Source of the DNA: an uncultured Bacilli bacterium
Lineage (GTDB): Bacteria > Bacillota_I > Bacilli_A > RF39 > UBA660
DNA: 64,000 nucleotides
Assembly (NCBI GenBank): GCA_944332475.1
Contig: CALVKA010000003.1
Location: forward strand, 163,257-227,256
Direction of reading: 5' to 3'
Shown here: positions 1 through 64,000 of the stretch, in pieces
How positions within the stretch are numbered: position 1 is the first letter of the stretch
Layout: every line of letters starts with the position of its first letter
Made by a program: the position numbers and the translations under genes
The notes under the pieces: generated by a model
Seen by the model: the letters and a program-made list of their open reading frames with translations, nothing else
The model's database searches: none
What the model was told of the DNA's origin: nothing

Positions 1-2688
1 TATTTCTTTATCTTCCATATTAGTATCATGATACTTTTTAACTAATCCCAAAATGTAATCAATATTTACATCTATAGATTTAATTAATTCCATTTCAAAT
101 ACAACATCTTCAGAAACATCTGTTTTTTCTCTTTTTGTCTTATTTCTAAAGTCATTATATATTTCAATATAAAGGCTTTGGTAATCTTGTCTATCTCTTT
201 CTGATAACAATTGTTCATCTTTAAATTCATCAAATGAAGATAAAATATTAGTAACCTTTAGTATTGCACCATATAATTTAATAAATTCTTTTTGTGCTTG
301 CTCACCCTGCATTAATTCTCCAGGTACAAATTTGGATGTTAACTTTTCCACTAATTCTTTATATCCTTCAAATCTTTTACCATTTTCTTCTTCATATCCA
401 TAATAATAATCTTTATATGGTTTTAATAAGACTACACCATGTGCATTTTCATCGCCAAATTTAGCAAGGGCTTCGTTTAATCTATCTTCAAGATTTCTAA
501 ACGATACAATATTACCATAAGTTTTTACACTATTTAATATTCTATTGGTACGAGAAAAAGCTTGTATTAAACCATGCCATTTTAAATTTTTATCAACCCA
601 TAATGTATTTAATGCTTTAGCATCAAATCCAGTTAAAAACATATTAGCAACAATTAATATATCGATTTCTCTATTTTTCATTCTTAATGATACATCTTTA
701 TAATAATTTTGAAATTTTTCTGAAGATGTATCATAACTTGTTCCAAACATTTTATTATAATCTTTAATCGCGTTATCTAAGAAAGTTCTATCATCAATAC
801 TTAAATTTTCTGTTGATTCTGAATTTTCATCAATTACACCATCTTCGTTATTTACACCATAGGAATAAATAATTACAACTTTTAAATTACTATTATTCAA
901 GTCTTGTACTTTTTTAAACTCAGTATAATATTCTTTGGCCATCTTAATACTTGAAACAGCAAATATAGAATTAAAGCCATTTATATTCTTTTTGGTCTTA
1001 ATTTCTTCTGTGCTTTGCTTTTTAGCAACATCAACAACATTATCTAATGTAGAATAAACATAAGATTCATTTGTCTTTGTTTTAGTGCTAAAATGCTCAA
1101 TAATATAATTGGTGATTAGATTAATTCTAATTTTATTATCAAATAATTTTTCTTCATCAATATTATAAACTTTTTCATCTTTTATATCATCTCTAATGTC
1201 AACTCTACCAACATATTCATATCTAAAAGGCAAGACATTTTTATCAGCAATGGCATTTACAATTGTATAAGTATGCAATCTCTCTCCAAATACTTGTTCT
1301 GTTGTTTCAGATATTCCTTTAATAGTTCTAGCATTTTCTGGAAATATTGGAGTACCAGTGAATCCGAAAATATAATATTTTTTGAATTTTTTTATAATTG
1401 ATTTATGCATCTCTCCAAATTGGGATCTGTGACATTCATCAAATATAAATACTACATGCTTATTAAACACTTCACTTTCTGTGTTCTTTTTAATAAAAGT
1501 TGATAGCTTTTGAATAGTTGTGATAATGATTTTAGCATTATCATCATACAATTGATTTTCTAATACTTTTGTCGATGTATTTGAATTAGCTGCACCTTCT
1601 TTGAATTTATCATATTCTTTCATTGTTTGATAATCTAAATCTTTTCTATCTACAACGAATAATACTTTATCTATATATGAAAGATTACTAGTTAGTTGTG
1701 ACGTTTTAAAAGATGTTAAGGTTTTTCCTGAACCTGTTGTATGCCAGATATACCCTCCTGCTTTAATAGATCCATAAAGTTTATTATTGTAAGCGATATT
1801 AATTTTATTTAATATCTTTTCTGTTGCGACTATTTGATATGGTCTCATTACAAGTAATTCTTCTTCACTAGTAAAAACACAATATTTTGTTAAAACATTT
1901 AATAAAGTGTGTTTTGTTAAAAATGTCTTAGCAAAGTCAATTAGGTCAGTAATTCCTTTGTTTTTTTGATCTGCCCAATAAGATGTAAATTCAAATGAGT
2001 TAGATTTTCTTTTTATTTTATTATTTATATGAAATTCTCTTGTAGTATTAGAATAATATTTTGTTAGTGTTCCGTTAGAAATAATAAATATTTGTATAAA
2101 GTTATAAAGACCACTTCCGGCCCAGAAAGAATCTCTTTGATATCTTTCTATTTGATTAAATGCCTCTCTTAAATCTACGCCCCTTTTCTTTAATTCAATA
2201 TGCACTAATGGAAGTCCATTTACTAAAATAGTAACATCATACCTGTTATCATAATTACCATCATTATTAACATATTGATTAATAACTTGTAATCTGTTGT
2301 TATGAATATTATTCTTATCAATTAAGTATATATTTCTTTTTTCACCAGAATCTAAAGTTATTTCTTGTTTGTAATCTTCTTGTATTAATCTAGTTTTTTC
2401 TATTATATAATCATTTTTATTAGCAATAACTTTACTGAGGAAAAAATCCCATTCTCCATCTGTAAATTGATAATTATTAAGTTTTTCTAATTGATTTCTT
2501 AGATTTAGAATTAATTCATTTTCACTATGAATTGATAAGTATTCATATCCCTCTTCTACTAACGTATTAATCAATTCTTTTTCTAAAGCAGATTCACTTT
2601 GAAATGATGTTACTACTCTATCTAATGGTTTGTATTCTGCAAGCACTGTCGAATTATCATTTTCACTAATTAAACCTATATTATTCAT
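1..2688 (-). CDS. hsdR: Type I restriction enzyme R subunit HsdR (N-terminal ~895 codons; C-terminus runs off the left window edge)
   Basis: Own translation from ATG at 2686-2688 (minus strand) gives MNNIGLISENDNSTVLAEYKPLDRV..., with Walker A HTTGSGKT and DEAH-type box FDECHRSQ, typical of HsdR. No complete ORF is listed in the ORF track for 1-2688, consistent with one long ORF open at the edge. Start overlaps the stop of the upstream 148-aa ORF (ATGA). Confidence 0.85.
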   Translation of the reverse strand, partial: MNNIGLISENDNSTVLAEYKPLDRVVTSFQSESALEKELINTLVEEGYEYLSIHSENELILNLRNQLEKLNNYQFTDGEWDFFLSKVIANKNDYIIEKTRLIQEDYKQEITLDSGEKRNIYLIDKNNIHNNRLQVINQYVNNDGNYDNRYDVTILVNGLPLVHIELKKRGVDLREAFNQIERYQRDSFWAGSGLYNFIQIFIISNGTLTKYYSNTTREFHINNKIKRKSNSFEFTSYWADQKNKGITDLIDFAKTFLTKHTLLNVLTKYCVFTSEEELLVMRPYQIVATEKILNKINIAYNNKLYGSIKAGGYIWHTTGSGKTLTSFKTSQLTSNLSYIDKVLFVVDRKDLDYQTMKEYDKFKEGAANSNTSTKVLENQLYDDNAKIIITTIQKLSTFIKKNTESEVFNKHVVFIFDECHRSQFGEMHKSIIKKFKKYYIFGFTGTPIFPENARTIKGISETTEQVFGERLHTYTIVNAIADKNVLPFRYEYVGRVDIRDDIKDEKVYNIDEEKLFDNKIRINLITNYIIEHFSTKTKTNESYVYSTLDNVVDVAKKQSTEEIKTKKNINGFNSIFAVSSIKMAKEYYTEFKKVQDLNNSNLKVVIIYSYGVNNEDGVIDENSESTENLSIDDRTFLDNAIKDYNKMFGTSYDTSSEKFQNYYKDVSLRMKNREIDILIVANMFLTGFDAKALNTLWVDKNLKWHGLIQAFSRTNRILNSVKTYGNIVSFRNLEDRLNEALAKFGDENAHGVVLLKPYKDYYYGYEEENGKRFEGYKELVEKLTSKFVPGELMQGEQAQKEFIKLYGAILKVTNILSSFDEFKDEQLLSERDRQDYQSLYIEIYNDFRNKTKREKTDVSEDVVFEMELIKSIDVNIDYILGLVKKYHDTNMEDKEI

Positions 2689-3131
2689 TTTCTTTCACCA
2701 ACAATCTTTTTAATTTCATTTAATATTAAATCCATTCTTTTACCATCTAGCACTTTAGCGTACCAATTATAGTTACGGATATCCTTTAATTCTTTTAAAT
2801 AGTCTGCATTTCTAAAAACCACTACATCACCTAAAGGAACTGGTAATATAAATTCTAAAGTTGGGCCATATTCTAACATTTTTAAATCTGTGTAATCTTG
2901 TTTCATTTCAGTGCAATGTTTAAATGCATTATTAAAGGCTATACATGCATTCTTCAACTCGTCTTCTTTAGTTTTAGGATCTTTTATAAAATTATTAAAC
3001 AGTGCTCCTAATTGGCTGAAGGTATTAGCTGTTTTTCTATATAATGTTAATTCATCAAAATTGCATTTATTTACATATTCTGTTAAATCACTTAATTCTT
3101 TCCTTGCACTTTCTAATAATAATCTATTCAT
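2685..3131 (-). CDS. hypothetical 148-aa protein inserted between the prrC-like gene and hsdR
   Basis: Complete ORF in track; translationally coupled on both sides (2-nt gap upstream, ATGA overlap with hsdR). No recognisable motif. Confidence 0.5.
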   Translation of the reverse strand: MNRLLLESARKELSDLTEYVNKCNFDELTLYRKTANTFSQLGALFNNFIKDPKTKEDELKNACIAFNNAFKHCTEMKQDYTDLKMLEYGPTLEFILPVPLGDVVVFRNADYLKELKDIRNYNWYAKVLDGKRMDLILNEIKKIVGERK

Positions 3132-4221
3132 CTTTTACCTCCATTTTATAATAATTTATAAAATCCATAAATCCTTCTATAAATATTGTTTTTTCATTAC
3201 TTGTCAGCTCAAAATATTCAAACTCTGGCAAATTACCATGGCTATATAAATTGATTAATTTAATTAATTCTTTAGTATATTCTTTCTGTGGTAAACAATC
3301 TTCATATTTTTTATAGCCAAAATAATTTGCTGTCTTTTCTAATAAAATCCTAAACATATTAAAATTTATCTTTTCTAAACTATCATTATTGATAGCTTCA
3401 TTTATTTTTTTTACTAAAATTAAATGATATCCAAAAGGAGAATCACCCTTTTCTTCAAGACAATATTTGTATTTATTTTTTATTAAGACATAGGAATTAA
3501 ATTTAATATAGTTCTCTCTTTTTAGTAAATTGTAAATTGCATTATAAAATAATGCATGATGTGTTGTAATTAAAATACTGGGTCTATCTTCTTCTGTTAA
3601 TTCATTTATCCTTTCAATCAGCTCATATATTTTAACGGCTATATTCATTATTCTTATATCATCAATAGAAGATACAGGGTCATCAATTACAATATATTTA
3701 ATATTGTCAAAAATATCAGTTGATCTATTTTCTTTTTCTTCTTTTAGTTCGTAAATCATGGAATCTATAAATGTGTAAAATATACTCCATATAAAAAGAC
3801 TTTCTTCTGCTTTTGAAATTTTAATATCATAATCATATCCATCTTTAGTTTTAGCACTGAACTCTATTATACCACTTTCTAAATCCATTGATGGTTCAAT
3901 AATATCATCGCAAAATAACTTGAAGTTATCTTCAATTGCTTTTTCTAATCCCTGTTCAGTTATGAACTTAACTATCCAAGAAATGCTATTAATATTCAAA
4001 AATTGCGAATCATTTACCCAGGAAAATTCATCTTGAAATATCGAATTAAAACATAAAACTTTATCTTCCTGTTTCTCCGTAAACATTCTAGAAATTCTTG
4101 TTTTTCCGGTTCCATTGAAAGCATATATCAGATCAACTTTTATTTTTGTACTGAGACTATTAAAATCTTTATTAATTTCATTATATATTTGCTCTATATC
4201 TTCACTTTCTACTTTCTTCAT
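3124..4221 (-). CDS. prrC: PrrC-like anticodon nuclease (ABC-type ATPase N-domain plus C-terminal ACNase domain)
   Basis: Walker A AFNGTGKTRIS near the N-terminus. ABC-like Walker B/D-loop YIVIDDPVSSIDD. C-terminal R-x32-N-x3-H arrangement (MFRILLEK...LINLYSHGN) with a ~37-aa tail, mirroring the Arg320/Asn352/His356 arrangement of E. coli PrrC. Located between hsdS and hsdR exactly as in the E. coli prr locus. Confidence 0.6.
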   Translation of the reverse strand: MKKVESEDIEQIYNEINKDFNSLSTKIKVDLIYAFNGTGKTRISRMFTEKQEDKVLCFNSIFQDEFSWVNDSQFLNINSISWIVKFITEQGLEKAIEDNFKLFCDDIIEPSMDLESGIIEFSAKTKDGYDYDIKISKAEESLFIWSIFYTFIDSMIYELKEEKENRSTDIFDNIKYIVIDDPVSSIDDIRIMNIAVKIYELIERINELTEEDRPSILITTHHALFYNAIYNLLKRENYIKFNSYVLIKNKYKYCLEEKGDSPFGYHLILVKKINEAINNDSLEKINFNMFRILLEKTANYFGYKKYEDCLPQKEYTKELIKLINLYSHGNLPEFEYFELTSNEKTIFIEGFMDFINYYKMEVKDE

Positions 4222-4789
4222 TTTTTAATTCCTCAAAACTCAATAATTTATCTCTATAATATTCATATTGTTTTTTTCTTAATTCTATTTCAGCTGGTAA
4301 TCCTTCAGAAATACCATCAATTAACTTATTAAATTTGTCTAAAATACAAACAATCTTTTCTTGCTCTTCTAAACAAGGTAAATATATTTCAAAATTTTCA
4401 GTTATTGGTAGTGATATTTGTGGCATTGATCCCATTTGACTTCCCATACTTCTAAAATAATTAATATTATTTTTTAAATAGTAATATAGATACTTTACTG
4501 TAATTTGATTTTCACATGTATATGCCCACATTTCATTTTTAAACGTAAATGATTTATCATAGTAAATAAAATCTATTAGTCCTCTTGATTGGACAATAAC
4601 ACAAGGATAGTCAATAATATTAGCTTTTGGGATTTCTTCTATATTGGTGTTTACTGCAGTTTGTCCGCCAGCAAATATTTTTATATTACCATCCTTCTTT
4701 TCAATTTCTTTCATTTTACCAGCTGTTATTGAAGTTCCTTTTACTCTTTTAAAAGCATCACTTAATTTAACTTTTGTATATCCAAACAC
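4202..4789 (-). CDS. HsdS-related half subunit (single target-recognition domain plus C-terminal conserved region), GTG start
   Basis: C-terminus LPAEIELRKKQYEYYRDKLLSFEEL resembles the C-terminal conserved region of the upstream full HsdS (LPAEKELRQQQYEYYRDMLLTFAD). Start is GTG at 4787-4789. The in-frame upstream extension has no stop through the TGTC repeat. Confidence 0.7.
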   Translation of the reverse strand: MFGYTKVKLSDAFKRVKGTSITAGKMKEIEKKDGNIKIFAGGQTAVNTNIEEIPKANIIDYPCVIVQSRGLIDFIYYDKSFTFKNEMWAYTCENQITVKYLYYYLKNNINYFRSMGSQMGSMPQISLPITENFEIYLPCLEEQEKIVCILDKFNKLIDGISEGLPAEIELRKKQYEYYRDKLLSFEELKNEESRK

Positions 4790-4806
4790 ATATTGTAAAA
4801 GCCTAA

Positions 4807-5989
<1,183 letters not shown>

Positions 5990-6006
<17 letters not shown>

Positions 6007-7564
6007 CCTCTAATTCTCTGATTATCTCTTCTAGTTCTTTTCTTAGTTGTTCTTGTCTAGGAACTATTTCTGCCAATCTTTTGTTTACTTCTTTTATATC
6101 TATTTTTTTCTCATTTAAATTAGTCTTTAAATAAGAGTTTACAGAAATATTATAGTCATTTTCTTTTACTTCTTCATAGGTTGCTAGATAAGATTTATTC
6201 TCTACTTCTTTTCTTTCTTTTAATAAATTAATAATATTATTAATATTTTCATCTGATAGCTTATTTTTATTTGTATTTCTGACAAATTCAGTTGAGGCAT
6301 CTACAAATAGAATATTATTATCAGTTTTATTTTTCTTTAGGATTAAAATGCAAGTAGCAATAGTGGTTCCAAAAAATAAATCTGGTGGTAATTGAATAAC
6401 TGTATCTACATAGTTATTATCAATCATATACTTTCTTATTTTTTGTTCTGCTCCACCTCTATATAGTACTCCAGGAAATTCAACTATTGCAGCTGTTCCT
6501 TTTGGAGAAAGCCATGATAACATATGCATTGTAAATGCTAAATCTGCTTTAGAGGAAGGTGCTAATACTCCTGCTGGTGAAAATCTTTCATCATTTATTA
6601 ATAATGGATTTTCTTTTCCAGCCCAGTGAATTGAATATGGAGGATTAGATACTATTGCATCAAAAGGTTCATCATCCCAGTGTTGTGGATGAATTAATGT
6701 ATCTCCCCTTGCTATATTAAAATTATTATAATTTATATTATGTAAAAACATATTTATTCTAGCTAAGTTATATGTTGTTAAATTTATTTCTTGTCCAAAG
6801 AATCCTTGTTTAACATTTTCTTTTCCTAATATCTTAGCAAACTTTAACAATAAACCTCCTGATCCACATGCTGGATCATATACTTTATTAACTGAGGTTT
6901 TATCCATAATAACAATTCTAGCAAGTAATTCTCCTACTTCTTGGGGAGTAAAGAATTCGCCTCCCGATTTACCTGCAGAAGATGCATACATTGTCATCAA
7001 AAATTCATAAGCATCTCCAAATAAATCTATATTATTATCTTGGTAATCTCCTAATTTTAAATCACCAATAGCATTAAGCATCTTAACTAATTTTTGATTT
7101 CTTTCATCTACTGTATTTCCTAATTTATTATCTATTGTAAAATCGTCAAATAAACCTTTTACATCATTCTCTGATGCTGTTCCTCTAGCAGATGCTTCAA
7201 TGTTATTAAAGACATTTGAAATTGTTACATTTAAATTTTCATTTTGGTCAGCATTTTTTCGGATATTGCAAAATAATTCACTTGGTAAAATGAAGAATCC
7301 TTTTTCTTCTAGTATTTGCAGCTTTCCCATTATTGCTTCTTCATCAGTTATATTTCTATATTCAAAATTAGAAATACCTGCTTTTCTTTGATTTTCATTA
7401 ACATAGTGTTCTATATTTTCAGAAATAAATCTATAGAATAATAATCCTAATACATATTGTTTAAAGTCCCATCCATCTACAGCTCCTCTTAATTCATTTG
7501 CTATTTTCCATATAGTTTTATGTACTTCTTCACGTTCTTGTTCTTTTTTGTTACTCATTTTCAC
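5990..7564 (-). CDS. hsdM: Type I R-M N6-adenine DNA methyltransferase subunit HsdM
   Basis: 524 aa with the NPPYS catalytic motif and an HsdM-typical N-terminus. RBS GAGGTG upstream. Confidence 0.9.
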
Positions 7565-7592
7565 ACCTCATTATCAATATCATATTATAAAA

Positions 7593-8279
7593 TTATCTTC
7601 CAAGTATATCCCAGGCTGTAAGAATACCTATAACTTTTTCTTCTTTACCATTTTCTGTAACTAAAACACATGATAACTTACTTCCTTTTTTAAATTCATT
7701 AATAAATTCTAAACAAATATCATCATACAATCTATTTCTACTTGCAAATTTTATGATTTCTTTTGATTTGTTAAAACTTATAAAGTCTTTAATGTCCTTA
7801 AACAATGTATTTTCATCTATTTCTACAATTTTATTTTCATATAAATAATTAAATAATACCCCTTCACTAAAAATTCCTACTAATTTATTGTTGTCATAAA
7901 TTGGAATGTGAGTATAATTATTTTCCATCATCTTTTTCATTTTTTCTCTAACATTATCATTTAAATTAGCAGCATAAACGTTTTTGGTTGACTTATCATA
8001 AACTTTAAATGGATGCTTTATTTCTTCGATAATTCCATCTAATTTTTTTATCATATCTTCTCCATAAAAAATGAATTCATTTTCATAACTATTATGTGCT
8101 ATCCTATTTCTACACACTCTGCAAAAATCAATAAAGTCATATTGTGAGTAATAAGGTTCTCTATGTTTATTTTTTAATTCTTTAATCTTTTCTATTAATT
8201 TTTCATCCTTGTTTTCTTCATTTATTGTAAGTTTTTCAAATTCTAAAAATTTTCTTCTAAAAATTTCTGTGTTTTCCAT
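7593..8279 (-). CDS. HEPN-like (Rx4H) N-terminal domain fused to a tandem CBS-domain pair
   Basis: CRNRIAHN (R-x4-H) in the N-terminal ~110 aa. C-terminal ~120 aa has two CBS-like repeats (HIPIYDNNKLVGIFSEGVL... and SCVLVTENGKEEKVIGILTAWDIL). Lies 28 nt upstream of hsdM, same strand. Confidence 0.45.
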   Translation of the reverse strand: MENTEIFRRKFLEFEKLTINEENKDEKLIEKIKELKNKHREPYYSQYDFIDFCRVCRNRIAHNSYENEFIFYGEDMIKKLDGIIEEIKHPFKVYDKSTKNVYAANLNDNVREKMKKMMENNYTHIPIYDNNKLVGIFSEGVLFNYLYENKIVEIDENTLFKDIKDFISFNKSKEIIKFASRNRLYDDICLEFINEFKKGSKLSCVLVTENGKEEKVIGILTAWDILGR

Positions 8280-8308
8280 CGTTATTATTAACTCCGTTTC
8301 ATATAGTA

Positions 8309-9139
8309 TTAAAATAATTCTTTCACAATTAAATCTTCTGAATGTAAATTATTATTTTTACCTAATAACAAATTCTCATAAAATTTAATTAAATAAATTT
8401 TATCCTCTTTTATATTTAAGTAATTATTGAAATAATTACTTCTTACTAGTGCATTTCTAAAATATACTGATTTATCTTTAAATAATGAGTTATCTGCTTT
8501 GTATCCAAGGCTAGTTAAATATTTTTCTATGAATACTGCTGTTGTTCTAGTGTTACCTTCTCTAAAGGGATGTACTTGCCAGATATTAGATGTAAAATCA
8601 GTAATATTTTTAATGACTTCTACAATATTCATATTTTTGTAGTCTTTCTCTTTTTCTAGACTAATATCATATTCTAATGATTCTGTTAATGTTTTAGAAT
8701 CTCCATAAGCAACTGAATCATTATTTAATATTTTTTCATGTTTCGAAAAATCTATTTTTCTAAACTCTCCTGCAAATTCATAAACATCTTGAAATAAATA
8801 TTTATGAATATATTTTAGATAATCTACTGATAATTCAAAATTATCTTGATTTAATAATTCAACAATTCTCATAGATACAAAATCACATTCTAATTCATTA
8901 TGATTAATATTCTTTTCTTTTGTGGTGTAATATTCTTTTAGACTTTGTTCTACTTCTTTTAGTGTTAATTCACCTAAGATATTTTTTTCTTTTAGTTGTT
9001 CTAAGTATTTAGATGGTTTTAAATTATCTACTTGTTGTAATCCTATAGCCATATCCCATTGTAACTGTTTTACATATCCTTTGGGATATGTTTTTTCTTG
9101 ATATGGATTTAGGCTGGAATCTAGTTCTTTTTCGCTCAT
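8309..9139 (-). CDS. Fic/Doc family protein (degenerate Fic motif HPFREGNTRTT)
   Basis: Fic core motif HxFx(D/E)GN(G/T)R present as HPFREGNTR; 276 aa. Confidence 0.75.
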   Translation of the reverse strand: MSEKELDSSLNPYQEKTYPKGYVKQLQWDMAIGLQQVDNLKPSKYLEQLKEKNILGELTLKEVEQSLKEYYTTKEKNINHNELECDFVSMRIVELLNQDNFELSVDYLKYIHKYLFQDVYEFAGEFRKIDFSKHEKILNNDSVAYGDSKTLTESLEYDISLEKEKDYKNMNIVEVIKNITDFTSNIWQVHPFREGNTRTTAVFIEKYLTSLGYKADNSLFKDKSVYFRNALVRSNYFNNYLNIKEDKIYLIKFYENLLLGKNNNLHSEDLIVKELF

Positions 9140-9165
9140 TTTATCACACCCAACATTTCTATTTC

Positions 9166-9194
9166 ATTATATCAGTTTTTTTATTATTAGTAAA
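9166..9194 (-). promoter_or_regulatory. sigma-A-like promoter for the fic-HEPN/CBS-hsdMS operon (-35 TTTACT, 17-nt spacer, -10 TATAAT)
   Basis: Minus-strand TTTACT at 9189-9194 and TATAAT at 9166-9171, spacer exactly 17 nt, ~25 nt upstream of the fic start. Confidence 0.35.
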
Positions 9195-9229
9195 TTTAGC
9201 ATTTTTACTAATTGGTAAAAAATGGCAGT

Positions 9230-9967
9230 TTATTCTATATCTAAGTCTTCTTTATAATTTATACAATTATTTAAAATATTTAAAAGTTCTAATTTCAATT
9301 CACAATATTTATTTCTTTTTACATACCTTTTATCAATCTCCATTAGCATTTTATCAGTGTATTCATACAATATATAAATTAAATACGTTAAATTTTCCAT
9401 CCAAACAATTCTAGTTTTTGATAAATAATTATTATCATGAAGATATTCACTTAATGCTTCAAAATCATTATATATTTTTATATCTATTAATTTACATACA
9501 TCTTTAAAATTATAATTTTTTAATTTTACAGCATTTTTAATCCAACTATAAGGTCTTTGATCATCAAAACAATCACAAGAAATATTAAGAAAATCACATA
9601 ATCCTTCATAATCTTTTTTTATTCTGCTATGATATGGTTCGTTGCCGATTTTTTTCATAGCTTTGTATGCTCCATGTAAATACCAATATTTCCATATTTC
9701 TTTTTGTTTATATTTTTTTATTATATAAAAACAAACATAATTTTCAATCATAATTCGTAATTTACATGCTAAACCATTATAGTCTTCTATTAATATACAT
9801 GATAAAGCTTTTTGTAAATAGTCTAAATGTTTTTTTAAAAATAGGTTTTTTATGCCGTTATAGTCAGAAGTAATCATACAATACTCTCTTTTTGTCTGCT
9901 CAATATAATCAATATACTTTTTTAGTGCTTTTATTTCTTCTTTTTCTATATTGTAAATGTTATCCAA
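9230..9967 (-). CDS. hypothetical 245-aa protein (Cys-rich, no recognised domain)
   Basis: Complete ORF; first gene of the island next to tRNA-His. Confidence 0.5.
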   Translation of the reverse strand: MDNIYNIEKEEIKALKKYIDYIEQTKREYCMITSDYNGIKNLFLKKHLDYLQKALSCILIEDYNGLACKLRIMIENYVCFYIIKKYKQKEIWKYWYLHGAYKAMKKIGNEPYHSRIKKDYEGLCDFLNISCDCFDDQRPYSWIKNAVKLKNYNFKDVCKLIDIKIYNDFEALSEYLHDNNYLSKTRIVWMENLTYLIYILYEYTDKMLMEIDKRYVKRNKYCELKLELLNILNNCINYKEDLDIE

Positions 9968-10051
9968 AACTCTTCAAATTCGGTGTATAGTAGGTTTTCT
10001 AACTCTTTCATTTTAATTACTCCAGTTTTTATATTGTTTTTTATTTATTAT

Positions 10052-10081
10052 AACAAAAAAATCGATTCCAAAGAATCGATT
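10052..10081 (-). terminator. intrinsic terminator downstream of tRNA-His (9-bp perfect stem AATCGATTC/GAATCGATT, then U-tract)
   Basis: Hairpin at 10060-10081. On the minus strand it is followed by TTTTTTGTT; A-run on the other side makes it bidirectional. Confidence 0.6.
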
Positions 10082-10092
10082 TATATTCCTTA

Positions 10093-10169
10093 TGGGGCGT
10101 CGTATGAGGATCGAACTCATGCATACTGGTGCCACAAACCAGCGTGTTAACCACTTCACCAACGGCGCC
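10093..10169 (-). tRNA. tRNA-His (anticodon GTG) with encoded G-1 and 3' CCA
   Basis: Minus-strand read TGGCGCCGTTGGTGAAGTGGTTAACACGCTGGTTTGTGGCACCAGTATGCATGAGTTCGATCCTCATACGACGCCCCA. Anticodon stem CTGGT/ACCAG with loop TTGTGGC (GTG). T-loop TTCGATC. G-1:C73 pair diagnostic of tRNA-His. Confidence 0.85.
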
Positions 10170-10188
10170 ATGTCAGAAATACATACTT

Positions 10189-10217
10189 ATTTTATCAGTC
10201 TTTTTGTGTTTTGACAA
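10189..10217 (-). promoter_or_regulatory. sigma-A-like promoter for tRNA-His (-35 TTGTCA, 17-nt spacer, -10 TAAAAT)
   Basis: Minus-strand TTGTCA (10212-10217) and TAAAAT (10189-10194), ~20 nt upstream of the tRNA 5' end. Confidence 0.4.
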
Positions 10218-10294
10218 GTACTTTTTGTAATTTTTGGGTATTTGTCTTAGACATCTATCATTTTTTGGAATACATTAAATCGAAAGGAGATATT

Positions 10295-10750
10295 ATGTTT
10301 AACCAAAATTATATGTATCCATTTTATATGAATTCTAATGCTAATCGAAATTTTGTTGGGCAACCAGATTTATTTCGTAATAATACCATGCCATCTTTGT
10401 TTACTCCTGCAGTAGGTTTTGATAATGGTAATATGTTTTCTAATCTTTATAGTCCATATAAGAACTATAAACCAGCTAATGTGAGTGCTAATAATGATAG
10501 AGAATCTTTGATGAGAGAGTTAGGTCGTATTTCTTTTGCTGCTCATGAATTAAATCTTTATTTAGATTTACATCCAGAGGATTCTAGTATGATTACTTTG
10601 TTTAATGATTACCGTGAACAAGCTAATCAATTAATGAGAGAATATGATCAAAAGTTTGGGCCTTTAACAATTAGTAGTAATAGTTTAAATCAAACACCTT
10701 TTATGTGGGAAAAAGATGTATGGCCATGGGAGGTAAAACCTAATGTTTAA
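10295..10750 (+). CDS. cotJB: spore coat protein CotJB-like (with N-terminal extension)
   Basis: C-terminal region SFAAHELNLYLDLHPEDSSMITLFNDYREQANQLMREYDQKFGPLT matches the CotJB signature. ATG at 10295 preceded by AAAGGAG RBS; the track TTG start at 10211 is less likely. Directly precedes and overlaps cotJC. Confidence 0.6.
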   Translation: MFNQNYMYPFYMNSNANRNFVGQPDLFRNNTMPSLFTPAVGFDNGNMFSNLYSPYKNYKPANVSANNDRESLMRELGRISFAAHELNLYLDLHPEDSSMITLFNDYREQANQLMREYDQKFGPLTISSNSLNQTPFMWEKDVWPWEVKPNV

Positions 10751-11312
10751 GTATGTTAAAAGATTACAGTATCCTATTAATATTAAGAAAAAAGATTTAA
10801 ATATGGCAAAGTATTTGATTACACAGTATGGAGGCTCTAATGGAGAATTAGCAGCAGCTCTTCGTTATTTGAATCAACGTTATACAATGCCTGATAACCG
10901 AGGGAAAGCTTTGCTTACTGACATTGGAAACGAAGAACTTGCTCACGTAGAAATGATTGCGACTATGGTTTATCAATTAACGAAAGATGCTACCGCTGAA
11001 GAAATGAAGCAAGCTGGATTGGGTAGTAATTTTGCAGAACATGGAAAAGCTTTGTATCCAACAGATGCGAATGGTGTTCCGTTTACTGTAACTTATTTTG
11101 CAACTACAGGTGATCCACTTGCAGATATATCTGAAGATATGGCTGCTGAACAAAAAGCTCGTGCAGTATATGAAAACTTAATTGATTTAACAAATGATCC
11201 TGATGTCATTGGACCTCTACTTTGGTTACGTCAAAGAGAAATTGTTCACTTTGCTAGGTTTAAAGAATTATTTGAAATTTATGAGAAAGAATTTGGAACA
11301 AATAGAAGCTAG
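10743..11312 (+). CDS. cotJC: spore coat protein CotJC (manganese-catalase family)
   Basis: LQYPINIKKKDLNMAKYLITQYGGSNGELAAALRYLNQRYTMP... closely follows the CotJC/Mn-catalase N-terminus. Has the di-metal ligand Glu/His pattern (EELAHVEMI). Confidence 0.85.
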   Translation: MFKYVKRLQYPINIKKKDLNMAKYLITQYGGSNGELAAALRYLNQRYTMPDNRGKALLTDIGNEELAHVEMIATMVYQLTKDATAEEMKQAGLGSNFAEHGKALYPTDANGVPFTVTYFATTGDPLADISEDMAAEQKARAVYENLIDLTNDPDVIGPLLWLRQREIVHFARFKELFEIYEKEFGTNRS

Positions 11313-11325
11313 TGTTTGCTAGCTT

Positions 11326-12060
11326 CTATTTTGTTTTGGGTGGTATATAGATTCCTTTATCTTGGCAAAAACTATTTAATCTTTCTTTCGCTTCTTGTAT
11401 TGGAATATCTTCTGATAAATCTATTCCTATAGCTAGATTGTTCTTACTTCTTTGGTCTATTTGTTCTAATTGTGTTAGTAGTTCTATTACTTTGTTATAT
11501 TGATAATCGTTGATGCTAGATGGTAACCATATCGGAGTTGAAATATCCGAACAAAATTGAATGATTACATTTCCTCTTTCTGTTGCGTTATATTGCCATG
11601 GTATAAAGTCCCAGTCTTTCATTTGATTGGTATCGTTATATAAATAGTCATAGATTCTAGCTGTTGCATTCCCGTGATCTTCCCAGGCATAAGCAAAATA
11701 GGTTTCGTCTTCTGTGATAACACAGACTGCTCTATCGAGTTTTTCATCATAGAATCTATCTAAATCAAAAGAAGCAGTTTCATATTCTATTTCTTCTTTT
11801 AATAAATCCATATCTTCTATTGTTTCTATTGGATACCTGATTCCTTCTATGCCCTCTATTTCTGTTAGTTTTGGCATCACCTTAGCATTATATAATTTAT
11901 ATGTTGTTTGATAAAAATCTTGAGCAGGATTTCCTATTATGTTTTTTTCTATCCAACCATTTGATAGGATTTGCATTTCTCCATTTGATTGGGTTCTTAT
12001 TGCTTCTTGTTGTTCTGTGGTAATAGGACCTGTCTGTATATACATTTTTCTATTATCCAT
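11326..12060 (-). CDS. hypothetical acidic 244-aa protein
   Basis: Complete ORF; no recognised motif. Confidence 0.45.
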   Translation of the reverse strand: MDNRKMYIQTGPITTEQQEAIRTQSNGEMQILSNGWIEKNIIGNPAQDFYQTTYKLYNAKVMPKLTEIEGIEGIRYPIETIEDMDLLKEEIEYETASFDLDRFYDEKLDRAVCVITEDETYFAYAWEDHGNATARIYDYLYNDTNQMKDWDFIPWQYNATERGNVIIQFCSDISTPIWLPSSINDYQYNKVIELLTQLEQIDQRSKNNLAIGIDLSEDIPIQEAKERLNSFCQDKGIYIPPKTK

Positions 12061-12145
12061 ACTACACCTACTTTTTATCTTATTTTTCCTTTTTCTGATA
12101 ATTTTTTCGTTTCTATTAATCCTTCCTTTTCTTCCCTATTATCCC

Positions 12146-13615
12146 CTACTTATTATATTTTAATTTTGTTGCTTTCTTTTTTACTTTTTCTAGTAAATCC
12201 TTATTATTAGTCTTGGTATATTCTTTTAATATATCTAGTATTTCATAGACTAGTAATCTTTCTTTTAAATATTGTATATTTTGTAATTCTTTATAATTGT
12301 TTATAAATAAATCCATGATATTTTCATAGTCTAACTCTATCGTTTTCATATCTGTTTTAATTGATGCCCATTTCCATGGTGTTTCTCTCATTTGAAATAA
12401 TATTCTAAAATCATAGTCGATAGGTGCTACTTGAACAGATTCAAAGTCTAATAATTTAATTTCTTTTCCTGTATATAATATATTATCAAAATGTAGATCT
12501 CCATGAATTAGTCCAAATTTATTATGATGAAAATAAATATCACAAGATGTTACTAGAGAAGAAATGCAGTCTTCTAACTCTTCTATCTCTTTATATTTTA
12601 ATAATTCTTCTTTTATTTTTTTATTCCAGTTAAAAAATTTAACTGGTTGTTTGTGTAAATAGTGAATCGCGTCTACTATTTGTTTTACTAGACTTGCTCT
12701 TTCTTCTTCTGTTAAGTTATACCATATTTCATATATGGTTTTTCCTGGTACTTTTTCTATAATTTCATATGTATATGGTATTATCGTTTTAGAATTATCT
12801 ACTTTATATAATTTTGGTATATAGGGATTATCTTTCTGTTCTTTATAAAAGTCTATTTCTTTGTTGAAGCGTTCTTCGTTATTAGGATTAATACAAATTC
12901 TTATGATTTTATTTTCTGTTTCATATATTTTATTGGTAAAACCAATATTTAGTTGTTTATATTTTTCATTTGGTATTATCTTTTCTACTAATTTTTTATA
13001 TTTGTCACGTGGCATGATAATACTTTCGATAATCGTATACATGTCTTCTATTTGATCTAAATAATTATTGATACAGTCTATTAAATTAGATGCATCCTGT
13101 TCTTTTTGTTCATCTTTTATTTTTATTGTTTCTTCTATGTTATCTTTTAATAATTCAAACTTTTCTACTAGTAATCCACATAATATAAAGTACCAGTCTA
13201 CTTTACTGATATCTTTTACTTTGTGATATTCTTGTATTACTGCTTTGAAATTTTCTTTATTAAAGTCGTGATAAAAAAAGTCTGATGCATATAGAGCTGC
13301 TTCTAATAATTCTATATAAGGATTGACATCTTTTCCTGTAAGAGATGTTACTTCTATATCATTTACTTCATTTAATCTATCGTTTGCTCGTTTTAAGATA
13401 GAATTATAGCGTCTAAAGTTTTTTAAGTATTTTTCTTTGTAAATTGGTTTTTCTGTCGCTAAGTCTAGAGCATATCCTTCCCAGTCATAGATTCTTCTTT
13501 TTTCTTCTATTTCTACTTTATGTTCTGTTTTTACATGTTGTTTAGCTAGAGATTGCCCTATTTCTTGTGCTGTTTTTTCTTGGCAAAATTCTTTTACTGT
13601 CATACAATACATCAC
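12146..13615 (-). CDS. phosphotransferase-fold protein (APH/CotS/choline-kinase-like kinase)
   Basis: Brenner-type motif LIHGDLHFDNIL in the C-terminal half; 489 aa. Confidence 0.5.
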   Translation of the reverse strand: MMYCMTVKEFCQEKTAQEIGQSLAKQHVKTEHKVEIEEKRRIYDWEGYALDLATEKPIYKEKYLKNFRRYNSILKRANDRLNEVNDIEVTSLTGKDVNPYIELLEAALYASDFFYHDFNKENFKAVIQEYHKVKDISKVDWYFILCGLLVEKFELLKDNIEETIKIKDEQKEQDASNLIDCINNYLDQIEDMYTIIESIIMPRDKYKKLVEKIIPNEKYKQLNIGFTNKIYETENKIIRICINPNNEERFNKEIDFYKEQKDNPYIPKLYKVDNSKTIIPYTYEIIEKVPGKTIYEIWYNLTEEERASLVKQIVDAIHYLHKQPVKFFNWNKKIKEELLKYKEIEELEDCISSLVTSCDIYFHHNKFGLIHGDLHFDNILYTGKEIKLLDFESVQVAPIDYDFRILFQMRETPWKWASIKTDMKTIELDYENIMDLFINNYKELQNIQYLKERLLVYEILDILKEYTKTNNKDLLEKVKKKATKLKYNK

Positions 13616-13621
13616 CTACTT

Positions 13622-14605
13622 TTATAAATCTATTTTTACAACTACTCCTTCTACATCTTGGTCAAATTTTTTCCAAGTTGTTTGTTTTATTACTTTAAAT
13701 CCTACTTTTTCAAATAGTTTTAGCGTATTTCCACGGTTTCTTTCAAAATCATCATATAATTGTTTTATTCCTTGTTTTTTTGCATATTGACATAATAATT
13801 TTAATCCATCTAAGGCATATCCTTTTTTTCGTTTGGATGCTTCAATTACAATACCACAATCATACTTTTTATCTTCTGTTAATTGATAATTTACATAACC
13901 TACAAATTCTTTTGTACTATTATCTTGTAGATAAGCAAAAAATCTATTTTCTCTTTCTCTTTTCTCTTTCATTTTTTGCCATTCTGTTTTTGGAAAATCA
14001 ATGCAGCCTGTATCATAATGATAACCCTGGTAAGATACCTGATAACCGGCATTATAACTCATTGTTTTGGCATCCCTTTGCAATTTTTCTTCATACCAAT
14101 AATCTTCTAGTTTTGGTATATATAAACTTAGTCTATCTTCTCTTTTAAAACTAAATATTCGTTCTTTATAGACTGCTTTATGATTTGTATATTCATCTAT
14201 TAAATGTTTCCAAAACTTGTATGCTATTTCATTACCTTTCGATGGTGATACTTCCCAATTTCCTTCATAGAGATTAAAACACATCATCGCTACTTTTTTC
14301 CCGATTTTATTTCTTCTATATTTTGGTAATACCATAAATTCTGCGATACTATGTCCTTTGTCTGTGTGTTGGACATAGGTATTTATCATGACAAAGCCTA
14401 ATAATTTATGGGTCTCTTCTTCTCGGATAAAAAAGGCGTCTCTTTCTTGTTCGGTAAAATAAGATTCAAAATACGGATATTCAAATATTCCTTCTTCATT
14501 TATTTCATTTCCATCTGTTAAGCTTTCTTCAAACAGGGAATATTCTAATAAGCGATATAAAATATCTTTTTGACTGACAGTTACTCTTTCTAATATTACA
14601 TTCAT
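13622..14605 (-). CDS. GNAT-family N-acetyltransferase (two GNAT-like halves)
   Basis: Acetyl-CoA-binding-like segments RRNKIGKKV and RKKGYALDGLKLL. Confidence 0.5.
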   Translation of the reverse strand: MNVILERVTVSQKDILYRLLEYSLFEESLTDGNEINEEGIFEYPYFESYFTEQERDAFFIREEETHKLLGFVMINTYVQHTDKGHSIAEFMVLPKYRRNKIGKKVAMMCFNLYEGNWEVSPSKGNEIAYKFWKHLIDEYTNHKAVYKERIFSFKREDRLSLYIPKLEDYWYEEKLQRDAKTMSYNAGYQVSYQGYHYDTGCIDFPKTEWQKMKEKRERENRFFAYLQDNSTKEFVGYVNYQLTEDKKYDCGIVIEASKRKKGYALDGLKLLCQYAKKQGIKQLYDDFERNRGNTLKLFEKVGFKVIKQTTWKKFDQDVEGVVVKIDL

Positions 14606-14618
14606 CCTATCACCTCTT

Positions 14619-14645
14619 AAGAAAAAGACTCTCTTGCAGGAGAGC
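14619..14645 (-). terminator. intrinsic terminator after glmS
   Basis: Minus-strand GGCTCTC-CTGCAA-GAGAGTC hairpin followed by TTTTTCTT immediately after the glmS stop. Confidence 0.5.
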
Positions 14646-14650
14646 CTTTG

Positions 14651-16423
14651 TTATTCTACTGTTACACTTTTTGCAAGATTCTTTGGTTTATCAATATCAC
14701 AACCTCTTAGTTTGGCTGTTTCATAAGCAATTAGTTGTAGTGTTGGTACGATTAAGATTGGTTGGAAATATGGACTGATCTTTGGTACCGTTACTTGTAA
14801 GTCATCTGTTGCATATTTTTCATTGCTGATGATGATGGTTTGTGCTCCACGGGACTTTACTTCTTCGATATTAGATATTGTCTTATCTTTTATGGTATCG
14901 TCTGTAATAATCGCAAATACTGGCATACCATCATCAATTAATGATATTGTTCCATGTTTTAGTTCGCCTGCTTGATAAGCTTCACTATGGATATAAGATA
15001 CTTCTTTTAGTTTTAGACTTCCTTCCATGGATGTTGCGTAATCTATTTTTCTACCAATGAAGAAGATATCTTCTTTTTGATAGATAGCTTCTGCTACCTT
15101 TTTATATTCTTCTCTTCTATCTAATACCTCTTTAATGAGTCTTGGTAGTTTTTCTGCTTCTTCTAATACTTTATGTTCTTCTTTTACAAGATTTTTTGTT
15201 AGTGCCGTCTTATAGGCAAGTAATGCCATAATTCCTACTTGTAGGATATAAGCTTTCGTTGTGGCAACAGCAATCTCTGGTCCTGCTTCAATAAAGATTT
15301 GGGAGTCGCTTTCTCTAGCAATTGTCGATGTTTTTACATTTACGATGGCAAGGGTTTCTACGTTATGTTCTTGTGCTTTTCTCATAGCAGCAATCGTATC
15401 TGCTGTTTCTCCTGATTGAGAAATTAAAATGACTAAGGTTTTTCTATCATAAATAATATTTTTATAACGATATTCACTAGCAACATCAATCTCTACTTTG
15501 GTATTGGCATATTCTTCTAAAAGCGTTTTTCCAATCATTCCTGCATACATAGCTGATCCACAGGCAACAATATGAATTTCTTCATAGTCTGTTAAATCTG
15601 GTAGTTTTTCTAAATGTTCTAAATATGGCTCAAATGTTTTTTGTAATACCACTGGTTCTTCCATAATTTCTTTTAACATGTAATGGTCATAGCCACATTT
15701 ATCTTTGGCATCACGTTCCATACTTGTTGTTTGTACTTCTTTTTCTACTACTTTCCCATCTTTTGTTACTTCAATTTTTGCTTTTGTAATATGAGCAATT
15801 TCTCCTTCTTCTAGTAAATAGTATTGATTGGTATAGTCGATGATAGCAGCAATATCACTGGCAATAAAGTTTTCATCTTTTCCAAGTCCTACAATTAGTG
15901 GTGAATCTTTTCTTACAGCATATAAATCATCACTTTCTTGAAATAAAATACCTAATGCATAAGAGCCTTTTACTTCTTTTAACGCTTGATTGATTGCTTC
16001 TACTGGGTCATTATCATAGTATTTATTGATTAGGGCTGCTACTACTTCAGTATCTGTTTCACTATAAAACCTTACTTTTTCTTTTTTTAATTTTTCACGT
16101 AATTCTTCGGCGTTTTCAATAATTCCATTATGAACTAGTGTAACTCTTCCTGCTGTATGTGGATGAGCATTATTTTCCGTTGGTTTACCATGGGTTGCCC
16201 ATCTTGTATGAGCAATTCCTAAATGACTAGGAATTAGTTTTTCATCTTTTATTTTCTCTTCTAAGTTTACGATTTTTCCGACACTTTTAATGATTTCTAT
16301 TTCATCTTTTTCTTTTAGGGCAATTCCTGCCGAATCATATCCTCTATATTCTAGGCTTTTTAGGCCATTTATTAAAATATCTACTGGATTTTTTTCTCCT
16401 ATATATCCAATAATTCCACACAT
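14651..16423 (-). CDS. glmS: glutamine--fructose-6-phosphate aminotransferase
   Basis: MCGIIGYIG N-terminal nucleophile Cys, SIS domains; 590 aa. Confidence 0.95.
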   Translation of the reverse strand: MCGIIGYIGEKNPVDILINGLKSLEYRGYDSAGIALKEKDEIEIIKSVGKIVNLEEKIKDEKLIPSHLGIAHTRWATHGKPTENNAHPHTAGRVTLVHNGIIENAEELREKLKKEKVRFYSETDTEVVAALINKYYDNDPVEAINQALKEVKGSYALGILFQESDDLYAVRKDSPLIVGLGKDENFIASDIAAIIDYTNQYYLLEEGEIAHITKAKIEVTKDGKVVEKEVQTTSMERDAKDKCGYDHYMLKEIMEEPVVLQKTFEPYLEHLEKLPDLTDYEEIHIVACGSAMYAGMIGKTLLEEYANTKVEIDVASEYRYKNIIYDRKTLVILISQSGETADTIAAMRKAQEHNVETLAIVNVKTSTIARESDSQIFIEAGPEIAVATTKAYILQVGIMALLAYKTALTKNLVKEEHKVLEEAEKLPRLIKEVLDRREEYKKVAEAIYQKEDIFFIGRKIDYATSMEGSLKLKEVSYIHSEAYQAGELKHGTISLIDDGMPVFAIITDDTIKDKTISNIEEVKSRGAQTIIISNEKYATDDLQVTVPKISPYFQPILIVPTLQLIAYETAKLRGCDIDKPKNLAKSVTVE

Positions 16424-16444
16424 AATTTATTTTCCTCCATGCTA

Positions 16445-16605
16445 AAAAATATGTGGTGATATATATATTGTTGTAATGTTGATTTTACTTTTTGCTATAT
16501 ATCTAACGAAGCACTTATCTCCGCAGTAGCATCCGCCGAATCTTTCGATCACTACTGTCCTCGTCAACTCTAGGAGTCCAGGCGCTTAAATGAAAACTTC
16601 TCCTT
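16445..16605 (-). ncRNA. glmS ribozyme (GlcN6P-responsive self-cleaving riboswitch) in the glmS 5' leader
   Basis: Minus-strand AAGCGCCUGGACUCCUAGAGUUGACGAGGACAGUAGUGAUCGAAAGAUUCGGCGGAUGCUACUGCGGAG carries the conserved AGCGCC cleavage-site, GACGAGGA, AUCGAA and UCGGCGGAUGC blocks of the glmS ribozyme core, directly upstream of glmS. Confidence 0.8.
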
Positions 16606-16660
16606 CCTACTATTCATTCTATTTCCATTATAACAGAATTATACCTAGTGTGCAAACAAC

Positions 16661-16692
16661 AAAAAAAAGACACCTTAGTCTCCTAAGGTATC
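16661..16692 (-). terminator. intrinsic terminator of the AAA+ ATPase operon (overlaps its stop codon)
   Basis: Minus strand: GATACCTTAG-GAGA-CTAAGGTGTC hairpin followed by TTTTTTTTGTTGTTT. Confidence 0.5.
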
Positions 16693-17649
16693 TAGTGAAT
16701 CATAAATATTTTTTCCTTCTTTTACAGCTCTTATTTCTTCTTTAAAGATTCTGTCAAATTCTGGTAGTGTTTTATCAATTACGTCTTGATAAATATTTTT
16801 GCTGTTTTCGATGGCTTTTCTAAAGTCTAGGACATTTACTTCTGTTCTATTGTCAAATAAGGCATTGGAGAATGCTTGTTGTACCATAGTTAAAGATACA
16901 TCTGGATAACGTGATCCTATTTCATAGATTCTCTTATACTCACTTGTAATATCTGTAATGAACTCCATCATCTTTCTTTGAATAAATGGTGTATACATCA
17001 TTTTAGCACCTGTTCTTTTTTCTATCTTTGGTAGTGTTCCGATTAAAATCTGGATATTTTCTTCTCTCGTTGGCTCTGCTACTTCTACTTTTTGGAAACG
17101 TCTAACAAATGCTTTATCTCTTAAAATATATCTTTCATATTCTTCTGTTGTGGTTGCTCCAATGACTTTGATATCACCACGGTCTAGAGCTGGCTTAAAC
17201 ATATTTGCAAAGTCTAAGGCTTCTCCCTTGGTTCCCATCAATGTATGAATTTCATCAATAAATAAAATCAGTTTTGATTTTGTTTTGATTTCATCAATTA
17301 GCGTTTGAATCTTTGCTTCTCCTGTTACGGGGTCTACTCCAAGTAAAGCAGAAGTATTTACTTTGATTACTTGATATCCTTTTAATACATCAGGGACTAA
17401 TCCTTTTTGAATTCTATAGGCTAGACCTTCTACAATAGCAGTTTTACCAACACCAGGTTTACCAATTAAAACTGCTGATTTATCTGGTGTCAATAAAATT
17501 AAAATCAATTGCTTAATCTGTTCATCACGACCAATGGCTGGGTTTGTGATGTAGTCTTTGTTTTGAAAGTTTTCTCCATAATTATCTAAGATACTAATAC
17601 GTTTCTTTTTTATGTCAAAGGCATCACTATTTGTCAAGTTCTCGTTCAT
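16675..17649 (-). CDS. stand-alone AAA+ ATPase of ClpA/ClpB D1 type
   Basis: GRDEQIKQLILILLTPDKSAVLIGKPGVGKTAIVEGLAYRI is a Clp D1 Walker A context; Walker B LILFIDEIH; 324 aa. Confidence 0.6.
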   Translation of the reverse strand: MNENLTNSDAFDIKKKRISILDNYGENFQNKDYITNPAIGRDEQIKQLILILLTPDKSAVLIGKPGVGKTAIVEGLAYRIQKGLVPDVLKGYQVIKVNTSALLGVDPVTGEAKIQTLIDEIKTKSKLILFIDEIHTLMGTKGEALDFANMFKPALDRGDIKVIGATTTEEYERYILRDKAFVRRFQKVEVAEPTREENIQILIGTLPKIEKRTGAKMMYTPFIQRKMMEFITDITSEYKRIYEIGSRYPDVSLTMVQQAFSNALFDNRTEVNVLDFRKAIENSKNIYQDVIDKTLPEFDRIFKEEIRAVKEGKNIYDSLDTLGD

Positions 17650-17702
17650 TTTGTTTCCTCCTTCTTTACTAGTATTATTATAGCATAGTTTCTTTTTCTT
17701 GT

Positions 17703-18173
17703 TTATTGTTTTTGTTCTTCTATTACATGCTTTAACATTTTCCAGTTTTTATCATATTCAAAATATCCTTCTATTTCTTTTTCTTGTAATAGATATGGTA
17801 ACCAATATTTTACATCTTCAAACATCTCTTCCCAGGGAAGATTATCAATTGAAAACCACTCTGGTAACATTTCGTTGCTTTCCTTTGGAATACCTTTTAT
17901 TTTTGTTGCGACATATAGGTGCATGTTTACATTGGTTTGTTCTTCTGTATCATATTCGATAAAATGCATGATACCTATTTTTTTTAAATCTATCGGTGTT
18001 GCGAATATTTCTTCTTCTGTTTCTCTAATCATTGCTTCTTCTGGTGTTTCATTTTCTTCTATTTTTCCACCAATACCATTCCATTTTCCTAATCCAAATC
18101 CTCTTTTCTTCCTAGCTAATAATATCTTGTTTTCTTTTTTTATGATTAATAGTGTTGTCTCTTTGTTTTTCAT
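17703..18173 (-). CDS. NUDIX hydrolase (MutT-like)
   Basis: Nudix box GGKIEENETPEEAMIRETEEEIFA. Confidence 0.8.
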   Translation of the reverse strand: MKNKETTLLIIKKENKILLARKKRGFGLGKWNGIGGKIEENETPEEAMIRETEEEIFATPIDLKKIGIMHFIEYDTEEQTNVNMHLYVATKIKGIPKESNEMLPEWFSIDNLPWEEMFEDVKYWLPYLLQEKEIEGYFEYDKNWKMLKHVIEEQKQ

Positions 18174-18180
18174 ACTTCAC

Positions 18181-18843
18181 CTACTCTAAGTTTTGAATAT
18201 ATTGAATGTCTTCTATCGCTTTATCTATATTAAAGCTTCCATTTCCTACTGGATAAAAAACTGAATAGAATTTAAATCCATCTTTTTCAAATTTCTTTTT
18301 TCGGACTTGTGATACTTTTATTTTTTCTTCTAAAACAATAGAGGATACTTGATTTCCAAATAAGATTATTTTCTGTGGTTGTACTAATTTTATTTCTTTT
18401 ATAAATAATTTTAAATATGCCTTATATACTTCATCTTTTAATGGTCTAGCATCGAGTTGTGTACATTTTGCAAGATTTGTGATATAGCAGTCGTGTTCTT
18501 TTATGTTGTTATATACTTCTTCACTAAATTCCTTGGTCCAATCCTGCTTCTTTTTCTTTTGAATTTTTTGAAAAATATTTTTATCTATTAAATCTAATTT
18601 GTCAAATAATTTCCAAACGTTTTTAGTCCCTAACCACGGATAGTGAGGCCCATCCCAATTTTTTTGAGCGGCTATATTTCCGGCTGTTGGATTCATAAAA
18701 ACAAAACATAATTTGGGATGATTTTCTTTTCCTCCACTATAGATAGAATGAAGAGATTTATCTCCATATTTTCTTTGTAATCTATCATATTGTTTATATA
18801 ATTCTTCTAACATACTTACTTCCTTTGTTTTATTGGTCCACAT
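18181..18843 (-). CDS. uracil-DNA glycosylase superfamily protein (SMUG/MUG-like motifs)
   Basis: FVFMNPTAGN resembles the G(M/I)NPG motif A; FYPVGNGS resembles motif B (HPSP/NPSG); 220 aa. Confidence 0.4.
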   Translation of the reverse strand: MWTNKTKEVSMLEELYKQYDRLQRKYGDKSLHSIYSGGKENHPKLCFVFMNPTAGNIAAQKNWDGPHYPWLGTKNVWKLFDKLDLIDKNIFQKIQKKKKQDWTKEFSEEVYNNIKEHDCYITNLAKCTQLDARPLKDEVYKAYLKLFIKEIKLVQPQKIILFGNQVSSIVLEEKIKVSQVRKKKFEKDGFKFYSVFYPVGNGSFNIDKAIEDIQYIQNLE

Positions 18844-19373
18844 ATTTTTTCATATGTTTTTTTCATATATTTTTTGTTTAGTATATATTTTTCTCCATGG
18901 ATGGATAAATCTGTTAGGACATGTTCTATAAAGTCTGCGGTCTTTTTATGTACTGGAGTCTCTCCTAATTTCTTGTACCAAAAGTTTAGTGGTTCTGATT
19001 GATCATAATCTCCCTTATGATAAGTTCTTCCGGCAGAAATCTTATCACAAATACTTTCTACTGCGTATTTATATGACATCATTACTGGTCCCGAATTATC
19101 CAACCAGTATTCTGGATGATGAGGGTTTCTTCCTTTATGATGTAACCAAGCTTCACTTTTTCCTGTTTGCTTTCTACATTCTGATATAGGAGAGCGTGTT
19201 CCAATATAATATTTGGCTCCTTCTAAAAATTCTGTTTTGGAATATTTTGATAAATCGTGTGTTAATCCTCGCCAATAAAGTCCACATTGGAAACATCTTT
19301 TCATTACTTTCATTCTATGTGATGTAATGGTTATGAAATGTTTTATTGCATGCATAAAATCTCCTACTTTCAA
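18816..19373 (-). CDS. hypothetical His/Cys-rich protein (possible HD-type metal site)
   Basis: H...HD pattern (ITSHRMKV...LTHDLSKY); overlaps the upstream gene by 28 nt. Confidence 0.35.
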   Translation of the reverse strand: MKVGDFMHAIKHFITITSHRMKVMKRCFQCGLYWRGLTHDLSKYSKTEFLEGAKYYIGTRSPISECRKQTGKSEAWLHHKGRNPHHPEYWLDNSGPVMMSYKYAVESICDKISAGRTYHKGDYDQSEPLNFWYKKLGETPVHKKTADFIEHVLTDLSIHGEKYILNKKYMKKTYEKICGPIKQRK

Positions 19374-19407
19374 GATTTAATTATAGCACAAAAAAGCATG
19401 ACTTTCA

Positions 19408-19914
19408 TCATGCTTTACTATTATATTGTTGATAAACATCAAATTTGTCCATTTTTTCATATTTCTCTTTGATGGCTTTTTTTAGTTCTTGATCCATACT
19501 AGTTGAATATCCAAAAAATACTTGGTTTCCTATTATTAGACATGGAACACCTTCTATTTTTTTTCCTAATTCTGCTACTAAGTCTTCCATTAATTTATTA
19601 TTTTCTTCATTATACCAGACTTCCATTGTATATAAGTCAAAATACTTATTATATTTTTCTGGTAGATTATTTAAAAAATTAATTAATTCTTCACAATGAG
19701 GGCAACCGTCTCCATAGAAGAAGTAGACATTTATTTTTTTATTATCAAACTTTATATTTTCTTCTGTTTGATTTGTTAGTGTTCTTTGTGTTTTCTGTGG
19801 TTGATTAATTCCTATCATTATGATTACTGTAATCATAATGACAATGATACAGGCTGAAATTATTGTTATTATCGTTTCTGATTTTCTTTTGTTTTCTTTC
19901 TTTTCCTTTGCCAT
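19408..19914 (-). CDS. membrane-anchored thioredoxin-fold oxidoreductase (CPHC active site)
   Basis: N-terminal TM helix, then YGDGCPHCEELINF CxxC motif. Confidence 0.65.
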   Translation of the reverse strand: MAKEKKENKRKSETIITIISACIIVIMITVIIMIGINQPQKTQRTLTNQTEENIKFDNKKINVYFFYGDGCPHCEELINFLNNLPEKYNKYFDLYTMEVWYNEENNKLMEDLVAELGKKIEGVPCLIIGNQVFFGYSTSMDQELKKAIKEKYEKMDKFDVYQQYNSKA

Positions 19915-19928
19915 TTTGTCACCTTTTA

Positions 19929-21911
19929 TTATCCTTCTATGTATTGATTTGTCTTATATATCGTATCATCGATTTGTAAATAAATAGAATATTTTCCTGA
20001 TAATTTTTCTTTGTTTATATATTTTGTAACAACAATTCCATTTTCATTTTCTTCTGCTGTAAAGATATCGACACATAGTGCTGTATATGGTCGCTTACTA
20101 ATTGGAATTTCATATTCTTTTATTTTTCCATTTTTATATAAAATGGCTTTTACTTCTGTTCCCCTTACAAATCTTCCGCTAATAGCAAGTCTATCTTCTT
20201 CGTTTGTTATGGTTATATCGTGAGAAGTATATTCTTTATCTATTTCTTTAGCATCTGTTATAAATCCAAATCTTGTCGTTGTTGCTTCAGTTTCTCCTAG
20301 AGTTCCTTTTGTTTGTCCTGTTCCTAGTTCAAAAGTGTCTGTTCCGTAAAGGGACATTTTTTCTACTCGATAATTATTGGTTGGAAGAACAATTTCAAAA
20401 ATTACTTCATCATCTAATATTTCTACAGTATCACTTACTAAACGGTCTGCTCCACTGATTCCTGCTGGTTGGTTAGAATTCTTTCCATCTACGTAGACAA
20501 TTCCTCCAGAATGGACAATGTAATGGTCTTTTTCTAGATAATCAACATCTGAAATATATGGAGAATAAAACTCTTCTCCTCTTTCTTTTCCATATTCCCA
20601 GACTTGTTCAATTGTCATTTTATCTGTGTCAATTTTATACATTACTCCTCTAGAGTAGCTATCTTCTGCTGGTACATAATCTTCTTTGTTTTTTGATTTG
20701 TTATTTCCGTTGTCAAATAAGAACACATAGCCTTCTGGTGTTATCATTGCGGCATGTTGACTCCATTGCCATTCAAAATTGTCTCCTATCGGAGCAAAGA
20801 AGTATTTTTGATATTCTTCACTCCAATTGGTAGGATCTCCTATAATCCAGTTTAACTCTTCGGTGTCGTAATCAATATTAATGACTGCATCTTGATGTCT
20901 TCCAGATAAAGTAATTGAGTTTGTCTTTTCATCATACCAAACGGAATTGTTATGGAACCAGTCATATTCTACCCAATTTTCACTTTTTCCATCTTCCATA
21001 TTTAGAATATCTTTTAAATCAATAGTTTTTACAATATCTCCGGTTTCTCTATCTAATTCTACAATGTAGTCCTCAACAGTTCCTTTTTCGTTATTAAAGT
21101 CATCACTAGCAACTAGAAGATTGCCATTTGGCATTTCATAATAATCGTGATGATAGCCTCCAGGTAGACTATATTCTACATAAATTTTTCCCAACATATC
21201 CATCTCATATAATCCTGTTAAGTAGTATGGTTGATTTACTACTCGTTCTGTACTAACTAATAGATGGCCATTTTCTAGGCGATTCATCTCCCAGGTGGCC
21301 GTATTGGTTAAATACCATCTTGCATCTCCATTGGTATCATAGGCACAAGTATAACCACCACTAGATGGTGTAAAGAAATATAGGTCATTGGTTAATTTAT
21401 CCTCTTCTTTTTCTACGCTAGTTGGTAAAATTAAATCCTCTGGTAAGGGATCTGTCTTTATTGTTATTTCTTGTCTTTTATTTCCACATTCAATAATTAC
21501 TTTATTTTCGGTATCTGCATATAGTCCATAAATTGGTAAATAGTGTGTGGTTTCTTTTTCAAATTCATGGGTGTAGGTTGTTAATTCATCTTTTCCCTCT
21601 ATTGTTACTGTTGGTGCAAGGCTTTCTTCTGTTTCAAAAATAACTAGTGCTGTTAATGGGGAATTATTATAAGGGTCTACAATGATATTTGGATTTTCTA
21701 AGGTATATCCATTACTTTCAAAACTTTCTTCTAATTCTTGTTGCTCTGTTCTCAGACTTTTTGTCATTTCTAATGCGTCTGTTGCTGTTGATTGATGATT
21801 GCATACTAACAATACAATTATTATAGCTATTACTATAATAGCAACTACCATTATTAATATTTTCTTTCCTATTTTTCTGTTATTTTCTTTTGTTTTTTTC
21901 TTTTTTGCCAT
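19929..21911 (-). CDS. arylsulfotransferase (ASST)-family beta-propeller protein, N-terminally membrane anchored
   Basis: 660 aa with an N-terminal TM and His-rich propeller-like repeats (GGYHHDYYEMPNGNLLV, FLFDNGNN). Paired with a downstream thioredoxin-like gene, as assT-dsbL is in E. coli. Confidence 0.4.
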   Translation of the reverse strand: MAKKKKTKENNRKIGKKILIMVVAIIVIAIIIVLLVCNHQSTATDALEMTKSLRTEQQELEESFESNGYTLENPNIIVDPYNNSPLTALVIFETEESLAPTVTIEGKDELTTYTHEFEKETTHYLPIYGLYADTENKVIIECGNKRQEITIKTDPLPEDLILPTSVEKEEDKLTNDLYFFTPSSGGYTCAYDTNGDARWYLTNTATWEMNRLENGHLLVSTERVVNQPYYLTGLYEMDMLGKIYVEYSLPGGYHHDYYEMPNGNLLVASDDFNNEKGTVEDYIVELDRETGDIVKTIDLKDILNMEDGKSENWVEYDWFHNNSVWYDEKTNSITLSGRHQDAVINIDYDTEELNWIIGDPTNWSEEYQKYFFAPIGDNFEWQWSQHAAMITPEGYVFLFDNGNNKSKNKEDYVPAEDSYSRGVMYKIDTDKMTIEQVWEYGKERGEEFYSPYISDVDYLEKDHYIVHSGGIVYVDGKNSNQPAGISGADRLVSDTVEILDDEVIFEIVLPTNNYRVEKMSLYGTDTFELGTGQTKGTLGETEATTTRFGFITDAKEIDKEYTSHDITITNEEDRLAISGRFVRGTEVKAILYKNGKIKEYEIPISKRPYTALCVDIFTAEENENGIVVTKYINKEKLSGKYSIYLQIDDTIYKTNQYIEG

Positions 21912-21992
21912 AATCTTTCTCCTTTCTTTTAGTATACCTTATTTTTCTTTACAAAAAAATAAACGTAGCGTTTCATTTTGTAAACGTTACGT

Positions 21993-22697
21993 TTAGTTAC
22001 ATGTTCCTGTTAATTGTAATGGTACTTTATACGTTATAATATTATCATTTGTATCTCGTAGGTTAATATCAATGTATAGTTTACTATTTTTAATACTACT
22101 ATTCGTACAAGTAAAGTTTTGTACTTTAAATTCTGTCTCTTTCAATAATTCAGATAAAGTTTTTGGATCTTGTTCTTTTTTTATAGAACCACATTGAGAT
22201 ACTTTTTCTTCTAGATTATTATGGCTTTCATAAAGAATGCATTCCATTCCTACATACTTTTCTTCTTCCTCTCCTTCTAAGTATTCAATATTTGAAATAT
22301 AAATAGAGTTTTGATCAGAAGAATATACTGCTACTCCTTTTACATTAAATTGTTCATTTGTTGATTTTATGTCTGTAAAATTATAACTGCTTGGTCTTAA
22401 AAATAAATAAATAGAAAGTGCTAATAATACTATTACTACTATCATTATTACTATCATCTTTATGTTTTTTTTCTTTTTAGGGTTTGTAGCTGTTAATATA
22501 TTATCAATGTTAATATGAAATTCACTACTAATTTTTTGTAAAATTTCTATATCAGGAAGGCCCCTACCATTTTCCCATTTTGATACTGCTTGTGCAGTTA
22601 CATTTAATTTATCAGCGAATTCTTTTTGTGTTAAATTTTGCTGCTTTCGTAAGTTTAGAATAAATTTTCCGATTTTTTCTTGATCCATACTGCACAA
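21993..22697 (-). CDS. membrane-anchored XRE-family HTH transcriptional regulator
   Basis: N-terminal HTH LRKQQNLTQKEFADKLNVTAQAVSKWENGRGLP, then a TM helix and an extracytoplasmic domain. Confidence 0.7.
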   Translation of the reverse strand: MCSMDQEKIGKFILNLRKQQNLTQKEFADKLNVTAQAVSKWENGRGLPDIEILQKISSEFHINIDNILTATNPKKKKNIKMIVIMIVVIVLLALSIYLFLRPSSYNFTDIKSTNEQFNVKGVAVYSSDQNSIYISNIEYLEGEEEEKYVGMECILYESHNNLEEKVSQCGSIKKEQDPKTLSELLKETEFKVQNFTCTNSSIKNSKLYIDINLRDTNDNIITYKVPLQLTGTCN

Positions 22698-22772
22698 ACT
22701 CCTTCTTTCTTATTATAACTTTTTTTAGAAGTGTTTGGTATAGTTTTTATTTAATTTTCACAAAACAAGATT

Positions 22773-23654
22773 TTATTTCTTTTCCTTTTGAATATGAATT
22801 GGGTCTACGTGAATGACGGTTAAAAAAACTTCTGGAATTGTGTTTGTAATTTCTTTTTCTAAGTGATTAGCAATTTTGTGGCTTTCAAATGTCTTTAGAT
22901 TACCATCTACTTGAATGGTAAAAAAGATTTGATATTGATAGCCTACTGGTGCCGAATGAAAGTTTTTTATTCCTTTTACTGTATCATGACTTTTGACTAA
23001 TTCATATACTTGTTGTTTGGTCTCTTCATTAATAGATTTGTCCATTAAAACATCATAACTTTCTTTAAAGATTCCAATACCAGTTGCAATAATCCAAATA
23101 GAAATAACTGTTCCTACGATACCATCTACCCAATAAATACCAAAACTTCCCAATATAATAGCTAGCAAGTTTAAACTAGTTACAATACAGTCATTTCTAT
23201 GATCCTTACAATTTGCTTTCATTAATAAATTATTATGTTTTTCGGCGATGGTTTTGGTATACATATATAACGAAAATTTTATTAAAATTGTAATAATACA
23301 AATAACTATTAACCAAATTGAAAATGTAAATGTCTCCTGGGTAAATAAAGATTCTATGGAGTCTAAGGCTACCGTTAATCCCATTACCATCATCGCAATA
23401 CTAATTAAAAGCGAATAAATATATTCTGCTTTTCCGTGACCTAAATTATGATCCTCATCAGATGGTACAGAAGCAATTTTATTTCCAATAAATGTCATAA
23501 GCGATGAAAAAATATCTCCTGCACTGTTGGTGGCATCTGCAATCATGGCTTGGCTTTTGGTGATAATTCCTATGCTACCTTTTAATAACAATAATATAAT
23601 ATTTCCTATCATTCCTAAGATACTTGCTTTATTTGCGGATTGAAATCTATCCAT
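22773..23654 (-). CDS. cation diffusion facilitator (CDF) family metal efflux transporter
   Basis: Six-TM core with the CDF N-terminal signature (ILGMIGNIILLLLKGSIGIITKSQAMIADATNSAGD) and a C-terminal cytoplasmic domain. Confidence 0.8.
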   Translation of the reverse strand: MDRFQSANKASILGMIGNIILLLLKGSIGIITKSQAMIADATNSAGDIFSSLMTFIGNKIASVPSDEDHNLGHGKAEYIYSLLISIAMMVMGLTVALDSIESLFTQETFTFSIWLIVICIITILIKFSLYMYTKTIAEKHNNLLMKANCKDHRNDCIVTSLNLLAIILGSFGIYWVDGIVGTVISIWIIATGIGIFKESYDVLMDKSINEETKQQVYELVKSHDTVKGIKNFHSAPVGYQYQIFFTIQVDGNLKTFESHKIANHLEKEITNTIPEVFLTVIHVDPIHIQKEKK

Positions 23655-23683
23655 CTTCTTCTCCTCTTTTCTTTTTTAGTATA

Positions 23684-24796
23684 CTATATTTTTAGATTCT
23701 TTTGTATTCCTCTTTTCGAAGGGTTCATTCTTTTATATAATGAACCATTACGATAACTTTTGTCATCGGTTACTTCTTTTACTACTGTAACGAAAGGAGG
23801 CATGTTTATCTCTTGATTTGGAATTAAAGTTTCTACTTCTAACATTTGGAAACCGTTTTCAAAAATGTCTAGCCTAAAGTATTGATTTTCATACTCAAAA
23901 CAATATCTAGTCTTTCTAATTGGTTTTTCTGTTGACGATAGATATTGATAGTATTCTTCTTCGGCTATTTGACGTTGAGTTGTAATTCTTTCGTTATTGA
24001 TTGAGGTATCTATTTTCATAATTCTAGTATATTTTATTTCTTTTTCTTTTTGTGTTTTTCGATAAATGTATTCTACCTTACCGCTTTCCATCATGTATTG
24101 TTCTATTTCTAATTTTACTAATTTTACTTCTTCTATTTTTGATAAATCTATTCCACTAATAATGTATTTTCTTTGAATTTGTACTGGATATGGTTTAGAT
24201 AAAGCATGATAAATTTCTTTTAGTACCTGTTCTATTTTACGATCAAATGAGGTTTCATTTCCAATGATTGAAAGTTTTTCATGACCAAGCCATGCTTCAA
24301 GTGTTTTTTTATCTTTTATTTTTGCCTCTGCCACGGTCTCTGTTCTTGCCGAATTATTATCTAAGGTGTAAAACTCTTCTTTGCCTAAAGCCGCTGTTCT
24401 TAAATGTAGGACAACGTCATAACGACTCATTAAATCAAACTCAGAAACGTCAAAATCTTGTAATAAGTGTTGCCATTGTTTTTTTGTTACATAGGCCTTA
24501 TCATCTAGTATTCCTCGGTCACATACTATTATGGTTGGAGTATCTGACTGATTAGCTGCCTCTTCAGCTAATTGTTCTAAGGTCATTTGTAAGGTTATGA
24601 CTTGCCTTTGAAATTCTCTTGTATTTAGGGCATATTTTCCAAAGGATCTGATGCCACTATTAATTAAGATTGTTGCTGCTTCTGGTACGATTAAGACTTG
24701 GTATCCTTTCTCTGTAAACTCCTTTTCAATTGATTGCATCGCTGTTGTTTTTCCGGCACATGGGCCACCGGTCAATACAATTTTTGTACTTTTCAT
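23684..24796 (-). CDS. P-loop NTPase (AAA_28-like) fused to a C-terminal CYTH-like domain
   Basis: Walker A IVLTGGPCAGKTT. The C-terminal half has a CYTH-like pattern (KLVKLEIEQY..., charged beta-strand repeats). Confidence 0.45.
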   Translation of the reverse strand: MKSTKIVLTGGPCAGKTTAMQSIEKEFTEKGYQVLIVPEAATILINSGIRSFGKYALNTREFQRQVITLQMTLEQLAEEAANQSDTPTIIVCDRGILDDKAYVTKKQWQHLLQDFDVSEFDLMSRYDVVLHLRTAALGKEEFYTLDNNSARTETVAEAKIKDKKTLEAWLGHEKLSIIGNETSFDRKIEQVLKEIYHALSKPYPVQIQRKYIISGIDLSKIEEVKLVKLEIEQYMMESGKVEYIYRKTQKEKEIKYTRIMKIDTSINNERITTQRQIAEEEYYQYLSSTEKPIRKTRYCFEYENQYFRLDIFENGFQMLEVETLIPNQEINMPPFVTVVKEVTDDKSYRNGSLYKRMNPSKRGIQKNLKI

Positions 24797-25401
24797 TTTT
24801 CCACCTTTCTTTTCCTATATACTTTTTCAAAACAACAAGCACCACATAGTGGTACATATTCTATCCTGGTATCTTCACCATCGATTGCTACCTCCTCTCC
24901 TTCCATGGTGAAAGTTCCATTTACTTTTCTAGCATTAAATTTTGCAGGCTCTCCACAGATACATAAGGAATTACTATCTAATTCTATTACTTCATCTGCT
25001 AAGGCGAATAGTCTTGCGGATCCAGGAAATAAATTGCTTTGAAAATTTGTTTTTAAACCAAAACAAGAGATGGGTATTCCAATTCGTTTATTGATTGCCC
25101 ATAATCGTTCTATTTGTTCCGGTTCTAAAAATTGTGCCTCATCTACGATGATATGATCGCTAGACCATAACTTTTCCATATGTTCTTTTTCTAATAAATC
25201 TTCACCAGGTTTTAATACAATATCTGCAGGTCTTCGTTCTCCTTGACGATTGATGATATCAGTCTTTCCTTTGGTATCTGTCCATGGTTTGATTACAATT
25301 ACGTTCTGTCCATTTTCTTCTAGGTCGTGTATCTTTTGAAATATTCTAGTTGTTTTTCCACCTTTCATAGCACTATAATAAAATATTAATTTTTGTTGCA
25401 T
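24793..25401 (-). CDS. tdk: thymidine kinase
   Basis: P-loop YSAMKGGKTT, ~200 aa, C-terminal zinc ribbon CICGEP...PLCGAC typical of type II TK. Confidence 0.85.
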   Translation of the reverse strand: MQQKLIFYYSAMKGGKTTRIFQKIHDLEENGQNVIVIKPWTDTKGKTDIINRQGERRPADIVLKPGEDLLEKEHMEKLWSSDHIIVDEAQFLEPEQIERLWAINKRIGIPISCFGLKTNFQSNLFPGSARLFALADEVIELDSNSLCICGEPAKFNARKVNGTFTMEGEEVAIDGEDTRIEYVPLCGACCFEKVYRKRKVEK

Positions 25402-25410
25402 ATTCTCACT

Positions 25411-26061
25411 CTATTCTTTAAATTTATATATCTTGGCTTTTTTCTTTCCTTCGAAAATTTTTTCTTCTTCGGTTGGAATGATTTGATTCGTATTTAATAG
25501 TTTCTTACGGAAATTTCTTCGGTCTAGTTTTTTTTCTAAAATGCTTTCATAAATTTTTTGTAATTCTGGTAGTGTAAATCCATCTGGGAAAAATACTTTT
25601 AAAATATTTGTGGATAATACCATCTTTTTTAATTTCTTTATGGCATCTTCTATGATTTCGTTATGGTCATATGCTAGTGGCGGAATGTCATTGATTGTAA
25701 ACCATGCGGCATTACTCGTTTTTAAGGTGTCTTTTAAAATGTTTACTTTGTCGATATCTACCATTCCAATATAACTGATTGCAACCATTCTCATAACTGG
25801 AGAACGGTCTTTTTTACCAAAGACATTGGACAGTCTTACTTCTATATCTGTCAGTCCAGTTTTTTCTTTTATTTCTCGAAAAAGGCCTTCTTCTAGGTCT
25901 TCATCATTATACAAAGCTCCTCCTGTTAATGCCCAGAATCCTTGATAGGGATTATTTTTTCTCTTGATTAATAATACCTTTAATTCTCCTTTATCGACCG
26001 TAAAAATCGTGGTGATAACATGAATACCTTGATTTCTATATTTGGGATTGTTTACTTCCAT
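25411..26061 (-). CDS. NUDIX hydrolase (ADP-ribose pyrophosphatase/NrtR-like, with C-terminal extension)
   Basis: Nudix box-like GGALYNDEDLEEGLFREIKEKTGL. Confidence 0.65.
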   Translation of the reverse strand: MEVNNPKYRNQGIHVITTIFTVDKGELKVLLIKRKNNPYQGFWALTGGALYNDEDLEEGLFREIKEKTGLTDIEVRLSNVFGKKDRSPVMRMVAISYIGMVDIDKVNILKDTLKTSNAAWFTINDIPPLAYDHNEIIEDAIKKLKKMVLSTNILKVFFPDGFTLPELQKIYESILEKKLDRRNFRKKLLNTNQIIPTEEEKIFEGKKKAKIYKFKE

Positions 26062-26207
26062 ATTCTATATCCTTTCTACAGTTTTATTATATGTGTACTT
26101 TTGTACGCTTGTCAACTTTCTTTCATAAAAAAAGAAGAAGATTTTTCTTCCTCCCTTATTTTTCTTTCTTCATATGATTATTCCTTGTCATTATTTTACA
26201 ATATGCT

Positions 26208-26492
26208 TTACATACATTGGTCATGATATTCGGGATGTTTTTTAATCCAGTGATCAACATAACTACAAGTAATTACTGCCTTTTTATTTTCTTTTTTTAG
26301 TTTTTTAAATAATTCTTCTACTAGTTTTGAAGCGATTTGTTGTCCCTGATAATCAGGATCTACATATGTATGACAAATATCTACTGTATTTTCATCTATA
26401 GGTGTAAACTCTACTTCTCCAATTTCTTTTCCTTCTATTTCATATACAATTTTATTTTCTTTTTCTTTCATTTTATTTTCTCCTTTTTGCAT
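26208..26492 (-). CDS. small GNAT-like acetyltransferase-fold protein (YjdJ-like)
   Basis: 94 aa, pattern VDPDYQGQQIASKLVEEL. Confidence 0.4.
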   Translation of the reverse strand: MQKGENKMKEKENKIVYEIEGKEIGEVEFTPIDENTVDICHTYVDPDYQGQQIASKLVEELFKKLKKENKKAVITCSYVDHWIKKHPEYHDQCM

Positions 26493-27027
26493 CTTGTGGC
26501 AGTTTATTTAGACTTGTTGTTAACAAAAGCATATCTAAGTCTGCTTCTATAGGTTCTTTAGAAAAACTTGAAATATAATCTTGCCATCTTTCTTGTGTTA
26601 ATGGTGTTACCCCTGTTTCTAATAAATCGTTTACTATCGTTTTATTTTTTATTTTTTCACTTGGCCACTCATCTAACGATACTAGTGTAGCATTTTCTTT
26701 TTTAGTAAATTGTGAAAAACTAGGGTCAATTAATAATCTTTGAATAGAGTCTTCTGCTCTATATTCTGCAATTAAGATAACATGGTCTACTGAGGCGATA
26801 TCATCTAAGTCAATCCAATAACTTTTAATTCCATTTTCTTCTAATTGCTCTTTTATTTGACTAGCTAAATATTTACAGAAGCCATCTAGACTTGGAGATA
26901 GATCTAGTACTTTTTCTGTTTCTTCCTGAGTAATTTCTCTTACGGTTTTTTCTACAGCTTCAGAATTTTTATTGGCAATATTTAAAATTGAGTTATAAAA
27001 ACTATAGATATCTTTCATTTTATTCAT
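26473..27027 (-). CDS. hypothetical 184-aa protein
   Basis: Complete ORF; no recognised motif. Confidence 0.4.
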   Translation of the reverse strand: MNKMKDIYSFYNSILNIANKNSEAVEKTVREITQEETEKVLDLSPSLDGFCKYLASQIKEQLEENGIKSYWIDLDDIASVDHVILIAEYRAEDSIQRLLIDPSFSQFTKKENATLVSLDEWPSEKIKNKTIVNDLLETGVTPLTQERWQDYISSFSKEPIEADLDMLLLTTSLNKLPQDAKRRK

Positions 27028-27071
27028 CCTTTCCTTTTTATTATAACAAAAAAATACTGAAATTCAGTATT

Positions 27072-27677
27072 TTATTTCCTACTTTCTTGCATAGTATATC
27101 TTTTTTGTCTAGCCGTGGTTCTGCGATAAGAATTTTCATTTTCTTCTAATATGTTTGCTTCTTTTTGTTTTACATAGTACTCTGCAATTTTATAGGCTTG
27201 TAACATATAGTCTGGACTATTCATGTCTATTCCTAATCTTCTTGCGGTTTGTGGTTTTACACGATTCATAGATCTATTTTCATAAGATAATGATACCAAT
27301 TGATGAAATGTTTTTATTCCCATGTCTAAATTATTTCTTGCGATATTAAAGTAAAATTGAGAATATGGATAGGTCATGGCGGATTTTATCATTTTCTTTT
27401 CTTCTTTTCCAGCATTCTTTAGTTCTTTTGATGCTTCTACAATCATTTGTTTGTATAAAAAGATTCCCGTTTCACCCATTGGAAATCCTAGTGATTCTAG
27501 TAAATATAAGATATTCATTTCATCTTTCTCTTGGTCTGATAGTTCTATGAGATCAAATCCATAAGTTCTACCTTCCCAATATTTTTCATAACTAGAATCA
27601 TAATAGGCTGGTGATAGGTTTAATCTTAATATTGTATTGTCATATACCTTCATCGACGGTACTTGTTGTTTCTTCAT
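27072..27677 (-). CDS. hypothetical 201-aa protein
   Basis: Complete ORF; a leader hairpin with U-tract sits just upstream (see findings). Confidence 0.4.
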   Translation of the reverse strand: MKKQQVPSMKVYDNTILRLNLSPAYYDSSYEKYWEGRTYGFDLIELSDQEKDEMNILYLLESLGFPMGETGIFLYKQMIVEASKELKNAGKEEKKMIKSAMTYPYSQFYFNIARNNLDMGIKTFHQLVSLSYENRSMNRVKPQTARRLGIDMNSPDYMLQAYKIAEYYVKQKEANILEENENSYRRTTARQKRYTMQESRK

Positions 27678-27847
27678 TTTTATCCCCTCTTTTTATTTTA
27701 TGCTTTCACATAGAAAAAAGCACAGAGTTTTTGCTCTTAGAAGCGACTCCGTGCTTTTATACGCGTGTAGGCTTTATACCTGAGATAGCTCACAATATTT
27801 GCTTATATCTCCTCGCTTGCGGTCTATATTATAACACATATTTATTT

Positions 27848-27876
27848 TTAAGTCAATCATTTGTTTGTGATATACT
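27848..27876 (+). promoter_or_regulatory. promoter with extended -10 (TGaTATACT) for the 27894 gene
   Basis: TG at 27868-27869, TATACT at 27871-27876, weak -35 TTAAGT 17 nt upstream, AGGAGG RBS at 27884-27889. Confidence 0.35.
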
Positions 27877-27893
27877 ATATTTAGGAGGTTTTT

Positions 27894-28502
27894 ATGAAAA
27901 CATTAGAGCAATTAAAAAATGATGCGTATCAGTTGGTACAATTATTAGAGGTTTGTGGTTGCAAAAAGGTGTATCAAGGAGACGAGAAAGAAGGATACCA
28001 ATCCTTGTTATTTGATGGAAATTCGGGAACTGTTTTTTCTGTTGAAGTTATTCCCTGGGAAAACAGTGCTGAGATTCGTACGTCTTCTAGCCAACGTCAA
28101 CATTTTCCTACCGAACAGATTTTAGACGGTATCAGTATGAATATTCCTTTATTTTCTAATTATTTGGTTTCCCAGCATGCTGATTTACCACTTGTATCTT
28201 TGATGGAGGAAAAAGAGTTATACTGTATGCCTATTGCTTCTAGAGTTGAATTATTGATGGGTGCACCAGTGGATGCCTATGAGATTTACTTGATGACAGG
28301 ACAAGTTCCTGGTGTTGATAGAGAAGAGCTTCAAAGGGTAGAAAAAAACTATGACTTAGACTACTATCACAAAAAGAGCCAGAGAGAACAAATTGTAGAG
28401 CGGAAAATGCATGTTTTTCCTGATGCTATTCAATCTTTTTATCAACAGTCTATTCCTATAGAGGAAAAAACATCTGGCGGAATGCAAAAAATAAGAGGCT
28501 AA
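27894..28502 (+). CDS. hypothetical 202-aa protein
   Basis: Complete ORF with strong RBS; no recognised motif. Confidence 0.5.
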   Translation: MKTLEQLKNDAYQLVQLLEVCGCKKVYQGDEKEGYQSLLFDGNSGTVFSVEVIPWENSAEIRTSSSQRQHFPTEQILDGISMNIPLFSNYLVSQHADLPLVSLMEEKELYCMPIASRVELLMGAPVDAYEIYLMTGQVPGVDREELQRVEKNYDLDYYHKKSQREQIVERKMHVFPDAIQSFYQQSIPIEEKTSGGMQKIRG

Positions 28503-29242
28503 GCCTCTTTTTCTATTTTGTTCATCACCTTTTGTAAAACTGTTCCAATACTATCATAAAATATTAGGTCACACCTATTATCATAAGGTGTTTTTTCTTT
28601 GTTAATTAAAATGAGATGTTTTCCTTGGAAGTATTGTAGTAAACCAGCAGCTGGATAAACGTTCAAAGATGTTCCACCTATGATTAAGACTTCTGCTTTT
28701 TGAATAGCAGCTATTGCATTTATCATATTTTCTTCTTTTAGTGGTTCTTCATATAAAACAACATCTGGTTTTATTACTCCACCACAACTGCATTTTGGAA
28801 TACCATTACTGGAAAACACTTTTTTAGCGGGATAAAATTTATGACAATTCATACAGTAATTTCTCAATATGGATCCGTGTAATTCTATTACGTTTTTTGA
28901 GCCTGCCATTTGATGAAATCCATCGATATTTTGTGTGATAATAGTATCTAATATTCTTTTTTGTTCTAATTTAGCTAATACTTTATGTGCAATATTTGGT
29001 GCATAATTTAGACTATTTAATTTATCTTTATAAAATTGAAAGAATTCTTCTGCATGCTCTAAAAAGAAATGATGCGATAGAATTTCTTCGGGTGGATATT
29101 TATACTTTTCATGATACAAGCCATCTTTACTTCTAAAGTCCTTTAAACCACTTTCTGTTGAGACACCTGCTCCTCCAAAAAAGACTGTACTTTTAGAGTT
29201 CTTGATTATATTTACAAAAGTTTCTATTTTATCTTCTTGCAT
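28499..29242 (-). CDS. cobB: NAD-dependent protein deacetylase (Sir2 family)
   Basis: GAGVSTESGLKDFRS motif; zinc-ribbon Cys pairs CMNC...CSCG. Confidence 0.85.
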   Translation of the reverse strand: MQEDKIETFVNIIKNSKSTVFFGGAGVSTESGLKDFRSKDGLYHEKYKYPPEEILSHHFFLEHAEEFFQFYKDKLNSLNYAPNIAHKVLAKLEQKRILDTIITQNIDGFHQMAGSKNVIELHGSILRNYCMNCHKFYPAKKVFSSNGIPKCSCGGVIKPDVVLYEEPLKEENMINAIAAIQKAEVLIIGGTSLNVYPAAGLLQYFQGKHLILINKEKTPYDNRCDLIFYDSIGTVLQKVMNKIEKEA

Positions 29243-30221
29243 TTTTTGTTCCTTCCTTTTCTAAATACTCTTTATAATCATCTGTTACTTTAAAACCGGC
29301 TTTGCATTGTATGGCTATTTCATCTAACTCTTCTAGTGTTCCATACTTTTCTTTCATTTTAGAAAACATATATTCTGTTGCCTCTTCTATTCGTTCCGTT
29401 GGTGAGTTCCATTGTCTTATTTCATTTACTCTTTGTAGACAAACACCAATTTGAAGAGCTCGAACTTGTGGTGCAAAATCATCATATTTTCCAGCTCTTT
29501 TTAGTTCTTCTTCCAACTCATCTGCCACCACAAAAATATCATCTAGTTTATTATTATCTTGAAAATTTTTTGCAGATACTCCGCTACTGGTATCTCTTCG
29601 ATAAAAATAATTGGTCGTTGGTACATCTACTACGGTGTCTGCTTCTAGAAATCTAGTAAAACTAAAAGCAATATCTTCCCACATACAGCCTGATAAAAAC
29701 TTGTAGTTTTTTACTGTATCTTTTCGAAATAATTTATTGCAAACAGATGGGCTTTGGTTAAAAACTGCATCTTTTTGTTGCATGGGATGAATTACTGATG
29801 GTATTCCTTTTGAAAAATAACTTAAATCTTGTCCACGAAATTCTCTTTCTTTTACAAATGTTAGTCCTGTTGTAATTAGTTCTGGAAAATTATATTGTTG
29901 TGCTACCTTATATAATTCTTCATACATACCTGGATTGATATAATCATCACTATCTAGAAATGCAAGGTATTCTCCTTCTGCTAATTCTATTCCTCTATTT
30001 CTAGTTTCACTTTGTCCTAAATTTCTTTCGTTTTGATAGACTTTTATATTGGGATAAATTCTAGCATATTCTTTTAATACTTCTAGACTTTGATCTGTAG
30101 ACCAGTCATCAATCGCAATAATTTCAATCTCTTTCTCCGTTTGCTCTACTAAAGAATCTAGACAGTCTCTTACTTCTTCTTTCATATTATAAACTGGTAC
30201 TATTACACTTATTTTTGGCAT
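29229..30221 (-). CDS. family 2 glycosyltransferase
   Basis: ISVIVPVYN...IDDWSTDQS and DSDD motifs. Confidence 0.8.
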   Translation of the reverse strand: MPKISVIVPVYNMKEEVRDCLDSLVEQTEKEIEIIAIDDWSTDQSLEVLKEYARIYPNIKVYQNERNLGQSETRNRGIELAEGEYLAFLDSDDYINPGMYEELYKVAQQYNFPELITTGLTFVKEREFRGQDLSYFSKGIPSVIHPMQQKDAVFNQSPSVCNKLFRKDTVKNYKFLSGCMWEDIAFSFTRFLEADTVVDVPTTNYFYRRDTSSGVSAKNFQDNNKLDDIFVVADELEEELKRAGKYDDFAPQVRALQIGVCLQRVNEIRQWNSPTERIEEATEYMFSKMKEKYGTLEELDEIAIQCKAGFKVTDDYKEYLEKEGTKNARR

Positions 30222-30243
30222 ACATTCTCCTTCCTTCTTTTTT

Positions 30244-30582
30244 TTAAATTAACTCTATTTCAATACCTACTACTCCATATTTTTCTATTTTTTCTTTATC
30301 ATAATACGCTTCCATATCTTTAGGGTTGGCTGTTTCCTCTAGTCTATATCCCATCGATATTTTATCAAAATGTTTATACAATTCTTCAAAATTTTCAAAA
30401 ATGTGTAAAGCTATTACTTTGACTTTTAAAATTTCTTCTGTATGATTATTATTAAATGCAATCATATCTCCTGGTTTTATTGTTCTTCTTTTTTCATCAT
30501 AAAGACGAAGTTCGATTGTTTTTGTTTTTTCTTTTATCATTTGAAATGGTTCTTCTTGTAAATTCATAGTATGTACCATCAT
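30244..30582 (-). CDS. ASCH-domain protein
   Basis: KTIELRLYDEKRRTIKPGDMIAF pattern typical of the ASCH/PUA-like fold. Confidence 0.5.
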   Translation of the reverse strand: MMVHTMNLQEEPFQMIKEKTKTIELRLYDEKRRTIKPGDMIAFNNNHTEEILKVKVIALHIFENFEELYKHFDKISMGYRLEETANPKDMEAYYDKEKIEKYGVVGIEIELI

Positions 30583-30585
30583 ACA

Positions 30586-31200
30586 TTATCTCCTTTTTTC
30601 TAATATTTTGGATGAACCTGGAGTTTTGTTTACCCAGGTTCTTACTCTATCCTCTGGAGCATTTGGATGTAGATAGTGATAAGCTTCCTCTAAATACTTT
30701 CTTCTTTTTTCTAACTTGGTTGGGTTATGAGCTAGTCCATCACAGCATTGTACTTGAAATAGTTTTTCTAGAAGAGATGAGTCGCTGATAGAGGAATCCA
30801 TTTTTGCTTTTTGAATTGGTGTGTCATGATTTATAATTAAATATTGATATCTTTTTCTCTCGTCTAGGGAAAACTCTAATCTTTCTAGAACTTTATCGGC
30901 TATTTCGGCTGATTTTTTAGGGTGTCCTCTAAAATGTCTAACTTCTTCATCTTGATAACAAAATGGTTTTCCCATATCATGTAATAGTAAGGCAAGTCTC
31001 ACTTCAAAGTCTTTTGGAGACATACTTAGAGCAAGTAATGTGTGATTCCATACATTTAAATGGTGATGTGGGTGACGGTGGGGAAAATTTACCATAGCTT
31101 TTAATTCAGGAATTATGGAAAATAGTTGACTGGAATTTTCTTTTATGGACTCTACAACATTTTCTATTATTAATATCTCTTTTAAAATCTCTTTATACAT
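30586..31200 (-). CDS. HD-domain phosphohydrolase
   Basis: His-rich HRHPHHH... and LLHDMGKP (HD motif). Confidence 0.65.
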   Translation of the reverse strand: MYKEILKEILIIENVVESIKENSSQLFSIIPELKAMVNFPHRHPHHHLNVWNHTLLALSMSPKDFEVRLALLLHDMGKPFCYQDEEVRHFRGHPKKSAEIADKVLERLEFSLDERKRYQYLIINHDTPIQKAKMDSSISDSSLLEKLFQVQCCDGLAHNPTKLEKRRKYLEEAYHYLHPNAPEDRVRTWVNKTPGSSKILEKRR

Positions 31201-31271
31201 ACTACACCTCTTTTTTATTATACCATTTTATATGCAAACAAAAAAGAATGCTGTTATAGCATTCTTTTACC

Positions 31272-32186
31272 TTAGTTATGTAATCTTCTATATGCTAAAG
31301 TTGTTCCAGCAAGACCAATTACAGCTAAAGATACGAATAATAAGATTCCATCACTGGTTTCAGGATTTTCAGTTGTATCTTCTACTTTGTCTTGTTCTGT
31401 TGGTGGAGTAGTTGGCTCTTCTGTTGGTTCTTCTGGATTTTCTGGTGTGATTGGTACTACAATAACATCATCATTTTCTTCTGGAATTTGTGTTTCATCT
31501 GTATAGAACTTTAATTGACCTTCACTTATTACATAAGCAGCTCCTGCGAAAGTATCTTCTGTTGCTTCAAAATCAGCATTTCCACTTTCTATCTCTTCTA
31601 ATGTAAGACCATCAGTCCATACTGTAGGAGTTGTTGCTGTTTCTGTAGTATTTGTGATTGTAGCTTCTCCTGCATGTACATAAGGTAATGAGGTAACTCC
31701 AGAACCTTTAGTCATTTCGATTCCTCCGAAACCATTTCCAGAAACATCAATATTTCCAATCAATGTTACTGTTGCTCCATTGACACCAAGTCCTACATTA
31801 CCACCTGTTAATGTAATATTTTTTAATGTTACATTTGATGTATATGCTTGGATAACATATACTCCTCCGTTGTATGGAGCTTCTGCATTACTTCCCCATA
31901 CTGTGTTATCTGTAGATCCGTCTTTAAACGTTCCAACATACTCGATTGTATATCCGTTACCATCAATTACTTTATCAGAGGTAACATTGATTTTGTGAGT
32001 AGTTTGAATGTTATCCATTAATTTTACAGATGTTGCTTCTGTTCCTTCTAATGCTGCATATAATTCATCAGCAGTTCTTACTTCTACCACACCATCTGCT
32101 GCATGAACGTTTACCATTGGAACCAATACAAATAACCCAACAATAGCCATTAAGGCAACTTTCATGAATTTTTTCATTACTTTCAT
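31272..32186 (-). CDS. cell-wall-anchored surface protein (beta-helix-like) with NPETSDG-type sorting signal
   Basis: N-terminal signal peptide; Gly/Val/Thr-rich beta-helix-like repeats. C-terminus ...TENPETSDGILLFVSLAVIGLAGTTLAYRRLHN (motif, hydrophobic segment, basic tail). Confidence 0.6.
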   Translation of the reverse strand: MKVMKKFMKVALMAIVGLFVLVPMVNVHAADGVVEVRTADELYAALEGTEATSVKLMDNIQTTHKINVTSDKVIDGNGYTIEYVGTFKDGSTDNTVWGSNAEAPYNGGVYVIQAYTSNVTLKNITLTGGNVGLGVNGATVTLIGNIDVSGNGFGGIEMTKGSGVTSLPYVHAGEATITNTTETATTPTVWTDGLTLEEIESGNADFEATEDTFAGAAYVISEGQLKFYTDETQIPEENDDVIVVPITPENPEEPTEEPTTPPTEQDKVEDTTENPETSDGILLFVSLAVIGLAGTTLAYRRLHN

Positions 32187-32294
32187 CCTTTCTTTATTAT
32201 TCCGATAGGCTCACCTATCTTTATATTCAGTATATCATAAAAATTCGTTTTTTTCACAAAAAATACACATTTTATTTTATTGTCTTTTTACTCA

Positions 32295-33311
32295 TTATCT
32301 GACTTCTTTCTTGATTAACTTAGCGTGCATGACGATTCTGTTGCCAAAATTGTCTTTACATGTTGACAGTGTTAACACTTTATCTCCTGTGTTTACCGTA
32401 CCAGAAAAGTCTACTTCACTTCTTCCTTTTATGGTATTTAAAAAGTTTTGGTAACTTTCTGTACTTGAAAAACTAGGTGTAATATAGTAGCTTTCTTTTT
32501 CTATTGTATACACACTAAATACTTGCCACATTGTATTTTCTGTTGGGGTGGATAGTCTTATAATATGATTTTCTTTATTGGTATACCAAGAACTATTTAA
32601 GATGTTTTTTAAACTTCCAAACATGGTTCCATTATAACGACTATGTGCATAGATAATTGTATTTTGATTAAAGTCTACGGGATTATTTCTATAATCCATA
32701 AAGACCCAACCTGCTTTGTTTTCTGTTTTGTCAAAGGCGTGATCTAAATAGTAATCATTATCTGTTGTTTGTACAATTGGATAATTAATATTCGTTCCCT
32801 TTACTTGAATCCAGCCTACAGTATCAGAATTTTTTTCTAATAAATCATTAAAGTCTACTTCTAGAAGATTCATTTTAATATAATTCCAGTAATCATCATC
32901 CATATTTTCTGGAGGATTAATATTTTCTGTATTCTCATTATCTTCTTTTTCATTTACATTGGTATCGTCTACTACGTCATTTTGTAAATTCTTAATATCA
33001 TTATTATCATGTAGCCAGATATATATTCCAATACTAGAACCTATTAAAATTAGTAAAAAGAATATAAAAAACAAAAAAACAACCCATTTACGAAATCTTC
33101 GTTTTTTCTTTTTTACTTGTTTTACCAATCTTTTATCTTCATAGAAATCGTTGGCTGATTCCATATTATCTATTTCATCAAATTTTTTTTGTCCTTTATT
33201 TTTTTCTTTCCAGATTTCCTTCTTTTGTTCTGGTTCTTTTTTTGTCCCTGTTTTATTTTCTTCTACTTTCTTTTTTCTGTATTCTTCTCGAGTTGGTAAT
33301 TTGTCACTCAT
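32295..33311 (-). CDS. sortase (class B-like transpeptidase)
   Basis: TLxTC catalytic motif as LTLSTC; conserved His (YAHSRYNG); N-terminal TM with Lys-rich cytoplasmic tail. Confidence 0.75.
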   Translation of the reverse strand: MSDKLPTREEYRKKKVEENKTGTKKEPEQKKEIWKEKNKGQKKFDEIDNMESANDFYEDKRLVKQVKKKKRRFRKWVVFLFFIFFLLILIGSSIGIYIWLHDNNDIKNLQNDVVDDTNVNEKEDNENTENINPPENMDDDYWNYIKMNLLEVDFNDLLEKNSDTVGWIQVKGTNINYPIVQTTDNDYYLDHAFDKTENKAGWVFMDYRNNPVDFNQNTIIYAHSRYNGTMFGSLKNILNSSWYTNKENHIIRLSTPTENTMWQVFSVYTIEKESYYITPSFSSTESYQNFLNTIKGRSEVDFSGTVNTGDKVLTLSTCKDNFGNRIVMHAKLIKKEVR

Positions 33312-33384
33312 AGTATCACCTATTTTTATTATATATCAAAAATAAGAAGAACAAAAGAACAGATTCTTTTATTCAAATAAAAAG

Positions 33385-33412
33385 TGGAGTCTTATGGCTC
33401 CTTCAAAGAGAA
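33385..33412 (-). terminator. intrinsic terminator downstream of the flavodoxin-like gene
   Basis: Minus strand GGAGCC-ATAA-GACTCC hairpin followed by ACTTTTTATTT; near-copy of the 36176 hairpin. Confidence 0.45.
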
Positions 33413-33539
33413 ATATAGATTATCTTTTTCTTTTCGATGAGTGTTTGTCACCATAAAAATCTTCATACCTTAATACAAAGCCAGAAATAATATCATCATA
33501 CTTTTAAGGATTATTTGTGTTATTTTTTCTAACTTTGTA

Positions 33540-34079
33540 TTAATTTTTATTTTCTATTTCATTAACTATCTTATCTAAACTAGAGAAATTTATAAAATTC
33601 ACTTTTTTATTATAAGTTTCTATCATTGCATTATTTTCTGCTGTTTGTTGTTCTTTAGGAATCTTCTTAATCGCATTATAAAGTAGCTTTAACATTGTTT
33701 TATGAACCAAGTTCAACTTTGAATAATCAATACCACCTCTTAAATGAAATATCATTGCTTTTTCAAACACTTCTTTTGGAAGTTGATGTTTAATATTATT
33801 TCTTATATTATTTTTATTTTCTTCATCTATTGGATCTGCAAGGCCAACTGTTGCTATCATGATCTTTTTATTAGATATGTTATTTAATTTCTTTAGGGTT
33901 TTAGACATTCCTAATACTCCACCTGCATACAATCCACCTAAATAAATAATGTTATCATAATCATTTATTTGATTTACTTTTTCAAAAGATATGGCTTTTA
34001 TGTTTGTTCTTCTGGAAAGCTCTTCGGCATATTGCTTGGTTGTCCCATAATGAGAGCCATATATTATAATATTACTCAT
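33540..34079 (-). CDS. flavodoxin-like protein
   Basis: IIIYGSHYGTTKQYAEEL flavodoxin-type N-terminus. Confidence 0.55.
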   Translation of the reverse strand: MSNIIIYGSHYGTTKQYAEELSRRTNIKAISFEKVNQINDYDNIIYLGGLYAGGVLGMSKTLKKLNNISNKKIMIATVGLADPIDEENKNNIRNNIKHQLPKEVFEKAMIFHLRGGIDYSKLNLVHKTMLKLLYNAIKKIPKEQQTAENNAMIETYNKKVNFINFSSLDKIVNEIENKN

Positions 34080-34094
34080 AATACCTCCCGTATT

Positions 34095-34250
34095 TCATTT
34101 TTTAAATACTAAAATAGCTTTTGCTGTTCCAGTGATTGACATAGTAATTAAATTATAGCCATTTTGTAACATTTCATTGGCTTTTTCTTCAATTTTTTGG
34201 GCCATATCGTCTGCTTTTGGTGAATATTCAATTACAATCGTTTTATACAC
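34095..34250 (-). CDS. small ORF (51 aa, GTG start) with strong RBS
   Basis: GGAGG then GTG at 34248-34250; encodes VYKTIVIEYSPKADDMAQKIEEKANEMLQNGYNLITMSITGTAKAILVFKK. Below the ORF-track size cut-off. Confidence 0.3.
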   Translation of the reverse strand: MYKTIVIEYSPKADDMAQKIEEKANEMLQNGYNLITMSITGTAKAILVFKK

Positions 34251-34415
34251 TCTTATACCTCCTTATTTTATATCCATTACCTTTTATCTATATTACTTCT
34301 GTTATATGGGTCTATAAATTTATTATTTTGTTTCCTTTTAACTTCTATTTAGTTCATTATATCATAATCTATATATTCAGTTTTGCCATATTATTAACTA
34401 TAATCGTCTCGATAC

Positions 34416-35072
34416 TTATTTTTGTTCTAAAAAAAATTCTAGTTTTGATGATACTTTTTCATATTCAGCATCTACTCTTACATAATATACCCCTTTTTCT
34501 TGAATATAGGGGGTAATATCCTTTATTAGTTTCCCATCATACATTTCTTTTTCTGGCTTTCCATTTCGTCTTATATATAAATTGGTGTAAATAGTATCCT
34601 TATTTTTTACTTCGTGAAAATTATCTAAAGCTTGGCACCCCACTTGTCGCTCTTTATTTTTGGAAAGGCAACTATATGATTCCACGTTAAGAATATACTC
34701 TGATTCTTCAGGATTAATATAATATACAGCATCATAATCTATACCATAATAGGTGTTTAAATGGTAGGAATTCCAGTATAAAAAATATGGAATTATAAAC
34801 GTTCGATGGTGATCAATAACTTGAACGGTAATAGGTGTTTTATTTATTGTTACTTTATAAAGTCTATTTCTTGAATAACTGAAGGGACTATTTATTTCAA
34901 TAGTTCCTATAATAATCTTAAATAAGATCAGACATATTATCATAATAAATATATACCTTTTTTTGTGCTTTCTCATTTTCTTCGTTGTAGAATTATATTC
35001 ACCTAATATATTTTCTGCTTCTAACTTTGTATCTTTAATCATTTCCTCTTTACTATAATAGAACTTTTTCAT
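34416..35072 (-). CDS. hypothetical membrane protein
   Basis: One TM helix (YIFIMIICLILFKIIIGTI), Tyr/Asn-rich ectodomain. Confidence 0.45.
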   Translation of the reverse strand: MKKFYYSKEEMIKDTKLEAENILGEYNSTTKKMRKHKKRYIFIMIICLILFKIIIGTIEINSPFSYSRNRLYKVTINKTPITVQVIDHHRTFIIPYFLYWNSYHLNTYYGIDYDAVYYINPEESEYILNVESYSCLSKNKERQVGCQALDNFHEVKNKDTIYTNLYIRRNGKPEKEMYDGKLIKDITPYIQEKGVYYVRVDAEYEKVSSKLEFFLEQK

Positions 35073-35186
35073 TTTATCTCACCATATATAAACTCTTTTA
35101 TTATTTAGTTCATTATATCATTAAATAAAAAATAAAAATAGTAGATTATAATGAACTAGTCAAGTAAAAGTAGACAGTTAAAAAAG

Positions 35187-35753
35187 TTAGAACCCTGATT
35201 CAATTTTATATTGAATTGGGGTTTTATAATTTAATGCATATGATGGTCTTTCATTATTGTAATAATAAATGTATTCTTCAATAAGTTTAGGTACATCTTT
35301 ACTATTTTTTAAATCAAAATCAACAATTAATTCTTCTTTAATCCAACCATTTAATGATTCATTGACCGGATTATCAGTTGGTGTACCAGCTCGACTCATT
35401 GAACGAGATATGTTATAATTTTCTAGAAGCTTATTATAGGCTTTTGATGAATAAACTGAGCCTTGATTTGTGTGAAGAATAATCAAATCATCAGTTTGTT
35501 CTTTTTTTATGCGTTTTAATACTTGTTTTAATCCATCGTGATATGAATTAATAGAACCTTTTTTAGTTGTTAATCCATATCCCACTATTTCTTTCTTCCA
35601 TAATTCAAAATGATTAATATTAAAATCCTTTAATTTTATATTATCAAAATACTGTAAATACTTAACTCTATCTCTATAAGTTTTTATTGTACTTTCTCTA
35701 ACTTTATCACTTTGATAATCATAAAAAGATAAATATAAATCTTTAAAAGTCAT
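35187..35753 (-). pseudogene. chimeric remnant: tyrosine-integrase N-terminal SAM-like fragment fused in frame to an IS3-family OrfB (rve/DDE) C-terminal fragment
   Basis: N-terminal 85 aa TFKDLYLSFYDYQSDKVRESTIKTYRDRVKY...LKDFNINHFELW is a phage-integrase N-terminal domain. From ILHTNQGSVYSS...SMSRAGTPTDNPVNESLNGWIKEEL...YIYYYNNERPSYALNYKTPIQY it is an IS3 OrfB C-terminus. Neither is complete. Confidence 0.6.
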
Positions 35754-35807
35754 ATCTTTATGATTTATATTCTGATCGAGTGATAAGAGGAACTGCCCTT
35801 CAGCTTC

Positions 35808-36059
35808 TTGTGCTTCTTTCTTAATAAATTATGGTGTGCTAGTATTACTCTAGTAGCAAAATATTTAGTTCATACTAAAATTGATGAAACACTAAATACC
35901 TACTCTCATATGTATCAAAATAAACTCGAAGATATAGTTAAGCTCATAAATAAAAACAATAGTATTTTACTAGCTGAAAGAGAAAGAGAAAAAGAAAAAA
36001 ATACTATTGATAATGATAGTATAACTAATGATAAAGATGATATAGAAATATGTCTATAA
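35808..36059 (+). pseudogene. tyrosine recombinase/integrase C-terminal fragment (catalytic Tyr region), opposite strand to the N-terminal fragment
   Basis: YLVHTKIDETLNTYSHMYQN matches the integrase ...LGH..I.TTLDTYSH catalytic-Tyr motif; only 83 codons, TTG start. Confidence 0.55.
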
Positions 36060-36069
36060 ACGTAAAATA

Positions 36070-36103
36070 ATGGTAAGTTTAATCGCTTACCATTATTTTT
36101 TTT
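36070..36103 (+). terminator. intrinsic terminator after the integrase remnant
   Basis: ATGGTAAG-TTTAATCG-CTTACCAT followed by TATTTTTTTT. Confidence 0.5.
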
Positions 36104-36160
36104 ATGTATTTTAGCACCTAAACAGCACCTAAAATATTTTTAAAGGTTTAAAATCCTTAT

Positions 36161-36191
36161 AAAATAAACAAAAGTGGAGCCTTGCGGCTCC
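36161..36191 (-). terminator. intrinsic terminator of the GNAT-domain gene (GGAGCC/GGCTCC stem)
   Basis: Minus strand GGAGCC-GCAA-GGCTCC followed by ACTTTTGTTTATTTT. Confidence 0.5.
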
Positions 36192-36333
36192 TTCAGGGGG
36201 TTCGGTTGAATATACTCTCACATTTAAACACCGTGAGAGATATCGGCGTGATATGTATCACGCATCTTAATCATAAAGTATATTTTATAAAAAGTCAATT
36301 GCTATTTCTAAAATATTTTGGTGCTTGACAGTT

Positions 36334-37341
36334 CTATTTTTGAGGCACTTTTATTTCATATTGATATGACAATATTTCTAGACCGAGAGATGCAAAAAAA
36401 CTTTTGGCTGATGGTGTAAAGCTATATACCTCCACTTCTATTCTATCGCATTTTTCTTCTTTGGCCTTTTTTACTACTTCTTCGTATAATTTAGTTCCAA
36501 TTTTTTGCCTTCGATATTCTTTTTTTACAAATATTTTTTTAATTCTCATGATACGAGTATCTTTATATTTCGCCTCTTTTTTAGATGTTTCTAGTTGAGC
36601 TTCAATAAACCCTAAAATGTTATGATCTTCTTCGTAGATTAAAAGTGTTCCTAATTGATAGGGATTACATAGTGTATTAAATTCACTTTTGTTATAGACT
36701 ACTTTGCCATCATAAATATCTGGTCTTCCTTTTCGGAATATCACTTCAAATTCTTTTGACATATGTACAAACGGAGAATATTCTTTTTCATTCGGATGAC
36801 GAATGATCCATGATTTTATTTTTTCTTTTTGACTCCATATTAAAAATGGTACTGTGTCATTTTCTTTTATTCCTATTATCATTAATAGGGTTTCTTTTAA
36901 TTCCTTCGTTAACTCTTTTATTTTTTCTTCCAATTGGATTCTATCTTCTATATAGACATAAATATATTTTTTCTCTTCTAATGTTGATTGTCGTATTAAT
37001 TGATTTTTTAATTCTTCTAAATTTTCATAATGTCCTAATCCTGTTGGTAAGAAAGAATATGCTTTAATTTCATTTTGTTTATTTAATTTTTCTATTATGG
37101 TTTGTTGTTTAGTATTCATTTCTTGTCTATTACATAAGATTTTTTTTGTTTGGAAATTAGAAAACATGTTTTCTTTTTCTAAAATTTCATTTGTTAGGCC
37201 TTCTACTCCTATTGCAATTACCGTATTATAAGTTTCCTCTAGTTCTGGTATTACATTTTGATATTTTTTTGTGTTGGAAAGATATAATTTTTCAGATAAT
37301 GCTTCTAGTACATTTTCTATTGTTTTGATTTTATCTTTCAC
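36334..37341 (-). CDS. two-domain protein with C-terminal GNAT acetyltransferase domain
   Basis: C-terminal RRQKIGTKLYEEVVKKAKEEKCDRIEVEV (CoA-binding-like); N-terminal domain unknown. Confidence 0.5.
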   Translation of the reverse strand: MKDKIKTIENVLEALSEKLYLSNTKKYQNVIPELEETYNTVIAIGVEGLTNEILEKENMFSNFQTKKILCNRQEMNTKQQTIIEKLNKQNEIKAYSFLPTGLGHYENLEELKNQLIRQSTLEEKKYIYVYIEDRIQLEEKIKELTKELKETLLMIIGIKENDTVPFLIWSQKEKIKSWIIRHPNEKEYSPFVHMSKEFEVIFRKGRPDIYDGKVVYNKSEFNTLCNPYQLGTLLIYEEDHNILGFIEAQLETSKKEAKYKDTRIMRIKKIFVKKEYRRQKIGTKLYEEVVKKAKEEKCDRIEVEVYSFTPSAKSFFASLGLEILSYQYEIKVPQK

Positions 37342-37395
37342 TGATCATCACCTGTTTTTATTATAACAAAAAAATAGATAACACGAAATATCGTG

Positions 37396-39390
37396 TTATC
37401 CTTTTGTAATCGAATCAATTAATTTTATCTTTAATGGATCTTTGTCTGTTTCTTTATTTAATAAATATTCTTCAGAATCTTTCTTTGCTTGTAGTAATAT
37501 TTTATAGTCTGATCTAATATTAGCAATTTTAAATGACATGTCACCGCTTTGTTTTGTTCCAAATAGATCTCCATGTCCACGTAATTTAAAATCTTCTTCA
37601 CTGATTTTAAATCCATCGTCTACTTGTTCCATAATTTTTAAACGTTCTGCATCACTATCGCTGACTAAGATACATTGTGATTTGGAACTACCTCTTCCAA
37701 CACGCCCACGTAATTGGTGTAATGTTGATAGTCCAAAACGATCTGCATCAAAGATTACCATAGTTGTTGCATTTGGTACATCGACTCCTACTTCGATTAC
37801 TGTTGTCGAAATTAAGATTTGAATTTTATTTTCTGAGAATTGTTCCATAATCATGTCTTTAGCAGCACTGGCCATTTTTCCATGGACAATATCTATTTTA
37901 TAGTGTTCGCCGAAGGCCAATTTCATTTGATCTCTCAATTGGCATACTGTAGTTAAATCCGAGTTTTCATTTTCTTCAATTAATGGAGCGATAACATAGA
38001 CTTGATGATTTTGTTTTAATTCTTTATACATCATTTCTAATACGTCTTTGATTTCACTATTTTTCTTGACTACGGTGTCTATTTTTTGTCTTCCTTTTGG
38101 TCTTTCTTTAATCGTTGAAACATCCATGTCTCCAAATATTGTTAGGGCATAAGTTCTTGGGATTGGTGTTGCACTCATGTATAAAACATCTGGTTTTTTT
38201 CCTTTGTTTTGAAGATTTGCTCTTTGATGAACTCCAAAACGATGTTGTTCATCTGTGATTACTAAACCTAAATTATGATATTCGACATCATCTTGAATTA
38301 GGGCATGAGTTCCTACTACCATACTGATTGTTCCATCTTTTAATTCATCGTAAATCTTTTGTTTGTCTTTTTTTGGTGTTGATCCCGTTAACAAAGCAAT
38401 CTTAATATCTGTTTTCTTTAAAAAGTTTTCTAAATTATGAAAATGTTGGGTTGCTAAAATTTCGGTTGGTGCCATCAAGGCACTTTGAAAGCCACTTAGG
38501 TGATTAGCAAGCATGGCTAAAAACGAAACAATCGTTTTACCACTACCAACATCTCCTTGCAATAGTCGGTTCATTCTATGATTTGCTTCTAAGTCTTCTA
38601 CAATTTCACTCGTTGCTTTTACTTGGTCAGGCGTTAATTCAAATGGTAAATCTTTGATAAACTCTTGTAATTTTTCTTTATCAATCTTTCTTTCTAGACC
38701 TTGTTTTTTCTTTTTGTTTTCTAATTTTAAATAATTGATTTTAAACATGAAAGCAAATAATTCTTCATATTTTAAACGAATTGTTACTTCTTTTAATTTT
38801 TCTTCTGTCGATGGGTTATGAATTAAATTTAAGGACGTTTTTTTATTGGAAAAGTGATATCTTTCTAAGTATTCTTCTGGTATATAGTCTGGTATTTCTT
38901 TTCCAAATTGTAGTAATGCCATATTAATATAAGTTGAAATATTTTTATTGGTTAATCCACTTGTGGCGTGATAGACTGGCTCTATTTTTACTTTGTTTGA
39001 TAATGTTTCTAATTTGATATCAGCTGCTGTTATGACGTTTTTCTTTTTATCTAATTTTCCAATTACCGTAACCCCGGTTCCTACTATCAATTGATTCTTA
39101 AGGAAAGCTCGATTGAAGATAGATACTCCTACTACTCCAGATGGTGTTACCAATCTAAAGTTCATTTTATTTAGTCCTGCTTTAAAGCGCATTAAAATTG
39201 GTATACTTTCTACTCGCCCGTCAATGACAATTTTTTCTCCATCCTCCACTTCTTGTAAATTATTTCTTTCTAGTATTTCGTAACGAAAGGGATAATGGGT
39301 TACTAAATCTTCTATGGTATAGATTCCTATTTTATTTAATAAAGAAAGGGATTTCGGTCCTATTCCTTTTACGTCCTTTAATTCAGCCAC
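37396..39390 (-). CDS. recG: ATP-dependent DNA helicase RecG
   Basis: 664 aa; wedge domain, DEQHRFG and QLRGRVGRG helicase motifs. Confidence 0.9.
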   Translation of the reverse strand: MAELKDVKGIGPKSLSLLNKIGIYTIEDLVTHYPFRYEILERNNLQEVEDGEKIVIDGRVESIPILMRFKAGLNKMNFRLVTPSGVVGVSIFNRAFLKNQLIVGTGVTVIGKLDKKKNVITAADIKLETLSNKVKIEPVYHATSGLTNKNISTYINMALLQFGKEIPDYIPEEYLERYHFSNKKTSLNLIHNPSTEEKLKEVTIRLKYEELFAFMFKINYLKLENKKKKQGLERKIDKEKLQEFIKDLPFELTPDQVKATSEIVEDLEANHRMNRLLQGDVGSGKTIVSFLAMLANHLSGFQSALMAPTEILATQHFHNLENFLKKTDIKIALLTGSTPKKDKQKIYDELKDGTISMVVGTHALIQDDVEYHNLGLVITDEQHRFGVHQRANLQNKGKKPDVLYMSATPIPRTYALTIFGDMDVSTIKERPKGRQKIDTVVKKNSEIKDVLEMMYKELKQNHQVYVIAPLIEENENSDLTTVCQLRDQMKLAFGEHYKIDIVHGKMASAAKDMIMEQFSENKIQILISTTVIEVGVDVPNATTMVIFDADRFGLSTLHQLRGRVGRGSSKSQCILVSDSDAERLKIMEQVDDGFKISEEDFKLRGHGDLFGTKQSGDMSFKIANIRSDYKILLQAKKDSEEYLLNKETDKDPLKIKLIDSITKG

Positions 39391-39469
39391 TCGATCACTT
39401 CCTTCTTGGCATATTATAACATGTTTTTAGGATAATTTTCCAATGTTTTTTGCATTTTTTTGTATTTGT

Positions 39470-40369
39470 TTATTTGTGCTTTACTAAACACTTTTCATAG
39501 GTTTCTTTTATATCACCTATTTTTTCAATTGTTTTACTATCTACATTAGCCATTTGTCCTAAAACTTCAAGATCTGTTATACCTGTTTCTTCATATTTTG
39601 TAAGTAATTCTTTCACTTCAGAAATACTACTCATAAGACAATTAGGGTCATCTAATGTTCCATATCTAAGGCCTGATGCATCTGTATAAAATCTTTTTAT
39701 TTCATAATCATGTTGTCTTCTTCCTGTAATATCTTCAGCAGATTGATATAGTTTGTTTATTTCTTCTAACCAAGCTCTGGCAAATTCTATCATATCTTCT
39801 TTTTTCATTCGGCCTGGTGTTGTTTCAAAATCACTAGGTTTTAATGGATTTCCATAAATAACAGCATTTTCTTGTCCTAGTATCTGTGGTTCCATATATA
39901 TAGGTACTAATTCTTTTTTACTACGTGATGAAATAAAGAATGTACCTAGAGGTATAGTCCTTAAATGATATTTAGCTAATTCAACCATTAATTTGGGATC
40001 GACGTGTCTTCCTTGAGGAAATATTATTAATGAATGAGTTTTGTCTTTTAATTTTCTCAGTTCACTAAGTATTTCTTCTGGATGTAGTTCATCTCTAGAT
40101 ATGGGATATACATTGAATAAAGGTAAAACTTTGGCATATAGAGGAAAGTTATCCCAGAATTCTCTATACATAAATGTATCTATATCATAATCTTTAGCAA
40201 GCAATGACCATATTAAATATCCATCTAAGTTATTGGTATGATTAGGAGCAAAAATATAAGAGTCTTGTGTTAGATTATCTTTCTCATACTCTTTGGTAGG
40301 ATATAATAAACTAGGATATAAAAAATAAGCAACATTAGCTAATACAGGGTTAATTACATGTTTTTCCAT
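39470..40369 (-). CDS. PlsC-family lysophospholipid acyltransferase-like protein
   Basis: HxxxxD as NHTNNLD and LIIFPQGRH (FPEG-like) motif; extra C-terminal region. Confidence 0.55.
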   Translation of the reverse strand: MEKHVINPVLANVAYFLYPSLLYPTKEYEKDNLTQDSYIFAPNHTNNLDGYLIWSLLAKDYDIDTFMYREFWDNFPLYAKVLPLFNVYPISRDELHPEEILSELRKLKDKTHSLIIFPQGRHVDPKLMVELAKYHLRTIPLGTFFISSRSKKELVPIYMEPQILGQENAVIYGNPLKPSDFETTPGRMKKEDMIEFARAWLEEINKLYQSAEDITGRRQHDYEIKRFYTDASGLRYGTLDDPNCLMSSISEVKELLTKYEETGITDLEVLGQMANVDSKTIEKIGDIKETYEKCLVKHK

Positions 40370-40393
40370 AGGTATCTCCTTTTATTGCTGCAT

Positions 40394-40421
40394 ATTATAA
40401 CAGATTTTCATTTTTTTGCAA
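40394..40421 (-). promoter_or_regulatory. sigma-A-like promoter of the acyltransferase gene (-35 TTGCAA, 16-nt spacer, -10 TATAAT)
   Basis: Minus-strand TTGCAA (40416-40421) and TATAAT (40394-40399), ~25 nt upstream of the start with AAAGGAG RBS. Confidence 0.4.
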
Positions 40422-40438
40422 CTTTTTTTGATTTTTTG

Positions 40439-40467
40439 TTGACAAATAGAATACTTTCGGTTAGTAT
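40439..40467 (+). promoter_or_regulatory. near-consensus sigma-A promoter (-35 TTGACA, 17-nt spacer, -10 TAGTAT) with no plus-strand gene downstream
   Basis: TTGACA at 40439-40444, TAGTAT at 40462-40467, spacer exactly 17 nt. Confidence 0.4.
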
Positions 40468-40473
40468 AGGAAC

Positions 40474-40616
40474 TACCAATTCGGAATTAGGCGAATTGGT
40501 CGCTAGTATCACACTAGCCAACCCCTTTTTATTCTTTTTAGAGGTTGCCCTTCAGGGGGTGCAACCTCTTAGATGAAAAGTAAAAGAAGCTCTTTGCCGG
40601 AGAGCTTCTTTTTTCG
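40474..40616 (+). ncRNA. candidate small structured RNA (~140 nt, four hairpins, ends at an intrinsic terminator)
   Basis: Hairpins CCAATTCG/CGAATTGG (8 bp), GCTAGT/ACTAGC, AGAGGTTGC/GCAACCTCT (9 bp plus extension), and terminator AAGAAGCTCT/AGAGCTTCTT followed by TTTTTTCG. Lies between promoter and terminator; no ORF. Confidence 0.3.
40584..40616. terminator. bidirectional intrinsic terminator (10-bp stem; U-tracts on both strands) serving PFOR on the minus strand
   Basis: AAGAAGCTCT-TTGCCGG-AGAGCTTCTT with TTTTTT (plus) and TTTTACTTTT (minus). Confidence 0.6.
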
Positions 40617-40641
40617 TTATAAAATAATAAAGAGAACTGTT

Positions 40642-43600
40642 TTAGTTCTCTTTTTGCTTAGCTAAATTTTCATAATATTCATATCTTGCTTCTGCATTTT
40701 CTTTGTTTTTTGTTAGTAGTTGTTTATGATTTTTTGATATTTTTTCTAGGGAATGGTATCTATCTTCTCCTAATATGAATTCTTCATATTTGCTGAAGTC
40801 TCCTTTACTATCCATTTTAAATTCTTTGGTTTCTGGATTGTAGTGGAAGATTGGGAAGTATCCAGATTGGGTCGCTTCTTTTTCTTCAACAATAGAGTTT
40901 TTCATTCCTTTAATAATGCCTTGGGCAATACATGGTGCATAAGCAATGATAATAGATGGACCATTATATTTTTCTGCTTCTTGTAATACTTTTACTGCTT
41001 GTTGCGGATTTGCTCCTAGAGAAATAGTTGCGACATATACATGTGGATAGGTTAAAGCAATTTTTGCTAAATCTTTTTTCGCTGTTTCTTTTCCTGCTGC
41101 TGCAAATTTTGCAACAGCTCCGGTTCTTGTTGATTTAGAAGCTTGTCCACCAGTATTAGAATATACTTCTGTATCTAATACTAATATATTTACATTTTCA
41201 TTATTAGCTAGAACATGGTCAATTCCATTATAACCAATATCATATGCCCAGCCGTCTCCTCCAATCATCCAAACTGATTTTGGCTTGATGAAGTTCTTTA
41301 ATGGTAACAATTCTTTGATTTTTGTTTCATCAATTACTTTTAATAATTCTTCTGCTGTTTCCATTGTGATGTTTTCCACATAGTTCTTGTATGTTTCTTG
41401 TTGTGATTTTTTTACATCTTTTATATTTTCTTTTATGAATATCTTGATTCTTTCTTTAATCGTATCGTCGGCAATTTTCATACCATATCCATATTCAGCA
41501 TTGTCTTCGAATAATGAGTTTGCCCAAGGGACTGAGTATGGTGTTGCTGGAGTTGACGCTCCATAGATAGAAGAACATCCTGTTGCGTTTGCAATAATCA
41601 TTCTATCCTTAAATAACTGTGTTAATAGTTTTAAATAAGGTGTTTCTCCACAACCTGCACAAGCTCCAGAAAATTCAAATTTTGGTACTTTGAATTGACT
41701 ACCTTTTACTGTCGTTGTTGGCATGACATCTTTTTCTGTTACTTCATTAAATAAGTAGTTGTATTCTTCTTTTGTTTTTTCTTCGTCTAATTCTTCTTTT
41801 ATTTTCATAGTTAGTGCTTTAGCACCTTTTTTGCCTGGACAAATATTTTCACATAATCCACATCCCGTACAATCTGGAACACTGATTCCAATCGTAAACA
41901 TTAAATTTTGATCTTTAATATTAGCTGGGATTAACTTTTCTCTTAGGCTGTCTGGGGCGTCCATAACTTCTTTTTCGTCAAGTAAAAATGGGCGAATGAC
42001 TGCATGTGGACATACTAGGGAGCAAAGGTTGCAAGAAATACAATTTTCGCTATTAAAACATGGAACAATATCTGAGATACTTCTCTTTTCCCTTTTTGTC
42101 GTTCCTGGCTCAAATGTTCCGTCTGGATTTTTTAAGAAGCTACTAACTGGTAGTGAATCTCCTTCCATACTGCTAATAATATCAAACATATCCTTTTTTG
42201 GTGGAAATTCTTCGACATAATCTACTACTGGTAATTTTACCTGTACTAGACTGTTGATACTGCAGTCCATTGCTTTGATATTCTTTTCTACAATTCCACC
42301 ACTTTTATTGGCAAATTTTGCAGCTAAGGATTCTTTTATTTTTTGTACAGTAAAGTCAAAATCCATGATTTTTCCTAGTTTAAAGATTAAGGTTTCCATA
42401 ATGGCACTAATTTTACCTGATAGGCCATTATCAGCAGCTATTCTTCCTGCATCTACAATATAGAATTTAATATTTCTAGATTGTAAAATCTTTTTATCGT
42501 GAGATGTCATTTCTTTTAATATTTCATCTTTATTTTTATTTGTATTAAGCAAGAAAATACCATTCTTTTTAATCTTGTCTAACATTTTTAGTTTCTTTAA
42601 ATATGATTCTTTTGTACAAACTACCATACTTGGATTTTCTACATAGTATGTTGATTTAATTGGTTTATTTCCCATTCTTAAGTGGGACATAGTAATTCCA
42701 CCTGATTTTTTAGAATCATATTGGAAATATCCTTGTACATAGGCTCTTGTATAAGTACCGGTTAGTTTCATGATATCTTTACATGCACTTACCATACCAT
42801 CACTACCATATCCATAGATTAAGAATTCCACGTTGTTAGATGGTAGACGGAAATCTTTGTCATAGTCGATAGAAAGATTGGTTACATCATCTTCAATACC
42901 TACCGTGAAGTTGGTATGAGCATCTTTTCTATCCATATAATCGAAAATACCTTTAATCATTGCAGGGGTTGTATTTTTACTAGAAAGTCCATAACGTCCT
43001 CCTAATACTTTTACCTTTCCTTCTACTTCTTTAATCGTTTTTACAATATCTAAGTATAGGGGTTCACCTGCAGAACCTGGTTCTTTTGTACGGTCTAAAA
43101 CAACAATTTTCTTTACTGACTTTGGTAAGGCTTTTAAGAAATATTTTGTGCTAAACGGACGATATAAATGTACTTCTAATAATCCCAAATCATTTCTTTT
43201 TTTACCTAGATAGTCAATTGTTTCTTTGATGGTTTCACAGACACTACCCATCGCTACAATTACTTTGTTAGCTGTTTCACTACCATAGTAATTAAATGGT
43301 GCATAATTTTCTCCCGTTATCTTGTTAATCTCTTGCATGTAATCATTTACGATATCAGGCACTTTATCATAATAGGAATTTCTTACTTCTGTTGCTTGAA
43401 AATAGATATCTTCATTTTGTGAAGTACCTCTTGTTACTGGGATGTTTGGATTTAGTGCTCTATCTCTAAACTCTTGTAGAGCTTTTTCGTCAATTAATTC
43501 TTTTAATTTATCGGTATCGATTACCTCTACTTTTTGTAGCTCATGACTGGTTCTAAATCCATCAAAGAAGTTGACAAATGGTACTCTTCCTTTGATGGCA

Positions 43601-44067
43601 GATAAATGAGCAACTCCTGTTAAATCCATGACTTGTTGTACAGATGAGGATGCTAACATAGCAAATCCTGTTCCTCTTACGGCATAGATGTCTTGGTGAT
43701 CTCCAAAAATTGATAAAGCATGGGTTGCTAATGAACGAGCAGCGACATTAATAACACATGGTAATAACTCTCCCGCGATTTTATACATATTAGGAATCAT
43801 TAATAGTAAGCCTTGACTTGCCGTATATGTTGTTGTTAAGCATCCGGCTTGTAAAGATCCATGTACCATTCCTGCTGCTCCTGCTTCTGACTCCATTTCT
43901 ACTACTTTTACAGGCGTTCCAAAATAATTTTTTCTTCCCTCATTACTCCATTTGTCAGCAAGTTCTGCCATAGGAGATGCTGGTGTAATTGGATAAATAC
44001 CTGCTACTTCAGTAAAGTTATATGATACATAACTACAAGCTTCATTTCCATCCATTATTTTTTTCAT
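40642..44067 (-). CDS. por: pyruvate:ferredoxin (flavodoxin) oxidoreductase, single-polypeptide type
   Basis: ~1140 aa; N-terminus MKKIMDGNEACSYVSYNFTEVAGIYPITPASPM; two 4Fe-4S ferredoxin CxxCxxCxxxCP motifs; TPP-binding GDG region. Start placed at ATG 44065-44067 behind a GGGAGGA RBS rather than the track start at 44091. Confidence 0.9.
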   Translation of the reverse strand: MKKIMDGNEACSYVSYNFTEVAGIYPITPASPMAELADKWSNEGRKNYFGTPVKVVEMESEAGAAGMVHGSLQAGCLTTTYTASQGLLLMIPNMYKIAGELLPCVINVAARSLATHALSIFGDHQDIYAVRGTGFAMLASSSVQQVMDLTGVAHLSAIKGRVPFVNFFDGFRTSHELQKVEVIDTDKLKELIDEKALQEFRDRALNPNIPVTRGTSQNEDIYFQATEVRNSYYDKVPDIVNDYMQEINKITGENYAPFNYYGSETANKVIVAMGSVCETIKETIDYLGKKRNDLGLLEVHLYRPFSTKYFLKALPKSVKKIVVLDRTKEPGSAGEPLYLDIVKTIKEVEGKVKVLGGRYGLSSKNTTPAMIKGIFDYMDRKDAHTNFTVGIEDDVTNLSIDYDKDFRLPSNNVEFLIYGYGSDGMVSACKDIMKLTGTYTRAYVQGYFQYDSKKSGGITMSHLRMGNKPIKSTYYVENPSMVVCTKESYLKKLKMLDKIKKNGIFLLNTNKNKDEILKEMTSHDKKILQSRNIKFYIVDAGRIAADNGLSGKISAIMETLIFKLGKIMDFDFTVQKIKESLAAKFANKSGGIVEKNIKAMDCSINSLVQVKLPVVDYVEEFPPKKDMFDIISSMEGDSLPVSSFLKNPDGTFEPGTTKREKRSISDIVPCFNSENCISCNLCSLVCPHAVIRPFLLDEKEVMDAPDSLREKLIPANIKDQNLMFTIGISVPDCTGCGLCENICPGKKGAKALTMKIKEELDEEKTKEEYNYLFNEVTEKDVMPTTTVKGSQFKVPKFEFSGACAGCGETPYLKLLTQLFKDRMIIANATGCSSIYGASTPATPYSVPWANSLFEDNAEYGYGMKIADDTIKERIKIFIKENIKDVKKSQQETYKNYVENITMETAEELLKVIDETKIKELLPLKNFIKPKSVWMIGGDGWAYDIGYNGIDHVLANNENVNILVLDTEVYSNTGGQASKSTRTGAVAKFAAAGKETAKKDLAKIALTYPHVYVATISLGANPQQAVKVLQEAEKYNGPSIIIAYAPCIAQGIIKGMKNSIVEEKEATQSGYFPIFHYNPETKEFKMDSKGDFSKYEEFILGEDRYHSLEKISKNHKQLLTKNKENAEARYEYYENLAKQKEN

Positions 44068-44147
44068 CGTATTTCCTCCCTTACTTTTCATTATATCGCA
44101 TTTTTATTCTTTTTTAAATTAAAAACTATATAGACCTCGCTATACAG

Positions 44148-44678
44148 TTATAAATTTGATTTTATGTAATTATAAATTTTATTATAAGTATCATTGGTGT
44201 AATGTAGGCCATCTGTTGTTGAAAATCCTGTAGACTTTAAATGTGAATTGGTATCTATATAAGTTACGTTAGAATTTAGTCCTGATTTCATTTGTTGATT
44301 AAAGCTATCAATATCACTATTTAAGTTGGAATAACTTCCTTCTGTAGGATTTACTGATACAAAATAAGTATGTGCACCTGATGATGCCCAGGTATTAGCT
44401 TTTTCATTGATATAGGACAGATAACTACTGGCTCGATATAGGTCGTTTACTCCCATTAGTATGACAACCCCGGAACCGTTTCCTATACTTCCTTCTATAT
44501 TAGGCACTCCTGTTGACTGCATCCAATCTAGTCCTGCGGATACTTTGCCACTCCAAGTATCATTTCCACCTACTGCTGATTGCATGCCAACTGTTCTAGA
44601 GTCTCCTACAAATATTAGATTACTGATATTAGTATTTGATGGGCTACTCTCCTGAGTAGCTGTACTAGGGTGTATCAT
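44148..44678 (-). CDS. SGNH/GDSL-family hydrolase domain protein
   Basis: FVGDSRT (GDS block) and DGLHYT (DxxH block). Confidence 0.6.
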   Translation of the reverse strand: MIHPSTATQESSPSNTNISNLIFVGDSRTVGMQSAVGGNDTWSGKVSAGLDWMQSTGVPNIEGSIGNGSGVVILMGVNDLYRASSYLSYINEKANTWASSGAHTYFVSVNPTEGSYSNLNSDIDSFNQQMKSGLNSNVTYIDTNSHLKSTGFSTTDGLHYTNDTYNKIYNYIKSNL

Positions 44679-45069
44679 AATCTTCAGGATTTGTAATTAT
44701 GGATTGTTTGTCTCGATCATCGGTTTCTACGTATGTACTTTCATCTCCGATGCTAGCAACTTGTTCGGCATTATTCCAACATTTTGCTAAATCAAAAGAA
44801 GAATCTGCTAAAGACATTGTTAGATTGACTAAAAAAGGAATCATAAATAGTAGTACTAAGGCAATTAAACTATTTTTTAATCCCGCTTTATATTTTTTTT
44901 CATCTGGATTTGTGATTAATTTTGCAAAACAAATTGCTAAGGCTACGATTGATAAAATAGGTCCTACAATTTGAATTAAATTTAATACTGTTTTTGCAAT
45001 ACTTAAAATATTAGCAATTCCTATATTACCACATGCTTCAATGATATCTTTACTCACTGTTCCTGTCAT
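44665..45069 (-). CDS. small membrane protein (2 TM) overlapping the SGNH hydrolase gene by 14 nt
   Basis: Two hydrophobic helices then an acidic tail; may be the membrane anchor of a frameshifted fusion (see findings). Confidence 0.4.
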   Translation of the reverse strand: MTGTVSKDIIEACGNIGIANILSIAKTVLNLIQIVGPILSIVALAICFAKLITNPDEKKYKAGLKNSLIALVLLFMIPFLVNLTMSLADSSFDLAKCWNNAEQVASIGDESTYVETDDRDKQSIITNPEDYDTP

Positions 45070-45622
45070 ATTCTTCCTTCTTTCCTATTTCTTTTTTATA
45101 TACTAAATAGTAAGTTCCTTCTACTGGTATGGTTTGATAGTCTTTTCCAAAGACATGTTCAATTCCTTTTTTGGATGGAATATTACTATATTCACAGGCA
45201 ATTACTATTTTTTCAATTCCGTATTCTTTTACTAAACTTACTGCTAGTTTTAATATTTCTTTATAATGACCTTTGTTTCTTTCTGTTGGTCTAATATCTA
45301 TTCCTATATGGCCATATACTTCACCATGCTCATAGTTTAGAGAATGTCTAATATCTAATAGAGCGATTAGATAATCTTCTTCTTTGGTCAAAACTAAATA
45401 TGTGGTACATCCAACTTGTCCTTTTTTTAAATGGTCTTCTTGATCTAATTTTTCTTCTTCTTTAAACCAATCATAAAAATTATCGTAATCTTTATAAGTC
45501 TTACCTAATATTAAAGAGCAATCTCCGGCTTGAATACTATCGTTTACTGCGTAATGTTCTCTAGCAAAATCATCTACTAATTCTTGATCGAAGATTGTTA
45601 CTGGTCGTGCATATAATTCCAT
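45050..45622 (-). CDS. hypothetical protein, possible GNAT-fold acetyltransferase
   Basis: Complete ORF, weak GNAT-like pattern (HIGIDIRPTERNKGHYKEILKLAV). Confidence 0.35.
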   Translation of the reverse strand: MELYARPVTIFDQELVDDFAREHYAVNDSIQAGDCSLILGKTYKDYDNFYDWFKEEEKLDQEDHLKKGQVGCTTYLVLTKEEDYLIALLDIRHSLNYEHGEVYGHIGIDIRPTERNKGHYKEILKLAVSLVKEYGIEKIVIACEYSNIPSKKGIEHVFGKDYQTIPVEGTYYLVYKKEIGKKEEYDRNSE

Positions 45623-45777
45623 ACCATTCCTCTTTCTTTTTTTATTAAAAATAATTCATTCTAATTCTTCTTTTTATATGATTATATCATATTTTTCTAT
45701 TATCAAATTTATTTTTTTATATTTTAATGATATAATCAAGGAAAAATATAGGATATATATTGAGGTGTTACTTGCTT

Positions 45778-47013
45778 ATGAAAAAAAGAATTAAAACTTT
45801 TTTAAAAATTTATCCTTGGTATTATAGTATTTCTTGTTGGCTTTTATTTTTTGATATTATTAATACCATTTATTTAACTACTGTAAAGGGTCTATCGGCA
45901 GCAGAATTTTCTTTATTACTTGCTATTTCATTAACTGTTAGTATACTACTACACATACCTTTTCTTCATATTATTAAAAAATGGGGCAATACTTTTTCCC
46001 TTAGATTTGGAAATTTCCTATTTATTATTAGTGCAATTATGCTTACTTTTTGTAATTCTTTTTGGGGACTTACTATTGGTAAAACTTTATATGAAGTTTC
46101 TTTTATATTTAAAGAGATGTTGATTGTTGAACTACGTAGGAATCTTATTTACATTCATAAAGAAGATGATTTTATTCAATATTCTAATGATGCTACTATG
46201 AAATATACTATTATAGCGTTGGTTACTGGCTTATTAGCTGGTCCTTTATTTAATATTCATTCTTATATTCCTATGTATTTAGCAATTGTTTCTACATTGA
46301 TTTGTTTTTATTTGTCTTTTTATTTGTTTGATGTAAGTGAAGAAAGAGCTCTTACTGATTTTTCTAACATATCAAAAAAAGTGTTTTCTCATAAAAAGAA
46401 AATTACTATTTTATTTATTTTTATTCTTATTGCCTATGGCTTGGGAATGGGGATTATTGATATTGGACAAAATCAAGCCAAACTTTTTGTTCAATATGAA
46501 CTAGAAGATGGTTTAGGATTAAAGATTACTGCCCTTGTTTTTGGAAGTGTTGTCGCTTTATCTAATATTCCAGCTATTTTTTCTAATATGATTTTTCCAA
46601 AAATCTATCAAAAGATTCATAATAATTCTGGTTATTTACTTAGTGGTTTATTAATAATATCGTTTCTTTTACTTTTGTTTGGATACTTTGTTCCTCTTCC
46701 ATTTGGAATCAGAATTACTATCATGTTTTTAGGCTTCTTACTTATTTTAATGTTAAGAGGTCCTTGCAAAAATTACTATCAGGATTTAGCTCTTAAGCAT
46801 TGTCAAGGAGAAGAAGAACAAGATATGGCTATCTATCTTAGTTTATCTAGAGATGCTTTTGGAGCAGCCATCAGTGGAGTCGCTGCTTTCATCTTATTAG
46901 ATTATCCTTTAGAGTATGTTATGATTATGTTGATTATTGTTAGTGTTATTCAATTATTTCTTTTTTATAAAGTGCATCAATTGATAATAGTATCTGAAAA
47001 AACGGCTAATTAA
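45778..47013 (+). CDS. MFS-like polytopic membrane transporter
   Basis: ~12 predicted TM segments; ATG at 45778 behind a GAGGTG RBS (track TTG start at 45760 less likely). Confidence 0.5.
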   Translation: MKKRIKTFLKIYPWYYSISCWLLFFDIINTIYLTTVKGLSAAEFSLLLAISLTVSILLHIPFLHIIKKWGNTFSLRFGNFLFIISAIMLTFCNSFWGLTIGKTLYEVSFIFKEMLIVELRRNLIYIHKEDDFIQYSNDATMKYTIIALVTGLLAGPLFNIHSYIPMYLAIVSTLICFYLSFYLFDVSEERALTDFSNISKKVFSHKKKITILFIFILIAYGLGMGIIDIGQNQAKLFVQYELEDGLGLKITALVFGSVVALSNIPAIFSNMIFPKIYQKIHNNSGYLLSGLLIISFLLLLFGYFVPLPFGIRITIMFLGFLLILMLRGPCKNYYQDLALKHCQGEEEQDMAIYLSLSRDAFGAAISGVAAFILLDYPLEYVMIMLIIVSVIQLFLFYKVHQLIIVSEKTAN

Positions 47014-47035
47014 AAGTTCTAGATATTTCTAGAAC

Positions 47036-48145
47036 TTATTCTTTGACTATCCAGAATGTAGACATATCTCTTAGTCCATTTTCTCCTCCAGCGACAGGGG
47101 TATTAATAATTTTATTTTGAATTACTAATTCGCTGGATGAGCCACCATCTAAATTCGCAGCATTCACTGCACCATAGTTTTCCATAATTTCTGTTAAGTC
47201 TACCATATCGGCTCCAATACTATTAGGGATTCTTCCGTTGATTACTAGGAATAAAACAATTCCATCTTGTCGTTGTCCGATTGCTGTACGAGGTGCAATT
47301 CCCCAACCACCATTTCCTTTAATAAAGGAACTTTTTCCGTTTACAATTAAGAATGGACCAAATTCAACAGCATCACGATATCCTACTTCTAAGGCTTCTT
47401 CGGTTGTCATTTTTCCTAAAACTAATTTATCATCATTGGTAAAGCCAATAAATCCTCCGCCCATGTTGGCATCTTGAAATTCACTGACTACTTTTCCATT
47501 TTGTATTACTGTTCCATGTGGGATGGCTCCATTAGAGTTCCAATCTGGATCATAGAAGCCCCCTGCATTCATAGCGATAACTGCATTTTCTCTTTCTGCT
47601 ACTGTTGTGATGGATTCTCCCCTTGTTCCTAAATATTGCGATGTGGCAATAGATATTTTTGATGGATCATAGATAGCTACTAGGAATCCTTGATATCCTG
47701 TTCCACTTACTTCAATCACTTTATATAAATCATTCCCTGGGTCTTTTGTCAATATTTCTTTTTCATACTTATTCTTAAAAATCATCATATTTCCACTATA
47801 TTTACGAAAAGTAATTAAATCTGGGTCAGTTACTTCTCCTACTTCGATAATTTGATTTGCTTCTAGTACTTTTTGAATCGTTTCATCACTATAGAACCAC
47901 GTAGCAAGGTATTGATGTGACATTGTAGTCATAGCACTTGTAATCCAGAAATTGCGAAAGCCAGACCAAGGACCATAAAATAAAAATAAGAATGTAGCTA
48001 TCAAGATGGTGAAGGTTGTACCACCGACTACAGCAAACTTTTTCTTTAGACTCCATTTTTTCTTTTGTTTTTTCTTTTTTGTAGAGTTTTGCTTTGGAGG
48101 AATACTATATAGTGGTGTTACTTGAATTTGATTTTGTTCTTTCAT
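47036..48145 (-). CDS. membrane-anchored phosphodiester-glycosidase (NAGPA-like/DUF2233) family protein
   Basis: N-terminal Lys-rich segment plus TM; AMNAGGFYDP...NLDGGSSSELV motifs. Confidence 0.35.
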   Translation of the reverse strand: MKEQNQIQVTPLYSIPPKQNSTKKKKQKKKWSLKKKFAVVGGTTFTILIATFLFLFYGPWSGFRNFWITSAMTTMSHQYLATWFYSDETIQKVLEANQIIEVGEVTDPDLITFRKYSGNMMIFKNKYEKEILTKDPGNDLYKVIEVSGTGYQGFLVAIYDPSKISIATSQYLGTRGESITTVAERENAVIAMNAGGFYDPDWNSNGAIPHGTVIQNGKVVSEFQDANMGGGFIGFTNDDKLVLGKMTTEEALEVGYRDAVEFGPFLIVNGKSSFIKGNGGWGIAPRTAIGQRQDGIVLFLVINGRIPNSIGADMVDLTEIMENYGAVNAANLDGGSSSELVIQNKIINTPVAGGENGLRDMSTFWIVKE

Positions 48146-48148
48146 ATC

Positions 48149-48715
48149 CTAAAAGTCTTCCTTTCCTGCATATTCTTTATCACCATTAAAATCAATGTAG
48201 TCTTTTGTTGTACTGTATTTTGAAATTGGTGGTATACCAGTAGCATTTTCTTGATTATATTTATTATATTCTTCAATATTCTGATTCACTTGTGTAATAT
48301 CATTTATAAAGTAGTTCACCATTTCTTCATAACTTGTTGCATAAGTTTGACATTTATTATTAGTTTGTGATTCTGGAAAATAAATACCATTACAGTTTTC
48401 CTTTAATTCTTGTACTGTTTTTTCCATTTCATCTAATTTTTGTTCATATTTTTGTAATTCCTCTAGACAATTATTAATACTTAGGTTTAAGGTTTCAAAA
48501 TATAGATTTGAAAATACATTATTATAGATATTATCTCTTGTTGTACTAAAGTCTTTTGCCTCTTGTTTAAATGTTTCGTATGAACTATTTACGACATTCA
48601 TCCTTCTAGACACTTCTTCTTTATCTTGTGTAAAACTCGTTGTAAAATTTGTGATAAGACCTGCAACAATAAATAAAAATCCTATACTTGCTAGTATTTT
48701 TACTTGCTTTGTCAT
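48149..48715 (-). CDS. hypothetical exported protein (signal anchor, coiled-coil)
   Basis: N-terminal hydrophobic segment; no motif. Confidence 0.4.
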   Translation of the reverse strand: MTKQVKILASIGFLFIVAGLITNFTTSFTQDKEEVSRRMNVVNSSYETFKQEAKDFSTTRDNIYNNVFSNLYFETLNLSINNCLEELQKYEQKLDEMEKTVQELKENCNGIYFPESQTNNKCQTYATSYEEMVNYFINDITQVNQNIEEYNKYNQENATGIPPISKYSTTKDYIDFNGDKEYAGKEDF

Positions 48716-48800
48716 CTTATCACCTACCTTATCATTATATATCGTAACATCTTTTTGTTTTTTTGTATAGATATTGTCTTAGTACTTGACAATTATTAGT

Positions 48801-48826
48801 CAAAAAAAAAGAGGTTACCCCTCTTT
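48801..48826 (-). terminator. intrinsic terminator after the Alg13-like gene
   Basis: Minus strand AAGAGG-GGTAA-CCTCTT followed by TTTTTTTTT. Confidence 0.5.
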
Positions 48827-49759
48827 CTTTTGAAATATAAATAGTTTACTAAATATATAATTTGCTATAATAACAATTACATTCATAATTACTTTGGATA
48901 CCATATTACTTAATGCAATTAGACTAATACATATATACATTCCAAGCATATCAATTCCTAAAGATAAAATTCTAAAGAAGAAAAAGGATAGTACTTCTTT
49001 GGTAATTGTCTTTTTATCTAATGATTTAGAATTAAATACATATAATTTATTCGTTACAAAGGCAAATAAAACTGATAAAAACCAGGCAATAAAATTATTG
49101 ATATATACATTCATTCCTGTTTTTTCTAAAAAATAGAAACTGATAATATTGACTAATGTTGTTAATACTCCAAAGAAACCATACCATAATATTTCTTTTA
49201 TTTTGTTATACCAAGAAACATGATTGTCTTCTTCTATTAAATTATCTATCAAATTCATCATATTTTCTGTGTTTGATTTAAATTTCTTGGGTTTAAATTT
49301 TTCGGCTTTTTTTAATGTCTTACCTACTTGATTAAAATCTTTTAGTTCTAATAAGTACCCTTCTTTTTCAAACTCTTTAATAATTTGTTTTTGATGGTCA
49401 TTTACGTGTTCTTTATATTTTTTTAGTCTTGCAGCTGCGATTACTTTTTTTCCTTTTTTTACTGCTGATAAAATAGAACCTGTTCCACCATGAGTGATTA
49501 CTAAGTCACATTTATCTACTAATTTGTTAAACTCTTTGGGACTAATCAAATCAAAAATTTCCATATTTTTTGATTCATATTTTGTGTTTCCTGCCTGTAC
49601 AATTACTTTTTCTTTTATTTCTCCTTTATCGATTGCTTTATCAATGGCCTTTAAAAGTCTTTCAAATGTTTTATCTTGTGTTCCTAATGTTACAAATATC
49701 ATTAATAAATCCATCCCCCATCTATTGCTTTTGGATATAATTTTTTCATAGAAGGCCAT
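48815..49759 (-). CDS. Alg13-like glycosyltransferase domain (PssE/Cps14G type) fused to a GtrA-like membrane domain
   Basis: LVITHGGTGSILSAVKKGKKVI (Glyco_tran_28_C-like), then 4 TM helices. Confidence 0.55.
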   Translation of the reverse strand: MAFYEKIISKSNRWGMDLLMIFVTLGTQDKTFERLLKAIDKAIDKGEIKEKVIVQAGNTKYESKNMEIFDLISPKEFNKLVDKCDLVITHGGTGSILSAVKKGKKVIAAARLKKYKEHVNDHQKQIIKEFEKEGYLLELKDFNQVGKTLKKAEKFKPKKFKSNTENMMNLIDNLIEEDNHVSWYNKIKEILWYGFFGVLTTLVNIISFYFLEKTGMNVYINNFIAWFLSVLFAFVTNKLYVFNSKSLDKKTITKEVLSFFFFRILSLGIDMLGMYICISLIALSNMVSKVIMNVIVIIANYIFSKLFIFQKKEG

Positions 49760-50175
49760 TGTACAATAAAGTGATCAGCAAAATGATATATTAATTTTCC
49801 TGTTGCTGTCTTGCTAGTGATATTAGCAAATGTTTCGATATAGATTATTTTACTGCCTAATATTTTACCGATACAACACATTGGACCTGCCGTATGAGTA
49901 CCTGTTGTAACAATGTAGTCTGGATGAAATTTAAGATAAAAGTATAGGCTTTTAAAAGAGTTATAAAGCAATTTAAATATATAAGTAAATTTGTGCAACT
50001 TGGTTCCATATACTAAGAAACCAATTCTATCTTTATATTCTTCTTTTAATTTTAAATTTGATTTGGTTTTTTCTGTAATAATATGATAATCATATTTTTT
50101 AAACATGGGTTTTAATTGCATAAGTTCGTCTAGGTGACCTCCAGTAGATGATATAAATAGGACACTTCTTTTCAT
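49702..50175 (-). CDS. Alg14-like glycosyltransferase partner (PssD/Cps14F type)
   Basis: VLFISSTGGHLDELMQL motif. Confidence 0.6.
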   Translation of the reverse strand: MKRSVLFISSTGGHLDELMQLKPMFKKYDYHIITEKTKSNLKLKEEYKDRIGFLVYGTKLHKFTYIFKLLYNSFKSLYFYLKFHPDYIVTTGTHTAGPMCCIGKILGSKIIYIETFANITSKTATGKLIYHFADHFIVQWPSMKKLYPKAIDGGWIY

Positions 50176-51389
50176 CTTTTTACCTTCTTTTCTAATAATT
50201 TATACCAATCTTCTTGTACCACTTCTTTGGTATATTGCTTAACGCTTTTTCTAGCTTCTTTCCCCATTTCTTTTCTCACATCATCTTTTCGCATCAAATC
50301 CTCAATTTTTTTCATCATTGCTGCTGCATTTCTATTTTTGATTAGATAACCGTTTTTTCCACTACTGATAATTTCTTTTGCACCTTCTGCGGATGAGAAT
50401 GCAACACAAGGAATACCATGTGACATTGCTTCTAATAGTACAATACCAAATGATTCGGTATAAGATGTCATAATATATAGCGATGATCGGTGGAGCATCT
50501 TATCAATGTATTCTTTTGATTGAAATCCGTGTAGTGTGATTTTTTCTTTTAAATCTCTCGTTTTTATATATTCTTCTAATTTATCTCTTTCTGGACCATC
50601 TCCAATAATGTCTAAATGCCAATTAGGATGTTTTTTTAGAAGTTGTTTAAACATTTTTAATAAGTCCATCTGACCTTTTTCTGCTGATAGTCTACCTACT
50701 GAGATTAATCTTTTTTCTTCTAATGGAGCAAGTCTTTTTGGTATCGTATCTAACATATTAGGAATGTAGACGCATTTACATGGGTATTTTCTAAGTTTTT
50801 TTGTATAGTAACGTTTTAAGTCTTTTGATACTAATACAAAATAATCTAAATTTTTACTACTCCTAACTACATCTACGGCATATTTTTCATTATTGTGATG
50901 ATGATTATGTTCCCATCCTATTTTTACAACATTTGGTTTTCCATAGACAGATAGCCATTCATTTAAAAAGGTTCTAGTAGAAATCATAATATCAGCATTG
51001 CTATTAATGATGGCTTTTTTCATTACCATAAATCGCTTTGGATACATAAATACACCAGTGACTGCATCTTTGAAGAATGTTAGGAATTTTAGCTTTGAAA
51101 AATAATCTTTGGTTAGCTTTTTTGCTAGTTTTATCAAATGTCCATGTCTAAGTAATACTTTATAACTAGATACTCTTACTGGAAGATCACTTTTTATTAA
51201 GTAAGTTACTTTTACTCTATCATCTATTTTAAAAGCTGGTTTGTCATATAGCTTATATATACAGATAATCTCTACTTGATATTTTTCACATAAAATATTG
51301 GCTAGGGCGACAATGGATTTTTCTACTCCCCCGTAACCTAAATGTAATGATAATATTGCTACTTTCTTCATGCCATCACCCATTCTCAT
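50172..51389 (-). CDS. GT4-family glycosyltransferase
   Basis: E-x7-E motif ESFGIVLLEAMSHGIPCVA. Confidence 0.75.
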   Translation of the reverse strand: MRMGDGMKKVAILSLHLGYGGVEKSIVALANILCEKYQVEIICIYKLYDKPAFKIDDRVKVTYLIKSDLPVRVSSYKVLLRHGHLIKLAKKLTKDYFSKLKFLTFFKDAVTGVFMYPKRFMVMKKAIINSNADIMISTRTFLNEWLSVYGKPNVVKIGWEHNHHHNNEKYAVDVVRSSKNLDYFVLVSKDLKRYYTKKLRKYPCKCVYIPNMLDTIPKRLAPLEEKRLISVGRLSAEKGQMDLLKMFKQLLKKHPNWHLDIIGDGPERDKLEEYIKTRDLKEKITLHGFQSKEYIDKMLHRSSLYIMTSYTESFGIVLLEAMSHGIPCVAFSSAEGAKEIISSGKNGYLIKNRNAAAMMKKIEDLMRKDDVRKEMGKEARKSVKQYTKEVVQEDWYKLLEKKVKR

Positions 51390-51444
51390 TATAACATCAA
51401 ATCCTTGAAAAAAAAAGAAAAGACCGTATTTCAGCCTTATATTT

Positions 51445-51957
51445 TCACATTTTTTTTAAATTTAGTAAAAAATTTAGTAAAGTTCCAAAGAATAAGATAA
51501 CGGCAGGTAGTAAAGTGACGGTAAAAAAGCCTTTTTGAGTTAGAATATATCCTAAGACTTTACCAGCAAATGGAATTGTTGATTGATAGGTTCCAAGGAT
51601 GCAACTACCATCGATATTTTCAATCGTTCCATCTTCTGTTTTTAATGAATATATGTTTTTATCATCCTTGTCTTTGGTGATGGCAGCGATGGCGTTGGTT
51701 CTTATTACACTTTCTCCTTCTTCTAAAGTGATATAAGAAACAATGTCTTTTTCTTTTACTTTGGTGTCTGTTGTGTCAATTACTACTAAATCTCCGACTA
51801 CTGTTTCTGGTTCTAATACATTACTTTCTACTTGTACTAAAGCTATAGACCCAAATTCTATAGTACCTGTATTGGTGATGTGATTTGATAAAATTACTAC
51901 TCCAATTGCTATTCCAATGATTATTACATAAATTGTTAATGCTATGTTTTTTAACAT
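51445..51957 (-). CDS. SipW-like (archaeal/ER-type signal peptidase fold) protein; catalytic Ser position not evident
   Basis: N-terminal TM then VQVESNVLEPETVVGDLVVID, which resembles SGSMEPT...GDLV but with Ser-Met replaced by Asn-Val; C-terminal TM. Confidence 0.35.
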   Translation of the reverse strand: MLKNIALTIYVIIIGIAIGVVILSNHITNTGTIEFGSIALVQVESNVLEPETVVGDLVVIDTTDTKVKEKDIVSYITLEEGESVIRTNAIAAITKDKDDKNIYSLKTEDGTIENIDGSCILGTYQSTIPFAGKVLGYILTQKGFFTVTLLPAVILFFGTLLNFLLNLKKM

Positions 51958-52000
51958 TTCTTCTAATAAAGAAAAAAAGCTTAAAGCTTTTTAGTTCCTC

Positions 52001-53083
52001 TTATTGTCCAGGATTTATAGGTTGTTCAGGAGCTTGTTGTTGTACTACGATAGTTGGTTCAGCGGTTGGAGTTTGAACAACATTTTGTTGGTTAGGACCT
52101 ACAAGATTAGAAATTGGAATAGATTGTGTATTTTCTAATGGATTTGCTCCTCCATATATTTGATGTTGTGGTTCTTGAATGTTAATTTCTGGAACAATTG
52201 GATTTGCTCCTCCATAAATAACTGGTCCTTGTTGTGCAGCTTGTTCTGCTACTGGGGCAACTGGTTCTGGTGCTGCTGTTGGTGTAACAGGAGCTACCTC
52301 AGGTGTTGCCATTGGATCTACCGTTGGTGCAACAGGAGCTACTTCTGGAGATGCCACTGCATCTACCGTTGGCATTACTGGAGCTTGTTCTACTGCTGGC
52401 ATTGCTGGTTCTGGTGCTACTGTTGGTGCAATAGGAGCTACTTCTGGAGATGCCACTGGGTCTACCGTTGGCATTGCTGGAGTTTGTTCTACTGCTGGAG
52501 TAACAGGTTCTGGTGCTACCGTTGGTGCAATAGGAGCTACTTCAGGAGATGCCATTGGTTCTACTGTTGGCATTACTGGAGCTTGTTCTACTGCTGGCAT
52601 TGCTGGTTCAACAGCAGGTGTTACTGATGTTGCTTCTGCTGGCATAACAGGAGCCACTTCTGCAGTTGGCATTCCTTGTACTGAAGGTTGTGCCAATGGG
52701 TCAACAGGTGAAACTGCTGGTGCAGGTGCTGAAGCATCCATTGTTGGCATTGCCATTGTATTTGCTACATTTGGGTCCATTGGTTGTTGTGGTGTAGCTT
52801 CCACTGGAGCTGGAATATCCATAATGCTTCCTGTTGATAATACAGGTGAATTCATTTCTGGGGCTGCTCCTGTTGGTGTTGCTGTTGGTGTAGCGACAGC
52901 TTCTGCTTGTGGTGTAGCAGTTGGTGCTGGTTGTGCAGCAGCTGCATCCGTATTTTCTGCTGGTGTGTCTTTCTTTTTCTTACGTGTTGCTATTAAAATA
53001 ATTAACGCTATTAATAATAATAATACTCCTGCTGATATTAATAAACCTGGTATTGATGTGAACCAGTCTAAACTAAAATCCAT
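52001..53083 (-). CDS. membrane-anchored Pro/Ala/Thr/Val-rich tandem-repeat protein
   Basis: N-terminal TM plus KKKK stop-transfer, then ~33-aa repeats (VAPIAPTVAPEPVTPAVEQTPAMPTVDPVASPE). Confidence 0.6.
   Translation of the reverse strand: MDFSLDWFTSIPGLLISAGVLLLLIALIILIATRKKKKDTPAENTDAAAAQPAPTATPQAEAVATPTATPTGAAPEMNSPVLSTGSIMDIPAPVEATPQQPMDPNVANTMAMPTMDASAPAPAVSPVDPLAQPSVQGMPTAEVAPVMPAEATSVTPAVEPAMPAVEQAPVMPTVEPMASPEVAPIAPTVAPEPVTPAVEQTPAMPTVDPVASPEVAPIAPTVAPEPAMPAVEQAPVMPTVDAVASPEVAPVAPTVDPMATPEVAPVTPTAAPEPVAPVAEQAAQQGPVIYGGANPIVPEINIQEPQHQIYGGANPLENTQSIPISNLVGPNQQNVVQTPTAEPTIVVQQQAPEQPINPGQ
52270..52640. repeat. ~99-bp intragenic tandem repeats (about 3.5 copies) inside the Pro/Ala-rich gene
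   Basis: Near-identical 99-nt units starting about 52308, 52407 and 52506, read directly. Confidence 0.8.
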
Positions 53084-53157
53084 ATTATATCGACTCCCTC
53101 TACTTTTTATTCTAATATTATGATATCAAAAAAAATTTGCAATTGCAAACATTTTAT

Positions 53158-53829
53158 CTATTGTACATACTTTGACACTGTAAATTCTGTCCAATTGTCA
53201 ATTTGTGGTGGGCTTGATTGAAAAATGAGTCTTTCTTTTGTTGTTGGATGTTCGAATTCTAAACGGTATGCATACAATGCAATTTGTGTTTTATCCTCTA
53301 CACCATATCGTTGATCACCACATAAGGAATGTTTGTGATATGCAAATTGTACTCTAATTTGGTGATGTCTTCCTGTCTTTAGTAAGATTTTTACTAATGT
53401 TTTCTTTTTTATTTTATTTCTTTCTAATACCTCGTATTCTAAGATGGCATCTTTCCCATCTTCACTGATTACACTATTACCATTAGGAAGACGTTTTATT
53501 TTATCGTGATAAGTTTCTTTATCTTCTTCTATTATACCATTTACTATTGCTAGATAATATTTTTTCATCTTATGTTCTTGAATTTGTTTGGATAATCTTG
53601 ATGCTGCTTTCGATGTCTTGGCAAATACCATAATCCCTCCAACCGGTCTATCTAGACGATGTATTAATCCTACATAGACGTTTCCTGGTTTATGATATTT
53701 TTCTTTTATATATTCTTTTACTAAAGTCAATAAATCTTCATCTTTGGTATTATCACTTTGACTTAACATATTTATTGGCTTTTCTACTACTAATAAGTGA
53801 TTATCTTCATAAAAAACTTTAATTTTCAT
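53158..53829 (-). CDS. RluA-family pseudouridine synthase
   Basis: HRLDRPVGG catalytic Asp motif. Confidence 0.8.
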   Translation of the reverse strand: MKIKVFYEDNHLLVVEKPINMLSQSDNTKDEDLLTLVKEYIKEKYHKPGNVYVGLIHRLDRPVGGIMVFAKTSKAASRLSKQIQEHKMKKYYLAIVNGIIEEDKETYHDKIKRLPNGNSVISEDGKDAILEYEVLERNKIKKKTLVKILLKTGRHHQIRVQFAYHKHSLCGDQRYGVEDKTQIALYAYRLEFEHPTTKERLIFQSSPPQIDNWTEFTVSKYVQ

Positions 53830-54697
53830 CTATCTTTTCCCATCTTCCATAAATACCACATGGAAGAACTAGATTGTTTTCTTTCTCTTTTAATCCAATT
53901 TCTCCACAGGTTATTTTTCCTTTTTTCTTTTTATCCACAGTAAGTGTTAATATGTTTTTTAACACCGTTGATGATAATCCTGTTGTGTAAGAGTTAATCA
54001 AGAAAAATAGGGGATCATCTGATAGTATTTCTGTACATAAAGATACTAAATAATTTAAACTTTTTTCAATATCCCATACTTCTTTGCCTGTTCCTCTTCC
54101 ATAACTTGGTGGGTCCATGATAATGGCGTCATACTGATTTCCTCGTCGTATTTCTCGCTTTACGAATTTAATGACATCATCTACTAAATAGCGGACCTCT
54201 GCTTTCTCATAGCCGCTTGATTTGACATTTTCTTTACACCAATCCACCATTCCTCTAGAGGCATCTACATGCGTGACTGAGGCTCCGGCTGAAAGACAAG
54301 CTACGGTTGCTCCTCCTGTATAAGCAAATAAGTTTAATACTTTGATTTTTCTCTTTTCCTTTTTTATTTTCTCTATCATAAGGTCCCAGTTTACTGCTTG
54401 TTCTGGAAATAATCCTGTGTGTTTAAATCCCATTTGCTTAATGTTAAATGTTAACCCTTTATACTTGACTTGCCAAGAAGAAGGCATTGGTTTTAGATTT
54501 TCCCAATTTCCTCCTCCTTTGTTACTACGATGATAAACAGCGTGTATTAAAGAATGATATTTTTCTAATAAGTCTCCTTGGCCCCAGATAACTTGGGGAT
54601 CTGGTCTTAATAAATAAATATCATTCCAACGCTCTAATTTTTGACCGTTAGAGGTTGCAATCAATTCATAATCCTTCCAGTCTTCTGCTACTTTCAT
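53819..54697 (-). CDS. class I SAM-dependent methyltransferase (RlmI/YccW-like rRNA MTase)
   Basis: VLNLFAYTGGATVA SAM-binding motif I; DPPSYG. Confidence 0.5.
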   Translation of the reverse strand: MKVAEDWKDYELIATSNGQKLERWNDIYLLRPDPQVIWGQGDLLEKYHSLIHAVYHRSNKGGGNWENLKPMPSSWQVKYKGLTFNIKQMGFKHTGLFPEQAVNWDLMIEKIKKEKRKIKVLNLFAYTGGATVACLSAGASVTHVDASRGMVDWCKENVKSSGYEKAEVRYLVDDVIKFVKREIRRGNQYDAIIMDPPSYGRGTGKEVWDIEKSLNYLVSLCTEILSDDPLFFLINSYTTGLSSTVLKNILTLTVDKKKKGKITCGEIGLKEKENNLVLPCGIYGRWEKIDEN

Positions 54698-54711
54698 ATT
54701 CTCACCTCTTG

Positions 54712-56556
54712 TTATAAAATCTCTATGTTTTTTTGATCTTGTCCTAATATTTTATCTAGTTTTTCTTTAATTTGATCTTTTGTAAATGGTTTTGATATAT
54801 AGTCGATAAACCCTTCTTGTTTATATTTTTCTTCTGATCCTGAGATAGCATCTGCTGTTACGGCAATTACTGGTATAGAAAATCCTTCTATTTTCTTTAA
54901 TTCTCTTAAAGCGTGTTCTCCACTCATTACTGGCATCATAATATCCATTAATATTATATCATATTGATTACCATTTTTAATTTTATCAATACATTCTAGC
55001 CCGTTATAACATTCATCCATCTCTATATTAAATCCATCTAGGGCTCTTCTTGCTACTTTTATATTTAATTTATTGTCATCCACTATTAATATTTTTTTAC
55101 CACTAAGATCTATACTTTTCTTAGTTAAAAGTTCTGAGGTATCTTCTTCTGATGGTCTTACTTTATGGTCTATTTTTTGTGGTAGTTGTACCATGAAGAT
55201 AGATCCTTCTTTATATCTACTTTCTACATTGATAGTTCCTCCCATCAATTCTACTAATCTTTTGGTAATGGCTAGTCCTAAACCTGTTCCTTCGGCTGTA
55301 GTGTTTCTTTCTACATCAAGTCGTTCAAATTTTGTAAACAACTTATTGATATCTTCTGCTTTGATTCCTCGTCCACTATCTCTTACACTGATGATTAGTA
55401 AACAGGTATCTTGTTTGTTGATGCATTTTACGTTTAATTCTACAAAACCTTTTTCGGTATATTTAATGGCGTTCGATAATAAGTTGTTTACTACTTGTTT
55501 GACGTGAGCTTTGTCTCCTATTAGATGATAGGGAATATCATCGGCGATATTGATTCTGTAATCGATTGGTTTATCTCCTATTCTAGTCTGTTCTACTCTG
55601 GCTAGGGTTTCGATTTCTTTTTTTAAGTTATAGGATACTTCTGTGATTTCTACTTTGTTACTTTCGATTTTATTGATATCCATAATATTTCCAACAATTT
55701 CTAACAGAGTTTTGGAAGCTGATACGATATCATCTAAATCTTCTTTCATACTGTCTGGGCAGTCTTTGTTTCCTCTTACATCTTCTGATAATCCTACAAT
55801 AGCATTTAGTGGTGTTCTTATTTCATGAGACATACTAGATAAAAAGTCACTTTTAGCACGGTTCGCACGTTCTGCTTGGTCTTTCGCAACATTTAATTCT
55901 GTAATCATTTTAGCATCTGGATTTTCTATTGTATAAAACATTACCAATAAAGCAAAAGATATGCAGTAGGTTTCTGTTGTTACTTCTGGATAATAGGCTC
56001 TTAATATTAATCCACCTATAAACATAACTAATAATACAAGAAACGGTATTATTTTTTTAATTCCTGCTTTTTGATGTATAAAGTAGTATATATTTAATAC
56101 AATCAATCCTATAAAATAAACAATTAATCCCATCATTAAAATTTTATAAGCTATTCCACCTACATCTAATATTTCTCCATCAATAATTGTGTTAATCGGG
56201 GTTATAAAAATTAAAATGACTAGGATTGTATTTATTATAATCAATGTTTTTTTTGCTTTTTCATATTTTTCTTCTGCAAATTTATTAATAATTAAATTAT
56301 AAATGACTAAGCAACAACCAATTGTTAAAAGTAGACTTAAATGAAATCTTTGTAATAGGGATACCATCCAAATTAAATTGGTCTTTTCTGCGAATATGTA
56401 GGCAATAGTTGCGTTGATACAAAATATTACATTCATGATTAACGTCCATTTATATAATTCTACTTCCCTTGTTTTTACATTATCTTTTGTAAAAAAGGCA
56501 ATGATTAAAAAAATACTAATGGTTACTGCTGCTAGTGGAAGCCAAATACCACTCAT
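54712..56556 (-). CDS. hybrid sensor histidine kinase/response regulator (5-6 TM sensor, HisKA, HATPase_c, REC)
   Basis: H-box [14 protein letters not shown]; G-boxes; C-terminal REC domain ILIVDDN...[10 protein letters not shown]. Confidence 0.8.
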
Positions 56557-56576
56557 ACGACAATCACTCCTATTAT

Positions 56577-57578
56577 TTATAGGATATCATTTTGTCGTCT
56601 TTTTATCAATACCCTTCCCTGACGTTGTCTTTCTTGTCTTGTCATATTTTCAAATAGAAAAGCGTTGTTTTCATTTCTTTTTATATCTACTAAATGGGCA
56701 AATACTTCATCTGGTGATGTTACATGTCTATCTATAAATCTAGTTCTTTCGATTTCTTCTACTGTGTATCCATTGTCGGAATCTTTCATGATACTATTTA
56801 AGAATTCTTCACTAGCATTAGCGGATAATTCTCCTCTTTCTCCAAGTCCTTCTTTTTCTTCCATATGCTCCCAGATTTCCCATTTTAGAGTTGCTAAAGT
56901 ATCACGTAAGTTATCTGCTTCTTCCCTTTTGTTATCTAAAGACATGGTAGATGTGTCTATATTTTTTCCAACTTTTACATAATAACGGTTGTTTTGGTCT
57001 CTCTCTATTGCCATTGGAACAATATCTGCCTCACCACGAATTGCTCCTTCAATTACTCCTGTAAATAGTTTCATTACTACTTCATTTTCCGTAATATTCC
57101 AAGCTCCTTCTGGAAAAATAATTACATTGCTCCCTTGCTTTAATACTTTTACCATTGTTTCTAATGAAATATGACGATCCATTTTATCATCCGTATCTAC
57201 AAATATCATACCAATCATATTTAAGAAAATCATTTCAGGACTACGATATAATTCTCCTGGATCTCCCCAGACAAAATACGCATTTTCCTTGGCTGCTTGA
57301 ATTGCTGCTTCAATATCAAATCTTGCAACATGAGTAACAGCATAAACTCTTGGTCTTTCTCCTTTTGTACTTTCATCACTTAATACTTCGACAGAAAATC
57401 CTTCTAATATTTTTTCGATGTTTACAATTTGATGTACTAAGCCATGCAGTTTTTTTCTTAATTCAGTTCCTTTTATTGGCTCATTATTTTCATAAGCAAC
57501 CCTTCTTAATTCTCGGTAATAACTTTTTAATTCTTCCAAAGTCATCTTTCTTTTCTCTAACCAATTTTTCTTATCCAT
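56577..57578 (-). CDS. PlsC-family acyltransferase
   Basis: HxxxxD as HVARFD; FPEGAWN motif. Confidence 0.6.
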
Positions 57579-57662
57579 ACATATCCCCCTAATTTAGTTT
57601 TATATTTTATCATATTTTTCCTTGTTTTTCAAGGAAAGATAGTTTTTATATAAAAAAAGAAT

Positions 57663-58505
57663 TTACGAAGCTGGTGTAAATTCTTTTCCATATGTTGTGA
57701 TTAAAATACTTGGTCCATAGTATAGAATCTTTGGTTTTTCTTTGTAATATTTTGTTAGTGTTTCATCTTTTTTCATTTTATATTTGCAGGCTATGTCTAC
57801 ATATTCTGTACATTGTTCTTTATTTGTTATCGTCATTCTATAGATTTCATCTTCTGTTTTTAGATAGGTTGTTGTACTGTCTCCGGCATAGTTAAAATCT
57901 ATAATAGTGCCATATTCACTTTCTTCATATACTGGTGTCTTTTCTGTTAATGTATATGGAGAATTATAATCTTGTCTTGTTACTGTATATTGATATACCG
58001 TTCCATCATCTTCTAACACGTAATATATTCCAGCATTTGAGTCTACTGTCATAACTTTTTTTACTGTATCTTTGCCTAGTAAAATATTATATAGTTGATA
58101 ATTACTATCGTTTTGTGTCACTTCACTAAGTGGAGAAGAAGCCGTAGTACCTGGTGCATAATAGAACTTTCCGTCATCTCCTTTTAATATTGTTCCATCC
58201 ATATAGGCGATTATGTCAATAGAAAAAGAAATCCTTTTACAATTTTCTTCGTTGCTGTATGGTTGTGATAAAGATAGTTCATATAATTTTCCATCATCTG
58301 TAATAGCATAAGAGCCATCAGTATATAAAATATTGTCTGTTGGTGGTGTCTCCTCATTTGCTGGCATTAATGTAGAACAGACAAATTCATCAGATGATAA
58401 GCTGAAGCCAGCGTGTCTAATTTCTCTTGTTACTGTACCATCACACCCTGTTAATAATAATGTAGCAACTGCCATTCCTACTATTAGACCAATCTTCTTT
58501 TTCAT
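57663..58505 (-). CDS. lipoprotein (lipobox LLTGC)
   Basis: MKKKIGLIVGMAVATLLLTGCDG signal peptide with lipobox. Confidence 0.6.
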   Translation of the reverse strand: MKKKIGLIVGMAVATLLLTGCDGTVTREIRHAGFSLSSDEFVCSTLMPANEETPPTDNILYTDGSYAITDDGKLYELSLSQPYSNEENCKRISFSIDIIAYMDGTILKGDDGKFYYAPGTTASSPLSEVTQNDSNYQLYNILLGKDTVKKVMTVDSNAGIYYVLEDDGTVYQYTVTRQDYNSPYTLTEKTPVYEESEYGTIIDFNYAGDSTTTYLKTEDEIYRMTITNKEQCTEYVDIACKYKMKKDETLTKYYKEKPKILYYGPSILITTYGKEFTPAS

Positions 58506-58637
58506 ATTCTCACATCCTTATTATGAATATATCATAGTTTCATTTCCTTCGTAAACATTTTTGACATTACTTTTTTAGTTTGACACTTTGCGAATATTAT
58601 TATTTGTGATAAAATCTAACTATAAGGTAGGTGTCTT

Positions 58638-59243
58638 ATGAAAACGTCTAATAAGAAAAAAGATTTACGGTTTGTTATATTTTTTGTCGTTATTGTTTGT
58701 TGTTGCCTTGTTTATTTATTCCAGTCTTCTTATGCTAGATATCGAAGAGGAATTTCAGGTAGTATTTCTAGCGAAGTTGCCAGTTGGAATATCAAAGTAA
58801 ATGGTGAAGATATTGCGAATAAGAAAACACTAACGAATACTATTGAGCCTACATTTTTAGAAAGTGAAAATAGTCGTGGTGGAGTCATAGCTCCAGGGGT
58901 GGAAGGCTACTATACTATTACGATTGATGCAAGTGATGTTGACGTTCCGTTTGAATGTACTATTCGTTCGGAGGTATCTCCTGATTCTAGTGTTAGTGAT
59001 TTAAAAACTTTGTCTTATGAAATCAATCCAACGGATACAGAAAATCGTCTTACTTATTCAGAAGATACGGGAATTGTTCAAGAAATTCCTAGAAATACAC
59101 AAGAATATGTTTTTCGTATCTATCTTGTTTGGGACGATGATACTGGAAATATGGATAATCAAGCTGATACAGAGGTTGGAATTGATGATAATAGTAAAGC
59201 ATTGATGCAAGTTAGTTTACATTTTACTCAATTAAATGAATAA
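58638..59243 (+). CDS. hypothetical exported protein, possibly camelysin/TasA-like
   Basis: N-terminal signal anchor; beta-rich acidic mature region; convergent with the sipW-tasA-like pair. Confidence 0.35.
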   Translation: MKTSNKKKDLRFVIFFVVIVCCCLVYLFQSSYARYRRGISGSISSEVASWNIKVNGEDIANKKTLTNTIEPTFLESENSRGGVIAPGVEGYYTITIDASDVDVPFECTIRSEVSPDSSVSDLKTLSYEINPTDTENRLTYSEDTGIVQEIPRNTQEYVFRIYLVWDDDTGNMDNQADTEVGIDDNSKALMQVSLHFTQLNE

Positions 59244-59267
59244 AGAAGGATAAAATTTATCCTTCTT

Positions 59268-60020
59268 TTAGTTTGCTTGTGTAACATTTAAATCTACTTT
59301 TAATTGTAGACAAGGATTTCCTGTTTCTTGTTCATATTTTCCACAGGCATAACCGAAGAAACTATCGGCATCGTCTTTTTCTAGATAAAGACCTGTTGCA
59401 ACTTTTTCTGAAAAATTCTCTTGTGTTACTGTATTATCTACTTGATACGTATCATCGACTAAAGTATAGTAATATACTCCTGCATCGTAAGTATATAAGC
59501 TATTCAATTTATAATAAGCACTTGCTTGATAATCCCAGTTTAACATTATTTTGAAGTTAATCATCTGTCCTATTTGGATGTCATCATGATCACTGGTTAA
59601 TTCTAAGATAAATGGATATTCTGTTTTTAAGCTTTCTACTAGTGCATCTTCTTGTCCTTCTTGCAAAAGCTCATTTCCTAATAGTTTGGCCGAAGTAATT
59701 GTATAATCGATATTAGCTGCAACATCACTATTATTTTGAATCTGTATATCATACTCAAATGGAATCATACCTGGTTTCATGTCTGTGATATCTATTATTA
59801 CTTCTTTAATCGCTCCATTTTCATTTAAAAACGATATATCCCAGTCAATAACACTTCCGTTTAATGTTAAGCCAGCCCTTGAAATATAAGTAAACCAGGC
59901 AAATGTATTCACCACTAGTAGTAAAGCAACCAGTAAAATACTTCGAATTACTATTTTTTTTCTGGACTTTTTGTTGTCTAGCTGGACTAAATTGTCAGAT
60001 AATTTCTTCCTTTTCTCCAT
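59268..60020 (-). CDS. TasA/camelysin-like protein with SipW-cognate-type signal peptide
   Basis: Signal region ...LLVVNTFAWFTY resembles the SipW-cognate class signal (A-x-F-(S/T)). Directly downstream of and overlapping a SipW-type peptidase gene; start chosen at internal Met (MEKRKKL). Confidence 0.4.
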   Translation of the reverse strand: MEKRKKLSDNLVQLDNKKSRKKIVIRSILLVALLLVVNTFAWFTYISRAGLTLNGSVIDWDISFLNENGAIKEVIIDITDMKPGMIPFEYDIQIQNNSDVAANIDYTITSAKLLGNELLQEGQEDALVESLKTEYPFILELTSDHDDIQIGQMINFKIMLNWDYQASAYYKLNSLYTYDAGVYYYTLVDDTYQVDNTVTQENFSEKVATGLYLEKDDADSFFGYACGKYEQETGNPCLQLKVDLNVTQAN

Positions 60021-60591
60021 TTTCTTCCGCTTCCTTGTCTTTTTTATCACGTTTCATTTCTGTTATCGTGTCAGCAATTTCTAAAAATATGACTGCTACA
60101 AGAGGTACAAATATCAAGAAGAAGAAGCCATATTGATTTTTAATGATATGATTGATTTCTGTAATTACAGGAATTTTCCCTACTACTTTACCATATATTT
60201 GGTTACCTTTGATTGAAGGGTCTTCTGCAATATTATTAATTCCTTTTGTAATATAGATTTTTTCTCCATTTTCTTCTTTTATTTCTATAATTCTATGGGT
60301 AACAATTCTTCCGTTTACATCTAATTTATTTCCTAGATAAGTAATGTCATCTCCTACTTTTAATTCATCTGTATTTATTTCTTTGATGGCTAATACATCA
60401 TTAACATTATATTCTGGTATCATACTTCCTGTTGCGACAGAGAAAATACGATATCCAAAAATACTTTGATTTCCTGAGATTCTTTGAATTAAGATAAAGG
60501 CTAGGTATAATATTAAGATTAGAAAAATAATAAATTTAATAATCTTATAGGGAATTTGAAAATATTTGCTGTCTAGTACTTTTCTTAACAT
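59995..60591 (-). CDS. sipW: signal peptidase I, SipW type (S26 family)
   Basis: VATGSMIPEYNVNDVLAIKE matches the SGSMEP...GDL catalytic-Ser box; N- and C-terminal TM segments. Start taken at the second Met to limit overlap with the upstream gene. Confidence 0.6.
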   Translation of the reverse strand: MLRKVLDSKYFQIPYKIIKFIIFLILILYLAFILIQRISGNQSIFGYRIFSVATGSMIPEYNVNDVLAIKEINTDELKVGDDITYLGNKLDVNGRIVTHRIIEIKEENGEKIYITKGINNIAEDPSIKGNQIYGKVVGKIPVITEINHIIKNQYGFFFLIFVPLVAVIFLEIADTITEMKRDKKDKEAEENGEKEEII

Positions 60592-61712
60592 ATACTCGTC
60601 TCCTCTAGTATGTTCCAATCCTTTATATATTTCTTTTCTTCTTCTTCTAATTTGTCTAATAACAATTTTTTAATTTTTCTTTTCTTTTCTTCATTAGCTG
60701 ACTTAATTAACTTTAGTTGTTTATCAAATAATTCTTTAATTTCTTTTTCTGTGATTTCATAATTACTATCTAGTATATTTTCAATTAAGCGATTCATTGT
60801 TTGGGATAGTAATTTATCACTCGTTACTTTTTGTCCTTCATGGTTTAATACCTTGTTAGCAATATATAAAGATAAAAATGCTTGGTTGTATTGTTGTTTT
60901 AAATCGCTTTCGTCATAGTAGTCTTTCTTTTCTCTTTCGTTGGTGTCTTTATCTTCATACATTTGAATATAATTCCATAAGTTTTCTGCTTTTTGGAAAT
61001 TTGGATTTTTTAAAATTACGTTCGTTTTTCTAATAGGTGAACGAACTGGTGGGGTATGGGCTTTTGTTAATGTCTGCATCAATTCTGATCCCATAAAACC
61101 ATCTAATTGAATTTTAATTCTTTTTAATTTATCGGCAATGGATTCTTCAGAAGATGTGTCTTTAGAATTTAATTTTGCTTCATTTTTTGATGAAATATCT
61201 AGTGATATTTCTACTTCTTCTGTATCAATTACAGTATTTGCTTCATAGCGTAGTTCTTTTCTATCTTTAAAGAAAGAGAACTCACCTGTTTCATTTTTTC
61301 TTTTTTCGAAGAATGTCCTTGTATTATTAATTAGTGTATAAATAAATCTATTTTCATAGGTGTCTAGACTTTCTTCTTTGTTGATATTTAGAATTTTGGA
61401 TGGTTTTACATCCCCGTTATCTTCAATCTTTTGAATATAGTTTGTATGTTGTGTCAAGTGGATAATACTTTCTACTGTTACTTTTTTTGATTTTTCTACT
61501 TGTACTACCTCTTCTTCGTTGATAATAAATCTCTTAGGATTTCTTAGAATGTTATCAATATAAGGAAGGGTCTCATCGATAATATCTATCCATTCATAGT
61601 CATACTCTCTTTTTTCATAATCTGTTTTTACAGAAAGTATGGCATTCATATTGTTGGTAAAAATATCTTGATTGGTGGATTGTTCCAATACTTCTTGTTC
61701 TTCTTGATCCAT
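60585..61712 (-). CDS. unknown 375-aa coiled-coil protein in the McrC position of an McrB-like module
   Basis: Immediately downstream (19-nt gap) of the McrB-like GTPase; C-terminal Lys/Glu-rich coiled coil; no McrC DAKYK-type nuclease motif found. Confidence 0.4.
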   Translation of the reverse strand: MDQEEQEVLEQSTNQDIFTNNMNAILSVKTDYEKREYDYEWIDIIDETLPYIDNILRNPKRFIINEEEVVQVEKSKKVTVESIIHLTQHTNYIQKIEDNGDVKPSKILNINKEESLDTYENRFIYTLINNTRTFFEKRKNETGEFSFFKDRKELRYEANTVIDTEEVEISLDISSKNEAKLNSKDTSSEESIADKLKRIKIQLDGFMGSELMQTLTKAHTPPVRSPIRKTNVILKNPNFQKAENLWNYIQMYEDKDTNEREKKDYYDESDLKQQYNQAFLSLYIANKVLNHEGQKVTSDKLLSQTMNRLIENILDSNYEITEKEIKELFDKQLKLIKSANEEKKRKIKKLLLDKLEEEEKKYIKDWNILEETSIC

Positions 61713-61731
61713 GAGATTCCCTCCTTTATTC

Positions 61732-63285
61732 TTATACTAGTTTCTTTAGTCTTAATAAGTACTCTTTACATTCATTAAAGTTTTCTTTTCCAAATTCTTT
61801 GTTTAGAAAATCAATAAATCCATCGATTTCATCTCTGATATAAGCTAAGTTCAATTGTTCGAACTTTCTTAAGATTTTTCTAGCAATATAGTAATCTACT
61901 CCGTCTACTTCTGTTCCTCCACATTCTATGTAGGTTGCGACAAAGTCTCTCATTTGTTTAACAATACGGTTACCGAAAGCAATACGGAAATGTTTGATTA
62001 CATAGTCATCCATTTCACTAATTTTTTGTTCCATATCTTCTGATAATGGGTGCTTTTGTTTGGCATCTGCAAATAATCCTTCTAGATATGAGCTGTTGAT
62101 ATTCATTGCTTCTGTATCTGTTGGAGTAAATGGTTGCCCCTTATCATTGATGTCGATTGGCATAGCACGGTCGTATACCTTATCTGTAACGGCAAATGTA
62201 GAGTCATCATTATTGATGGTTCCGATATACCACATGTTACCGGGAATTTGTAATTTACCATTTTTTAATTTTTTAGGGTCTGTATCCCAACTACTTGGTA
62301 CTAACTCAATTACCCATTCATCACGGCTAGGCATTTCTAGAATAGATAACATTTCGGCGAAATAATATTCGACACGAGCGATGTTCATTTCATCTAGTAC
62401 GGTTACATAAACATCATCTGTGTAACCTGCTATATACATTCCTTTTAACACATCTGTTTCGTTGAACTTTTTCGTAAACTCATTGAAATAACCAAATAAT
62501 TCTGTACGGTCTCTCCATGATGGTTGAACAGATGCGATGATAGCGTCACGTTTGATAAATTTTCCCCAGGCGTAAGCAAGGGATGTCTTACCAGTACCAG
62601 AGATACCTTGTAGGATTACAAGTTTTGTTGCAGATAAAGCTGATATGAATAATCGAATCATTTTGGTTGTGTAATATAGTTTTAATTTTGATGCTGCAAA
62701 ATTTCTAAATTCTTCGACTAATTCTTCTAGTGTAAATGTGTTGTTATAGTTTTGTACTTTATAATCTCTATATTGCAAGTCGATAGCATGTAGCTTGGAG
62801 AAACGATATTTGCTGTCGTCTTCGTCTAGTGCTGGATCTTCTCCTTCTTTTGCTTCTGCTGGTTTTGTTTCTTCTTCACTTAATATTTCTGCTTCTCCTG
62901 GTTTTAATCCTAATTGAGAAACTTTCATGGCTAGTATTTCTTCTTTTTCTTTTACTAGGGTTGCGACTTTATTATTTAATTCACCTATTTCATTTAACAT
63001 TGATTCTTGTTCTACTAATGTTTTTCTAAATCTTAAATATTTTCTAATTAGTAACCAAAGTAATAGTAAAATCAATCCTAACATGATAACTAAAACAATA
63101 ATCGCTATGATAACTAAGACCCATTCTGCCATTTGAAAGTCATTTTTGTAAAATTGAATAATATATAGATATTCACTAAAATCAAACATTTGGGCAAATC
63201 CTAGTACAATACCTCGCCCTATTGTAAATAGTCCATTAAAGAAAACAGACATAAATTCATATAAAAATCTTATAAATGTGTCCAT
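61732..63285 (-). CDS. McrB-like AAA+ GTPase (AAA_5) with N-terminal transmembrane helices and coiled-coil in place of a DNA-binding domain
   Basis: Walker A LQGISGTGKTSL; McrB-signature LDEMNIARVEYYFAEMLSILE and IGTINNDD. N-terminal 90 aa contain two hydrophobic helices (FFNGLFTIGRGIVLGFAQMF; WVLVIIAIIVLVIMLGLILLLLWLLI), then a coiled coil and an acidic linker. Confidence 0.7.
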   Translation of the reverse strand: MDTFIRFLYEFMSVFFNGLFTIGRGIVLGFAQMFDFSEYLYIIQFYKNDFQMAEWVLVIIAIIVLVIMLGLILLLLWLLIRKYLRFRKTLVEQESMLNEIGELNNKVATLVKEKEEILAMKVSQLGLKPGEAEILSEEETKPAEAKEGEDPALDEDDSKYRFSKLHAIDLQYRDYKVQNYNNTFTLEELVEEFRNFAASKLKLYYTTKMIRLFISALSATKLVILQGISGTGKTSLAYAWGKFIKRDAIIASVQPSWRDRTELFGYFNEFTKKFNETDVLKGMYIAGYTDDVYVTVLDEMNIARVEYYFAEMLSILEMPSRDEWVIELVPSSWDTDPKKLKNGKLQIPGNMWYIGTINNDDSTFAVTDKVYDRAMPIDINDKGQPFTPTDTEAMNINSSYLEGLFADAKQKHPLSEDMEQKISEMDDYVIKHFRIAFGNRIVKQMRDFVATYIECGGTEVDGVDYYIARKILRKFEQLNLAYIRDEIDGFIDFLNKEFGKENFNECKEYLLRLKKLV

Positions 63286-63287
63286 AC

Positions 63288-63995
63288 TTATCCTTCCTTA
63301 CTAAATAAAATTCCTTTCATATTGACTGGTTCTTCTTTTTCGATGATAGAAAAATCCTTTTGTTTATATCCTGTTATCATTAAATAAACAAAATAGTTTG
63401 AGCTATCTATTGCCTCTATTTTACCTGGAATATCTATGATGTGTGTTAGGTCTTGATAACAGATGAATTGATATCCTTCTTTTTTCTTTTCTTGAATGGT
63501 TTTACTGGTTAACATTTGGTTATAACTAATTCCTAATAGCGTATGTTGTTTTAAGATATCATCGTCTAATAATTGATAGACTGTGTTTATCCATTCTTTT
63601 TTGGTCCATAAACTATCTGGTATTAGGATAATGTAGTTACCAAATGGCCTTTTTTCTACTAGTTGCTGCAATATTATTTGATTCAATAAAATAACAGATA
63701 GTTTTATTTTTTCTGCTACTATTTTTTCTTCTTGATCTACTCTTTTTACTAAACTTTTCTTATAGATATCTAATTGCTTTATATTTGATATTATTTTTAG
63801 TTCCCATAAATTTTCTTCATAGGGAATTTGATTTAACATAAAATTTTTGTTAGGGCTTAATACTGTTTTGATTACTCTTTCTGTTTCTTGCCATTTTTTT
63901 ATCCATGTTTTCGTGGCTGTTTGTAATACAGGAAGTTGTCTATTTAATTTATTTATTATATTGGTTACTATCTCTTCTACATTTTCAGTAGTCAC
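63288..63995 (-). CDS. hypothetical protein, first gene of the McrB-like module (N-terminus may extend beyond the window)
   Basis: Stop overlaps the McrB-like start (coupled). GTG at 63993-63995 is the furthest in-window start, with no upstream stop before the window edge. Confidence 0.35.
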   Translation of the reverse strand: MTTENVEEIVTNIINKLNRQLPVLQTATKTWIKKWQETERVIKTVLSPNKNFMLNQIPYEENLWELKIISNIKQLDIYKKSLVKRVDQEEKIVAEKIKLSVILLNQIILQQLVEKRPFGNYIILIPDSLWTKKEWINTVYQLLDDDILKQHTLLGISYNQMLTSKTIQEKKKEGYQFICYQDLTHIIDIPGKIEAIDSSNYFVYLMITGYKQKDFSIIEKEEPVNMKGILFSKEG

Positions 63996-64000
63996 TTTTT

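Follow-up and report, generated by a model that had tools for sequence, protein, structure and literature searches.

Gene content of the hsd operon

The left end of the window, the 64,000-nucleotide stretch of DNA analysed here, contains a Type IC, EcoprrI-like hsdM-hsdS-hsdR restriction-modification operon with additional genes between hsdS and hsdR. Its features are as follows.

1..2688, minus strand: 5' part of hsdR (Type IC restriction subunit), ATG at 2688..2686; 896 codons are open before the gene leaves the window at its left end
2685..3131, minus strand: p148, encoding a 148-aa orphan-family protein; shares 8 nt with prrC and 4 nt (ATGA) with hsdR
3138..3142, minus strand: GGAGG Shine-Dalgarno of p148, read from the sequence; within the final prrC codons
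3124..4221, minus strand: prrC homologue, 365 aa; N-terminal ABC-type NTPase and C-terminal HEPN-type anticodon-nuclease domain
4202..4789, minus strand: half-size hsdS, 195 aa, one target-recognition domain plus conserved region (Pfam Methylase_S, E=1.8e-17)
4807..6006, minus strand: hsdS, 399 aa, two target-recognition domains, C-terminal QTDRQTDRQTDKQ (Pfam Methylase_S in two stretches, E=3.4e-32)
4815..4849, no strand: perfect (GACA)n tetranucleotide repeat at the hsdS 3' end (TRF, 8.8 copies, 100% identity)
5990..7564, minus strand: hsdM, 524 aa (Pfam N6_Mtase, E=1.6e-113, plus HsdM_N)

The 365-aa and 148-aa open reading frames (ORFs) both exist on the minus strand, and ORFs of such length are unlikely to arise by chance in DNA with 25% GC. 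The 3' end of the half-hsdS and the start of prrC overlap by 20 nt. At the ATGA junction the p148 stop (2687..2685) overlaps the ATG of hsdR, so p148 is expected to be made together with HsdR. The Shine-Dalgarno sequence lies 6 nt from the p148 ATG, and the 22 nt preceding this ATG are retained in two other p148 loci (L013 and L014) despite the absence of prrC there. A full-length copy of hsdR from another locus, L009, is 99% identical to that of the window; it encodes 1022 aa with HSDR_N, ResIII, SWI2_SNF2, T1R_D3-like and EcoR124_C domains.

The closest known counterpart in layout is the E. coli prr locus (EcoprrI Type IC plus PrrC), which has the same hsdM-hsdS-prrC-hsdR order, as the first-pass annotation had pointed out, and likewise has overlapping junctions. 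Window HsdM, HsdR and PrrC are 54%, 45% and 32% identical to their E. coli prr counterparts. The window operon goes beyond its E. coli counterpart in having p148 inserted after prrC and before hsdR, a supplementary half-hsdS and control of hsdS by a repeat.

The PrrC homologue

On its sequence, the 365-aa protein is a member of the PrrC family of ABC-ATPase/anticodon-nuclease homologues, in agreement with the first-pass annotation, and it occupies the canonical prrC position between hsdS and hsdR. It matches the PADLOC PrrC profile over its full length (E=1e-83, 279 bits; residues 12-361 against profile positions 20-347 of 372), scores above the family cut-off for Pfam AAA_13 and is similar to E. 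coli PrrC at E=4e-55, the E. coli anticodon nuclease used in the alignment being one that includes the published LARP peptide KYGDSNKSFSY. Walker A (NGTGKT) spans residues 36-41 and the Walker B/D-loop (IVIDDPVSSIDD) residues 177-188. The ABC-type NTPase motifs, namely A34-T41, K134/S136/E139/E140 of a signature-like KISKxEES, D180-D188 and T220-H221-H222 with the switch His, are invariant in 22 homologues, an alignment that reaches down to 42% identity, and they align with those of E. coli PrrC.

The C-terminal R291-x32-N324-x3-H328 spacing, previously read as a catalytic Arg/Asn/His set, is present and its R, N and H are invariant in the 22 homologues, but the label has to be corrected. The published catalytic triad of E. 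coli PrrC is Arg320-Glu324-His356 (PMC1484252), to which R291/E295/H328 align; these three are also invariant in the 22 homologues. K296, which follows E295, corresponds to E. coli K325, completing the R-x3-E-K...H pattern common to both proteins. N324 corresponds to E. coli N352 and is invariant, yet it lies outside the triad. In the tRNA-Lys recognition segment (E. coli residues 284-294), D260, F263 and Y265 align with D287, F292 and Y294, and the spacing from F/Y to the Arg matches that of E. coli PrrC; the loop itself is two residues shorter in the window (GDSPFGY versus GDSNKSFSY). Another difference is that Arg349 of the E. coli HEPN motif is Lys321 in the window protein. The modelled C-terminal domain looks HEPN-like in fold.

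RloC, a wobble-nucleotide-excising tRNase, resembles window PrrC in combining an ABC-ATPase with a HEPN anticodon nuclease and in matching Pfam AAA_13. According to the published account (PMC3458546), RloC contains an extended Rad50-like zinc-hook region and is seldom linked to restriction-modification genes. Judged by those features, an identity with RloC was rejected: the window protein, at 365 aa, is collinear with PrrC homologues of 355-380 aa, has no such insert and lies within an hsd operon.

By homology with E. coli PrrC, the prrC product would be a latent anticodon nuclease that joins an ABC-type NTPase sensor domain to a HEPN-type RNase domain, would be kept silent by the restriction enzyme and, when a phage blocks restriction, would cleave within a tRNA anticodon loop. 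Unlike E. coli, the host belongs to the low-GC, spore-forming Firmicutes of the gut, and activators like T4 Stp are not expected in it. Homologues of PrrC number in the thousands (>5000 family members), which speaks against a chance ORF. This part of the locus is already known biology; it adds uncultured gut Firmicutes of low GC content to the range of a textbook 'restriction guardian'.

The p148 family and its neighbours

The 148-aa gene is translationally coupled, as had been proposed from its layout, and it is conserved: its overlaps with prrC and hsdR and its GGAGG are accompanied by 41 homologues with 42 invariant residues. A dN/dS of 0.07-0.26 identifies p148 as a real gene under purifying selection. 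It encodes a soluble alpha/beta protein whose orphan family is very small, with 18 clusters in a set of 1.8 billion representative proteins. The AF2 model (pLDDT 87) is a small helical bundle; its third long helix has N67-N68-A-F-K71-H72 close to its end, and a beta-hairpin and three short helices come after this segment. N68, K71 and H72 are invariant in the family and N67 nearly so, which makes the conserved surface around N68-x2-K71-H72, preceded by N67, a candidate functional site. The isoelectric point is 7.6 in the window and 4.7-9.3 across the family, and the net charge is close to zero.

Searches of Pfam, PADLOC, NCBIfam and PHROG returned no match to p148. The PADLOC v2 models, including the PDC candidates, matched neither window p148 (E<=0.1) nor two distant members (E<=0.01), and domain, profile and fold comparisons yielded nothing above noise. 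Homology that would mark p148 as a fragment or duplicate of an Hsd subunit was not seen in hhalign comparisons with HsdR and HsdM (probabilities of 0.1-0.3%). HsdR is full length (1022 aa) whether p148 is present or absent. A DNA-mimic anti-restriction protein of the Ocr/ArdA type was likewise rejected: p148 is not strongly acidic, and no homologues were found in phages or plasmids.

The constant neighbour of p148 is hsdR. In 41 of 42 loci (the window and 41 outside it, all but two of the latter retrieved via p148 itself), the p148 stop and the hsdR start share 4, 8 or 11 nt; many of these loci are near-duplicates from different metagenomes that represent about 15 sequence types, and the counts overstate their independence. 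Upstream, the neighbour varies: it is hsdS in 24 loci, PrrC in 12, a putative membrane ORF of 168-176 aa in three and only a 3' remnant of prrC in two. The loci with prrC directly upstream, overlapping p148 by 8 nt, are the window, L009-12, L018-19, L045, L027 and L046-48, which belong to the clades nearest the window; prrC is absent from the other 30. Conversely, p148 is missing from closely related operons that encode PrrC homologues (48-77% identical) and adjacent HsdRs with 72-88% identity to that of the window, and E. coli prr has no p148-type gene.

The two genes can occupy the same position. L042, which carries p148, and L022, which carries prrC, are 94% identical in nucleotide sequence over 5.8 kb from the hsdR start onward and 93% identical across the last 58 nt of hsdS, so that p148 and prrC fill one slot in these two islands. 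Divergence is also uncoupled: p148 proteins only 41-43% identical are found beside HsdRs that are 87-89% identical. The homologue in L041 (41% identity) is not adjacent to hsdR; its gene seems to stand alone, with a terminator-like hairpin downstream. These observations are best explained if p148 is an optional cassette, docked on hsdR and exchanged independently of it, with prrC and p148 forming a tandem pair of independent cassettes in the hsdS-hsdR slot of the window operon. The first-pass suggestion that p148 regulates PrrC is not borne out, because hsdR is the neighbour in 41 of 42 loci and PrrC in only 12, PrrC operons exist without p148 and the two genes share a slot. Its other suggestion, a second effector, is possible in the form of an independent module rather than a PrrC accessory. 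More generally, the junction between hsdS and hsdR in such Type IC operons acts like a slot for cargo, which can be prrC, p148 or a small membrane protein, singly or combined. The outcome for p148, neither noise nor a PrrC accessory but a conserved hsdR-coupled cassette, is in itself a useful result.

Possible roles of p148 and the hsdS repeat

Genes embedded in Type I restriction-modification operons are frequently defence genes. Like the embedded genes of C. jejuni rlo and V. cholerae TgvAB and those described as 'guilt-by-embedding' (Payne et al. 2024), p148 is a patchy, exchangeable insert unrelated to restriction-modification. It differs from them in being a single small protein without a recognisable domain or a PADLOC v2 model, and in always directly preceding hsdR, with overlapping stop and start codons. 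Because of this embedding, its slot equivalence with prrC, its patchy distribution and its uncoupled divergence, we favour an accessory defence role. We put at roughly 60% the probability of the reading as a whole, with prrC and p148 as independent cassettes in one slot and p148 as an accessory defence-type module that acts with or through HsdR, serving as a sensor or effector that backs up or extends restriction. From its context, p148 is most likely an embedded accessory defence protein or a partner of HsdR; the embedding as such amounts to guilt by association only, and the tight coupling to hsdR fits a restriction regulator equally well.

Such a regulator, made just ahead of HsdR, would bind it and postpone or weaken restriction, as a form of restriction alleviation or of control over assembly, sparing the host chromosome when a mobile hsd operon enters or a phase-variable hsdS switches specificity. 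In favour of this model, the overlap with hsdR is nearly obligatory, several of the host operons lie on integrative or mobilisable elements with replication-organiser, IstB-like, integrase or relaxase genes, and two p148-bearing lineages have length-variable repeats that toggle hsdS between split and fused forms and would therefore need self-protection. We nevertheless regard it as unlikely: HsdRs 87-88% identical do without p148, the hsdS repeats occur in only two of about 15 sequence types, the replacement of p148 by prrC in one slot suits a cargo gene better than a housekeeping regulator, and one homologue lies outside any hsd context.

We are more doubtful of another reading, in which p148 would be a minimal RNase or toxin of HEPN-like type that has diverged strongly. 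The Type I enzyme would then guard a second latent effector aimed at RNA, analogous to the PrrC C-domain minus its ATPase. HEPN genes are commonly linked to restriction-modification operons, and minimal HEPN toxins (HEPN-MNT, YutE/DUF86, Las1 HEPN) share with p148 a small helical bundle with polar-x3-His near the end of helix 3. Where p148 has N67-N68-A-F-K71-H72, canonical HEPN proteins have R-[N/D/H]-x3-H, and some HEPN families lack the Arg. In p148, however, the defining Arg is missing and the end of helix 3 has no Rx4-6H motif; 33 members gave no match to a HEPN Pfam family even at E<=10, and profile-profile comparison with PrrC was negative (1-6% probability, inconsistent registers). The hairpin and short helices after the motif also set p148 apart from these toxins, as does the lack of a neighbouring antitoxin or nucleotidyltransferase.

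That p148 is a dedicated partner of PrrC, either regulator or co-effector of the latent anticodon nuclease, agrees with the overlapping prrC in the clades nearest the window but is highly improbable, being largely refuted by the distribution described above and by the >5000 PrrC members set against about 18 p148 clusters.

Within the favoured accessory defence role, a bolder and rather improbable proposal is that p148 founds a new class of small HsdR-docked guardians, either minimal Arg-less HEPN-like RNases or HsdR-binding sensors. Once a phage has knocked out the Type I enzyme, such a guardian would either fire itself or re-arm restriction. If so, PrrC and p148 would be stacked back-ups that differ in mechanism, both standing behind the single restriction enzyme of the window operon. 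As a single 148-aa protein with clear point mutants, p148 is a well-defined and cheaply tested candidate that may turn out to be a novel anti-phage accessory or a novel Type I restriction regulator.

A separate feature of these operons is that hsdS alternates between a split and a fused state, probably governed by (GACA)n and (AC)n repeats of variable length. The (GACA)n repeat at 4815..4849 is likely a phase-variation switch of this kind: its unit number differs among loci, with 8 for the window, 15-16 for L010 and 12 or more for L009, and in L010 the upstream hsdS is fused in frame to the half-hsdS. Phase-variable or truncated Type IC HsdS is known from N. gonorrhoeae NgoAV, and EcoDXXI and EcoR124I represent deletion forms of Type IC HsdS. 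As in these systems, a simple repeat in the window toggles hsdS forms that differ in the number of recognition domains; in contrast to them, (GACA)n joins a complete two-domain hsdS to a third half-hsdS, and the fused three-domain product is unusual. The repeat-controlled splitting and fusion of hsdS is a second testable feature of the locus, one that bears on epigenetic phase variation in gut bacteria.

Operon layout and identity of the PrrC homologue

The minus strand at the start of the window runs through the interior of a Type I restriction operon. From the upstream side, the genes are arranged as follows:

10093..10168, tRNA-His, lying beyond the CBS, Fic and DUF5677-like genes and followed by the spore-coat genes cotJB/cotJC
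7593..9967, same strand as hsdM, a CBS-domain gene, a Fic gene and a weak DUF5677-like gene upstream of hsdM
5990..7564, minus strand, hsdM, first in transcription order
4807..6006, minus strand, hsdS (399 aa, two recognition domains)
4202..4789, minus strand, half-size hsdS (195 aa, one recognition domain)
3124..4221, minus strand, prrC homologue (365-aa ORF)
2685..3131, minus strand, p148 (148-aa ORF)
2688..2686, minus strand, ATG of hsdR, which continues beyond the left end of the window

The half-size hsdS overlaps the 365-aa ORF by 20 nt, the 365-aa ORF overlaps p148 by 8 nt, with GGAGG 6 nt ahead of the p148 ATG, and p148 overlaps hsdR by 4 nt (ATGA). These ORFs and overlapping junctions, read from the sequence, bear out the coordinates, the quoted motifs and the term "translationally coupled" of the first-pass annotation. 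The surrounding enzyme is EcoprrI-like: HsdM and HsdR are 54% and 45% identical to their counterparts in the E. coli prrC locus, and HsdR contains an EcoR124_C domain. A promoter scan was uninformative in this AT-rich DNA, returning 75 sites against 82 expected; an Rfam search returned only the tRNA-His, and a repeat search only the duplicated conserved regions of HsdS. An antisense ORF at 2911..3249 (112 aa) is likely a by-product of the AT-rich sequence.

The 365-aa protein had been proposed to be PrrC, and this is confirmed: the PrrC profile of PADLOC matches almost the full length of the protein (E=1e-83), and Pfam AAA_13 matches as well. An E. coli plasmid locus is annotated hsdM-hsdS-"anticodon nuclease"-hsdR, and its 396-aa nuclease includes the published PrrC peptide KYGDSNKSFSY. 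BLASTP aligned the 365-aa protein to this nuclease with 32% identity over 355 residues (E=4e-55), which places D260, F263/Y265, R291, E295, K296 and H328 of the window protein at D287, F292/Y294, R320, E324, K325 and H356 of E. coli PrrC. The spacing from Phe/Tyr to Arg is the same in both proteins, whereas the recognition loop of E. coli PrrC is two residues longer. The published catalytic triad is Arg320-Glu324-His356 (Blanga-Kanfi et al., PMC1484252), corresponding to R291/E295/H328, so the earlier "Arg/Asn/His" label has to be corrected; the Asn in question, N324 (E. coli N352), is invariant too. The Walker A motif, a signature-like KISKAEES, the Walker B/D-loop and a TTHH switch are invariant in 22 homologues, down to 42% identity. 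A sequence search of the PDB returned no PrrC structure. The predicted model of the C-terminal domain (residues 230-365, pLDDT 77) shows a beta-hairpin followed by a four-helix bundle, a fold in agreement with the published HEPN assignment of PrrC. RloC was considered and rejected: the protein is PrrC-sized, is without the Rad50-like insert and is embedded in a restriction-modification operon. By analogy with E. coli, it would act as a latent anticodon nuclease that is freed when restriction is blocked. The PrrC/Type IC part of the locus is a further member of a well-known system.

The low GC content of the window (about 25%) and the nearby cotJB/cotJC genes indicate a low-GC, spore-forming Firmicute as host. 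Related loci were found in gut metagenomes and in metagenome-assembled genomes that bear the names Candidatus Coprosoma, uncultured Bacilli and uncultured Clostridium. As a whole, the block of CBS, Fic and DUF5677-like genes upstream of hsdM resembles a defence island at a tRNA gene. The Fic protein matches the PADLOC candidate PDC-S72 (E=6e-81), and Fic/Doc genes are published neighbours of PrrC/RloC. One outside locus, L018, has the same cotJ flank without the CBS, Fic and DUF5677-like genes.

p148, an orphan family docked on hsdR

The 148-aa ORF, taken for a gene in the first pass, is indeed a real one and is conserved in related loci: it has 41 homologues of 59-96% identity, each about 148 aa long, with 42 invariant residues, and within clades the pairwise dN/dS lies at 0.07-0.26. 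p148 is a soluble protein of roughly neutral charge, and its AF2 model (pLDDT 87) consists of three long helices, a beta-hairpin and three short helices. None of the 33 members searched matched Pfam at E<=10, and no match was found in NCBIfam, PADLOC v2 or PHROGs. A profile search of PDB sequences retrieved only designed helical repeats (E>0.1), fold comparison against the PDB gave no meaningful match, and Foldseek against viral structures gave none at E<0.8. No p148 was found by tblastn in PLSDB plasmids and INPHARED phages or in a scan of IMG/VR, and in a cluster look-up no source names the protein. When 1.84 billion representatives were searched exhaustively with an HMM, 18 matches came up; each was a family member, a fragment or low-complexity noise, and none was fused to a known domain.

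Origin of p148 as a piece of HsdR, HsdM or PrrC was rejected by hhalign (for PrrC as single sequence and as profile). The likeness between APFGDVV of p148 and SPFGYHL of PrrC is due to chance (1.3% probability, register inconsistent). In P0054, a predicted protein of 151 aa, a helicase-like N-terminal fragment (GLTATP) is followed by the final ~25 residues of p148; it is probably a chimera produced by assembly or recombination.

The neighbours of p148 were compared in the window and 41 other loci, 39 retrieved through p148 and two through PrrC; many of these 42 are near-duplicates, representing roughly 15 independent sequence types.

Genes found upstream of p148
hsdS directly: 24 loci (L001-8, L017, L028-39, L042-44)
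prrC: 12 loci (window, L009-12, L018-19, L027, L045-48)
putative membrane ORF of 168-176 aa: 3 loci (L015, L016, L026)
last 22 nt of prrC only, a deletion scar: 2 loci (L013, L014)

On the downstream side, 41 of the 42 loci show an overlap of 4, 8 or 11 nt between the stop codon of p148 and the start of hsdR. Set against this, the 12 loci with prrC upstream leave the proposal of p148 as a regulator of the latent nuclease unsupported. p148 occurs with prrC in those 12 loci, and prrC also occurs without p148: PrrC homologues 77%, 68% and 48% identical to that of the window stand directly before HsdRs 88%, 87% and 72% identical to its HsdR, and the E. coli prr locus has no p148. p148 belongs with hsdR rather than with prrC. 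The exception is L041:598-1041, the most divergent homologue (about 40-41% identity), on a 1.3-kb contig with no hsdR; it has a small Cys-rich ORF ahead of it and a terminator-like hairpin behind. The p148 fold may there be working alone outside hsd operons.

Cargo exchange and the possible role of p148

Two loci, L042 and L022, match at 94% identity across 5.8 kb that begin at the hsdR start and extend across a GmrSD-like gene and a Dam methylase; the final 58 nt of hsdS are 93% identical in the two. What these flanks enclose is p148 in L042 and prrC in L022. In these Type IC operons the junction between hsdS and hsdR is a slot for cargo, in which prrC and p148 are independent cassettes, present alone or in tandem, p148 always being the hsdR-adjacent one and arranged for coupled translation with hsdR. 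The divergence of p148 is uncoupled from that of its neighbour: p148 proteins only 41-43% identical stand beside HsdRs that are 87-89% identical, and p148 proteins 59-64% identical beside HsdRs of 59-68% identity. Taken with the low within-clade dN/dS, it suggests that old alleles have been exchanged, and not that p148 co-evolved with HsdR.

The embedding of p148, its equivalence to prrC in the slot, its patchy distribution and its allele shuffling suggest that it would be an accessory, defence-type partner of HsdR. A "second effector", as the first-pass annotation put it, is possible only as an independent module. Conservation, highest in the segment K60-N61...F66-N67-N68-A-F70-K71-H72, singles this out as the candidate functional site, with further conserved polar residues at D102, N108, N120, Y124, K131, R132 and D134. 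The main rival, in which p148 would be a regulator of HsdR serving establishment or survival once hsdS has switched, we regard as unlikely. An Arg-less HEPN-like domain is somewhat more doubtful still: the Arg is missing, profile support is nil, and non-HEPN bundles score equally. A dedicated PrrC partner is largely excluded. By the count of Payne et al., genes embedded in BREX, DISARM and Type I R-M systems make up 3,231 families; p148 adds another uncharacterised family to the many that are embedded in Type I operons. Its strict docking on hsdR is unusual, and the evidence gives no ground for calling p148 categorically new.

Other cargo was also observed. The 168-176-aa ORF between hsdS and p148 (L015:6459-6989, L016:6482-6988, and upstream in L026) has hydrophobic N-terminal helices, occupies the position of prrC in the window and has no Pfam or PADLOC match; besides prrC and p148, it makes a third type of cargo in the slot. 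In L013 (2500-2545) and L014 the 22 nt ahead of the p148 ATG are the 3' end of prrC, the gene itself being gone; hsdM is called as a 705-aa ORF and only remnants of hsdS persist, so that these loci appear to descend, in decayed form, from an operon with both prrC and p148. The hsdM-hsdS junction of related operons seems to accept cargo as well, namely unannotated ORFs of 265 aa (L001:6004-6801) and 213 aa (L020:4857-5498), neither with a Pfam or PADLOC match.

Repeats within hsdS

The 399-aa hsdS has a perfect (GACA)n repeat at its 3' end (4815..4849), and the repeat recurs in L009:1-48 and L010:111-174. The window has 8 units and its hsdS ORF stops there, ending in QTDRQTDRQTDKQ before the stop codon. 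In L010, a near-identical metagenome locus, 15-16 units carry hsdS in frame into the 195-aa half-hsdS, and at least 12 units do likewise in L009. From its sequence this looks like repeat-driven phase variation between split HsdS and a fused HsdS with three recognition domains. In another lineage with p148, mid-hsdS contains an (AC)n repeat (L005:7393-7414, L006:7385-7414, L007:2070-2091, L008:2238-2265) whose length, 11, 14 or 15 units, toggles hsdS between a single 428-aa ORF, as in L006, and a pair of ORFs (242-244 aa and 168 aa). A general link between p148 and repeat-variable hsdS was rejected, such repeats being present in only 2 of the ~15 sequence types.

In the central conserved region of hsdS, a perfect 12-bp repeat in three copies (5509..5544) encodes LEAELEAELEAE. 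A spacer-length repeat distinguishes EcoR124I from EcoR124II; the 12-bp repeat resembles it, and its copy number could set the recognition-site spacer. Finally, a direct repeat of ~35-43 nt (4247..4289/4885..4927; 83-91% identical, 638 bp apart) falls in the regions that encode the conserved C-termini of half-hsdS and hsdS, and is a plausible recombination substrate for deletion or swap of the half-hsdS.

Follow-up and report, generated by a model that had tools for sequence, protein, structure and literature searches.

A small HEPN–CBS fusion protein repeatedly embedded in restriction loci is a candidate ligand-gated RNase

The window that we analysed is a 64,000-nucleotide stretch of contig CALVKA010000003.1 from an uncultured Bacilli bacterium. 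Its left end carries a minus-strand gene array in which a Fic-domain gene and a gene for a small protein with an N-terminal HEPN-like domain and a C-terminal CBS pair (hereafter HEPN-CBS) precede the genes of a Type I restriction-modification system (Table 1). The first-pass annotation had placed the HEPN-CBS gene directly ahead of hsdM, and the open reading frame was found exactly there. The window ends within hsdR; in identical contigs from gut metagenomes, where the whole array is present, HsdR is 1022 aa long and contains HSDR_N, ResIII and EcoR124_C domains. As HEPN-CBS and hsdM are on the same strand with a short gap between them, and as a scan of the window detected no minus-strand terminator-like hairpin between positions 9967 and 2685, co-transcription of the two genes is plausible. 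The arrangement is consistent with the co-transcription claimed for them earlier, short of proof. A promoter scan was uninformative in this AT-rich DNA (65 sites compared to 61.7 expected).

Table 1. Genes of the minus-strand array and predicted features of the HEPN-CBS protein, in window coordinates
Feature	Position	Strand	Basis
HEPN-CBS gene	7593..8279	-	ORF list; ATG start; 228 aa; coordinates include stop codon
Fic-domain gene, upstream of HEPN-CBS, 29-bp gap	8309..9139	-	Pfam Fic 1.5e-12; PADLOC PDC-S72 6e-81
hsdM (Type I methyltransferase), 28 bp downstream of HEPN-CBS	5990..7564	-	Pfam N6_Mtase 1.6e-113, HsdM_N 5.8e-19
hsdS, split: 4807..6006 (399 aa) plus half-size 4202..4789 (195 aa)	4202..6006	-	Pfam Methylase_S; TRF
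prrC-like anticodon-nuclease gene inside hsd operon	3124..4221	-	PADLOC PrrC 1e-83; Pfam AAA_13
148-aa ORF between prrC-like gene and hsdR	2685..3131	-	ORF list
hsdR 5' part, off left window edge	1..2688	-	open frame of 898 aa
N-terminal HEPN-like helical domain, residues 1-92; helices 3-19, 25-37, 47-61, 65-69, 74-88	8004..8279	-	
Predicted catalytic motif R57-N58-R-I-A-H62 (Rx4H, polar N after R)	8094..8111	-	read from sequence
CBS motif 1, residues ~98-146; family-invariant T123-H-x-P126 and G135-x-F-S-E139	7842..7988	-	Pfam CBS best stretch 98-146
CBS motif 2, residues ~158-228	7596..7808	-	
G218-I-L-T221-A-W223-D224 in CBS motif 2	7608..7628	-	G218, T221, W223 and D224 invariant across phyla

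With the prrC-like gene alongside HEPN-CBS, the operon in the window encodes two candidate HEPN RNases in addition to the Fic protein. The 148-aa ORF is conserved, lacks a Pfam match and overlaps both of its neighbours by a few bases. Further upstream, the 245-aa product of a minus-strand ORF at 9230-9967 gave a sub-threshold match to DUF5677 (E 1.2e-3, 19.4 bits vs 27.1), and in a distant HEPN-CBS island GmrSD is likewise followed by a gene with a weak DUF5677 match (L022, 11370-12134). In the 81%-identical relatives, a serine recombinase gene lies just upstream of Fic, and the regions that flank the island differ.

A perfect (GACA)n tract lies where the two hsdS ORFs meet. In the window it has 8 units (4815-4849, minus strand; TRF), and tracts of this repeat also lie at L017 11434-11469, L018 11434-11465 and L031 10461-10524. 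Eight units in the window and in L018 go with a split HsdS (399 or 396 aa plus 195 aa), nine units in L017, L019 and L020 with a single HsdS of 599 aa, and the relatives of 81% identity have 14-16 units. The differences in unit number suggest that Type I specificity is phase-variable through a simple sequence repeat.

The Pfam CBS profile matched HEPN-CBS best over residues 98-146, and the C-terminal part (residues 93-228) comprises two tandem motifs with the beta-alpha-beta-beta-alpha fold, which bears out the two C-terminal CBS repeats reported in the first-pass annotation. CBS pairs dimerise and change conformation upon binding of an adenosyl ligand, and their canonical ribose/phosphate-binding pattern is G-h-h-T/S-x-h-D/N. 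We take the G218-to-D224 segment of motif 2 to be an instance of this pattern. In motif 1 the invariant G135-x-F-S-E139 segment does not have the canonical Asp at its last position, so that the protein would have at most one canonical-looking ligand site.

The N-terminal part of the protein contains C56-R57-N58-R59-I60-A61-H62-N63, the CRNRIAHN sequence on which a HEPN assignment had originally been based, and this is the sole Rx4-6H motif among the 228 residues. By our own rough estimate a protein of this size is expected to contain ~0.5 such motifs by chance. As the motif by itself is no better than chance, its weight rests on its conservation. R57, N58 and H62 were invariant in an alignment of 31 homologues with 39-87% identity (A1), and again among 15 cross-phylum loci with identities down to 24% (A3). 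Among 62 cluster representatives (A5), H62 was invariant and R57 and N58 were at least 90% conserved. Failure of homologues to conserve the motif had been named beforehand as an observation that would speak against a HEPN domain; what we found is that R-N-x3-H is kept throughout the family, from Bacilli to Saccharibacteria, Bacteroidota, Chloroflexota and Gammaproteobacteria. The site of HEPN RNases consists of Rx4-6H with a polar residue (N, D or H) after the arginine, together with an upstream acidic residue (PMC3710099). E15 in helix 1, which is at least 90% conserved, fits the latter position.

The AF2 model of the protein had a pLDDT of 87.8 and a pTM of 0.80. In this model the N-terminal domain is an all-alpha, up-down helical bundle of the type common to solved HEPN domains, and it spans about 92 residues rather than the ~110 originally proposed. 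A predicted structure without a HEPN fold was the other observation named beforehand as speaking against the idea, and the model did not bear it out. The high pTM suggests that the two domains pack rigidly against each other.

Profile searches recognised the CBS pair but no HEPN model reached its cut-off. With the window protein, a Pfam search returned no match to a HEPN family, DUF4145 included, at E≤0.1. Sub-threshold DUF4145 matches were obtained for 6 of the 31 homologues and 1 of the 62 representatives, the best being 19.8 bits against a gathering threshold of 23.1 (E 8.4e-4, P0050); the six that we inspected (13.0-19.8 bits) all shared one register, with residues ~15-70 aligned to profile positions 22-75. 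Other weak matches were to RiboL-PSP-HEPN (three proteins) and to Csm6_HEPN, RNase 2-5A and ApeA (one each), and those to PADLOC models among the relatives were to CARF_HEPN and Csm6. The weak sequence matches of the N-domain thus point almost exclusively to HEPN families. Speaking against an RNase, HEPN domains of the MtlR type, which are non-catalytic, obtain scores as good as those of the toxins. A Foldseek search of the N-domain against the PDB gave nothing below E 7, and a search of all PDB chains with the N-domain profile gave chance matches only (e.g. cholera toxin B, E 0.09). From the predicted fold and the conserved residues, a minimal HEPN domain is the best reading of the first 92 residues. 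In three members (P0020, P0026 and P0029) we also observed sub-threshold Pfam matches to DUF6548, the best among the 62 having an E-value of 6.9e-5; these cover the helix that carries the HEPN motif as well as CBS motif 1 (residues ~35-134 vs profile positions 36-137 of 164), and DUF6548 might be a related HEPN-CBS-like family.

A word-indexed search identified 57 proteins of the same architecture, nearly all of 228-237 aa, and an exhaustive search of 1.84 billion representatives with the N-domain profile yielded only 85 clusters. Almost all of these contain proteins of 220-250 aa in which the domain is N-terminal, and CBS was present in 60 of the 62 cluster representatives that were scanned; a HEPN domain of this lineage thus hardly ever occurs without a CBS pair. 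Genomic matches came from uncultured Bacilli, Erysipelotrichaceae, Clostridia, Lachnospiraceae, Bacteroidota, Anaerolineaceae, one Gammaproteobacterium and Saccharibacteria. The family also occurs on a Chlorohelix plasmid, where RefSeq labels the protein merely as 'CBS domain-containing protein'. Among phage collections, INPHARED contained no full match and IMG/VR a single locus, and this near absence makes a phage origin of the family unlikely. A MAG labelled Muribaculaceae (L005) and a Bacilli MAG (L004), which are assigned to different phyla, contain near-identical HEPN-CBS plus GmrSD cassettes, with GmrSD proteins 93% identical; the cassette has either been transferred horizontally in recent times or been binned wrongly in one of the two. 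The family has no name in Pfam, NCBIfam or PADLOC. In PADLOC the window protein matched only PDC-S26, at E 0.024, and the 62 relatives gave single weak matches, from which we conclude that the family is not in PADLOC 2.0.

The gene neighbours in other genomes were initially sought by tblastn with the Hsd proteins of the window, which under-detected restriction genes, and subsequently by Pfam and PADLOC annotation. We counted ~16 independent neighbourhoods. In five cases (the window, P0009, P0014, P0050 and L006) the gene lies inside a Type I operon, for which three arrangements were found: Fic, HEPN-CBS, hsdM, hsdS, prrC, orf148 and hsdR in the window and its 81% relative; HEPN-CBS, hsdM, hsdS, hsdR and a KAP NTPase gene in a 72% relative; and hsdR, HEPN-CBS and hsdM in the 47-49% relatives P0050 and L006, with HEPN-CBS 7 bp after hsdR. 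A GmrSD (Type IV) gene directly adjoins HEPN-CBS in four contexts (L001, L004/L005/L021-26, L007 and L016). In L001 a 1591-aa Type ISP enzyme is additionally encoded directly downstream, and in the L004 cluster genes for a Type II methyltransferase and a ResIII plus Eco57I enzyme come next. Elsewhere an MmeI-type enzyme is encoded upstream (L009), an SRA-domain gene comes next after HEPN-CBS (P0022), and FtsK-HNH (L010) or NACHT NTPases (L011 and L012, the former also with an SMC-like ATPase) are encoded nearby. Serine recombinase genes are found on several of the islands, whose chromosomal surroundings differ.

The repeated occurrence beside Type I, GmrSD, ISP and MmeI genes agrees with the anticipated placement next to restriction-modification loci, but by Pfam and PADLOC annotation a recognisable defence gene was absent in about one third of the contexts (L002/3, L008, L013 and L014). 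The more specific placement, directly ahead of a SAM-using methyltransferase, is correct for the window, where hsdM adjoins the gene, but the relatives are equally often beside GmrSD, Type ISP or MmeI. We conclude that the link is to restriction and defence islands generally and not to SAM-dependent methyltransferases specifically; no neighbour was constant. In the GmrSD-linked clade an ORF of 86-100 aa lies directly upstream of HEPN-CBS (L004 9685-9987, L005 64-366, L007 2899-3159 and L008 9724-10008); its products are 57-83% identical and share the stretch YPFG[VI]CLKKK, and weaker paralogues are found at L002 8301-8570 and L007 7310-7564. This ORF was rejected as a general partner: its conservation is limited to that clade, the window lacks a homologue, and Pfam gave no match to it.

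The combination of HEPN and CBS domains is itself known. Fusions of the two, alr3009 and Pelobacter gi 118580987, were described in 2013 and proposed to couple nucleotide sensing to RNA degradation (Anantharaman et al., PMC3710099). By their descriptions these proteins are set apart from the present family: 'CBS and HD (alr3009)' is listed in Table 1 of that work under another HEPN group and not under DUF4145 (PMC3710099), some members have an additional HD domain, and they were presented as signalling proteins, not as genes within restriction-modification loci. A parallel in presumed logic is DS-11 of Escherichia coli (DefensePredictor; WP_000257686.1; NCBIfam NF053863, 'CBS domain-containing anti-phage protein'), a CBS plus HEPN single-protein defence system validated in 2026 (PMC13092281). 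DS-11 protects E. coli, and its defence is abolished by Y157A in the CBS domain and by R330A or H335A in the HEPN domain; its authors conclude that the CBS domain regulates the nuclease via an adenine derivative (PMC13092281). Both DS-11 and HEPN-CBS are single polypeptides with a CBS pair and an RNxxxH HEPN domain, both occur on mobile islands, and in both an adenine-derivative sensor would gate a dimeric HEPN RNase. However, DS-11 has 365 residues, with an N-terminal extension followed by CBS (134-241) and a C-terminal SAV2148-type HEPN domain (R330/H335), whereas the window protein is 137 residues shorter, lacks the extension and has HEPN before CBS. In addition, DS-11 stands alone beside an integrase fragment whereas the HEPN-CBS family is embedded in restriction loci.

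The window protein scored 16.4 bits with the NCBIfam DS-11 model, against a cut-off of 260, and over the CBS part only. BLASTP with DS-11 gave an E-value of 1.1, and hhalign aligned only the CBS pairs (E 0.084, probability below 1%); when the HEPN part of DS-11 was used alone, R57, N58 and H62 aligned with R330, N331 and H335 (E 0.14). Given the NCBIfam score, the reversed domain order and the lack of significant homology beyond a marginal CBS match, we rejected membership of the DS-11 family. The initial view that this fusion is not a named defence family is thus right for the family, which is not DS-11 and is unnamed, but is outdated for the architecture, which was described in 2013 and validated in defence with DS-11.

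Two other types of HEPN RNase bear comparison. PrrC, an anticodon nuclease of the HEPN type that senses nucleotides, is encoded within a Type I operon and is unleashed when a phage disables restriction (PMC3710099). Like PrrC and RloC, HEPN-CBS combines a putative nucleotide-sensing module with a HEPN domain, lies within Type I hsd operons, even between hsd genes, and would act as a second line of defence behind restriction. The sensor of PrrC and RloC is an ABC-type NTPase N-terminal to HEPN, whereas the putative sensor here is the C-terminal CBS pair; the window protein has no P-loop domain and no sequence relationship to these proteins, and it is the neighbouring gene product that is matched by the PADLOC PrrC model. 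DUF4145 proteins, the nearest Pfam family by sequence (PF13643; e.g. RAZR / PD-T7-4), are matched below the gathering threshold in a consistent register from helix 1 to the RNxxxH helix. They are typically fused to or encoded with restriction-modification enzymes (PMC3710099), and RAZR, a HEPN protein of the DUF4145 type, cleaves RNA in abortive infection (RAZR paper). RAZR has a zinc finger and is activated by assembly on phage protein rings, whereas the family described here has a CBS pair.

We propose that HEPN-CBS is a ligand-gated HEPN RNase that is carried with restriction systems as a second-line abortive-infection effector, and we put the probability of this reading at about 0.6. As far as computation goes, the analysis supports the earlier interpretation, which had left abortive infection and regulation side by side. 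The N-terminal domain would be a metal-independent endoribonuclease using R57, N58 and H62, packed against a CBS pair (a Bateman module) that would bind an adenosyl ligand. HEPN RNases usually work as dimers that share a composite active site (RAZR paper). As CBS pairs shift upon ligand binding and the two domains appear to be rigidly packed, a ligand-induced shift within the Bateman dimer could expose or shut the HEPN site; ligand occupancy would in this way set the geometry of the HEPN dimer and turn RNase activity on or off. Once a phage evades or inactivates restriction, or upsets the nucleotide pool, cellular tRNA, rRNA or mRNA would be cut and translation would stop. Three experimentally supported precedents, DS-11, RAZR and PrrC, make a ligand-gated RNase credible. 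A narrower version, which we consider quite unlikely, would have the CBS pair guard the cofactor pool of restriction by sensing SAM, the SAM breakdown product methylthioadenosine, or ATP, with the HEPN RNase firing once a SAM-degrading or nucleotide-depleting anti-restriction enzyme of the phage has disabled restriction. The SAM dependence of many partners (Type I, ISP and MmeI) hints at this, but the GmrSD-linked and restriction-free loci speak against a strictly SAM-centred role.

A ligand-gated effector of this kind need not sense anything by itself if it behaves as PrrC does, i.e. if HsdM, HsdS, HsdR or GmrSD holds the protein inactive until a phage anti-restriction protein frees it, with the CBS pair only tuning the response. 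The positions of the gene lend themselves to such a partnership: it lies between hsdR and hsdM with gaps of 7 to 45 bp in P0050/L006, immediately ahead of hsdM in three lineages and 4-20 bp from GmrSD in L016 and L004, and PrrC itself is a precedent (PMC3710099). We nevertheless regard this arrangement as rather unlikely, since a single specific protein-protein interface is hard to reconcile with partners as unrelated as Type I, GmrSD, ISP and MmeI enzymes, and since some loci have no restriction gene, DS-11 works by itself, and the window operon already encodes a PrrC. The diversity of the partner enzymes is what leads us to favour an autonomous sensor over release from a restriction complex. 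Another reading is a toxin-antitoxin-like pair in which the upstream Fic AMPylase would modify the HEPN RNase and so silence it, in the way that HEPN toxins are AMPylated by MNT antitoxins. Among the contexts compared, only the window lineage and its 81%-identical relative have Fic, which is missing from all the others, and the Fic protein matches PDC-S72, a stand-alone phage-defence candidate of PADLOC (6e-81). Such a pair is extremely improbable. As Fic was not conserved in the other contexts, we rejected it as a dedicated partner; it is probably a separate defence or toxin module.

The remaining readings dispense with toxicity. HEPN-CBS could be a ligand-responsive RNase or RNA-binding protein that tunes the adjacent restriction genes, for example by holding back the nuclease upon entry into a new host or by adjusting restriction to the ATP/SAM supply. 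The R-N-x3-H signature is invariant, in contrast to the motif of the MtlR family, which has been lost in part of that family (PMC3710099), and the neighbours are too varied, with several loci devoid of any restriction gene, for us to think a regulator of this type other than improbable. It is also conceivable that HEPN-CBS is a housekeeping CBS protein whose helices serve in dimerisation or as an adaptor, whose Rx4H is structural and whose proximity to restriction genes reflects hitch-hiking on mobile islands. The public annotation as just a CBS domain-containing protein, the lack of a HEPN model above threshold and the negative Foldseek result would all accord with this, and we judge it very unlikely.

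The HEPN plus CBS concept was already known from the 2013 fusions and the 2026 validation of DS-11. The present family is apparently an independent, mirror-image assembly of the two modules of DS-11 in a PrrC-like genomic position. It is very small and obligately two-domain, is spread across at least six bacterial lineages that include abundant gut Bacilli, and represents a candidate defence RNase that is invisible to the PADLOC, NCBIfam and Pfam libraries. If HEPN-CBS is a ligand-gated RNase, then a CBS plus HEPN device that senses a nucleotide and cuts RNA would have been built on two or more occasions, with the domains in opposite orders and drawn from different HEPN lineages, and the version described here would be wired into restriction loci as PrrC is. 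The family would also offer a compact system in which to ask what metabolite signals phage attack, a question shared with DS-11, and would help to explain why restriction systems so often carry a back-up suicide RNase. Should the CBS pair guard the restriction cofactor pool, restriction would be coupled to abortive infection at the metabolite level by a minimal protein of 228 aa whose origin would be independent of both DS-11 and PrrC.

Follow-up and report, generated by a model that had tools for sequence, protein, structure and literature searches.

The interval from 33406 to 36169 of the window, the 64,000-nucleotide stretch of an uncultured Bacilli genome analysed here, reads as an insertion of about 2.8 kb with an att-like duplication at its borders. 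Its most probable explanation (roughly 65%) is that a composite integrated island, now decayed, sits at the 3' end of a small-RNA gene of the chromosome and has the history set out below. Events of this kind are known, the target is new, and the debris itself is routine genome decay. As an earlier note on this DNA had proposed, two near-identical terminator-like hairpins bracket the block. The left 26-nt repeat (AAAAGTGGAGtCTTatGGCTCCTTCA, 33380-33405) and the right copy (AAAAGTGGAGcCTTgcGGCTCCTTCA, 36170-36195) are identical at 23 of 26 positions, and were the only two matches in 64 kb when up to three mismatches were allowed, with none expected from 100 shuffles; the similarity fades beyond about 43 nt. 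The note's repeat was thus confirmed, with actual starts at 33380 and 36170 instead of 33381 and 36168. On the minus strand both hairpins have the form of a terminator (a stem and then a T-run), and a terminator scan passed the right one and not the left, because of a C.A mismatch in the stem of the latter. The distal att copy (33380..33405, minus strand) duplicates the small-RNA terminator in degenerate form (TGAAGGAGCCATAAGACTCCACTTTT) and stands as an orphan 69 nt upstream of the start of a class B sortase gene (33311); it is identical in four other assemblies of the window's species. The proximal copy (36162..36200, minus strand; CCCCC TGAA GGAGCCGCAAGGCTCC ACTTTTGTTTATTT, with the 26-nt repeat at 36170-36195) is the predicted working terminator of the small RNA.

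What had been described in the earlier note as a terminator region is a terminator, but the note missed that it forms the 3' end of a conserved small-RNA gene. Promoter, fold, covariation and synteny together show a conserved, undescribed gene of this kind, with a predicted promoter of its own and an intrinsic terminator, at 36166..36298 on the minus strand. Its promoter (-35 TTGACT at 36298-36293, -10 TATGAT at 36275-36270) is the best match in the region, and the predicted transcript of about 98 nt, starting at approximately 36263, would consist of a 5' hairpin, a second hairpin, an unpaired AACCGAACCCCCUGAA stretch and the terminator. Fold z-scores for four variants were between -4.4 and -6.2, 94.5% of cells in the alignment were paired (27-64% in slid controls), and the covariation score was 0.246, compared with at most 0.126 in the slid controls. 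Compensatory change was seen in five of five terminator pairs; the 5' hairpin and the terminator hold most of the covariation, and hairpin 2 varies only in the diverged homologs L023 and L071. The gene was located downstream of recG in 41 metagenome loci of uncultured gut Bacilli, and at the right flank of the island it lies downstream of recG-GNAT. In locus L014 the RNA body is identical to that of the window, while the adjoining GNAT protein is just 61% identical and the terminator stem entirely different; a GNAT-protein search of genome contigs returned one locus only. No Rfam family matched at its gathering threshold, nor was anything credible found at E ≤ 10, the best sub-threshold matches being eukaryotic snoRNAs (E ≥ 0.2), and the pattern of the RNA body was absent from IMG/VR. 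A small protein encoded inside the RNA (MRDTYHADISHGV) was considered and rejected, as its frame is not conserved among the variants and no ribosome-binding site precedes it. The idea that the RNA belongs to a mobile element and not to the host was also rejected, given that synteny with recG is kept with and without elements and that the terminator, which lies between RNA body and integrase, differs where the body is identical.

The terminator is a target for integration because it is the 3' end of this conserved gene. In at least 20 of the 41 loci a tyrosine integrase gene lies just past the 3' end of the small RNA, in antisense orientation, and all of the 20-odd intact integrases at the site, tandem pairs included, share one orientation. 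The intact elements are integrative mobilizable elements (IMEs) with an integrase, a MobV relaxase and a Rep-like ATPase; those of L035 and L040 combine Phage_integrase, Mob_Pre, AAA_25 and HTH domains, and in L035 a second integrase and AAA_25 protein follow in tandem. Terminator stems differ among L050, L055, L056, L061 and L065 despite identical upstream sequence, and behind each terminator lies a pair of direct repeats particular to that locus. Comparison of these loci shows an att site, as read from the alignments, of CCCCCTGAA, the terminator stem-loop and the T-run (about 26-35 bp), apparently used by a family of tyrosine integrases. These integrases ride on elements carrying the integrase, MobV relaxase, Rep-like ATPase, an HTH regulator and cargo, and integration rebuilds the 3' end of the RNA beside the integrase and leaves a second copy of the core at the far end of the element. 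A second copy of a locus's own terminator or RNA body was not found downstream within the stretches searched in the 41 loci, and the att repeat lengths are therefore those of the window and L066. Two viral contigs of IMG/VR matched the hairpin pattern, each of them in this att context.

Three minus-strand genes make up the cargo of the island: one for a flavodoxin-like protein of 179 aa (33540..34079; Pfam Flavodoxin_5, E 1.8e-22), a 51-aa ORF (34095..34250) called in all assemblies of the species and matching no Pfam or NCBIfam family, and one for a predicted membrane protein of 218 aa without a family match (34416..35072), placed in the island by its homologs and their island context and represented by just 16 homologous clusters in 5.8 billion proteins. 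GC content is 25-26% in the island and debris and 30-31% in the flanks. As no intact integrase occurs within the 64 kb and no Mob or Rep domain was detected by Pfam in the island ORFs, the island is CIME-like debris and not an IME.

The earlier note had pointed to an unoccupied site in a related genome as a check on the insertion, and one joining both flanks was found in a single related species, L050, in the order sortase, 150 nt, identical hairpin, small RNA, GNAT and RecG. There the working terminator of the small RNA sits upstream of the sortase gene, at the place matching the left copy in the window, and the flavodoxin-like gene is absent. L050 belongs to a species other than the window's (GNAT 49%, sortase 78% identical), in which different neighbours also occur at the site (ABC transporter genes, in L055 and in L066), so that the polarity of the insertion is inferred and not observed. 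In L066, a membrane protein 74% identical to that of the window lies within a homologous 2.9-kb island between perfect repeats of the same core (34 of 34 nt), which include the non-hairpin CCCCCTGAA. L066 also keeps a vestige of arm sequence after att1 (GTTTTAAAAGGTTTAAAATG) and a 5' integrase remnant in the sense orientation of the small RNA, on the far side of the membrane gene. Together with the integrase-occupied loci, the empty site and the 34-nt repeats support the note's proposal that an element inserted at the terminator and duplicated it, and the empty site and the L066 island support its view of the enclosed genes as cargo.

Some strains hold the island without the debris. L011/L004 have the same island genes and flanking hairpins with neither integrase nor IS, and a 141-nt spacer between core and membrane-gene promoter that has no counterpart in the window; L003 likewise has flanking hairpins and no integrase or IS, with a diverged allele of the membrane gene (about 80% at the amino acid level, by eye) directly beside the small-RNA terminator. 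The debris (35152-36169) is therefore strain-specific and separable from the cargo, and it may derive from a later, decayed element. Cargo free of integrase and IS remnants and bordered by unrelated hairpins had been named in the earlier note as what would speak against it; the former was seen in L011/L004 and, as the diverged allele, in L003, but unrelated hairpins were not.

The debris includes two integrase pieces lying back to back. The N-terminal remnant (35596..35822, minus strand) comprises the last part of the arm-binding domain (KKEAQEAEGQFLLSLDQNINHKD) and then MTFKDL...HFELW, and extends upstream of the called ATG to 35822; about residues 1-51 and 23 upstream codons are all that is left of this part. 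Its Phage_int_SAM_3 domain (aa 2-45; E 5.5e-5, 23.8 bits against a cut-off of 22.6) bears out the assignment of an integrase N-terminus to this strand. It is 91% identical over 227 nt to the L066 integrase remnant, 88% identical to P0138 ('Arm DNA-binding domain-containing protein') and 53-66% identical to intact integrases at the site. The C-terminal remnant (35806..36059, plus strand) begins with box II (SCASFLINYG) and ends with the stop codon that follows the catalytic Tyr (LNTYSH). The identity and catalytic Tyr that the earlier note had given this piece held, with the corrections that coding begins at 35806 (35808 is the start of the called ORF) and that the frame is broken by a 2-nt insertion at about 35836-35837. 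The ORF at 35808-36059 had no Pfam match; the remnant aligned with the C-terminal end of an intact integrase that a related genome carries at this site (50% over 32 aa, E 7e-10, LNTYSH included) and, at 63-82%, with integrases at the site in other loci. Since only the part from SCASFL to the end remains of the catalytic domain (R...HxxR...Y), with HDFRH replaced (PSA) and the frame shifted, the integrase is a pseudogene without a catalytic core. The two pieces overlap by 17 nt (TCTTGTGCTTCTTTCTT, 35806..35822), read as SCASFL on the plus strand and KKEAQE on the minus strand, an overlap delimited from the sequence, from the point at which the homology with L066 ends and from the relatives with an intact C-terminus, P0143/P0144.

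Downstream of the C-terminal remnant, the terminator scan placed a hairpin of the integrase gene at 36064..36099 on the plus strand (15-bp stem, then T-run), with an equivalent after the integrase of L071. Two direct AGCACCTAAA repeats at 36113..36133 on the plus strand, read from the sequence, are putative arm-type integrase-binding sites of the att arm; beside att2 in L066 there is a pair identical at 25 of 26 positions, L071 has a similar one, and in further loci the terminator is followed by repeat pairs that are analogous yet not the same. Within the window, neither the integrase nor the IS was found a second time.

Members of the IS3 family carry OrfA and OrfB, encode a DDE transposase and have TG...CA ends. 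The remnant at 35152..35601 (minus strand) is the 3' part of such an element, consisting of the right inverted repeat (...CTGTCTACTTTTACTTGACTAGTTCA) and OrfB codons of approximately 129-269. Its right terminus at 35152, ending ...TTCA, was set by aligning seven intact copies, which are about 1.33 kb long with OrfA and OrfB; several contigs of the species break inside this IS. The rve, rve_2 and rve_3 domains were detected in the OrfB fragment by Pfam, and its sequence is 94% identical to the corresponding part of an intact relative; the NCBIfam IS3 cut-off is passed by an intact relative, P0040. Of the IS, the window keeps just the 3' 450 nt or so: the left end and OrfA are absent from it, so that of the two terminal inverted repeats (5'-TG...CA-3') the right is exact and the left missing, and the fragment begins after the first catalytic Asp and has Asn for the second (HTNQG against HTDQG in six relatives). 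It is also fused in frame to integrase codons, giving a chimeric ORF of 188 aa (35187..35753, minus strand) composed of integrase residues 1-51 and about 137 residues of the OrfB C-terminus, with Phage_int_SAM_3, rve (69-125) and rve_3 (115-179) matches in Pfam and an NCBIfam IS3 transposase match over residues 52-183. The chimera reported in the earlier note is therefore real, but its junction, according to alignment with intact 269-aa OrfB proteins, lies at W52 in the microhomology ATGGAA (about 35596-35601) and not at ~35500. An identical protein is present in public databases as P0001, 'putative transposase'. Nothing in 35152-36169 looks functional, to judge from the reading frames and motifs that are left.

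In the preferred history, an element with the membrane, 51-aa and flavodoxin-like genes would first have integrated between the RNA body and the sortase gene, displacing the old terminator to 33380-33405, where it would since have gained three mismatches in 26 nt. This element would then have lost its integrase, leaving an att-flanked, integrase-less, CIME-like island such as those of L011/L004 and L003. In the window lineage, a second, integrase-bearing element may have docked at the RNA-proximal core by accretion, bringing the arm-type repeats at 36113-36133, the integrase and its terminator, and an IS3-family IS would have landed immediately upstream of the promoter of the membrane gene, its right end lying at 35152. 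Two rearrangements mediated by microhomology, with both junctions in microhomologies, would complete the series. One, at the 17-nt KKEAQE/SCASFL overlap, would have moved the 5' part of the integrase to the opposite strand; the other, at ATGGAA, would have deleted everything between integrase codon 52 and OrfB codon ~129, so that the internal att site was lost together with the remainder of the element and the in-frame 188-aa ORF arose. Integration, decay to a CIME and accretion are the published norm for such tandems (PMC5704250). Several observations sit poorly with this history: in the left copy CTCTT stands in place of the CCCCC, and arm-type repeats cannot be made out next to that copy; the more distant membrane-protein homologs (55% and 44%) occur in ordinary chromosomal contexts, and no intact integrase closely matching both fragments was found, nearly all close matches being fragments of 66-200 aa.

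It was also considered that a single element with a single history could account for the whole block, the integrase remnants belonging to the cargo's own element and L011/L004 and L003 being further deletion derivatives. In intact elements the integrase occupies precisely the position of the C-terminal remnant, beside the RNA-proximal core, and the L066 island joins a membrane-gene homolog to the 91%-identical integrase remnant, near-identical arm repeats and the arm vestige after att1. Against such a history stand the 141-nt spacer of L011/L004, to which nothing in the window corresponds, the much stronger conservation of the integrase remnant (91% nt) than of the membrane gene (74% aa) when L066 is compared with the window, and the tandem accretion directly seen at the site in L035; the single-element reading is regarded as unlikely, though with a real share of the probability. 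A block that is ancestral, its hairpins being ordinary terminators arisen by local duplication or convergence and its absence from L050 a deletion, is very improbable. Both hairpins stand where minus-strand genes need terminators, and in several lineages the membrane gene adjoins the small RNA, but a 23/26 match found nowhere else in 64 kb, the restriction of the motif in viral contigs to the att context, the non-hairpin part of the perfect L066 repeats and the use of the site by integrases all argue against it, and a deletion between the repeats would itself be excision via the att copies.

How the integrase halves came to face away from each other is a separate matter. The earlier note had explained them by inversion and deletion; the rearranged halves are real and an inversion is plausible, but the mechanism is not unique. 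The halves might instead stem from two divergent integrase genes joined by deletion between 17-nt direct repeats, with no inversion within one gene, a reading held to be rather less likely than not. Because one 17-mer of the plus strand spells both the KKEAQE codons of an integrase on the minus strand and the SCASFL codons of one on the plus strand, a simple deletion would give the observed junction, and the 5' part in L066 has the sense orientation of the small RNA with no breakpoint at KKEAQE. This same remnant, lying across the membrane gene and continuing upstream past KKEAQE, is what a simple intragenic inversion leaves unexplained. Against two genes stand the single orientation of all intact integrases at the site, even in tandem pairs, and the comparable matches of both fragments to the same relatives (L049/L054, N 59% and C 77%; L045, N 66% and C 63%). 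For the inversion, the 17-nt intragenic inverted repeat (AAGAAAGAAGCACAAGA / TCTTGTGCTTCTTTCTT) was sought in relatives and is imperfect in L062, with four mismatches in each arm, and in L071, with three differences in the SCASFL codons.

Tandem accretion of IMEs and CIMEs at the 3' ends of conserved genes is known from ICESt1/CIME of Streptococcus thermophilus and from streptococcal IMEs at tRNA-Lys, rpsI and rpmG (PMC5704250). The site described here shares with these a tyrosine recombinase beside the reconstituted 3' end of the target, direct repeats flanking the element, a MobV (Mob_Pre) relaxase without conjugation pore genes, and decay into att-flanked, integrase-less islands at which new elements dock in tandem. 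It differs in its target, an unannotated small-RNA terminator in place of a tRNA or protein-coding gene, and in its hosts, uncultured low-GC gut Bacilli in which mobility is predicted. Small-RNA loci are also insertion sites for prophages and islands in enterobacteria (ryeB/SdsR in Salmonella, ryeE in E. coli; PMC3603311), where a hairpin-bearing small-RNA gene is likewise a recurrent hot spot with varied occupants. Phylum, RNA and element type (IMEs here, lambdoid or P4-like prophages there) are different, and here the occupants swap the terminator stem itself.

It can be put forward tentatively, at somewhat less than even odds, that the recG-linked RNA represents a new, widespread trans-acting family of gut Bacilli whose 3' end is rewritten by each incoming mobilizable element, the hairpin at 33380 being a fossil of an earlier terminator. 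If so, elements with resistance-like or defence genes would land on a host regulator and replace its terminator, perhaps altering the stability or level of the RNA. As a lead only, the RNA presumably resembles the C-rich trans-acting RNAs of Firmicutes (RsaE/RoxS type), with which it has in common a length of about 100 nt, its own promoter, stem-loops, an intrinsic terminator and an unpaired C-rich CCCCC that could pair with Shine-Dalgarno sequences. In contrast to these, it has one C-run instead of several, and no Rfam family, RsaE included, matched it. Short, strongly conserved and previously unannotated, it is a nominee for experimental study. Its locus is a hot spot of recombination across many uncultured gut Bacilli, and the elements stacked there carry ABC-F/APH/GNAT, restriction-modification, Fic and Shedu genes. 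Metagenome assemblies tend to break at the site, and its core of about 35 bp lets annotators delimit islands in MAGs, recognise CIME-like islands and separate strain-variable cargo from backbone.

The near-identical hairpins that the earlier note had read as att-like repeats proved to be real after small corrections to their coordinates. The 26-mer AAAAGTGGAG.CTT..GGCTCCTTCA was found in exactly two copies in the 64-kb window, at 33380-33405 (left copy) and 36170-36195 (right copy), which differ at three positions and lose their likeness beyond about 43 nt; the number of matches expected from 100 dinucleotide-preserving shuffles was zero. On the minus strand both copies have the layout of an intrinsic terminator, GGAGCC-loop-GGCTCC followed by a T-run, of which a terminator scan accepted the right copy only, the left being rejected because of a C.A mismatch in its stem. 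The left copy precedes the sortase start by 69 nt, in the place occupied by a working terminator in locus L050, and is unchanged in four other assemblies of the window's species. L050, from a related species, provides the empty site that the earlier note called for in reading the block as an element that had entered a terminator region and duplicated it: its order is sortase start, 150 nt, a hairpin (GGAGCCTTGCGGCTCC) that matches the window's right copy at every position, a small-RNA gene, GNAT and RecG (sortase 78% and RecG 96% identical to the window's), and the flavodoxin, 51-aa and membrane genes are absent. Locus L066, which belongs with L050 in one species group, carries the small RNA, att1, a membrane-protein homolog (74%), a 292-aa gene, an integrase 5' remnant, arm repeats (TTTTAGGTGCTATTTAGGTGCT), att2 and ABC transporter genes, att1 and att2 being identical from CCCCC through the T-run (CCCCCTGAAGGAGCCGAAAGGCTCCACTTTTTTT); in L055, the genes found past att2 in L066 stand directly after the small RNA. 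The G+C content of the island and debris is 25-26%, against 30-31% in the flanks. Together, the empty site of L050, the att repeats of L066, the position of the left copy and the low G+C content support the earlier note's main idea, the insertion of an element at a terminator that was thereby duplicated.

The GNAT stop (36334) is separated from the right hairpin by 165 nt, and this stretch is not a 3' UTR. It contains the region's best sigma-70 match (TTGACT, 17 nt, TATGAT; 36298-36270, minus strand), 3' of which the sequence is predicted to fold into a 5' hairpin, a second hairpin, 17 unpaired nucleotides (AACCGAACCCCCUGAA) and the terminator (z = -4.4 to -5.0). When 27 nt of the body were searched against metagenomes, 41 loci from human-gut and animal samples were recovered; in those reaching upstream, recG (72-96% identity) precedes the gene, often with GNAT between. 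Across 22 distinct sequences, 94.5% of cells were paired in the proposed structure, compared with 27-64% when partners were slid, and compensatory change was seen at all five terminator pairs and at two pairs of the 5' hairpin. L023 and L071, two diverged homologs, fold alike although their hairpin sequences differ. From these comparisons we conclude that 36166-36298 (minus strand), downstream of recG-GNAT with its own promoter and three hairpins, is a conserved, undescribed small-RNA gene of about 98 nt, which we infer to be expressed. No Rfam family matched it; over the window, Rfam and ARAGORN returned only a glmS ribozyme (16448-16597, minus strand; 76.5 bits) and a tRNA-His gene (10093-10168, minus strand). 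The neighboring GNAT acetyltransferase (36334-37341, minus strand) has an N-terminal extension of about 220 aa, separates recG from the small RNA wherever it occurs, and is fast-evolving, with 49-61% identity where RecG is 91-96% identical.

The arrangement of the loci identifies the 3' end of this gene as an attachment site. At least 20 of the 41 loci carry a tyrosine integrase no more than about 150 nt from the terminator; the integrase gene is on the other strand and is read toward the terminator, a position and orientation shared by the window's integrase C-terminal remnant and by the intact integrase of L014, a metagenome-assembled genome of another species of uncultured Bacilli. Past the terminator and a motif like TTTATAAGG stand short direct repeats, a pair or triplet that is particular to each locus (for example CTAGATACC, AGGTACCC and AACGACATT; in the window AGCACCTAAA twice, 36113-36133). 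They look as arm-type integrase-binding sites usually do. Elements that target tRNA genes bring their own replacement 3' end of the target. In L050, L055, L056, L061, L065 and L066, presumably one species to judge from their sequences, the upstream sequence is identical and the terminator stems differ with the occupant; elements can therefore bring their own replacement 3' end. L014 shares an essentially identical promoter and body with the window but has a completely different terminator stem and a GNAT protein only 61% identical to the window's.

Those occupants with enough sequence were integrative mobilizable elements (IMEs) encoding an integrase, a Mob_Pre (MobV) relaxase, an AAA_25/DnaB-like protein and an HTH regulator. 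The IME in L035 (237-14090) also carries an ABC-F-like, AAA_33/zeta-like, APH and GNAT cluster, possibly for antibiotic resistance, together with a second integrase and AAA_25 in tandem; the cargo of that in L040 (270-10323) is ResIII and an N6_N4 DNA methylase. On two IMG/VR 'viral' contigs (L023, 2281-4649; L024, 3663-6932), the att core lies beside Fic/DOC, Shedu (SduA_C) and type I restriction-modification specificity (S) genes, and these stretches look like defence islands at a small-RNA hot spot. The L024 core lacks the RNA body and has arm repeats on both sides, and is therefore an internal or attP-like site.

Comparison of loci separates the debris (35152-36169) from the cargo. Most assemblies in which the GNAT or sortase protein is identical share the window's arrangement, and two others exist: L011 and L004 have the membrane gene, TAGTAGATTGTAA, a 141-nt spacer, the hairpin and the small RNA, with no IS or integrase, whereas in L003 a diverged allele of the membrane gene lies some 60 nt from the hairpin. 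Collinearity of the window with L011 extends to 35151, and the right end of the IS begins at 35152, precisely at the terminus (...GACTAGTTCA) established from seven intact copies. The intact IS, of the IS3 family, is about 1.33 kb (OrfA 119 aa, OrfB 269 aa) and multi-copy in related genomes; several contigs of the window's species end inside the IS fragment.

The in-frame chimera of an integrase N-terminus and IS3 OrfB described in the earlier note was confirmed: the ORF at 35187-35753 (minus strand) matches Phage_int_SAM_3 (aa 2-45), rve, rve_2 and rve_3, and IS3 transposase (aa 52-183). Its product lacks the first DDE Asp, and the second is Asn. At the junction, the window tracks the integrase parent (L066) to ...CATTTTGAATTATGGAA and the OrfB parent (L015) from ATGGAA.AAAGAAATAGTGGG, an overlap of 6 nt (ATGGAA, 35596-35601); the chance of such a fusion being in frame is 1 in 3. 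The plus-strand ORF (35808-36059), which had no Pfam match, could be aligned with the C-terminal part of an intact integrase from the corresponding site of a related genome (E 7e-10). The alignment takes in the catalytic-Tyr motif LNTYSH, in keeping with the earlier note, and the ORF is 63-82% identical to integrases at the small-RNA site elsewhere. Homology to the L066 integrase remnant covers 35596-35822 (91% over 227 nt), taking in 23 codons that precede the called ATG (KKEAQEAEGQFLLSLDQNINHKD) and form part of the arm-binding domain (homolog P0138). Plus-strand integrase coding begins at 35806 with SCASFLINYG, as in proteins P0143 and P0144; after it, the window has 2 nt more than L071. 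The N- and C-terminal pieces thus share the stretch TCTTGTGCTTCTTTCTT (35806-35822), whose forward reading gives SCASFL and whose reverse reading gives KKEAQE. An inversion inside one integrase gene, between the arms of a 17-nt inverted repeat, would fit this junction, although relatives have the repeat in imperfect form only; a deletion between two divergent integrase genes would fit as well. The L066 remnant (8010-8350), at the distal end of its island, is read in the same sense as the small RNA; this is the unexpected orientation seen in the window, here with no breakpoint at KKEAQE. Near it, a 16-nt piece (TATAAAATAAACAAAA, 8587-8606) matches the window's att flank, inverted; neither the remnant nor this piece fits simple models. 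Close homologs of either integrase fragment are nearly all themselves fragments, so that decayed copies of this lineage seem much commoner than intact ones. Free-standing 66-68-aa ORFs (P0148-P0156, P0150), 92-94% identical to the C-terminal remnant, are carried by many contigs, as many as 11 and with a maximum length of 575 kb.

A published tandem scheme comprises integration, decay to an att-flanked, integrase-less island, and accretion at the gene-proximal att (PMC5704250). The window's history most likely followed these three steps, with an IS3 insertion and two rearrangements thereafter: an element would have integrated at the small-RNA 3' end and decayed to an att-flanked island without integrase, a second would have accreted at the gene-proximal att, and, after insertion of the IS3 element, two microhomology-mediated rearrangements would have left about 1 kb of non-functional debris. 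On a less probable rival view, the integrase would have been the island's own and would not have come from a second element. The mechanism is that of standard IME/CIME biology, and the enterobacterial small-RNA genes ryeB and ryeE were earlier noted as prophage sites (PMC3603311). The apparent novelty lies in the target, a small RNA that is unannotated and is conserved among uncultured gut Bacilli, and in the exchange of its terminator by the occupants. While the debris is ordinary, the small RNA merits follow-up, as does the part it plays as a hot spot for mobilizable elements whose cargo is of resistance-like and defence types.

Within the island, an exact 20-nt repeat (TATTTAGTTCATTATATCAT; 34346-34365 and 35102-35121), reading ATGATATAATGAACTAAATA, an extended -10 (TGnTATAAT), on the minus strand, precedes both the 51-aa/flavodoxin genes and the membrane gene, and is therefore probably a duplicated promoter; a similar motif at 35140-35158 faces the opposite way. 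L068/L069 (215-1345) have an IS605-family OrfB/TnpB (Cas12f-like) gene near a distant homolog of the island membrane protein; the chromosomal setting is otherwise ordinary. Beside the island, the stretch 31272-33311 (minus strand) holds the class B sortase gene (TIGR03064), followed by that of a 304-aa protein with a signal peptide, a pectate-lyase-like adhesive domain and a C-terminal hydrophobic anchor. By these features the protein is a probable sortase substrate, and the two genes may therefore form a small surface-protein operon.

Follow-up and report, generated by a model that had tools for sequence, protein, structure and literature searches.

C-rich sRNAs of the Firmicutes offer the closest described parallels to the RNA element reported here. 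The LhrC family of Listeria reportedly consists of multicopy sRNAs that direct CU-rich motifs, single-stranded or in loops, at AG-rich ribosome-binding sites; these RNAs contain three UCCC motifs and are encoded by several gene copies, some of them in tandem. RsaI/RsaOG of Staphylococcus has an unpaired C/U-rich region and G-tracks in hairpin loops, and the two are able to pair with one another. The nut/put-type antitermination RNAs are phage RNA elements at the heads of operons. For RsaE/RoxS (RF01820), of Staphylococcus and Bacillus, we take the C-rich motif to be CCCCUUUGUUU, with ACCCCUUUUUAUU as its presumed counterpart at our locus. RsaE/RoxS C-rich regions pair with Shine-Dalgarno (SD) sequences that are rich in G (PMC4409812).

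Our locus lies within a 64,000-nt stretch of DNA from an uncultured Bacilli bacterium (the window), in which a sequence-only reading had proposed a novel sRNA at 40439–40616 on the + strand. We located all of its parts – promoter, four hairpins and terminator – exactly where that reading had placed them, and identified ~110 homologues in uncultured Bacilli, on contigs from metagenomes of gut and rumen. The features of the locus are as follows.

40439–40444, + strand: -35 hexamer TTGACA (consensus scan); of the 91 distinct upstream regions of homologues, 90 have TTGAC[AT]
40462–40467, + strand: -10 hexamer TAGTAT after a 17-nt spacer (consensus scan)
40473–40617, + strand: predicted long-form transcript, ~145 nt, its putative 5' end set by the geometry of the promoter and its 3' end by the U-tract
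40475–40500, + strand: H1, the 5'-terminal hairpin, ACCAAUUCG / CGAAUUGGU with loop GAAUUAGG (fold; family covariation)
40501–40542, + strand: 42-nt block (H2, linker and AGA), identical in phage contigs from IMG/VR
40502–40518, + strand: H2, GCUAGU-AUCAC-ACUAGC (GCUAGUAUCACACUAGC), almost invariant (fold; family alignment)
40519–40539, + strand: pyrimidine-rich linker CAACCCCUUUUUAUUCUUUUU, predicted to be single-stranded and presumed to be the functional site (conservation; unpaired probability)
40540–40569, + strand: H3, AGAGGUUGC...GCAACCUCU with apex CCUUCAGGGGGU (fold; family covariation)
40570–40581, + strand: A-rich spacer UAGAUGAAAAGU, long form only (predicted pairing with the linker U-tract)
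40582–40617, + strand: H4 intrinsic terminator, a 14-bp stem with loop GCC and a U-tract, the hairpin spanning 40582–40612 (terminator scan)

The element would resemble RsaE/RoxS in being a trans-acting Firmicute sRNA, ~100 nt long and equipped with a promoter and terminator of its own, and it does so in an unusually conserved primary sequence in which an unpaired C-rich motif is followed by U's. It differs in helix layout, in its invariant H2, in the G-run of its terminator loop and in its phage-borne copies; where RsaE/RoxS has several C-rich regions, a single CCCC run lies in the linker here and the CCC at the H3 apex is paired. The RsaE/RoxS model, whose gathering score is 79 bits, gives only 14.4 bits on the + strand and 20.1 bits on the minus strand, and RsaE/RoxS is absent from the matches of a core-only scan. 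With LhrC the element shares a CU-rich unpaired motif, but there is no sequence or model similarity, and it has one long invariant pyrimidine tract and mostly single-copy loci. On two contigs (L085 and L149) the element is present twice, the copies being separated by under 1 kb, which recalls the multicopy C-rich sRNAs. The linker CCCC and the CAGGGGG loop correspond to the two elements of RsaI/RsaOG, from which the element differs in size and helices and to which it has no Rfam match. Of about 112 family loci, 94 have a GGGG run after the linker, and C:G pairing cannot be universal in the family because ~15 members lack the run. Finally, the phage copies resemble nut/put-type elements in lying between a regulator gene and a packaging operon, co-directional with that operon, with hairpins flanking a conserved single-stranded stretch; the host version, by contrast, is a terminated stand-alone gene and not an operon leader.

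At gathering thresholds, an Rfam 15 scan of the whole window identified only glmS and one tRNA, both elsewhere. Relaxed scans (E ≤ 10) gave only terminator-driven or chance sub-threshold matches, among them Phe_leader (30.7 bits against a threshold of 55), RT-14 (likewise sub-threshold) and SAM-II (11–19 bits against a gathering score of 44). The sequence-only reading had found no match to SRP, 6S, tmRNA, RNase P or a riboswitch, and the model scan agrees: none of these housekeeping RNAs or riboswitches was detected at gathering, and only the sub-threshold SAM-II at E ≤ 10. Searches with sequence strings returned nothing relevant from full texts or from 200 of the 408 supplement files of a human-microbiome structured-RNA catalogue. 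The description of this RNA as novel therefore stands in one sense, that of a family contained neither in Rfam 15 nor in the literature searched – which may nonetheless have been listed earlier in structured-RNA catalogues – and fails in another, since with ~110 homologues it is not unique to the genome. It is a very strongly conserved and, as far as these searches reached, uncatalogued RNA family.

The near-consensus sigma-A promoter that had been called here is present and agrees with the consensus at 10 of 12 positions. A single match of this kind is not above chance (eight promoter-like matches, against 8.5 expected in shuffles), and the promoter stands out by its family conservation instead. 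Among the 90 homologues that keep TTGAC[AT], the spacer is 17 nt long in 86, and the -10 lies exactly 8 nt ahead of the CC of H1 in 82. The -10 hexamers of the family are TAGTAT (46), TATTAT (19), TAATAT (13) and TAAGAT (7).

All four of the consecutive hairpins were found, and their predicted fold has a minimum free energy of -58.3 kcal/mol, against -34.4 ± 3.7 in shuffles (z = -6.41, with none of 200 as stable). Terminator-like sites number three, against 0.8 expected. Short-form relatives have U6–9 directly after H3; no U-run follows H3 in the window, so H3 appears to be the terminator in those relatives and not here. The four-hairpin form is a subfamily, most family members being predicted to have three hairpins with H3 as terminator; on this model the common form would be ~100 nt, and the window would hold a long form of ~145 nt with H4 as an extra terminator. 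In the long form, the linker U-tract (40525–40533) is predicted to pair with the A-rich spacer (40572–40580), as it is in 12 of 12 long-form relatives, with CCAACCCC staying exposed.

The H4 stem shows compensatory changes among close and distant long-form relatives, which keep its UGCCG loop, and its two U-G pairs favour the + strand. The sequence-only reading had this terminator shared with the convergent PFOR gene. H4 does score as a terminator on the minus strand too, but the sharing is not an equal one: PFOR has its own hairpin (40653–40629, -), which encloses its stop codon, and the terminator persists in a relative (L007) even though the DNA just past it is unrelated to the window's PFOR end. 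H4 is therefore probably the RNA's own terminator in the first place, and at most a back-up for PFOR.

The homologues were found by scanning metagenomes with the exact 19-nt linker pattern. They share the 5' hairpin H1, the invariant H2, the linker CAACCCCUUUUUAUUCUUUU and an H3 which covaries and is usually the terminator; the use of an exact pattern as bait accounts in part for the invariance of the linker among these loci, whereas H2 lies outside the search pattern. L012 and L015, two relatives anchored by synteny, have the identical linker. In relatives whose neighbouring acyltransferase is only 58–62% identical, the RNA body is ~100% conserved, whereas the promoter spacer, upstream DNA, terminator stem and flanks have diverged. 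RecG proteins encoded on contigs that bear the RNA are 39–94% identical to the window's RecG. Most loci hold a single copy; no paralogues were found in the window, and a covariance model of the family (R1) found no extra diverged copies over 0.8 Mb of loci. The more distant relatives sought through synteny (L008–L011, L017–L020 and L161–L164) have lost it, and in the nine of these loci that the model scanned it found no match. Nor did cultured phages and plasmids contain a match to the element.

Hairpin covariation among these relatives is strong. Across the family 96.2% of pair cells are paired and 21 of 27 pairs show double changes, giving a covariation score of 0.373 against 0.149 in shuffles (0 of 500 reach the observed value) and 0.06–0.10 in slid controls; the alignment was fitted to the model, and independent single-sequence folds agree with it. 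Each of the nine H1 pairs has at least one double change (94% of cells paired), and all 12 H3 pairs covary (95.8%). H2 behaves differently, with four of its six pairs never varying among 84 distinct sequences and the other two keeping their commonest pair in 78 and 82 of the 84. One H3 pair is U-G in 63 of 84 sequences and another is G-U in 29 of 84; because such frequent G-U pairs would become A-C mismatches on the minus strand, they place the RNA on the + strand.

We presume that the linker is central to the function of this RNA. Its mean unpaired probability is predicted at 0.88–0.99 across 85 family members, and it is the sole segment common to the host and phage versions – the behaviour of a seed or a binding site. 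Our preferred reading, to which we give a probability of about 0.55, is that the locus encodes an independently transcribed and probably abundant sRNA that would act in trans, its exposed C/U-rich linker pairing with G-rich SD-like sequences; high expression is suggested by the consensus promoter. Transcription would begin at the sigma-A type promoter, 1–3 nt ahead of H1, and the RNA would run through the invariant H2 and the ~20-nt unpaired linker to end at an intrinsic terminator, which would be H3 in most relatives and H4 in the window's subfamily. In that subfamily, pairing of the A-rich spacer with the U-tract would lengthen H3. With the hairpins providing stability, the linker could pair with G-rich SD-like sequences (complement AAAAGAAUAAAAAGGGGUUG) and so block translation or alter mRNA decay, a mechanism for which RsaE/RoxS and LhrC serve as the model.

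Searches for targets gave no enrichment over shuffled seeds, either for exact and near-exact linker complements in 1.15 Mb of related DNA or for duplex energies across the window. A 14-nt complement at 44101–44114 pointed to PFOR; it falls in the spacer of a putative PFOR promoter and is not conserved upstream of PFOR in ~25 relatives, and the real PFOR start is probably ATG 44067, which is preceded by the SD GGGAGG. A 19-nt complement in the ruvA leader of L094 was likewise set aside, as close relatives read AAAAAACAATAAAAAGGGG or AAAAAACAAAAAAAGGGG and L140, which bears the sRNA, has no complement in its own ruvA leader; the match is probably a chance one in an A-rich leader that resembles a ribosome-binding site (RBS). 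The RBS of a phage gene on L026 is a 22-nt complement to the linker, where about one chance match is expected for such an AT-rich 20-mer. We also considered a triple helix or a canonical H-type pseudoknot between linker and H3; by reasoning, neither convinces for the host arrangement, on steric as well as compositional grounds.

The ~40 invariant nt, which include the non-covarying H2, represent more constraint than a pairing seed alone would need, and a role in protein binding or in an RNA machine may account for them no less well than a seed does. One alternative, possible though we think it doubtful, is that H2 and the linker form a platform which some conserved factor of the host recognizes, the RNA serving as a decoy, scaffold or recruitment RNA that phages have copied. 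Candidate factors would be NusB/S10 (transcription elongation and termination), Rho, whose site would be unstructured and rich in C, or an RNA-binding protein of the KH or S1 type. The stem and loop of H2 are invariant without having been part of the search pattern, the complement scans found no base-pairing targets, and the core recurs in phages. The 42-nt block is identical in IMG/VR contigs L021, L022 and L024, matches over 41 nt in L023 and has one T fewer in L025. Every viral copy examined (L022, L023, L025, L027, L029 and L030) lies upstream of the genes for the terminase large subunit and portal, and on L024, the sole contig in which the preceding gene was scanned, that gene encodes a transcription regulator. 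At the head of the packaging/late operon, such a phage platform would recruit or titrate the same factor.

Against this alternative, phage variants L029 and L030 keep the linker and lack H2; the one segment that host RNAs and three different phage scaffolds have in common is the linker. The linker UAUUCUUUUU has what we take to be a loose resemblance to the boxA core, but this spans only 6–8 nt in a U-rich context; the canonical Firmicute-type boxA string occurs once, in an unrelated intergenic region of L056. A 5' hairpin, a single-stranded stretch and a terminator are, moreover, equally typical of pairing sRNAs. A bolder version, which we hold to be more doubtful still, would make this no ordinary base-pairing regulator but a housekeeping-grade RNA of an order-level lineage of uncultured gut Bacilli, on whose invariant 40-nt core (H2 and the pyrimidine tract) a central host machine for transcription elongation or termination, or for RNA decay, would dock. 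Phages would have taken over exactly this core, joined tRNA-like processing modules to it and put it where their packaging/late operon begins, so as to hijack or titrate that machine. The phage block does sit after tRNA-like elements; ARAGORN found nothing on the phage loci. If true, the phages would be imitating a regulatory RNA of their host, a case of molecular mimicry.

The phage copies also bear on a third possibility, that of a site acting as DNA – either an attachment site for phages (host attB, phage attP) or a palindromic operator between two genes. RNA genes are classic phage integration targets, the exact host/phage identity over 41–42 nt has sharp boundaries, and H1 and H2 are inverted repeats. 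We nevertheless consider a DNA-level site improbable, and rejected the attachment-site idea. No integrase-size ORF (at least 250 aa) adjoins the element in any viral locus, these being partial phage contigs, and no hybrid host/phage junction occurs among the ~110 host loci. The large ORFs that follow the element, scanned in six viral loci, encode terminase and portal proteins rather than marking a lysis/integrase junction. A DNA site would need neither the conserved promoter and terminator nor covarying helices that tolerate G-U pairs.

The orientation of the neighbouring genes bears on readings in which the element belongs to a neighbour. Divergent upstream genes, such as recG, occur in 76 of 85 loci; downstream, 63 of 91 loci have a convergent gene, such as PFOR, and 28 have one on the same strand. 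A cis-regulatory leader or riboswitch, in which termination at H3 would control a downstream + strand gene, could claim the conservation and structure of the 5' region and the terminator after it, a possible alternative pairing between the linker CCCC and the H3-loop GGGG, and the same-strand loci. However, the window has a convergent gene (PFOR) next and a further terminator past H3, the downstream gene families are heterogeneous, and each of four same-strand downstream genes inspected has its own promoter-like sequence past the U-run. Gene orientation thus largely refutes this reading, which we regard as very unlikely.

Even less likely is a minus-strand reading, as a 3' UTR or terminator array of PFOR or as the leader of the acyltransferase gene. 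It could claim the minus-strand score of H4 and a minus-strand fold of z = -5.4, but such a fold is expected of any hairpin set. PFOR is the downstream neighbour in just 22–23 of 91 loci and has its own hairpin at the stop codon; the G-U pairs, like the family-wide + strand promoter, speak against the minus strand. The separate acyltransferase promoter that had been taken to exclude a leader was recovered (TTGCAA-16-TATAAT with TG, an extended -10, at 40421–40394, -), and on the minus strand it lies downstream of the element. Since its neighbours are mostly divergent and convergent, the RNA is neither a leader nor a 3' UTR. Conserved promoter, covariation, own terminator and an orientation against both neighbours together support what had been proposed from the window, a predicted stand-alone, independently transcribed non-coding RNA gene on the + strand.

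The stretch had also been described as free of ORFs, and only two mechanical ORFs cross it: 40358–40576 (+, 72 aa), which begins upstream of the sRNA promoter, and 40408–40521 (-, 37 aa). A small protein, or one half of a type I toxin-antitoxin pair, is scarcely credible: besides these ORFs it could point to a weak match to the type I antitoxin RatA (RF01776; 22.1 bits against 49), but a 1-nt indel by which homologues differ between H1 and H2 means that neither ORF can be conserved, variable linker–H3 spacing breaks reading frames as well, H3 varies in a pairwise-compensatory and not a codon-like manner, and there is no conserved ORF on either strand or conserved SD with start codon.

Small-genome uncultured Bacilli are common in human and animal guts, and to our knowledge almost nothing is known of RNA regulators in them. 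The RNA described here is deeply conserved, with identical cores across contigs whose RecG proteins have diverged widely. Its chromosomal neighbourhood, recG/PFOR, is recurrent, and covariance model R1 is ready for use in annotating metagenome-assembled genomes. The core copies just upstream of phage terminase genes are a concrete case of phage–host RNA mimicry or of a shared factor-binding site, and they may help in assigning hosts to uncultured phages. Should the linker be an anti-Shine-Dalgarno seed, the principle of RsaE and LhrC would extend to a new lineage; if the RNA instead binds a protein, it would possibly be a new RNA–protein hub.

The sequence-only reading had proposed a stand-alone small RNA (sRNA) on the plus strand, with a near-consensus promoter and four consecutive hairpins (H1 to H4), next to an acyltransferase gene with a promoter of its own. 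A consensus scan recovered both promoters, and folding of the RNA 40470-40616 recovered the four hairpins. The features of the locus and its surroundings are as follows.

10096-10168, minus strand: tRNA (Rfam 15, 55.4 bits)
16448-16597, minus strand: glmS ribozyme (Rfam 15, 76.5 bits)
37396-39390, minus strand: RecG gene, flanking
39470-40369, minus strand: acyltransferase gene, flanking
40421-40394, minus strand: acyltransferase promoter, TTGCAA-16-TATAAT with TG upstream (consensus scan)
40439-40467, plus strand: sRNA promoter, TTGACA-17-TAGTAT (consensus scan)
40475-40500, plus strand: H1 (fold of RNA 40470-40616)
40502-40518, plus strand: H2 (same fold)
40540-40569, plus strand: H3 (same fold)
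40582-40612, plus strand: H4 (same fold); on both strands, a terminator-like site (terminator scan; the two strands here give two of three sites)
40653-40629, minus strand: terminator-like site, a 10-bp hairpin around the PFOR stop codon at 40642-44 (terminator scan)
40642-44091, minus strand: PFOR gene, flanking
44148-45622, minus strand: genes for a GDSL-like lipase, a T4SS-pilin domain protein (PF18895), and a GNAT acetyltransferase, just upstream of PFOR

In this window of 29.7% G+C, the plus-strand RNA 40470-40616 has a minimum free energy of -58.3 kcal/mol versus -34.4 +/- 3.7 for dinucleotide shuffles (z = -6.4). Folding alone does not settle the strand, because the hairpins also fold well on the minus strand (z = -5.4). 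The idea that the sRNA and PFOR share a terminator held in part: H4 scores on both strands, but the PFOR stop codon lies within the loop of the 40629-40653 hairpin, giving PFOR a terminator-like structure of its own ahead of H4. A weak U-rich tail follows this hairpin on the minus strand; the hairpin probably terminates PFOR, and H4 would be a back-up. At its other end, the PFOR ORF as listed begins at ATG 44091; the true start is likely ATG 44067, which is preceded by a GGGAGG Shine–Dalgarno (SD) sequence and yields 1141 aa, matching calls in relatives. A -10 box (GATATAAT) lies ~25 nt upstream of the start (44060-44140, minus strand). Elsewhere in the window, two similar plus-strand hairpins at 36166-36210 and 33361-33400 (GUGGAGCCUUGCGGCUCC and GUGGAGUCUUAUGGCUCC) are likely minus-strand terminators; the 12-mer CCTTCAGGGGGT after the first is the same as the H3 apex, which may be chance.

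A single metagenome scan, using as query a 19-nt sequence (AACCCCTTTTTATTCTTTT) from the linker between H2 and H3 (40519-40539), retrieved at least 120 loci. Among the matches listed, ~110 share the architecture of the window locus, ~10 match by chance, and one is of the phage type. The family consensus starts with A/T-rich upstream DNA, TTGAC[AT], 17 nt, and TAGTAT, TATTAT, or TAATAT. H1 (ACCAAUUC...GAAUUGGU) begins 8 nt past the -10 box and is followed by H2 (GCUAGUAUCACACUAGC), the linker (CAACCCCUUUUUAUUCUUUU), and H3, which has a 9-12 bp stem and an apex that is mostly YCUCAGGGGG. Since a U-run follows H3 in most members, H3 is the terminator of an RNA of ~100 nt. In the window's subfamily (at least 13 sequences), UUAGAUNAAAA...AAAAG comes after H3 and leads into the extra terminator H4, with a highly variable stem and a retained UGCCG loop.

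The promoter is a constant part of the family. Among the matches listed, TTGAC[AT] is present in 90 of 91 distinct upstream regions, the spacer is 17 nt in 86 of 90, and the -10 box sits exactly 8 nt ahead of the H1 CC in 82 of 90. From this fixed distance, transcription is expected to start 1-3 nt before the 5'-terminal hairpin – and in Firmicutes a hairpin at the transcript start protects against 5' exonucleolytic decay. Two contigs among the matches listed (L085, copies at 104-207 and 894-996, minus strand; L149, copies at 1-77 and 415-512, plus strand) carry same-strand copies less than 1 kb apart with differing H3 stems, which suggests local duplication in some lineages. In two other loci, AAAAAGGGGTT(G), complementary to the gene's own linker, occurs in the sRNA promoter region, overlapping the -35 box (L081, 3867-3900) or within the spacer (L046).

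To examine structure, we used a covariance model (R1) built from 13 in-register long-form sequences (alignment A6), which gave 90 matches at E < 1e-8. In 84 distinct rows from the matches listed, in an alignment fitted to the model and thus favoring structure, standard pairs fill 96.2% of pair cells (84.3% in shuffles), both sides change at 21 of 27 pairs (10.4 in shuffles), and the covariation score is 0.373 versus 0.149 for shuffles (0 of 500 as high) and 0.06-0.10 for slid controls. All 12 H3 pairs covary, with up to six pair types, as do all nine H1 pairs, each in few sequences; H2 shows no covariation, with four pairs invariant and one varying only from G-C to G-U. The helices were reproduced when each sequence was folded singly without the model. 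The plus strand is fixed by the conserved promoter, the U-runs, and the many G-U and U-G pairs, which on the opposite strand would become A-C.

Relatives anchored by synteny gave a view of conservation independent of the linker query. Many gut-metagenome contigs, including one of 1.42 Mb, have the acyltransferase unchanged; NCBI lists RecG relatives under names such as 'MAG: Bacilli bacterium'. Strains with an identical acyltransferase also have an identical RNA body, and two of them show compensatory H4 stem changes and a different PFOR 3' end. The PFOR-acyltransferase-RecG order is kept in more distant contigs whose acyltransferase is 62% (L012-14) or 58% (L015-16) identical. There, the sequence running from the -35 box up to the beginning of H4 is almost unchanged, apart from a single loop deletion or a single substitution. 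The promoter spacer, the intergenic DNA upstream (with a 31-nt indel), and the 3' flank have meanwhile diverged, as has the H4 stem (GCUCU/AGAGC, GACC/GGUC, GACA/UGUC, GCCC/GGGC), whose loop (UUUGCCGG) stays constant. This pattern indicates that a unit the size of the RNA is under strong purifying selection. Near the acyltransferase in relatives that have lost synteny (L008-L011, L017-L020, L161-L164), no sRNA copy was found.

The neighboring genes argue against a cis-acting element. Among the matches listed, 76 of 85 loci have a divergent upstream gene (49 of these in one cluster with a RecG-like representative; 42 upstream neighbors match the window RecG directly), and 63 of 91 have a convergent downstream gene, only 22-23 of them being PFOR. 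RecG and PFOR on these contigs are 39-94% and 49-90% identical to the window proteins, so the family spans a deep lineage. Gene orientations, neighbors, and copies rule out a leader, riboswitch, or PFOR 3' UTR as a general explanation, and the G-U pairs and conserved plus-strand promoter likewise speak against a PFOR 3' UTR array. Orientations, the family-wide promoter, and covariation thus support the original proposal of a stand-alone sRNA, and we put the probability that this is a real RNA gene family with transcription of its own at about 0.9.

In partition-function folds of 85 members among the matches listed, the mean unpaired probability was 0.88-0.99 for each linker position. For 12 of 12 long-form sequences, the folds predict that the U-tract pairs with the A-rich spacer downstream of H3, which would leave CCAACCCC fully exposed. 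Linker invariance among the metagenome loci follows from its use as the search pattern; linkers are nonetheless identical in the synteny-anchored L012 and L015, and five of seven phage elements fetched by a different anchor contain it, varying only as CAACCCC, TAACCCC, or CACCCC. Such constancy in hosts and three phage scaffolds marks the linker as the presumed functional site. A CAGGGG motif, which follows the linker on its 3' side in hosts and precedes it on the 5' side in some phage variants, hints at CCCC:GGGG pairing (self-masking or a pseudoknot), but ~15 host members among the matches listed lack the G-run, so this pairing cannot be essential.

Scanning IMG/VR for the linker gave ten viral contigs. 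Five of them (L021-L025) share with the host RNA an identical block of 41-42 nt (H2, linker, and AGA; window 40501-40542), directly preceded by tRNA-like elements ending in CCA. These lie in the ~100 nt 5' of the block in L021, L023, L025, and L128, and at 4352-4500 (minus) in L022 and 7960-8108 (plus) in L024; one type, 149 nt long, matches the Rfam tRNA model (35 bits) and has several T-arm-like repeats. ARAGORN called no tRNA in these elements, which may be processing modules or unusual tRNAs. After the block come a hairpin that covaries and the conserved element ACUGAUGAUAU...GGACGUUAUCAUAAAGAC, a combination found upstream of packaging genes in seven viral contigs, with or without the linker (L021 6465-6560, L023, L028, and L031-L034, around a GGACGTTATCATAAAGAC match; hairpin CACUAC..GUAGUG or GUACUAGC..GCUAGUAC). 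It may represent a cos/pac region or the leader of a late operon. Other contigs have the linker only: after hairpins with GCAGGGGA or CAGGGA loops (L027, L028, L031, L034), or in the order extended -10 promoter, short hairpin, linker, hairpin (L029, L030). Terminase large subunit and portal genes lie downstream in every viral contig examined, and a transcription regulator gene precedes the element in L024; no integrase-size ORF adjoins it in these contigs. The H1 and H3 apex sequences were not found in the viral contigs, and cultured-phage and plasmid collections gave no match.

With its strong promoter, protective 5' hairpin, conserved hairpin, exposed pyrimidine tract, and terminator, the sRNA would act in trans, the linker serving as a seed for pairing with mRNAs. 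We rank seed pairing first because the linker complement (AAAAGAAUAAAAAGGGGUUG) resembles the Firmicute ribosome-binding region and because of the precedent of RsaE/RoxS and of LhrC, whose C-rich regions pair with G-rich SD sequences. For RsaE/RoxS this is the established mode (PMC4409812). Linker complements in 1.15 Mb and in the window were not above shuffled controls. PFOR was rejected as a target: the upstream complement of the sRNA U-tract (AAAAAGAATAAAAA) sits in the A-rich spacer of the promoter, and other species do not conserve it. So was the ruvA leader, where a 19-nt perfect complement in L094 (939-957), from a low-GC gut bacterium, is not kept in close relatives (L155-L160); these have AAAAAACAATAAAAAGGGGTTT or AAAAAACAAAAAAAGGGGTTT upstream of ruvA, and no sRNA was seen on any of these contigs. 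In a 100-kb viral contig (L026, 10243-10264), the 22-nt linker reverse complement is the ribosome-binding sequence (AAAAAGGGGUUGAAAUUAUG) of a 137-aa gene (phrog_11543), which could be a target or chance; judged by eye, the translations of spurious ORFs around it hint at a tRNA-like sequence. An unrelated higher-GC contig (L104, 2341-2519) has three intergenic direct repeats of the linker complement, AGAATAAAAAGGGG(TT), within 180 nt, which look like iterated binding sites whose linker match is probably coincidental.

The main rival, which we consider less likely, is that a conserved protein or machine recognizes the sRNA. The ~40 invariant nucleotides, including a non-covarying helix, imply constraint beyond a simple seed, and phages preserve H2 along with the linker – constraint that fits such recognition at least as well as pairing. 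Linker-mediated pairing remains our preferred mechanism, tentatively and at somewhat under even odds, and we lean only slightly towards the explanation of the sRNA as a whole.

In line with the sequence-only reading of a candidate novel sRNA, the RNA matches no Rfam 15 family: at gathering thresholds, the scan of the window found only the glmS ribozyme and tRNA, and relaxed scans of the sRNA region gave only sub-threshold matches, mostly terminator-driven. Its sequence strings appear neither in the searchable literature nor in the portion examined of a large catalogue of structured RNAs from the human microbiome. The family is new, but its kind, the stand-alone bacterial sRNA, is well known. 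Two traits are uncommon: its near-housekeeping conservation, and the presence in phages of an exact copy of its core, always at the same genomic position.
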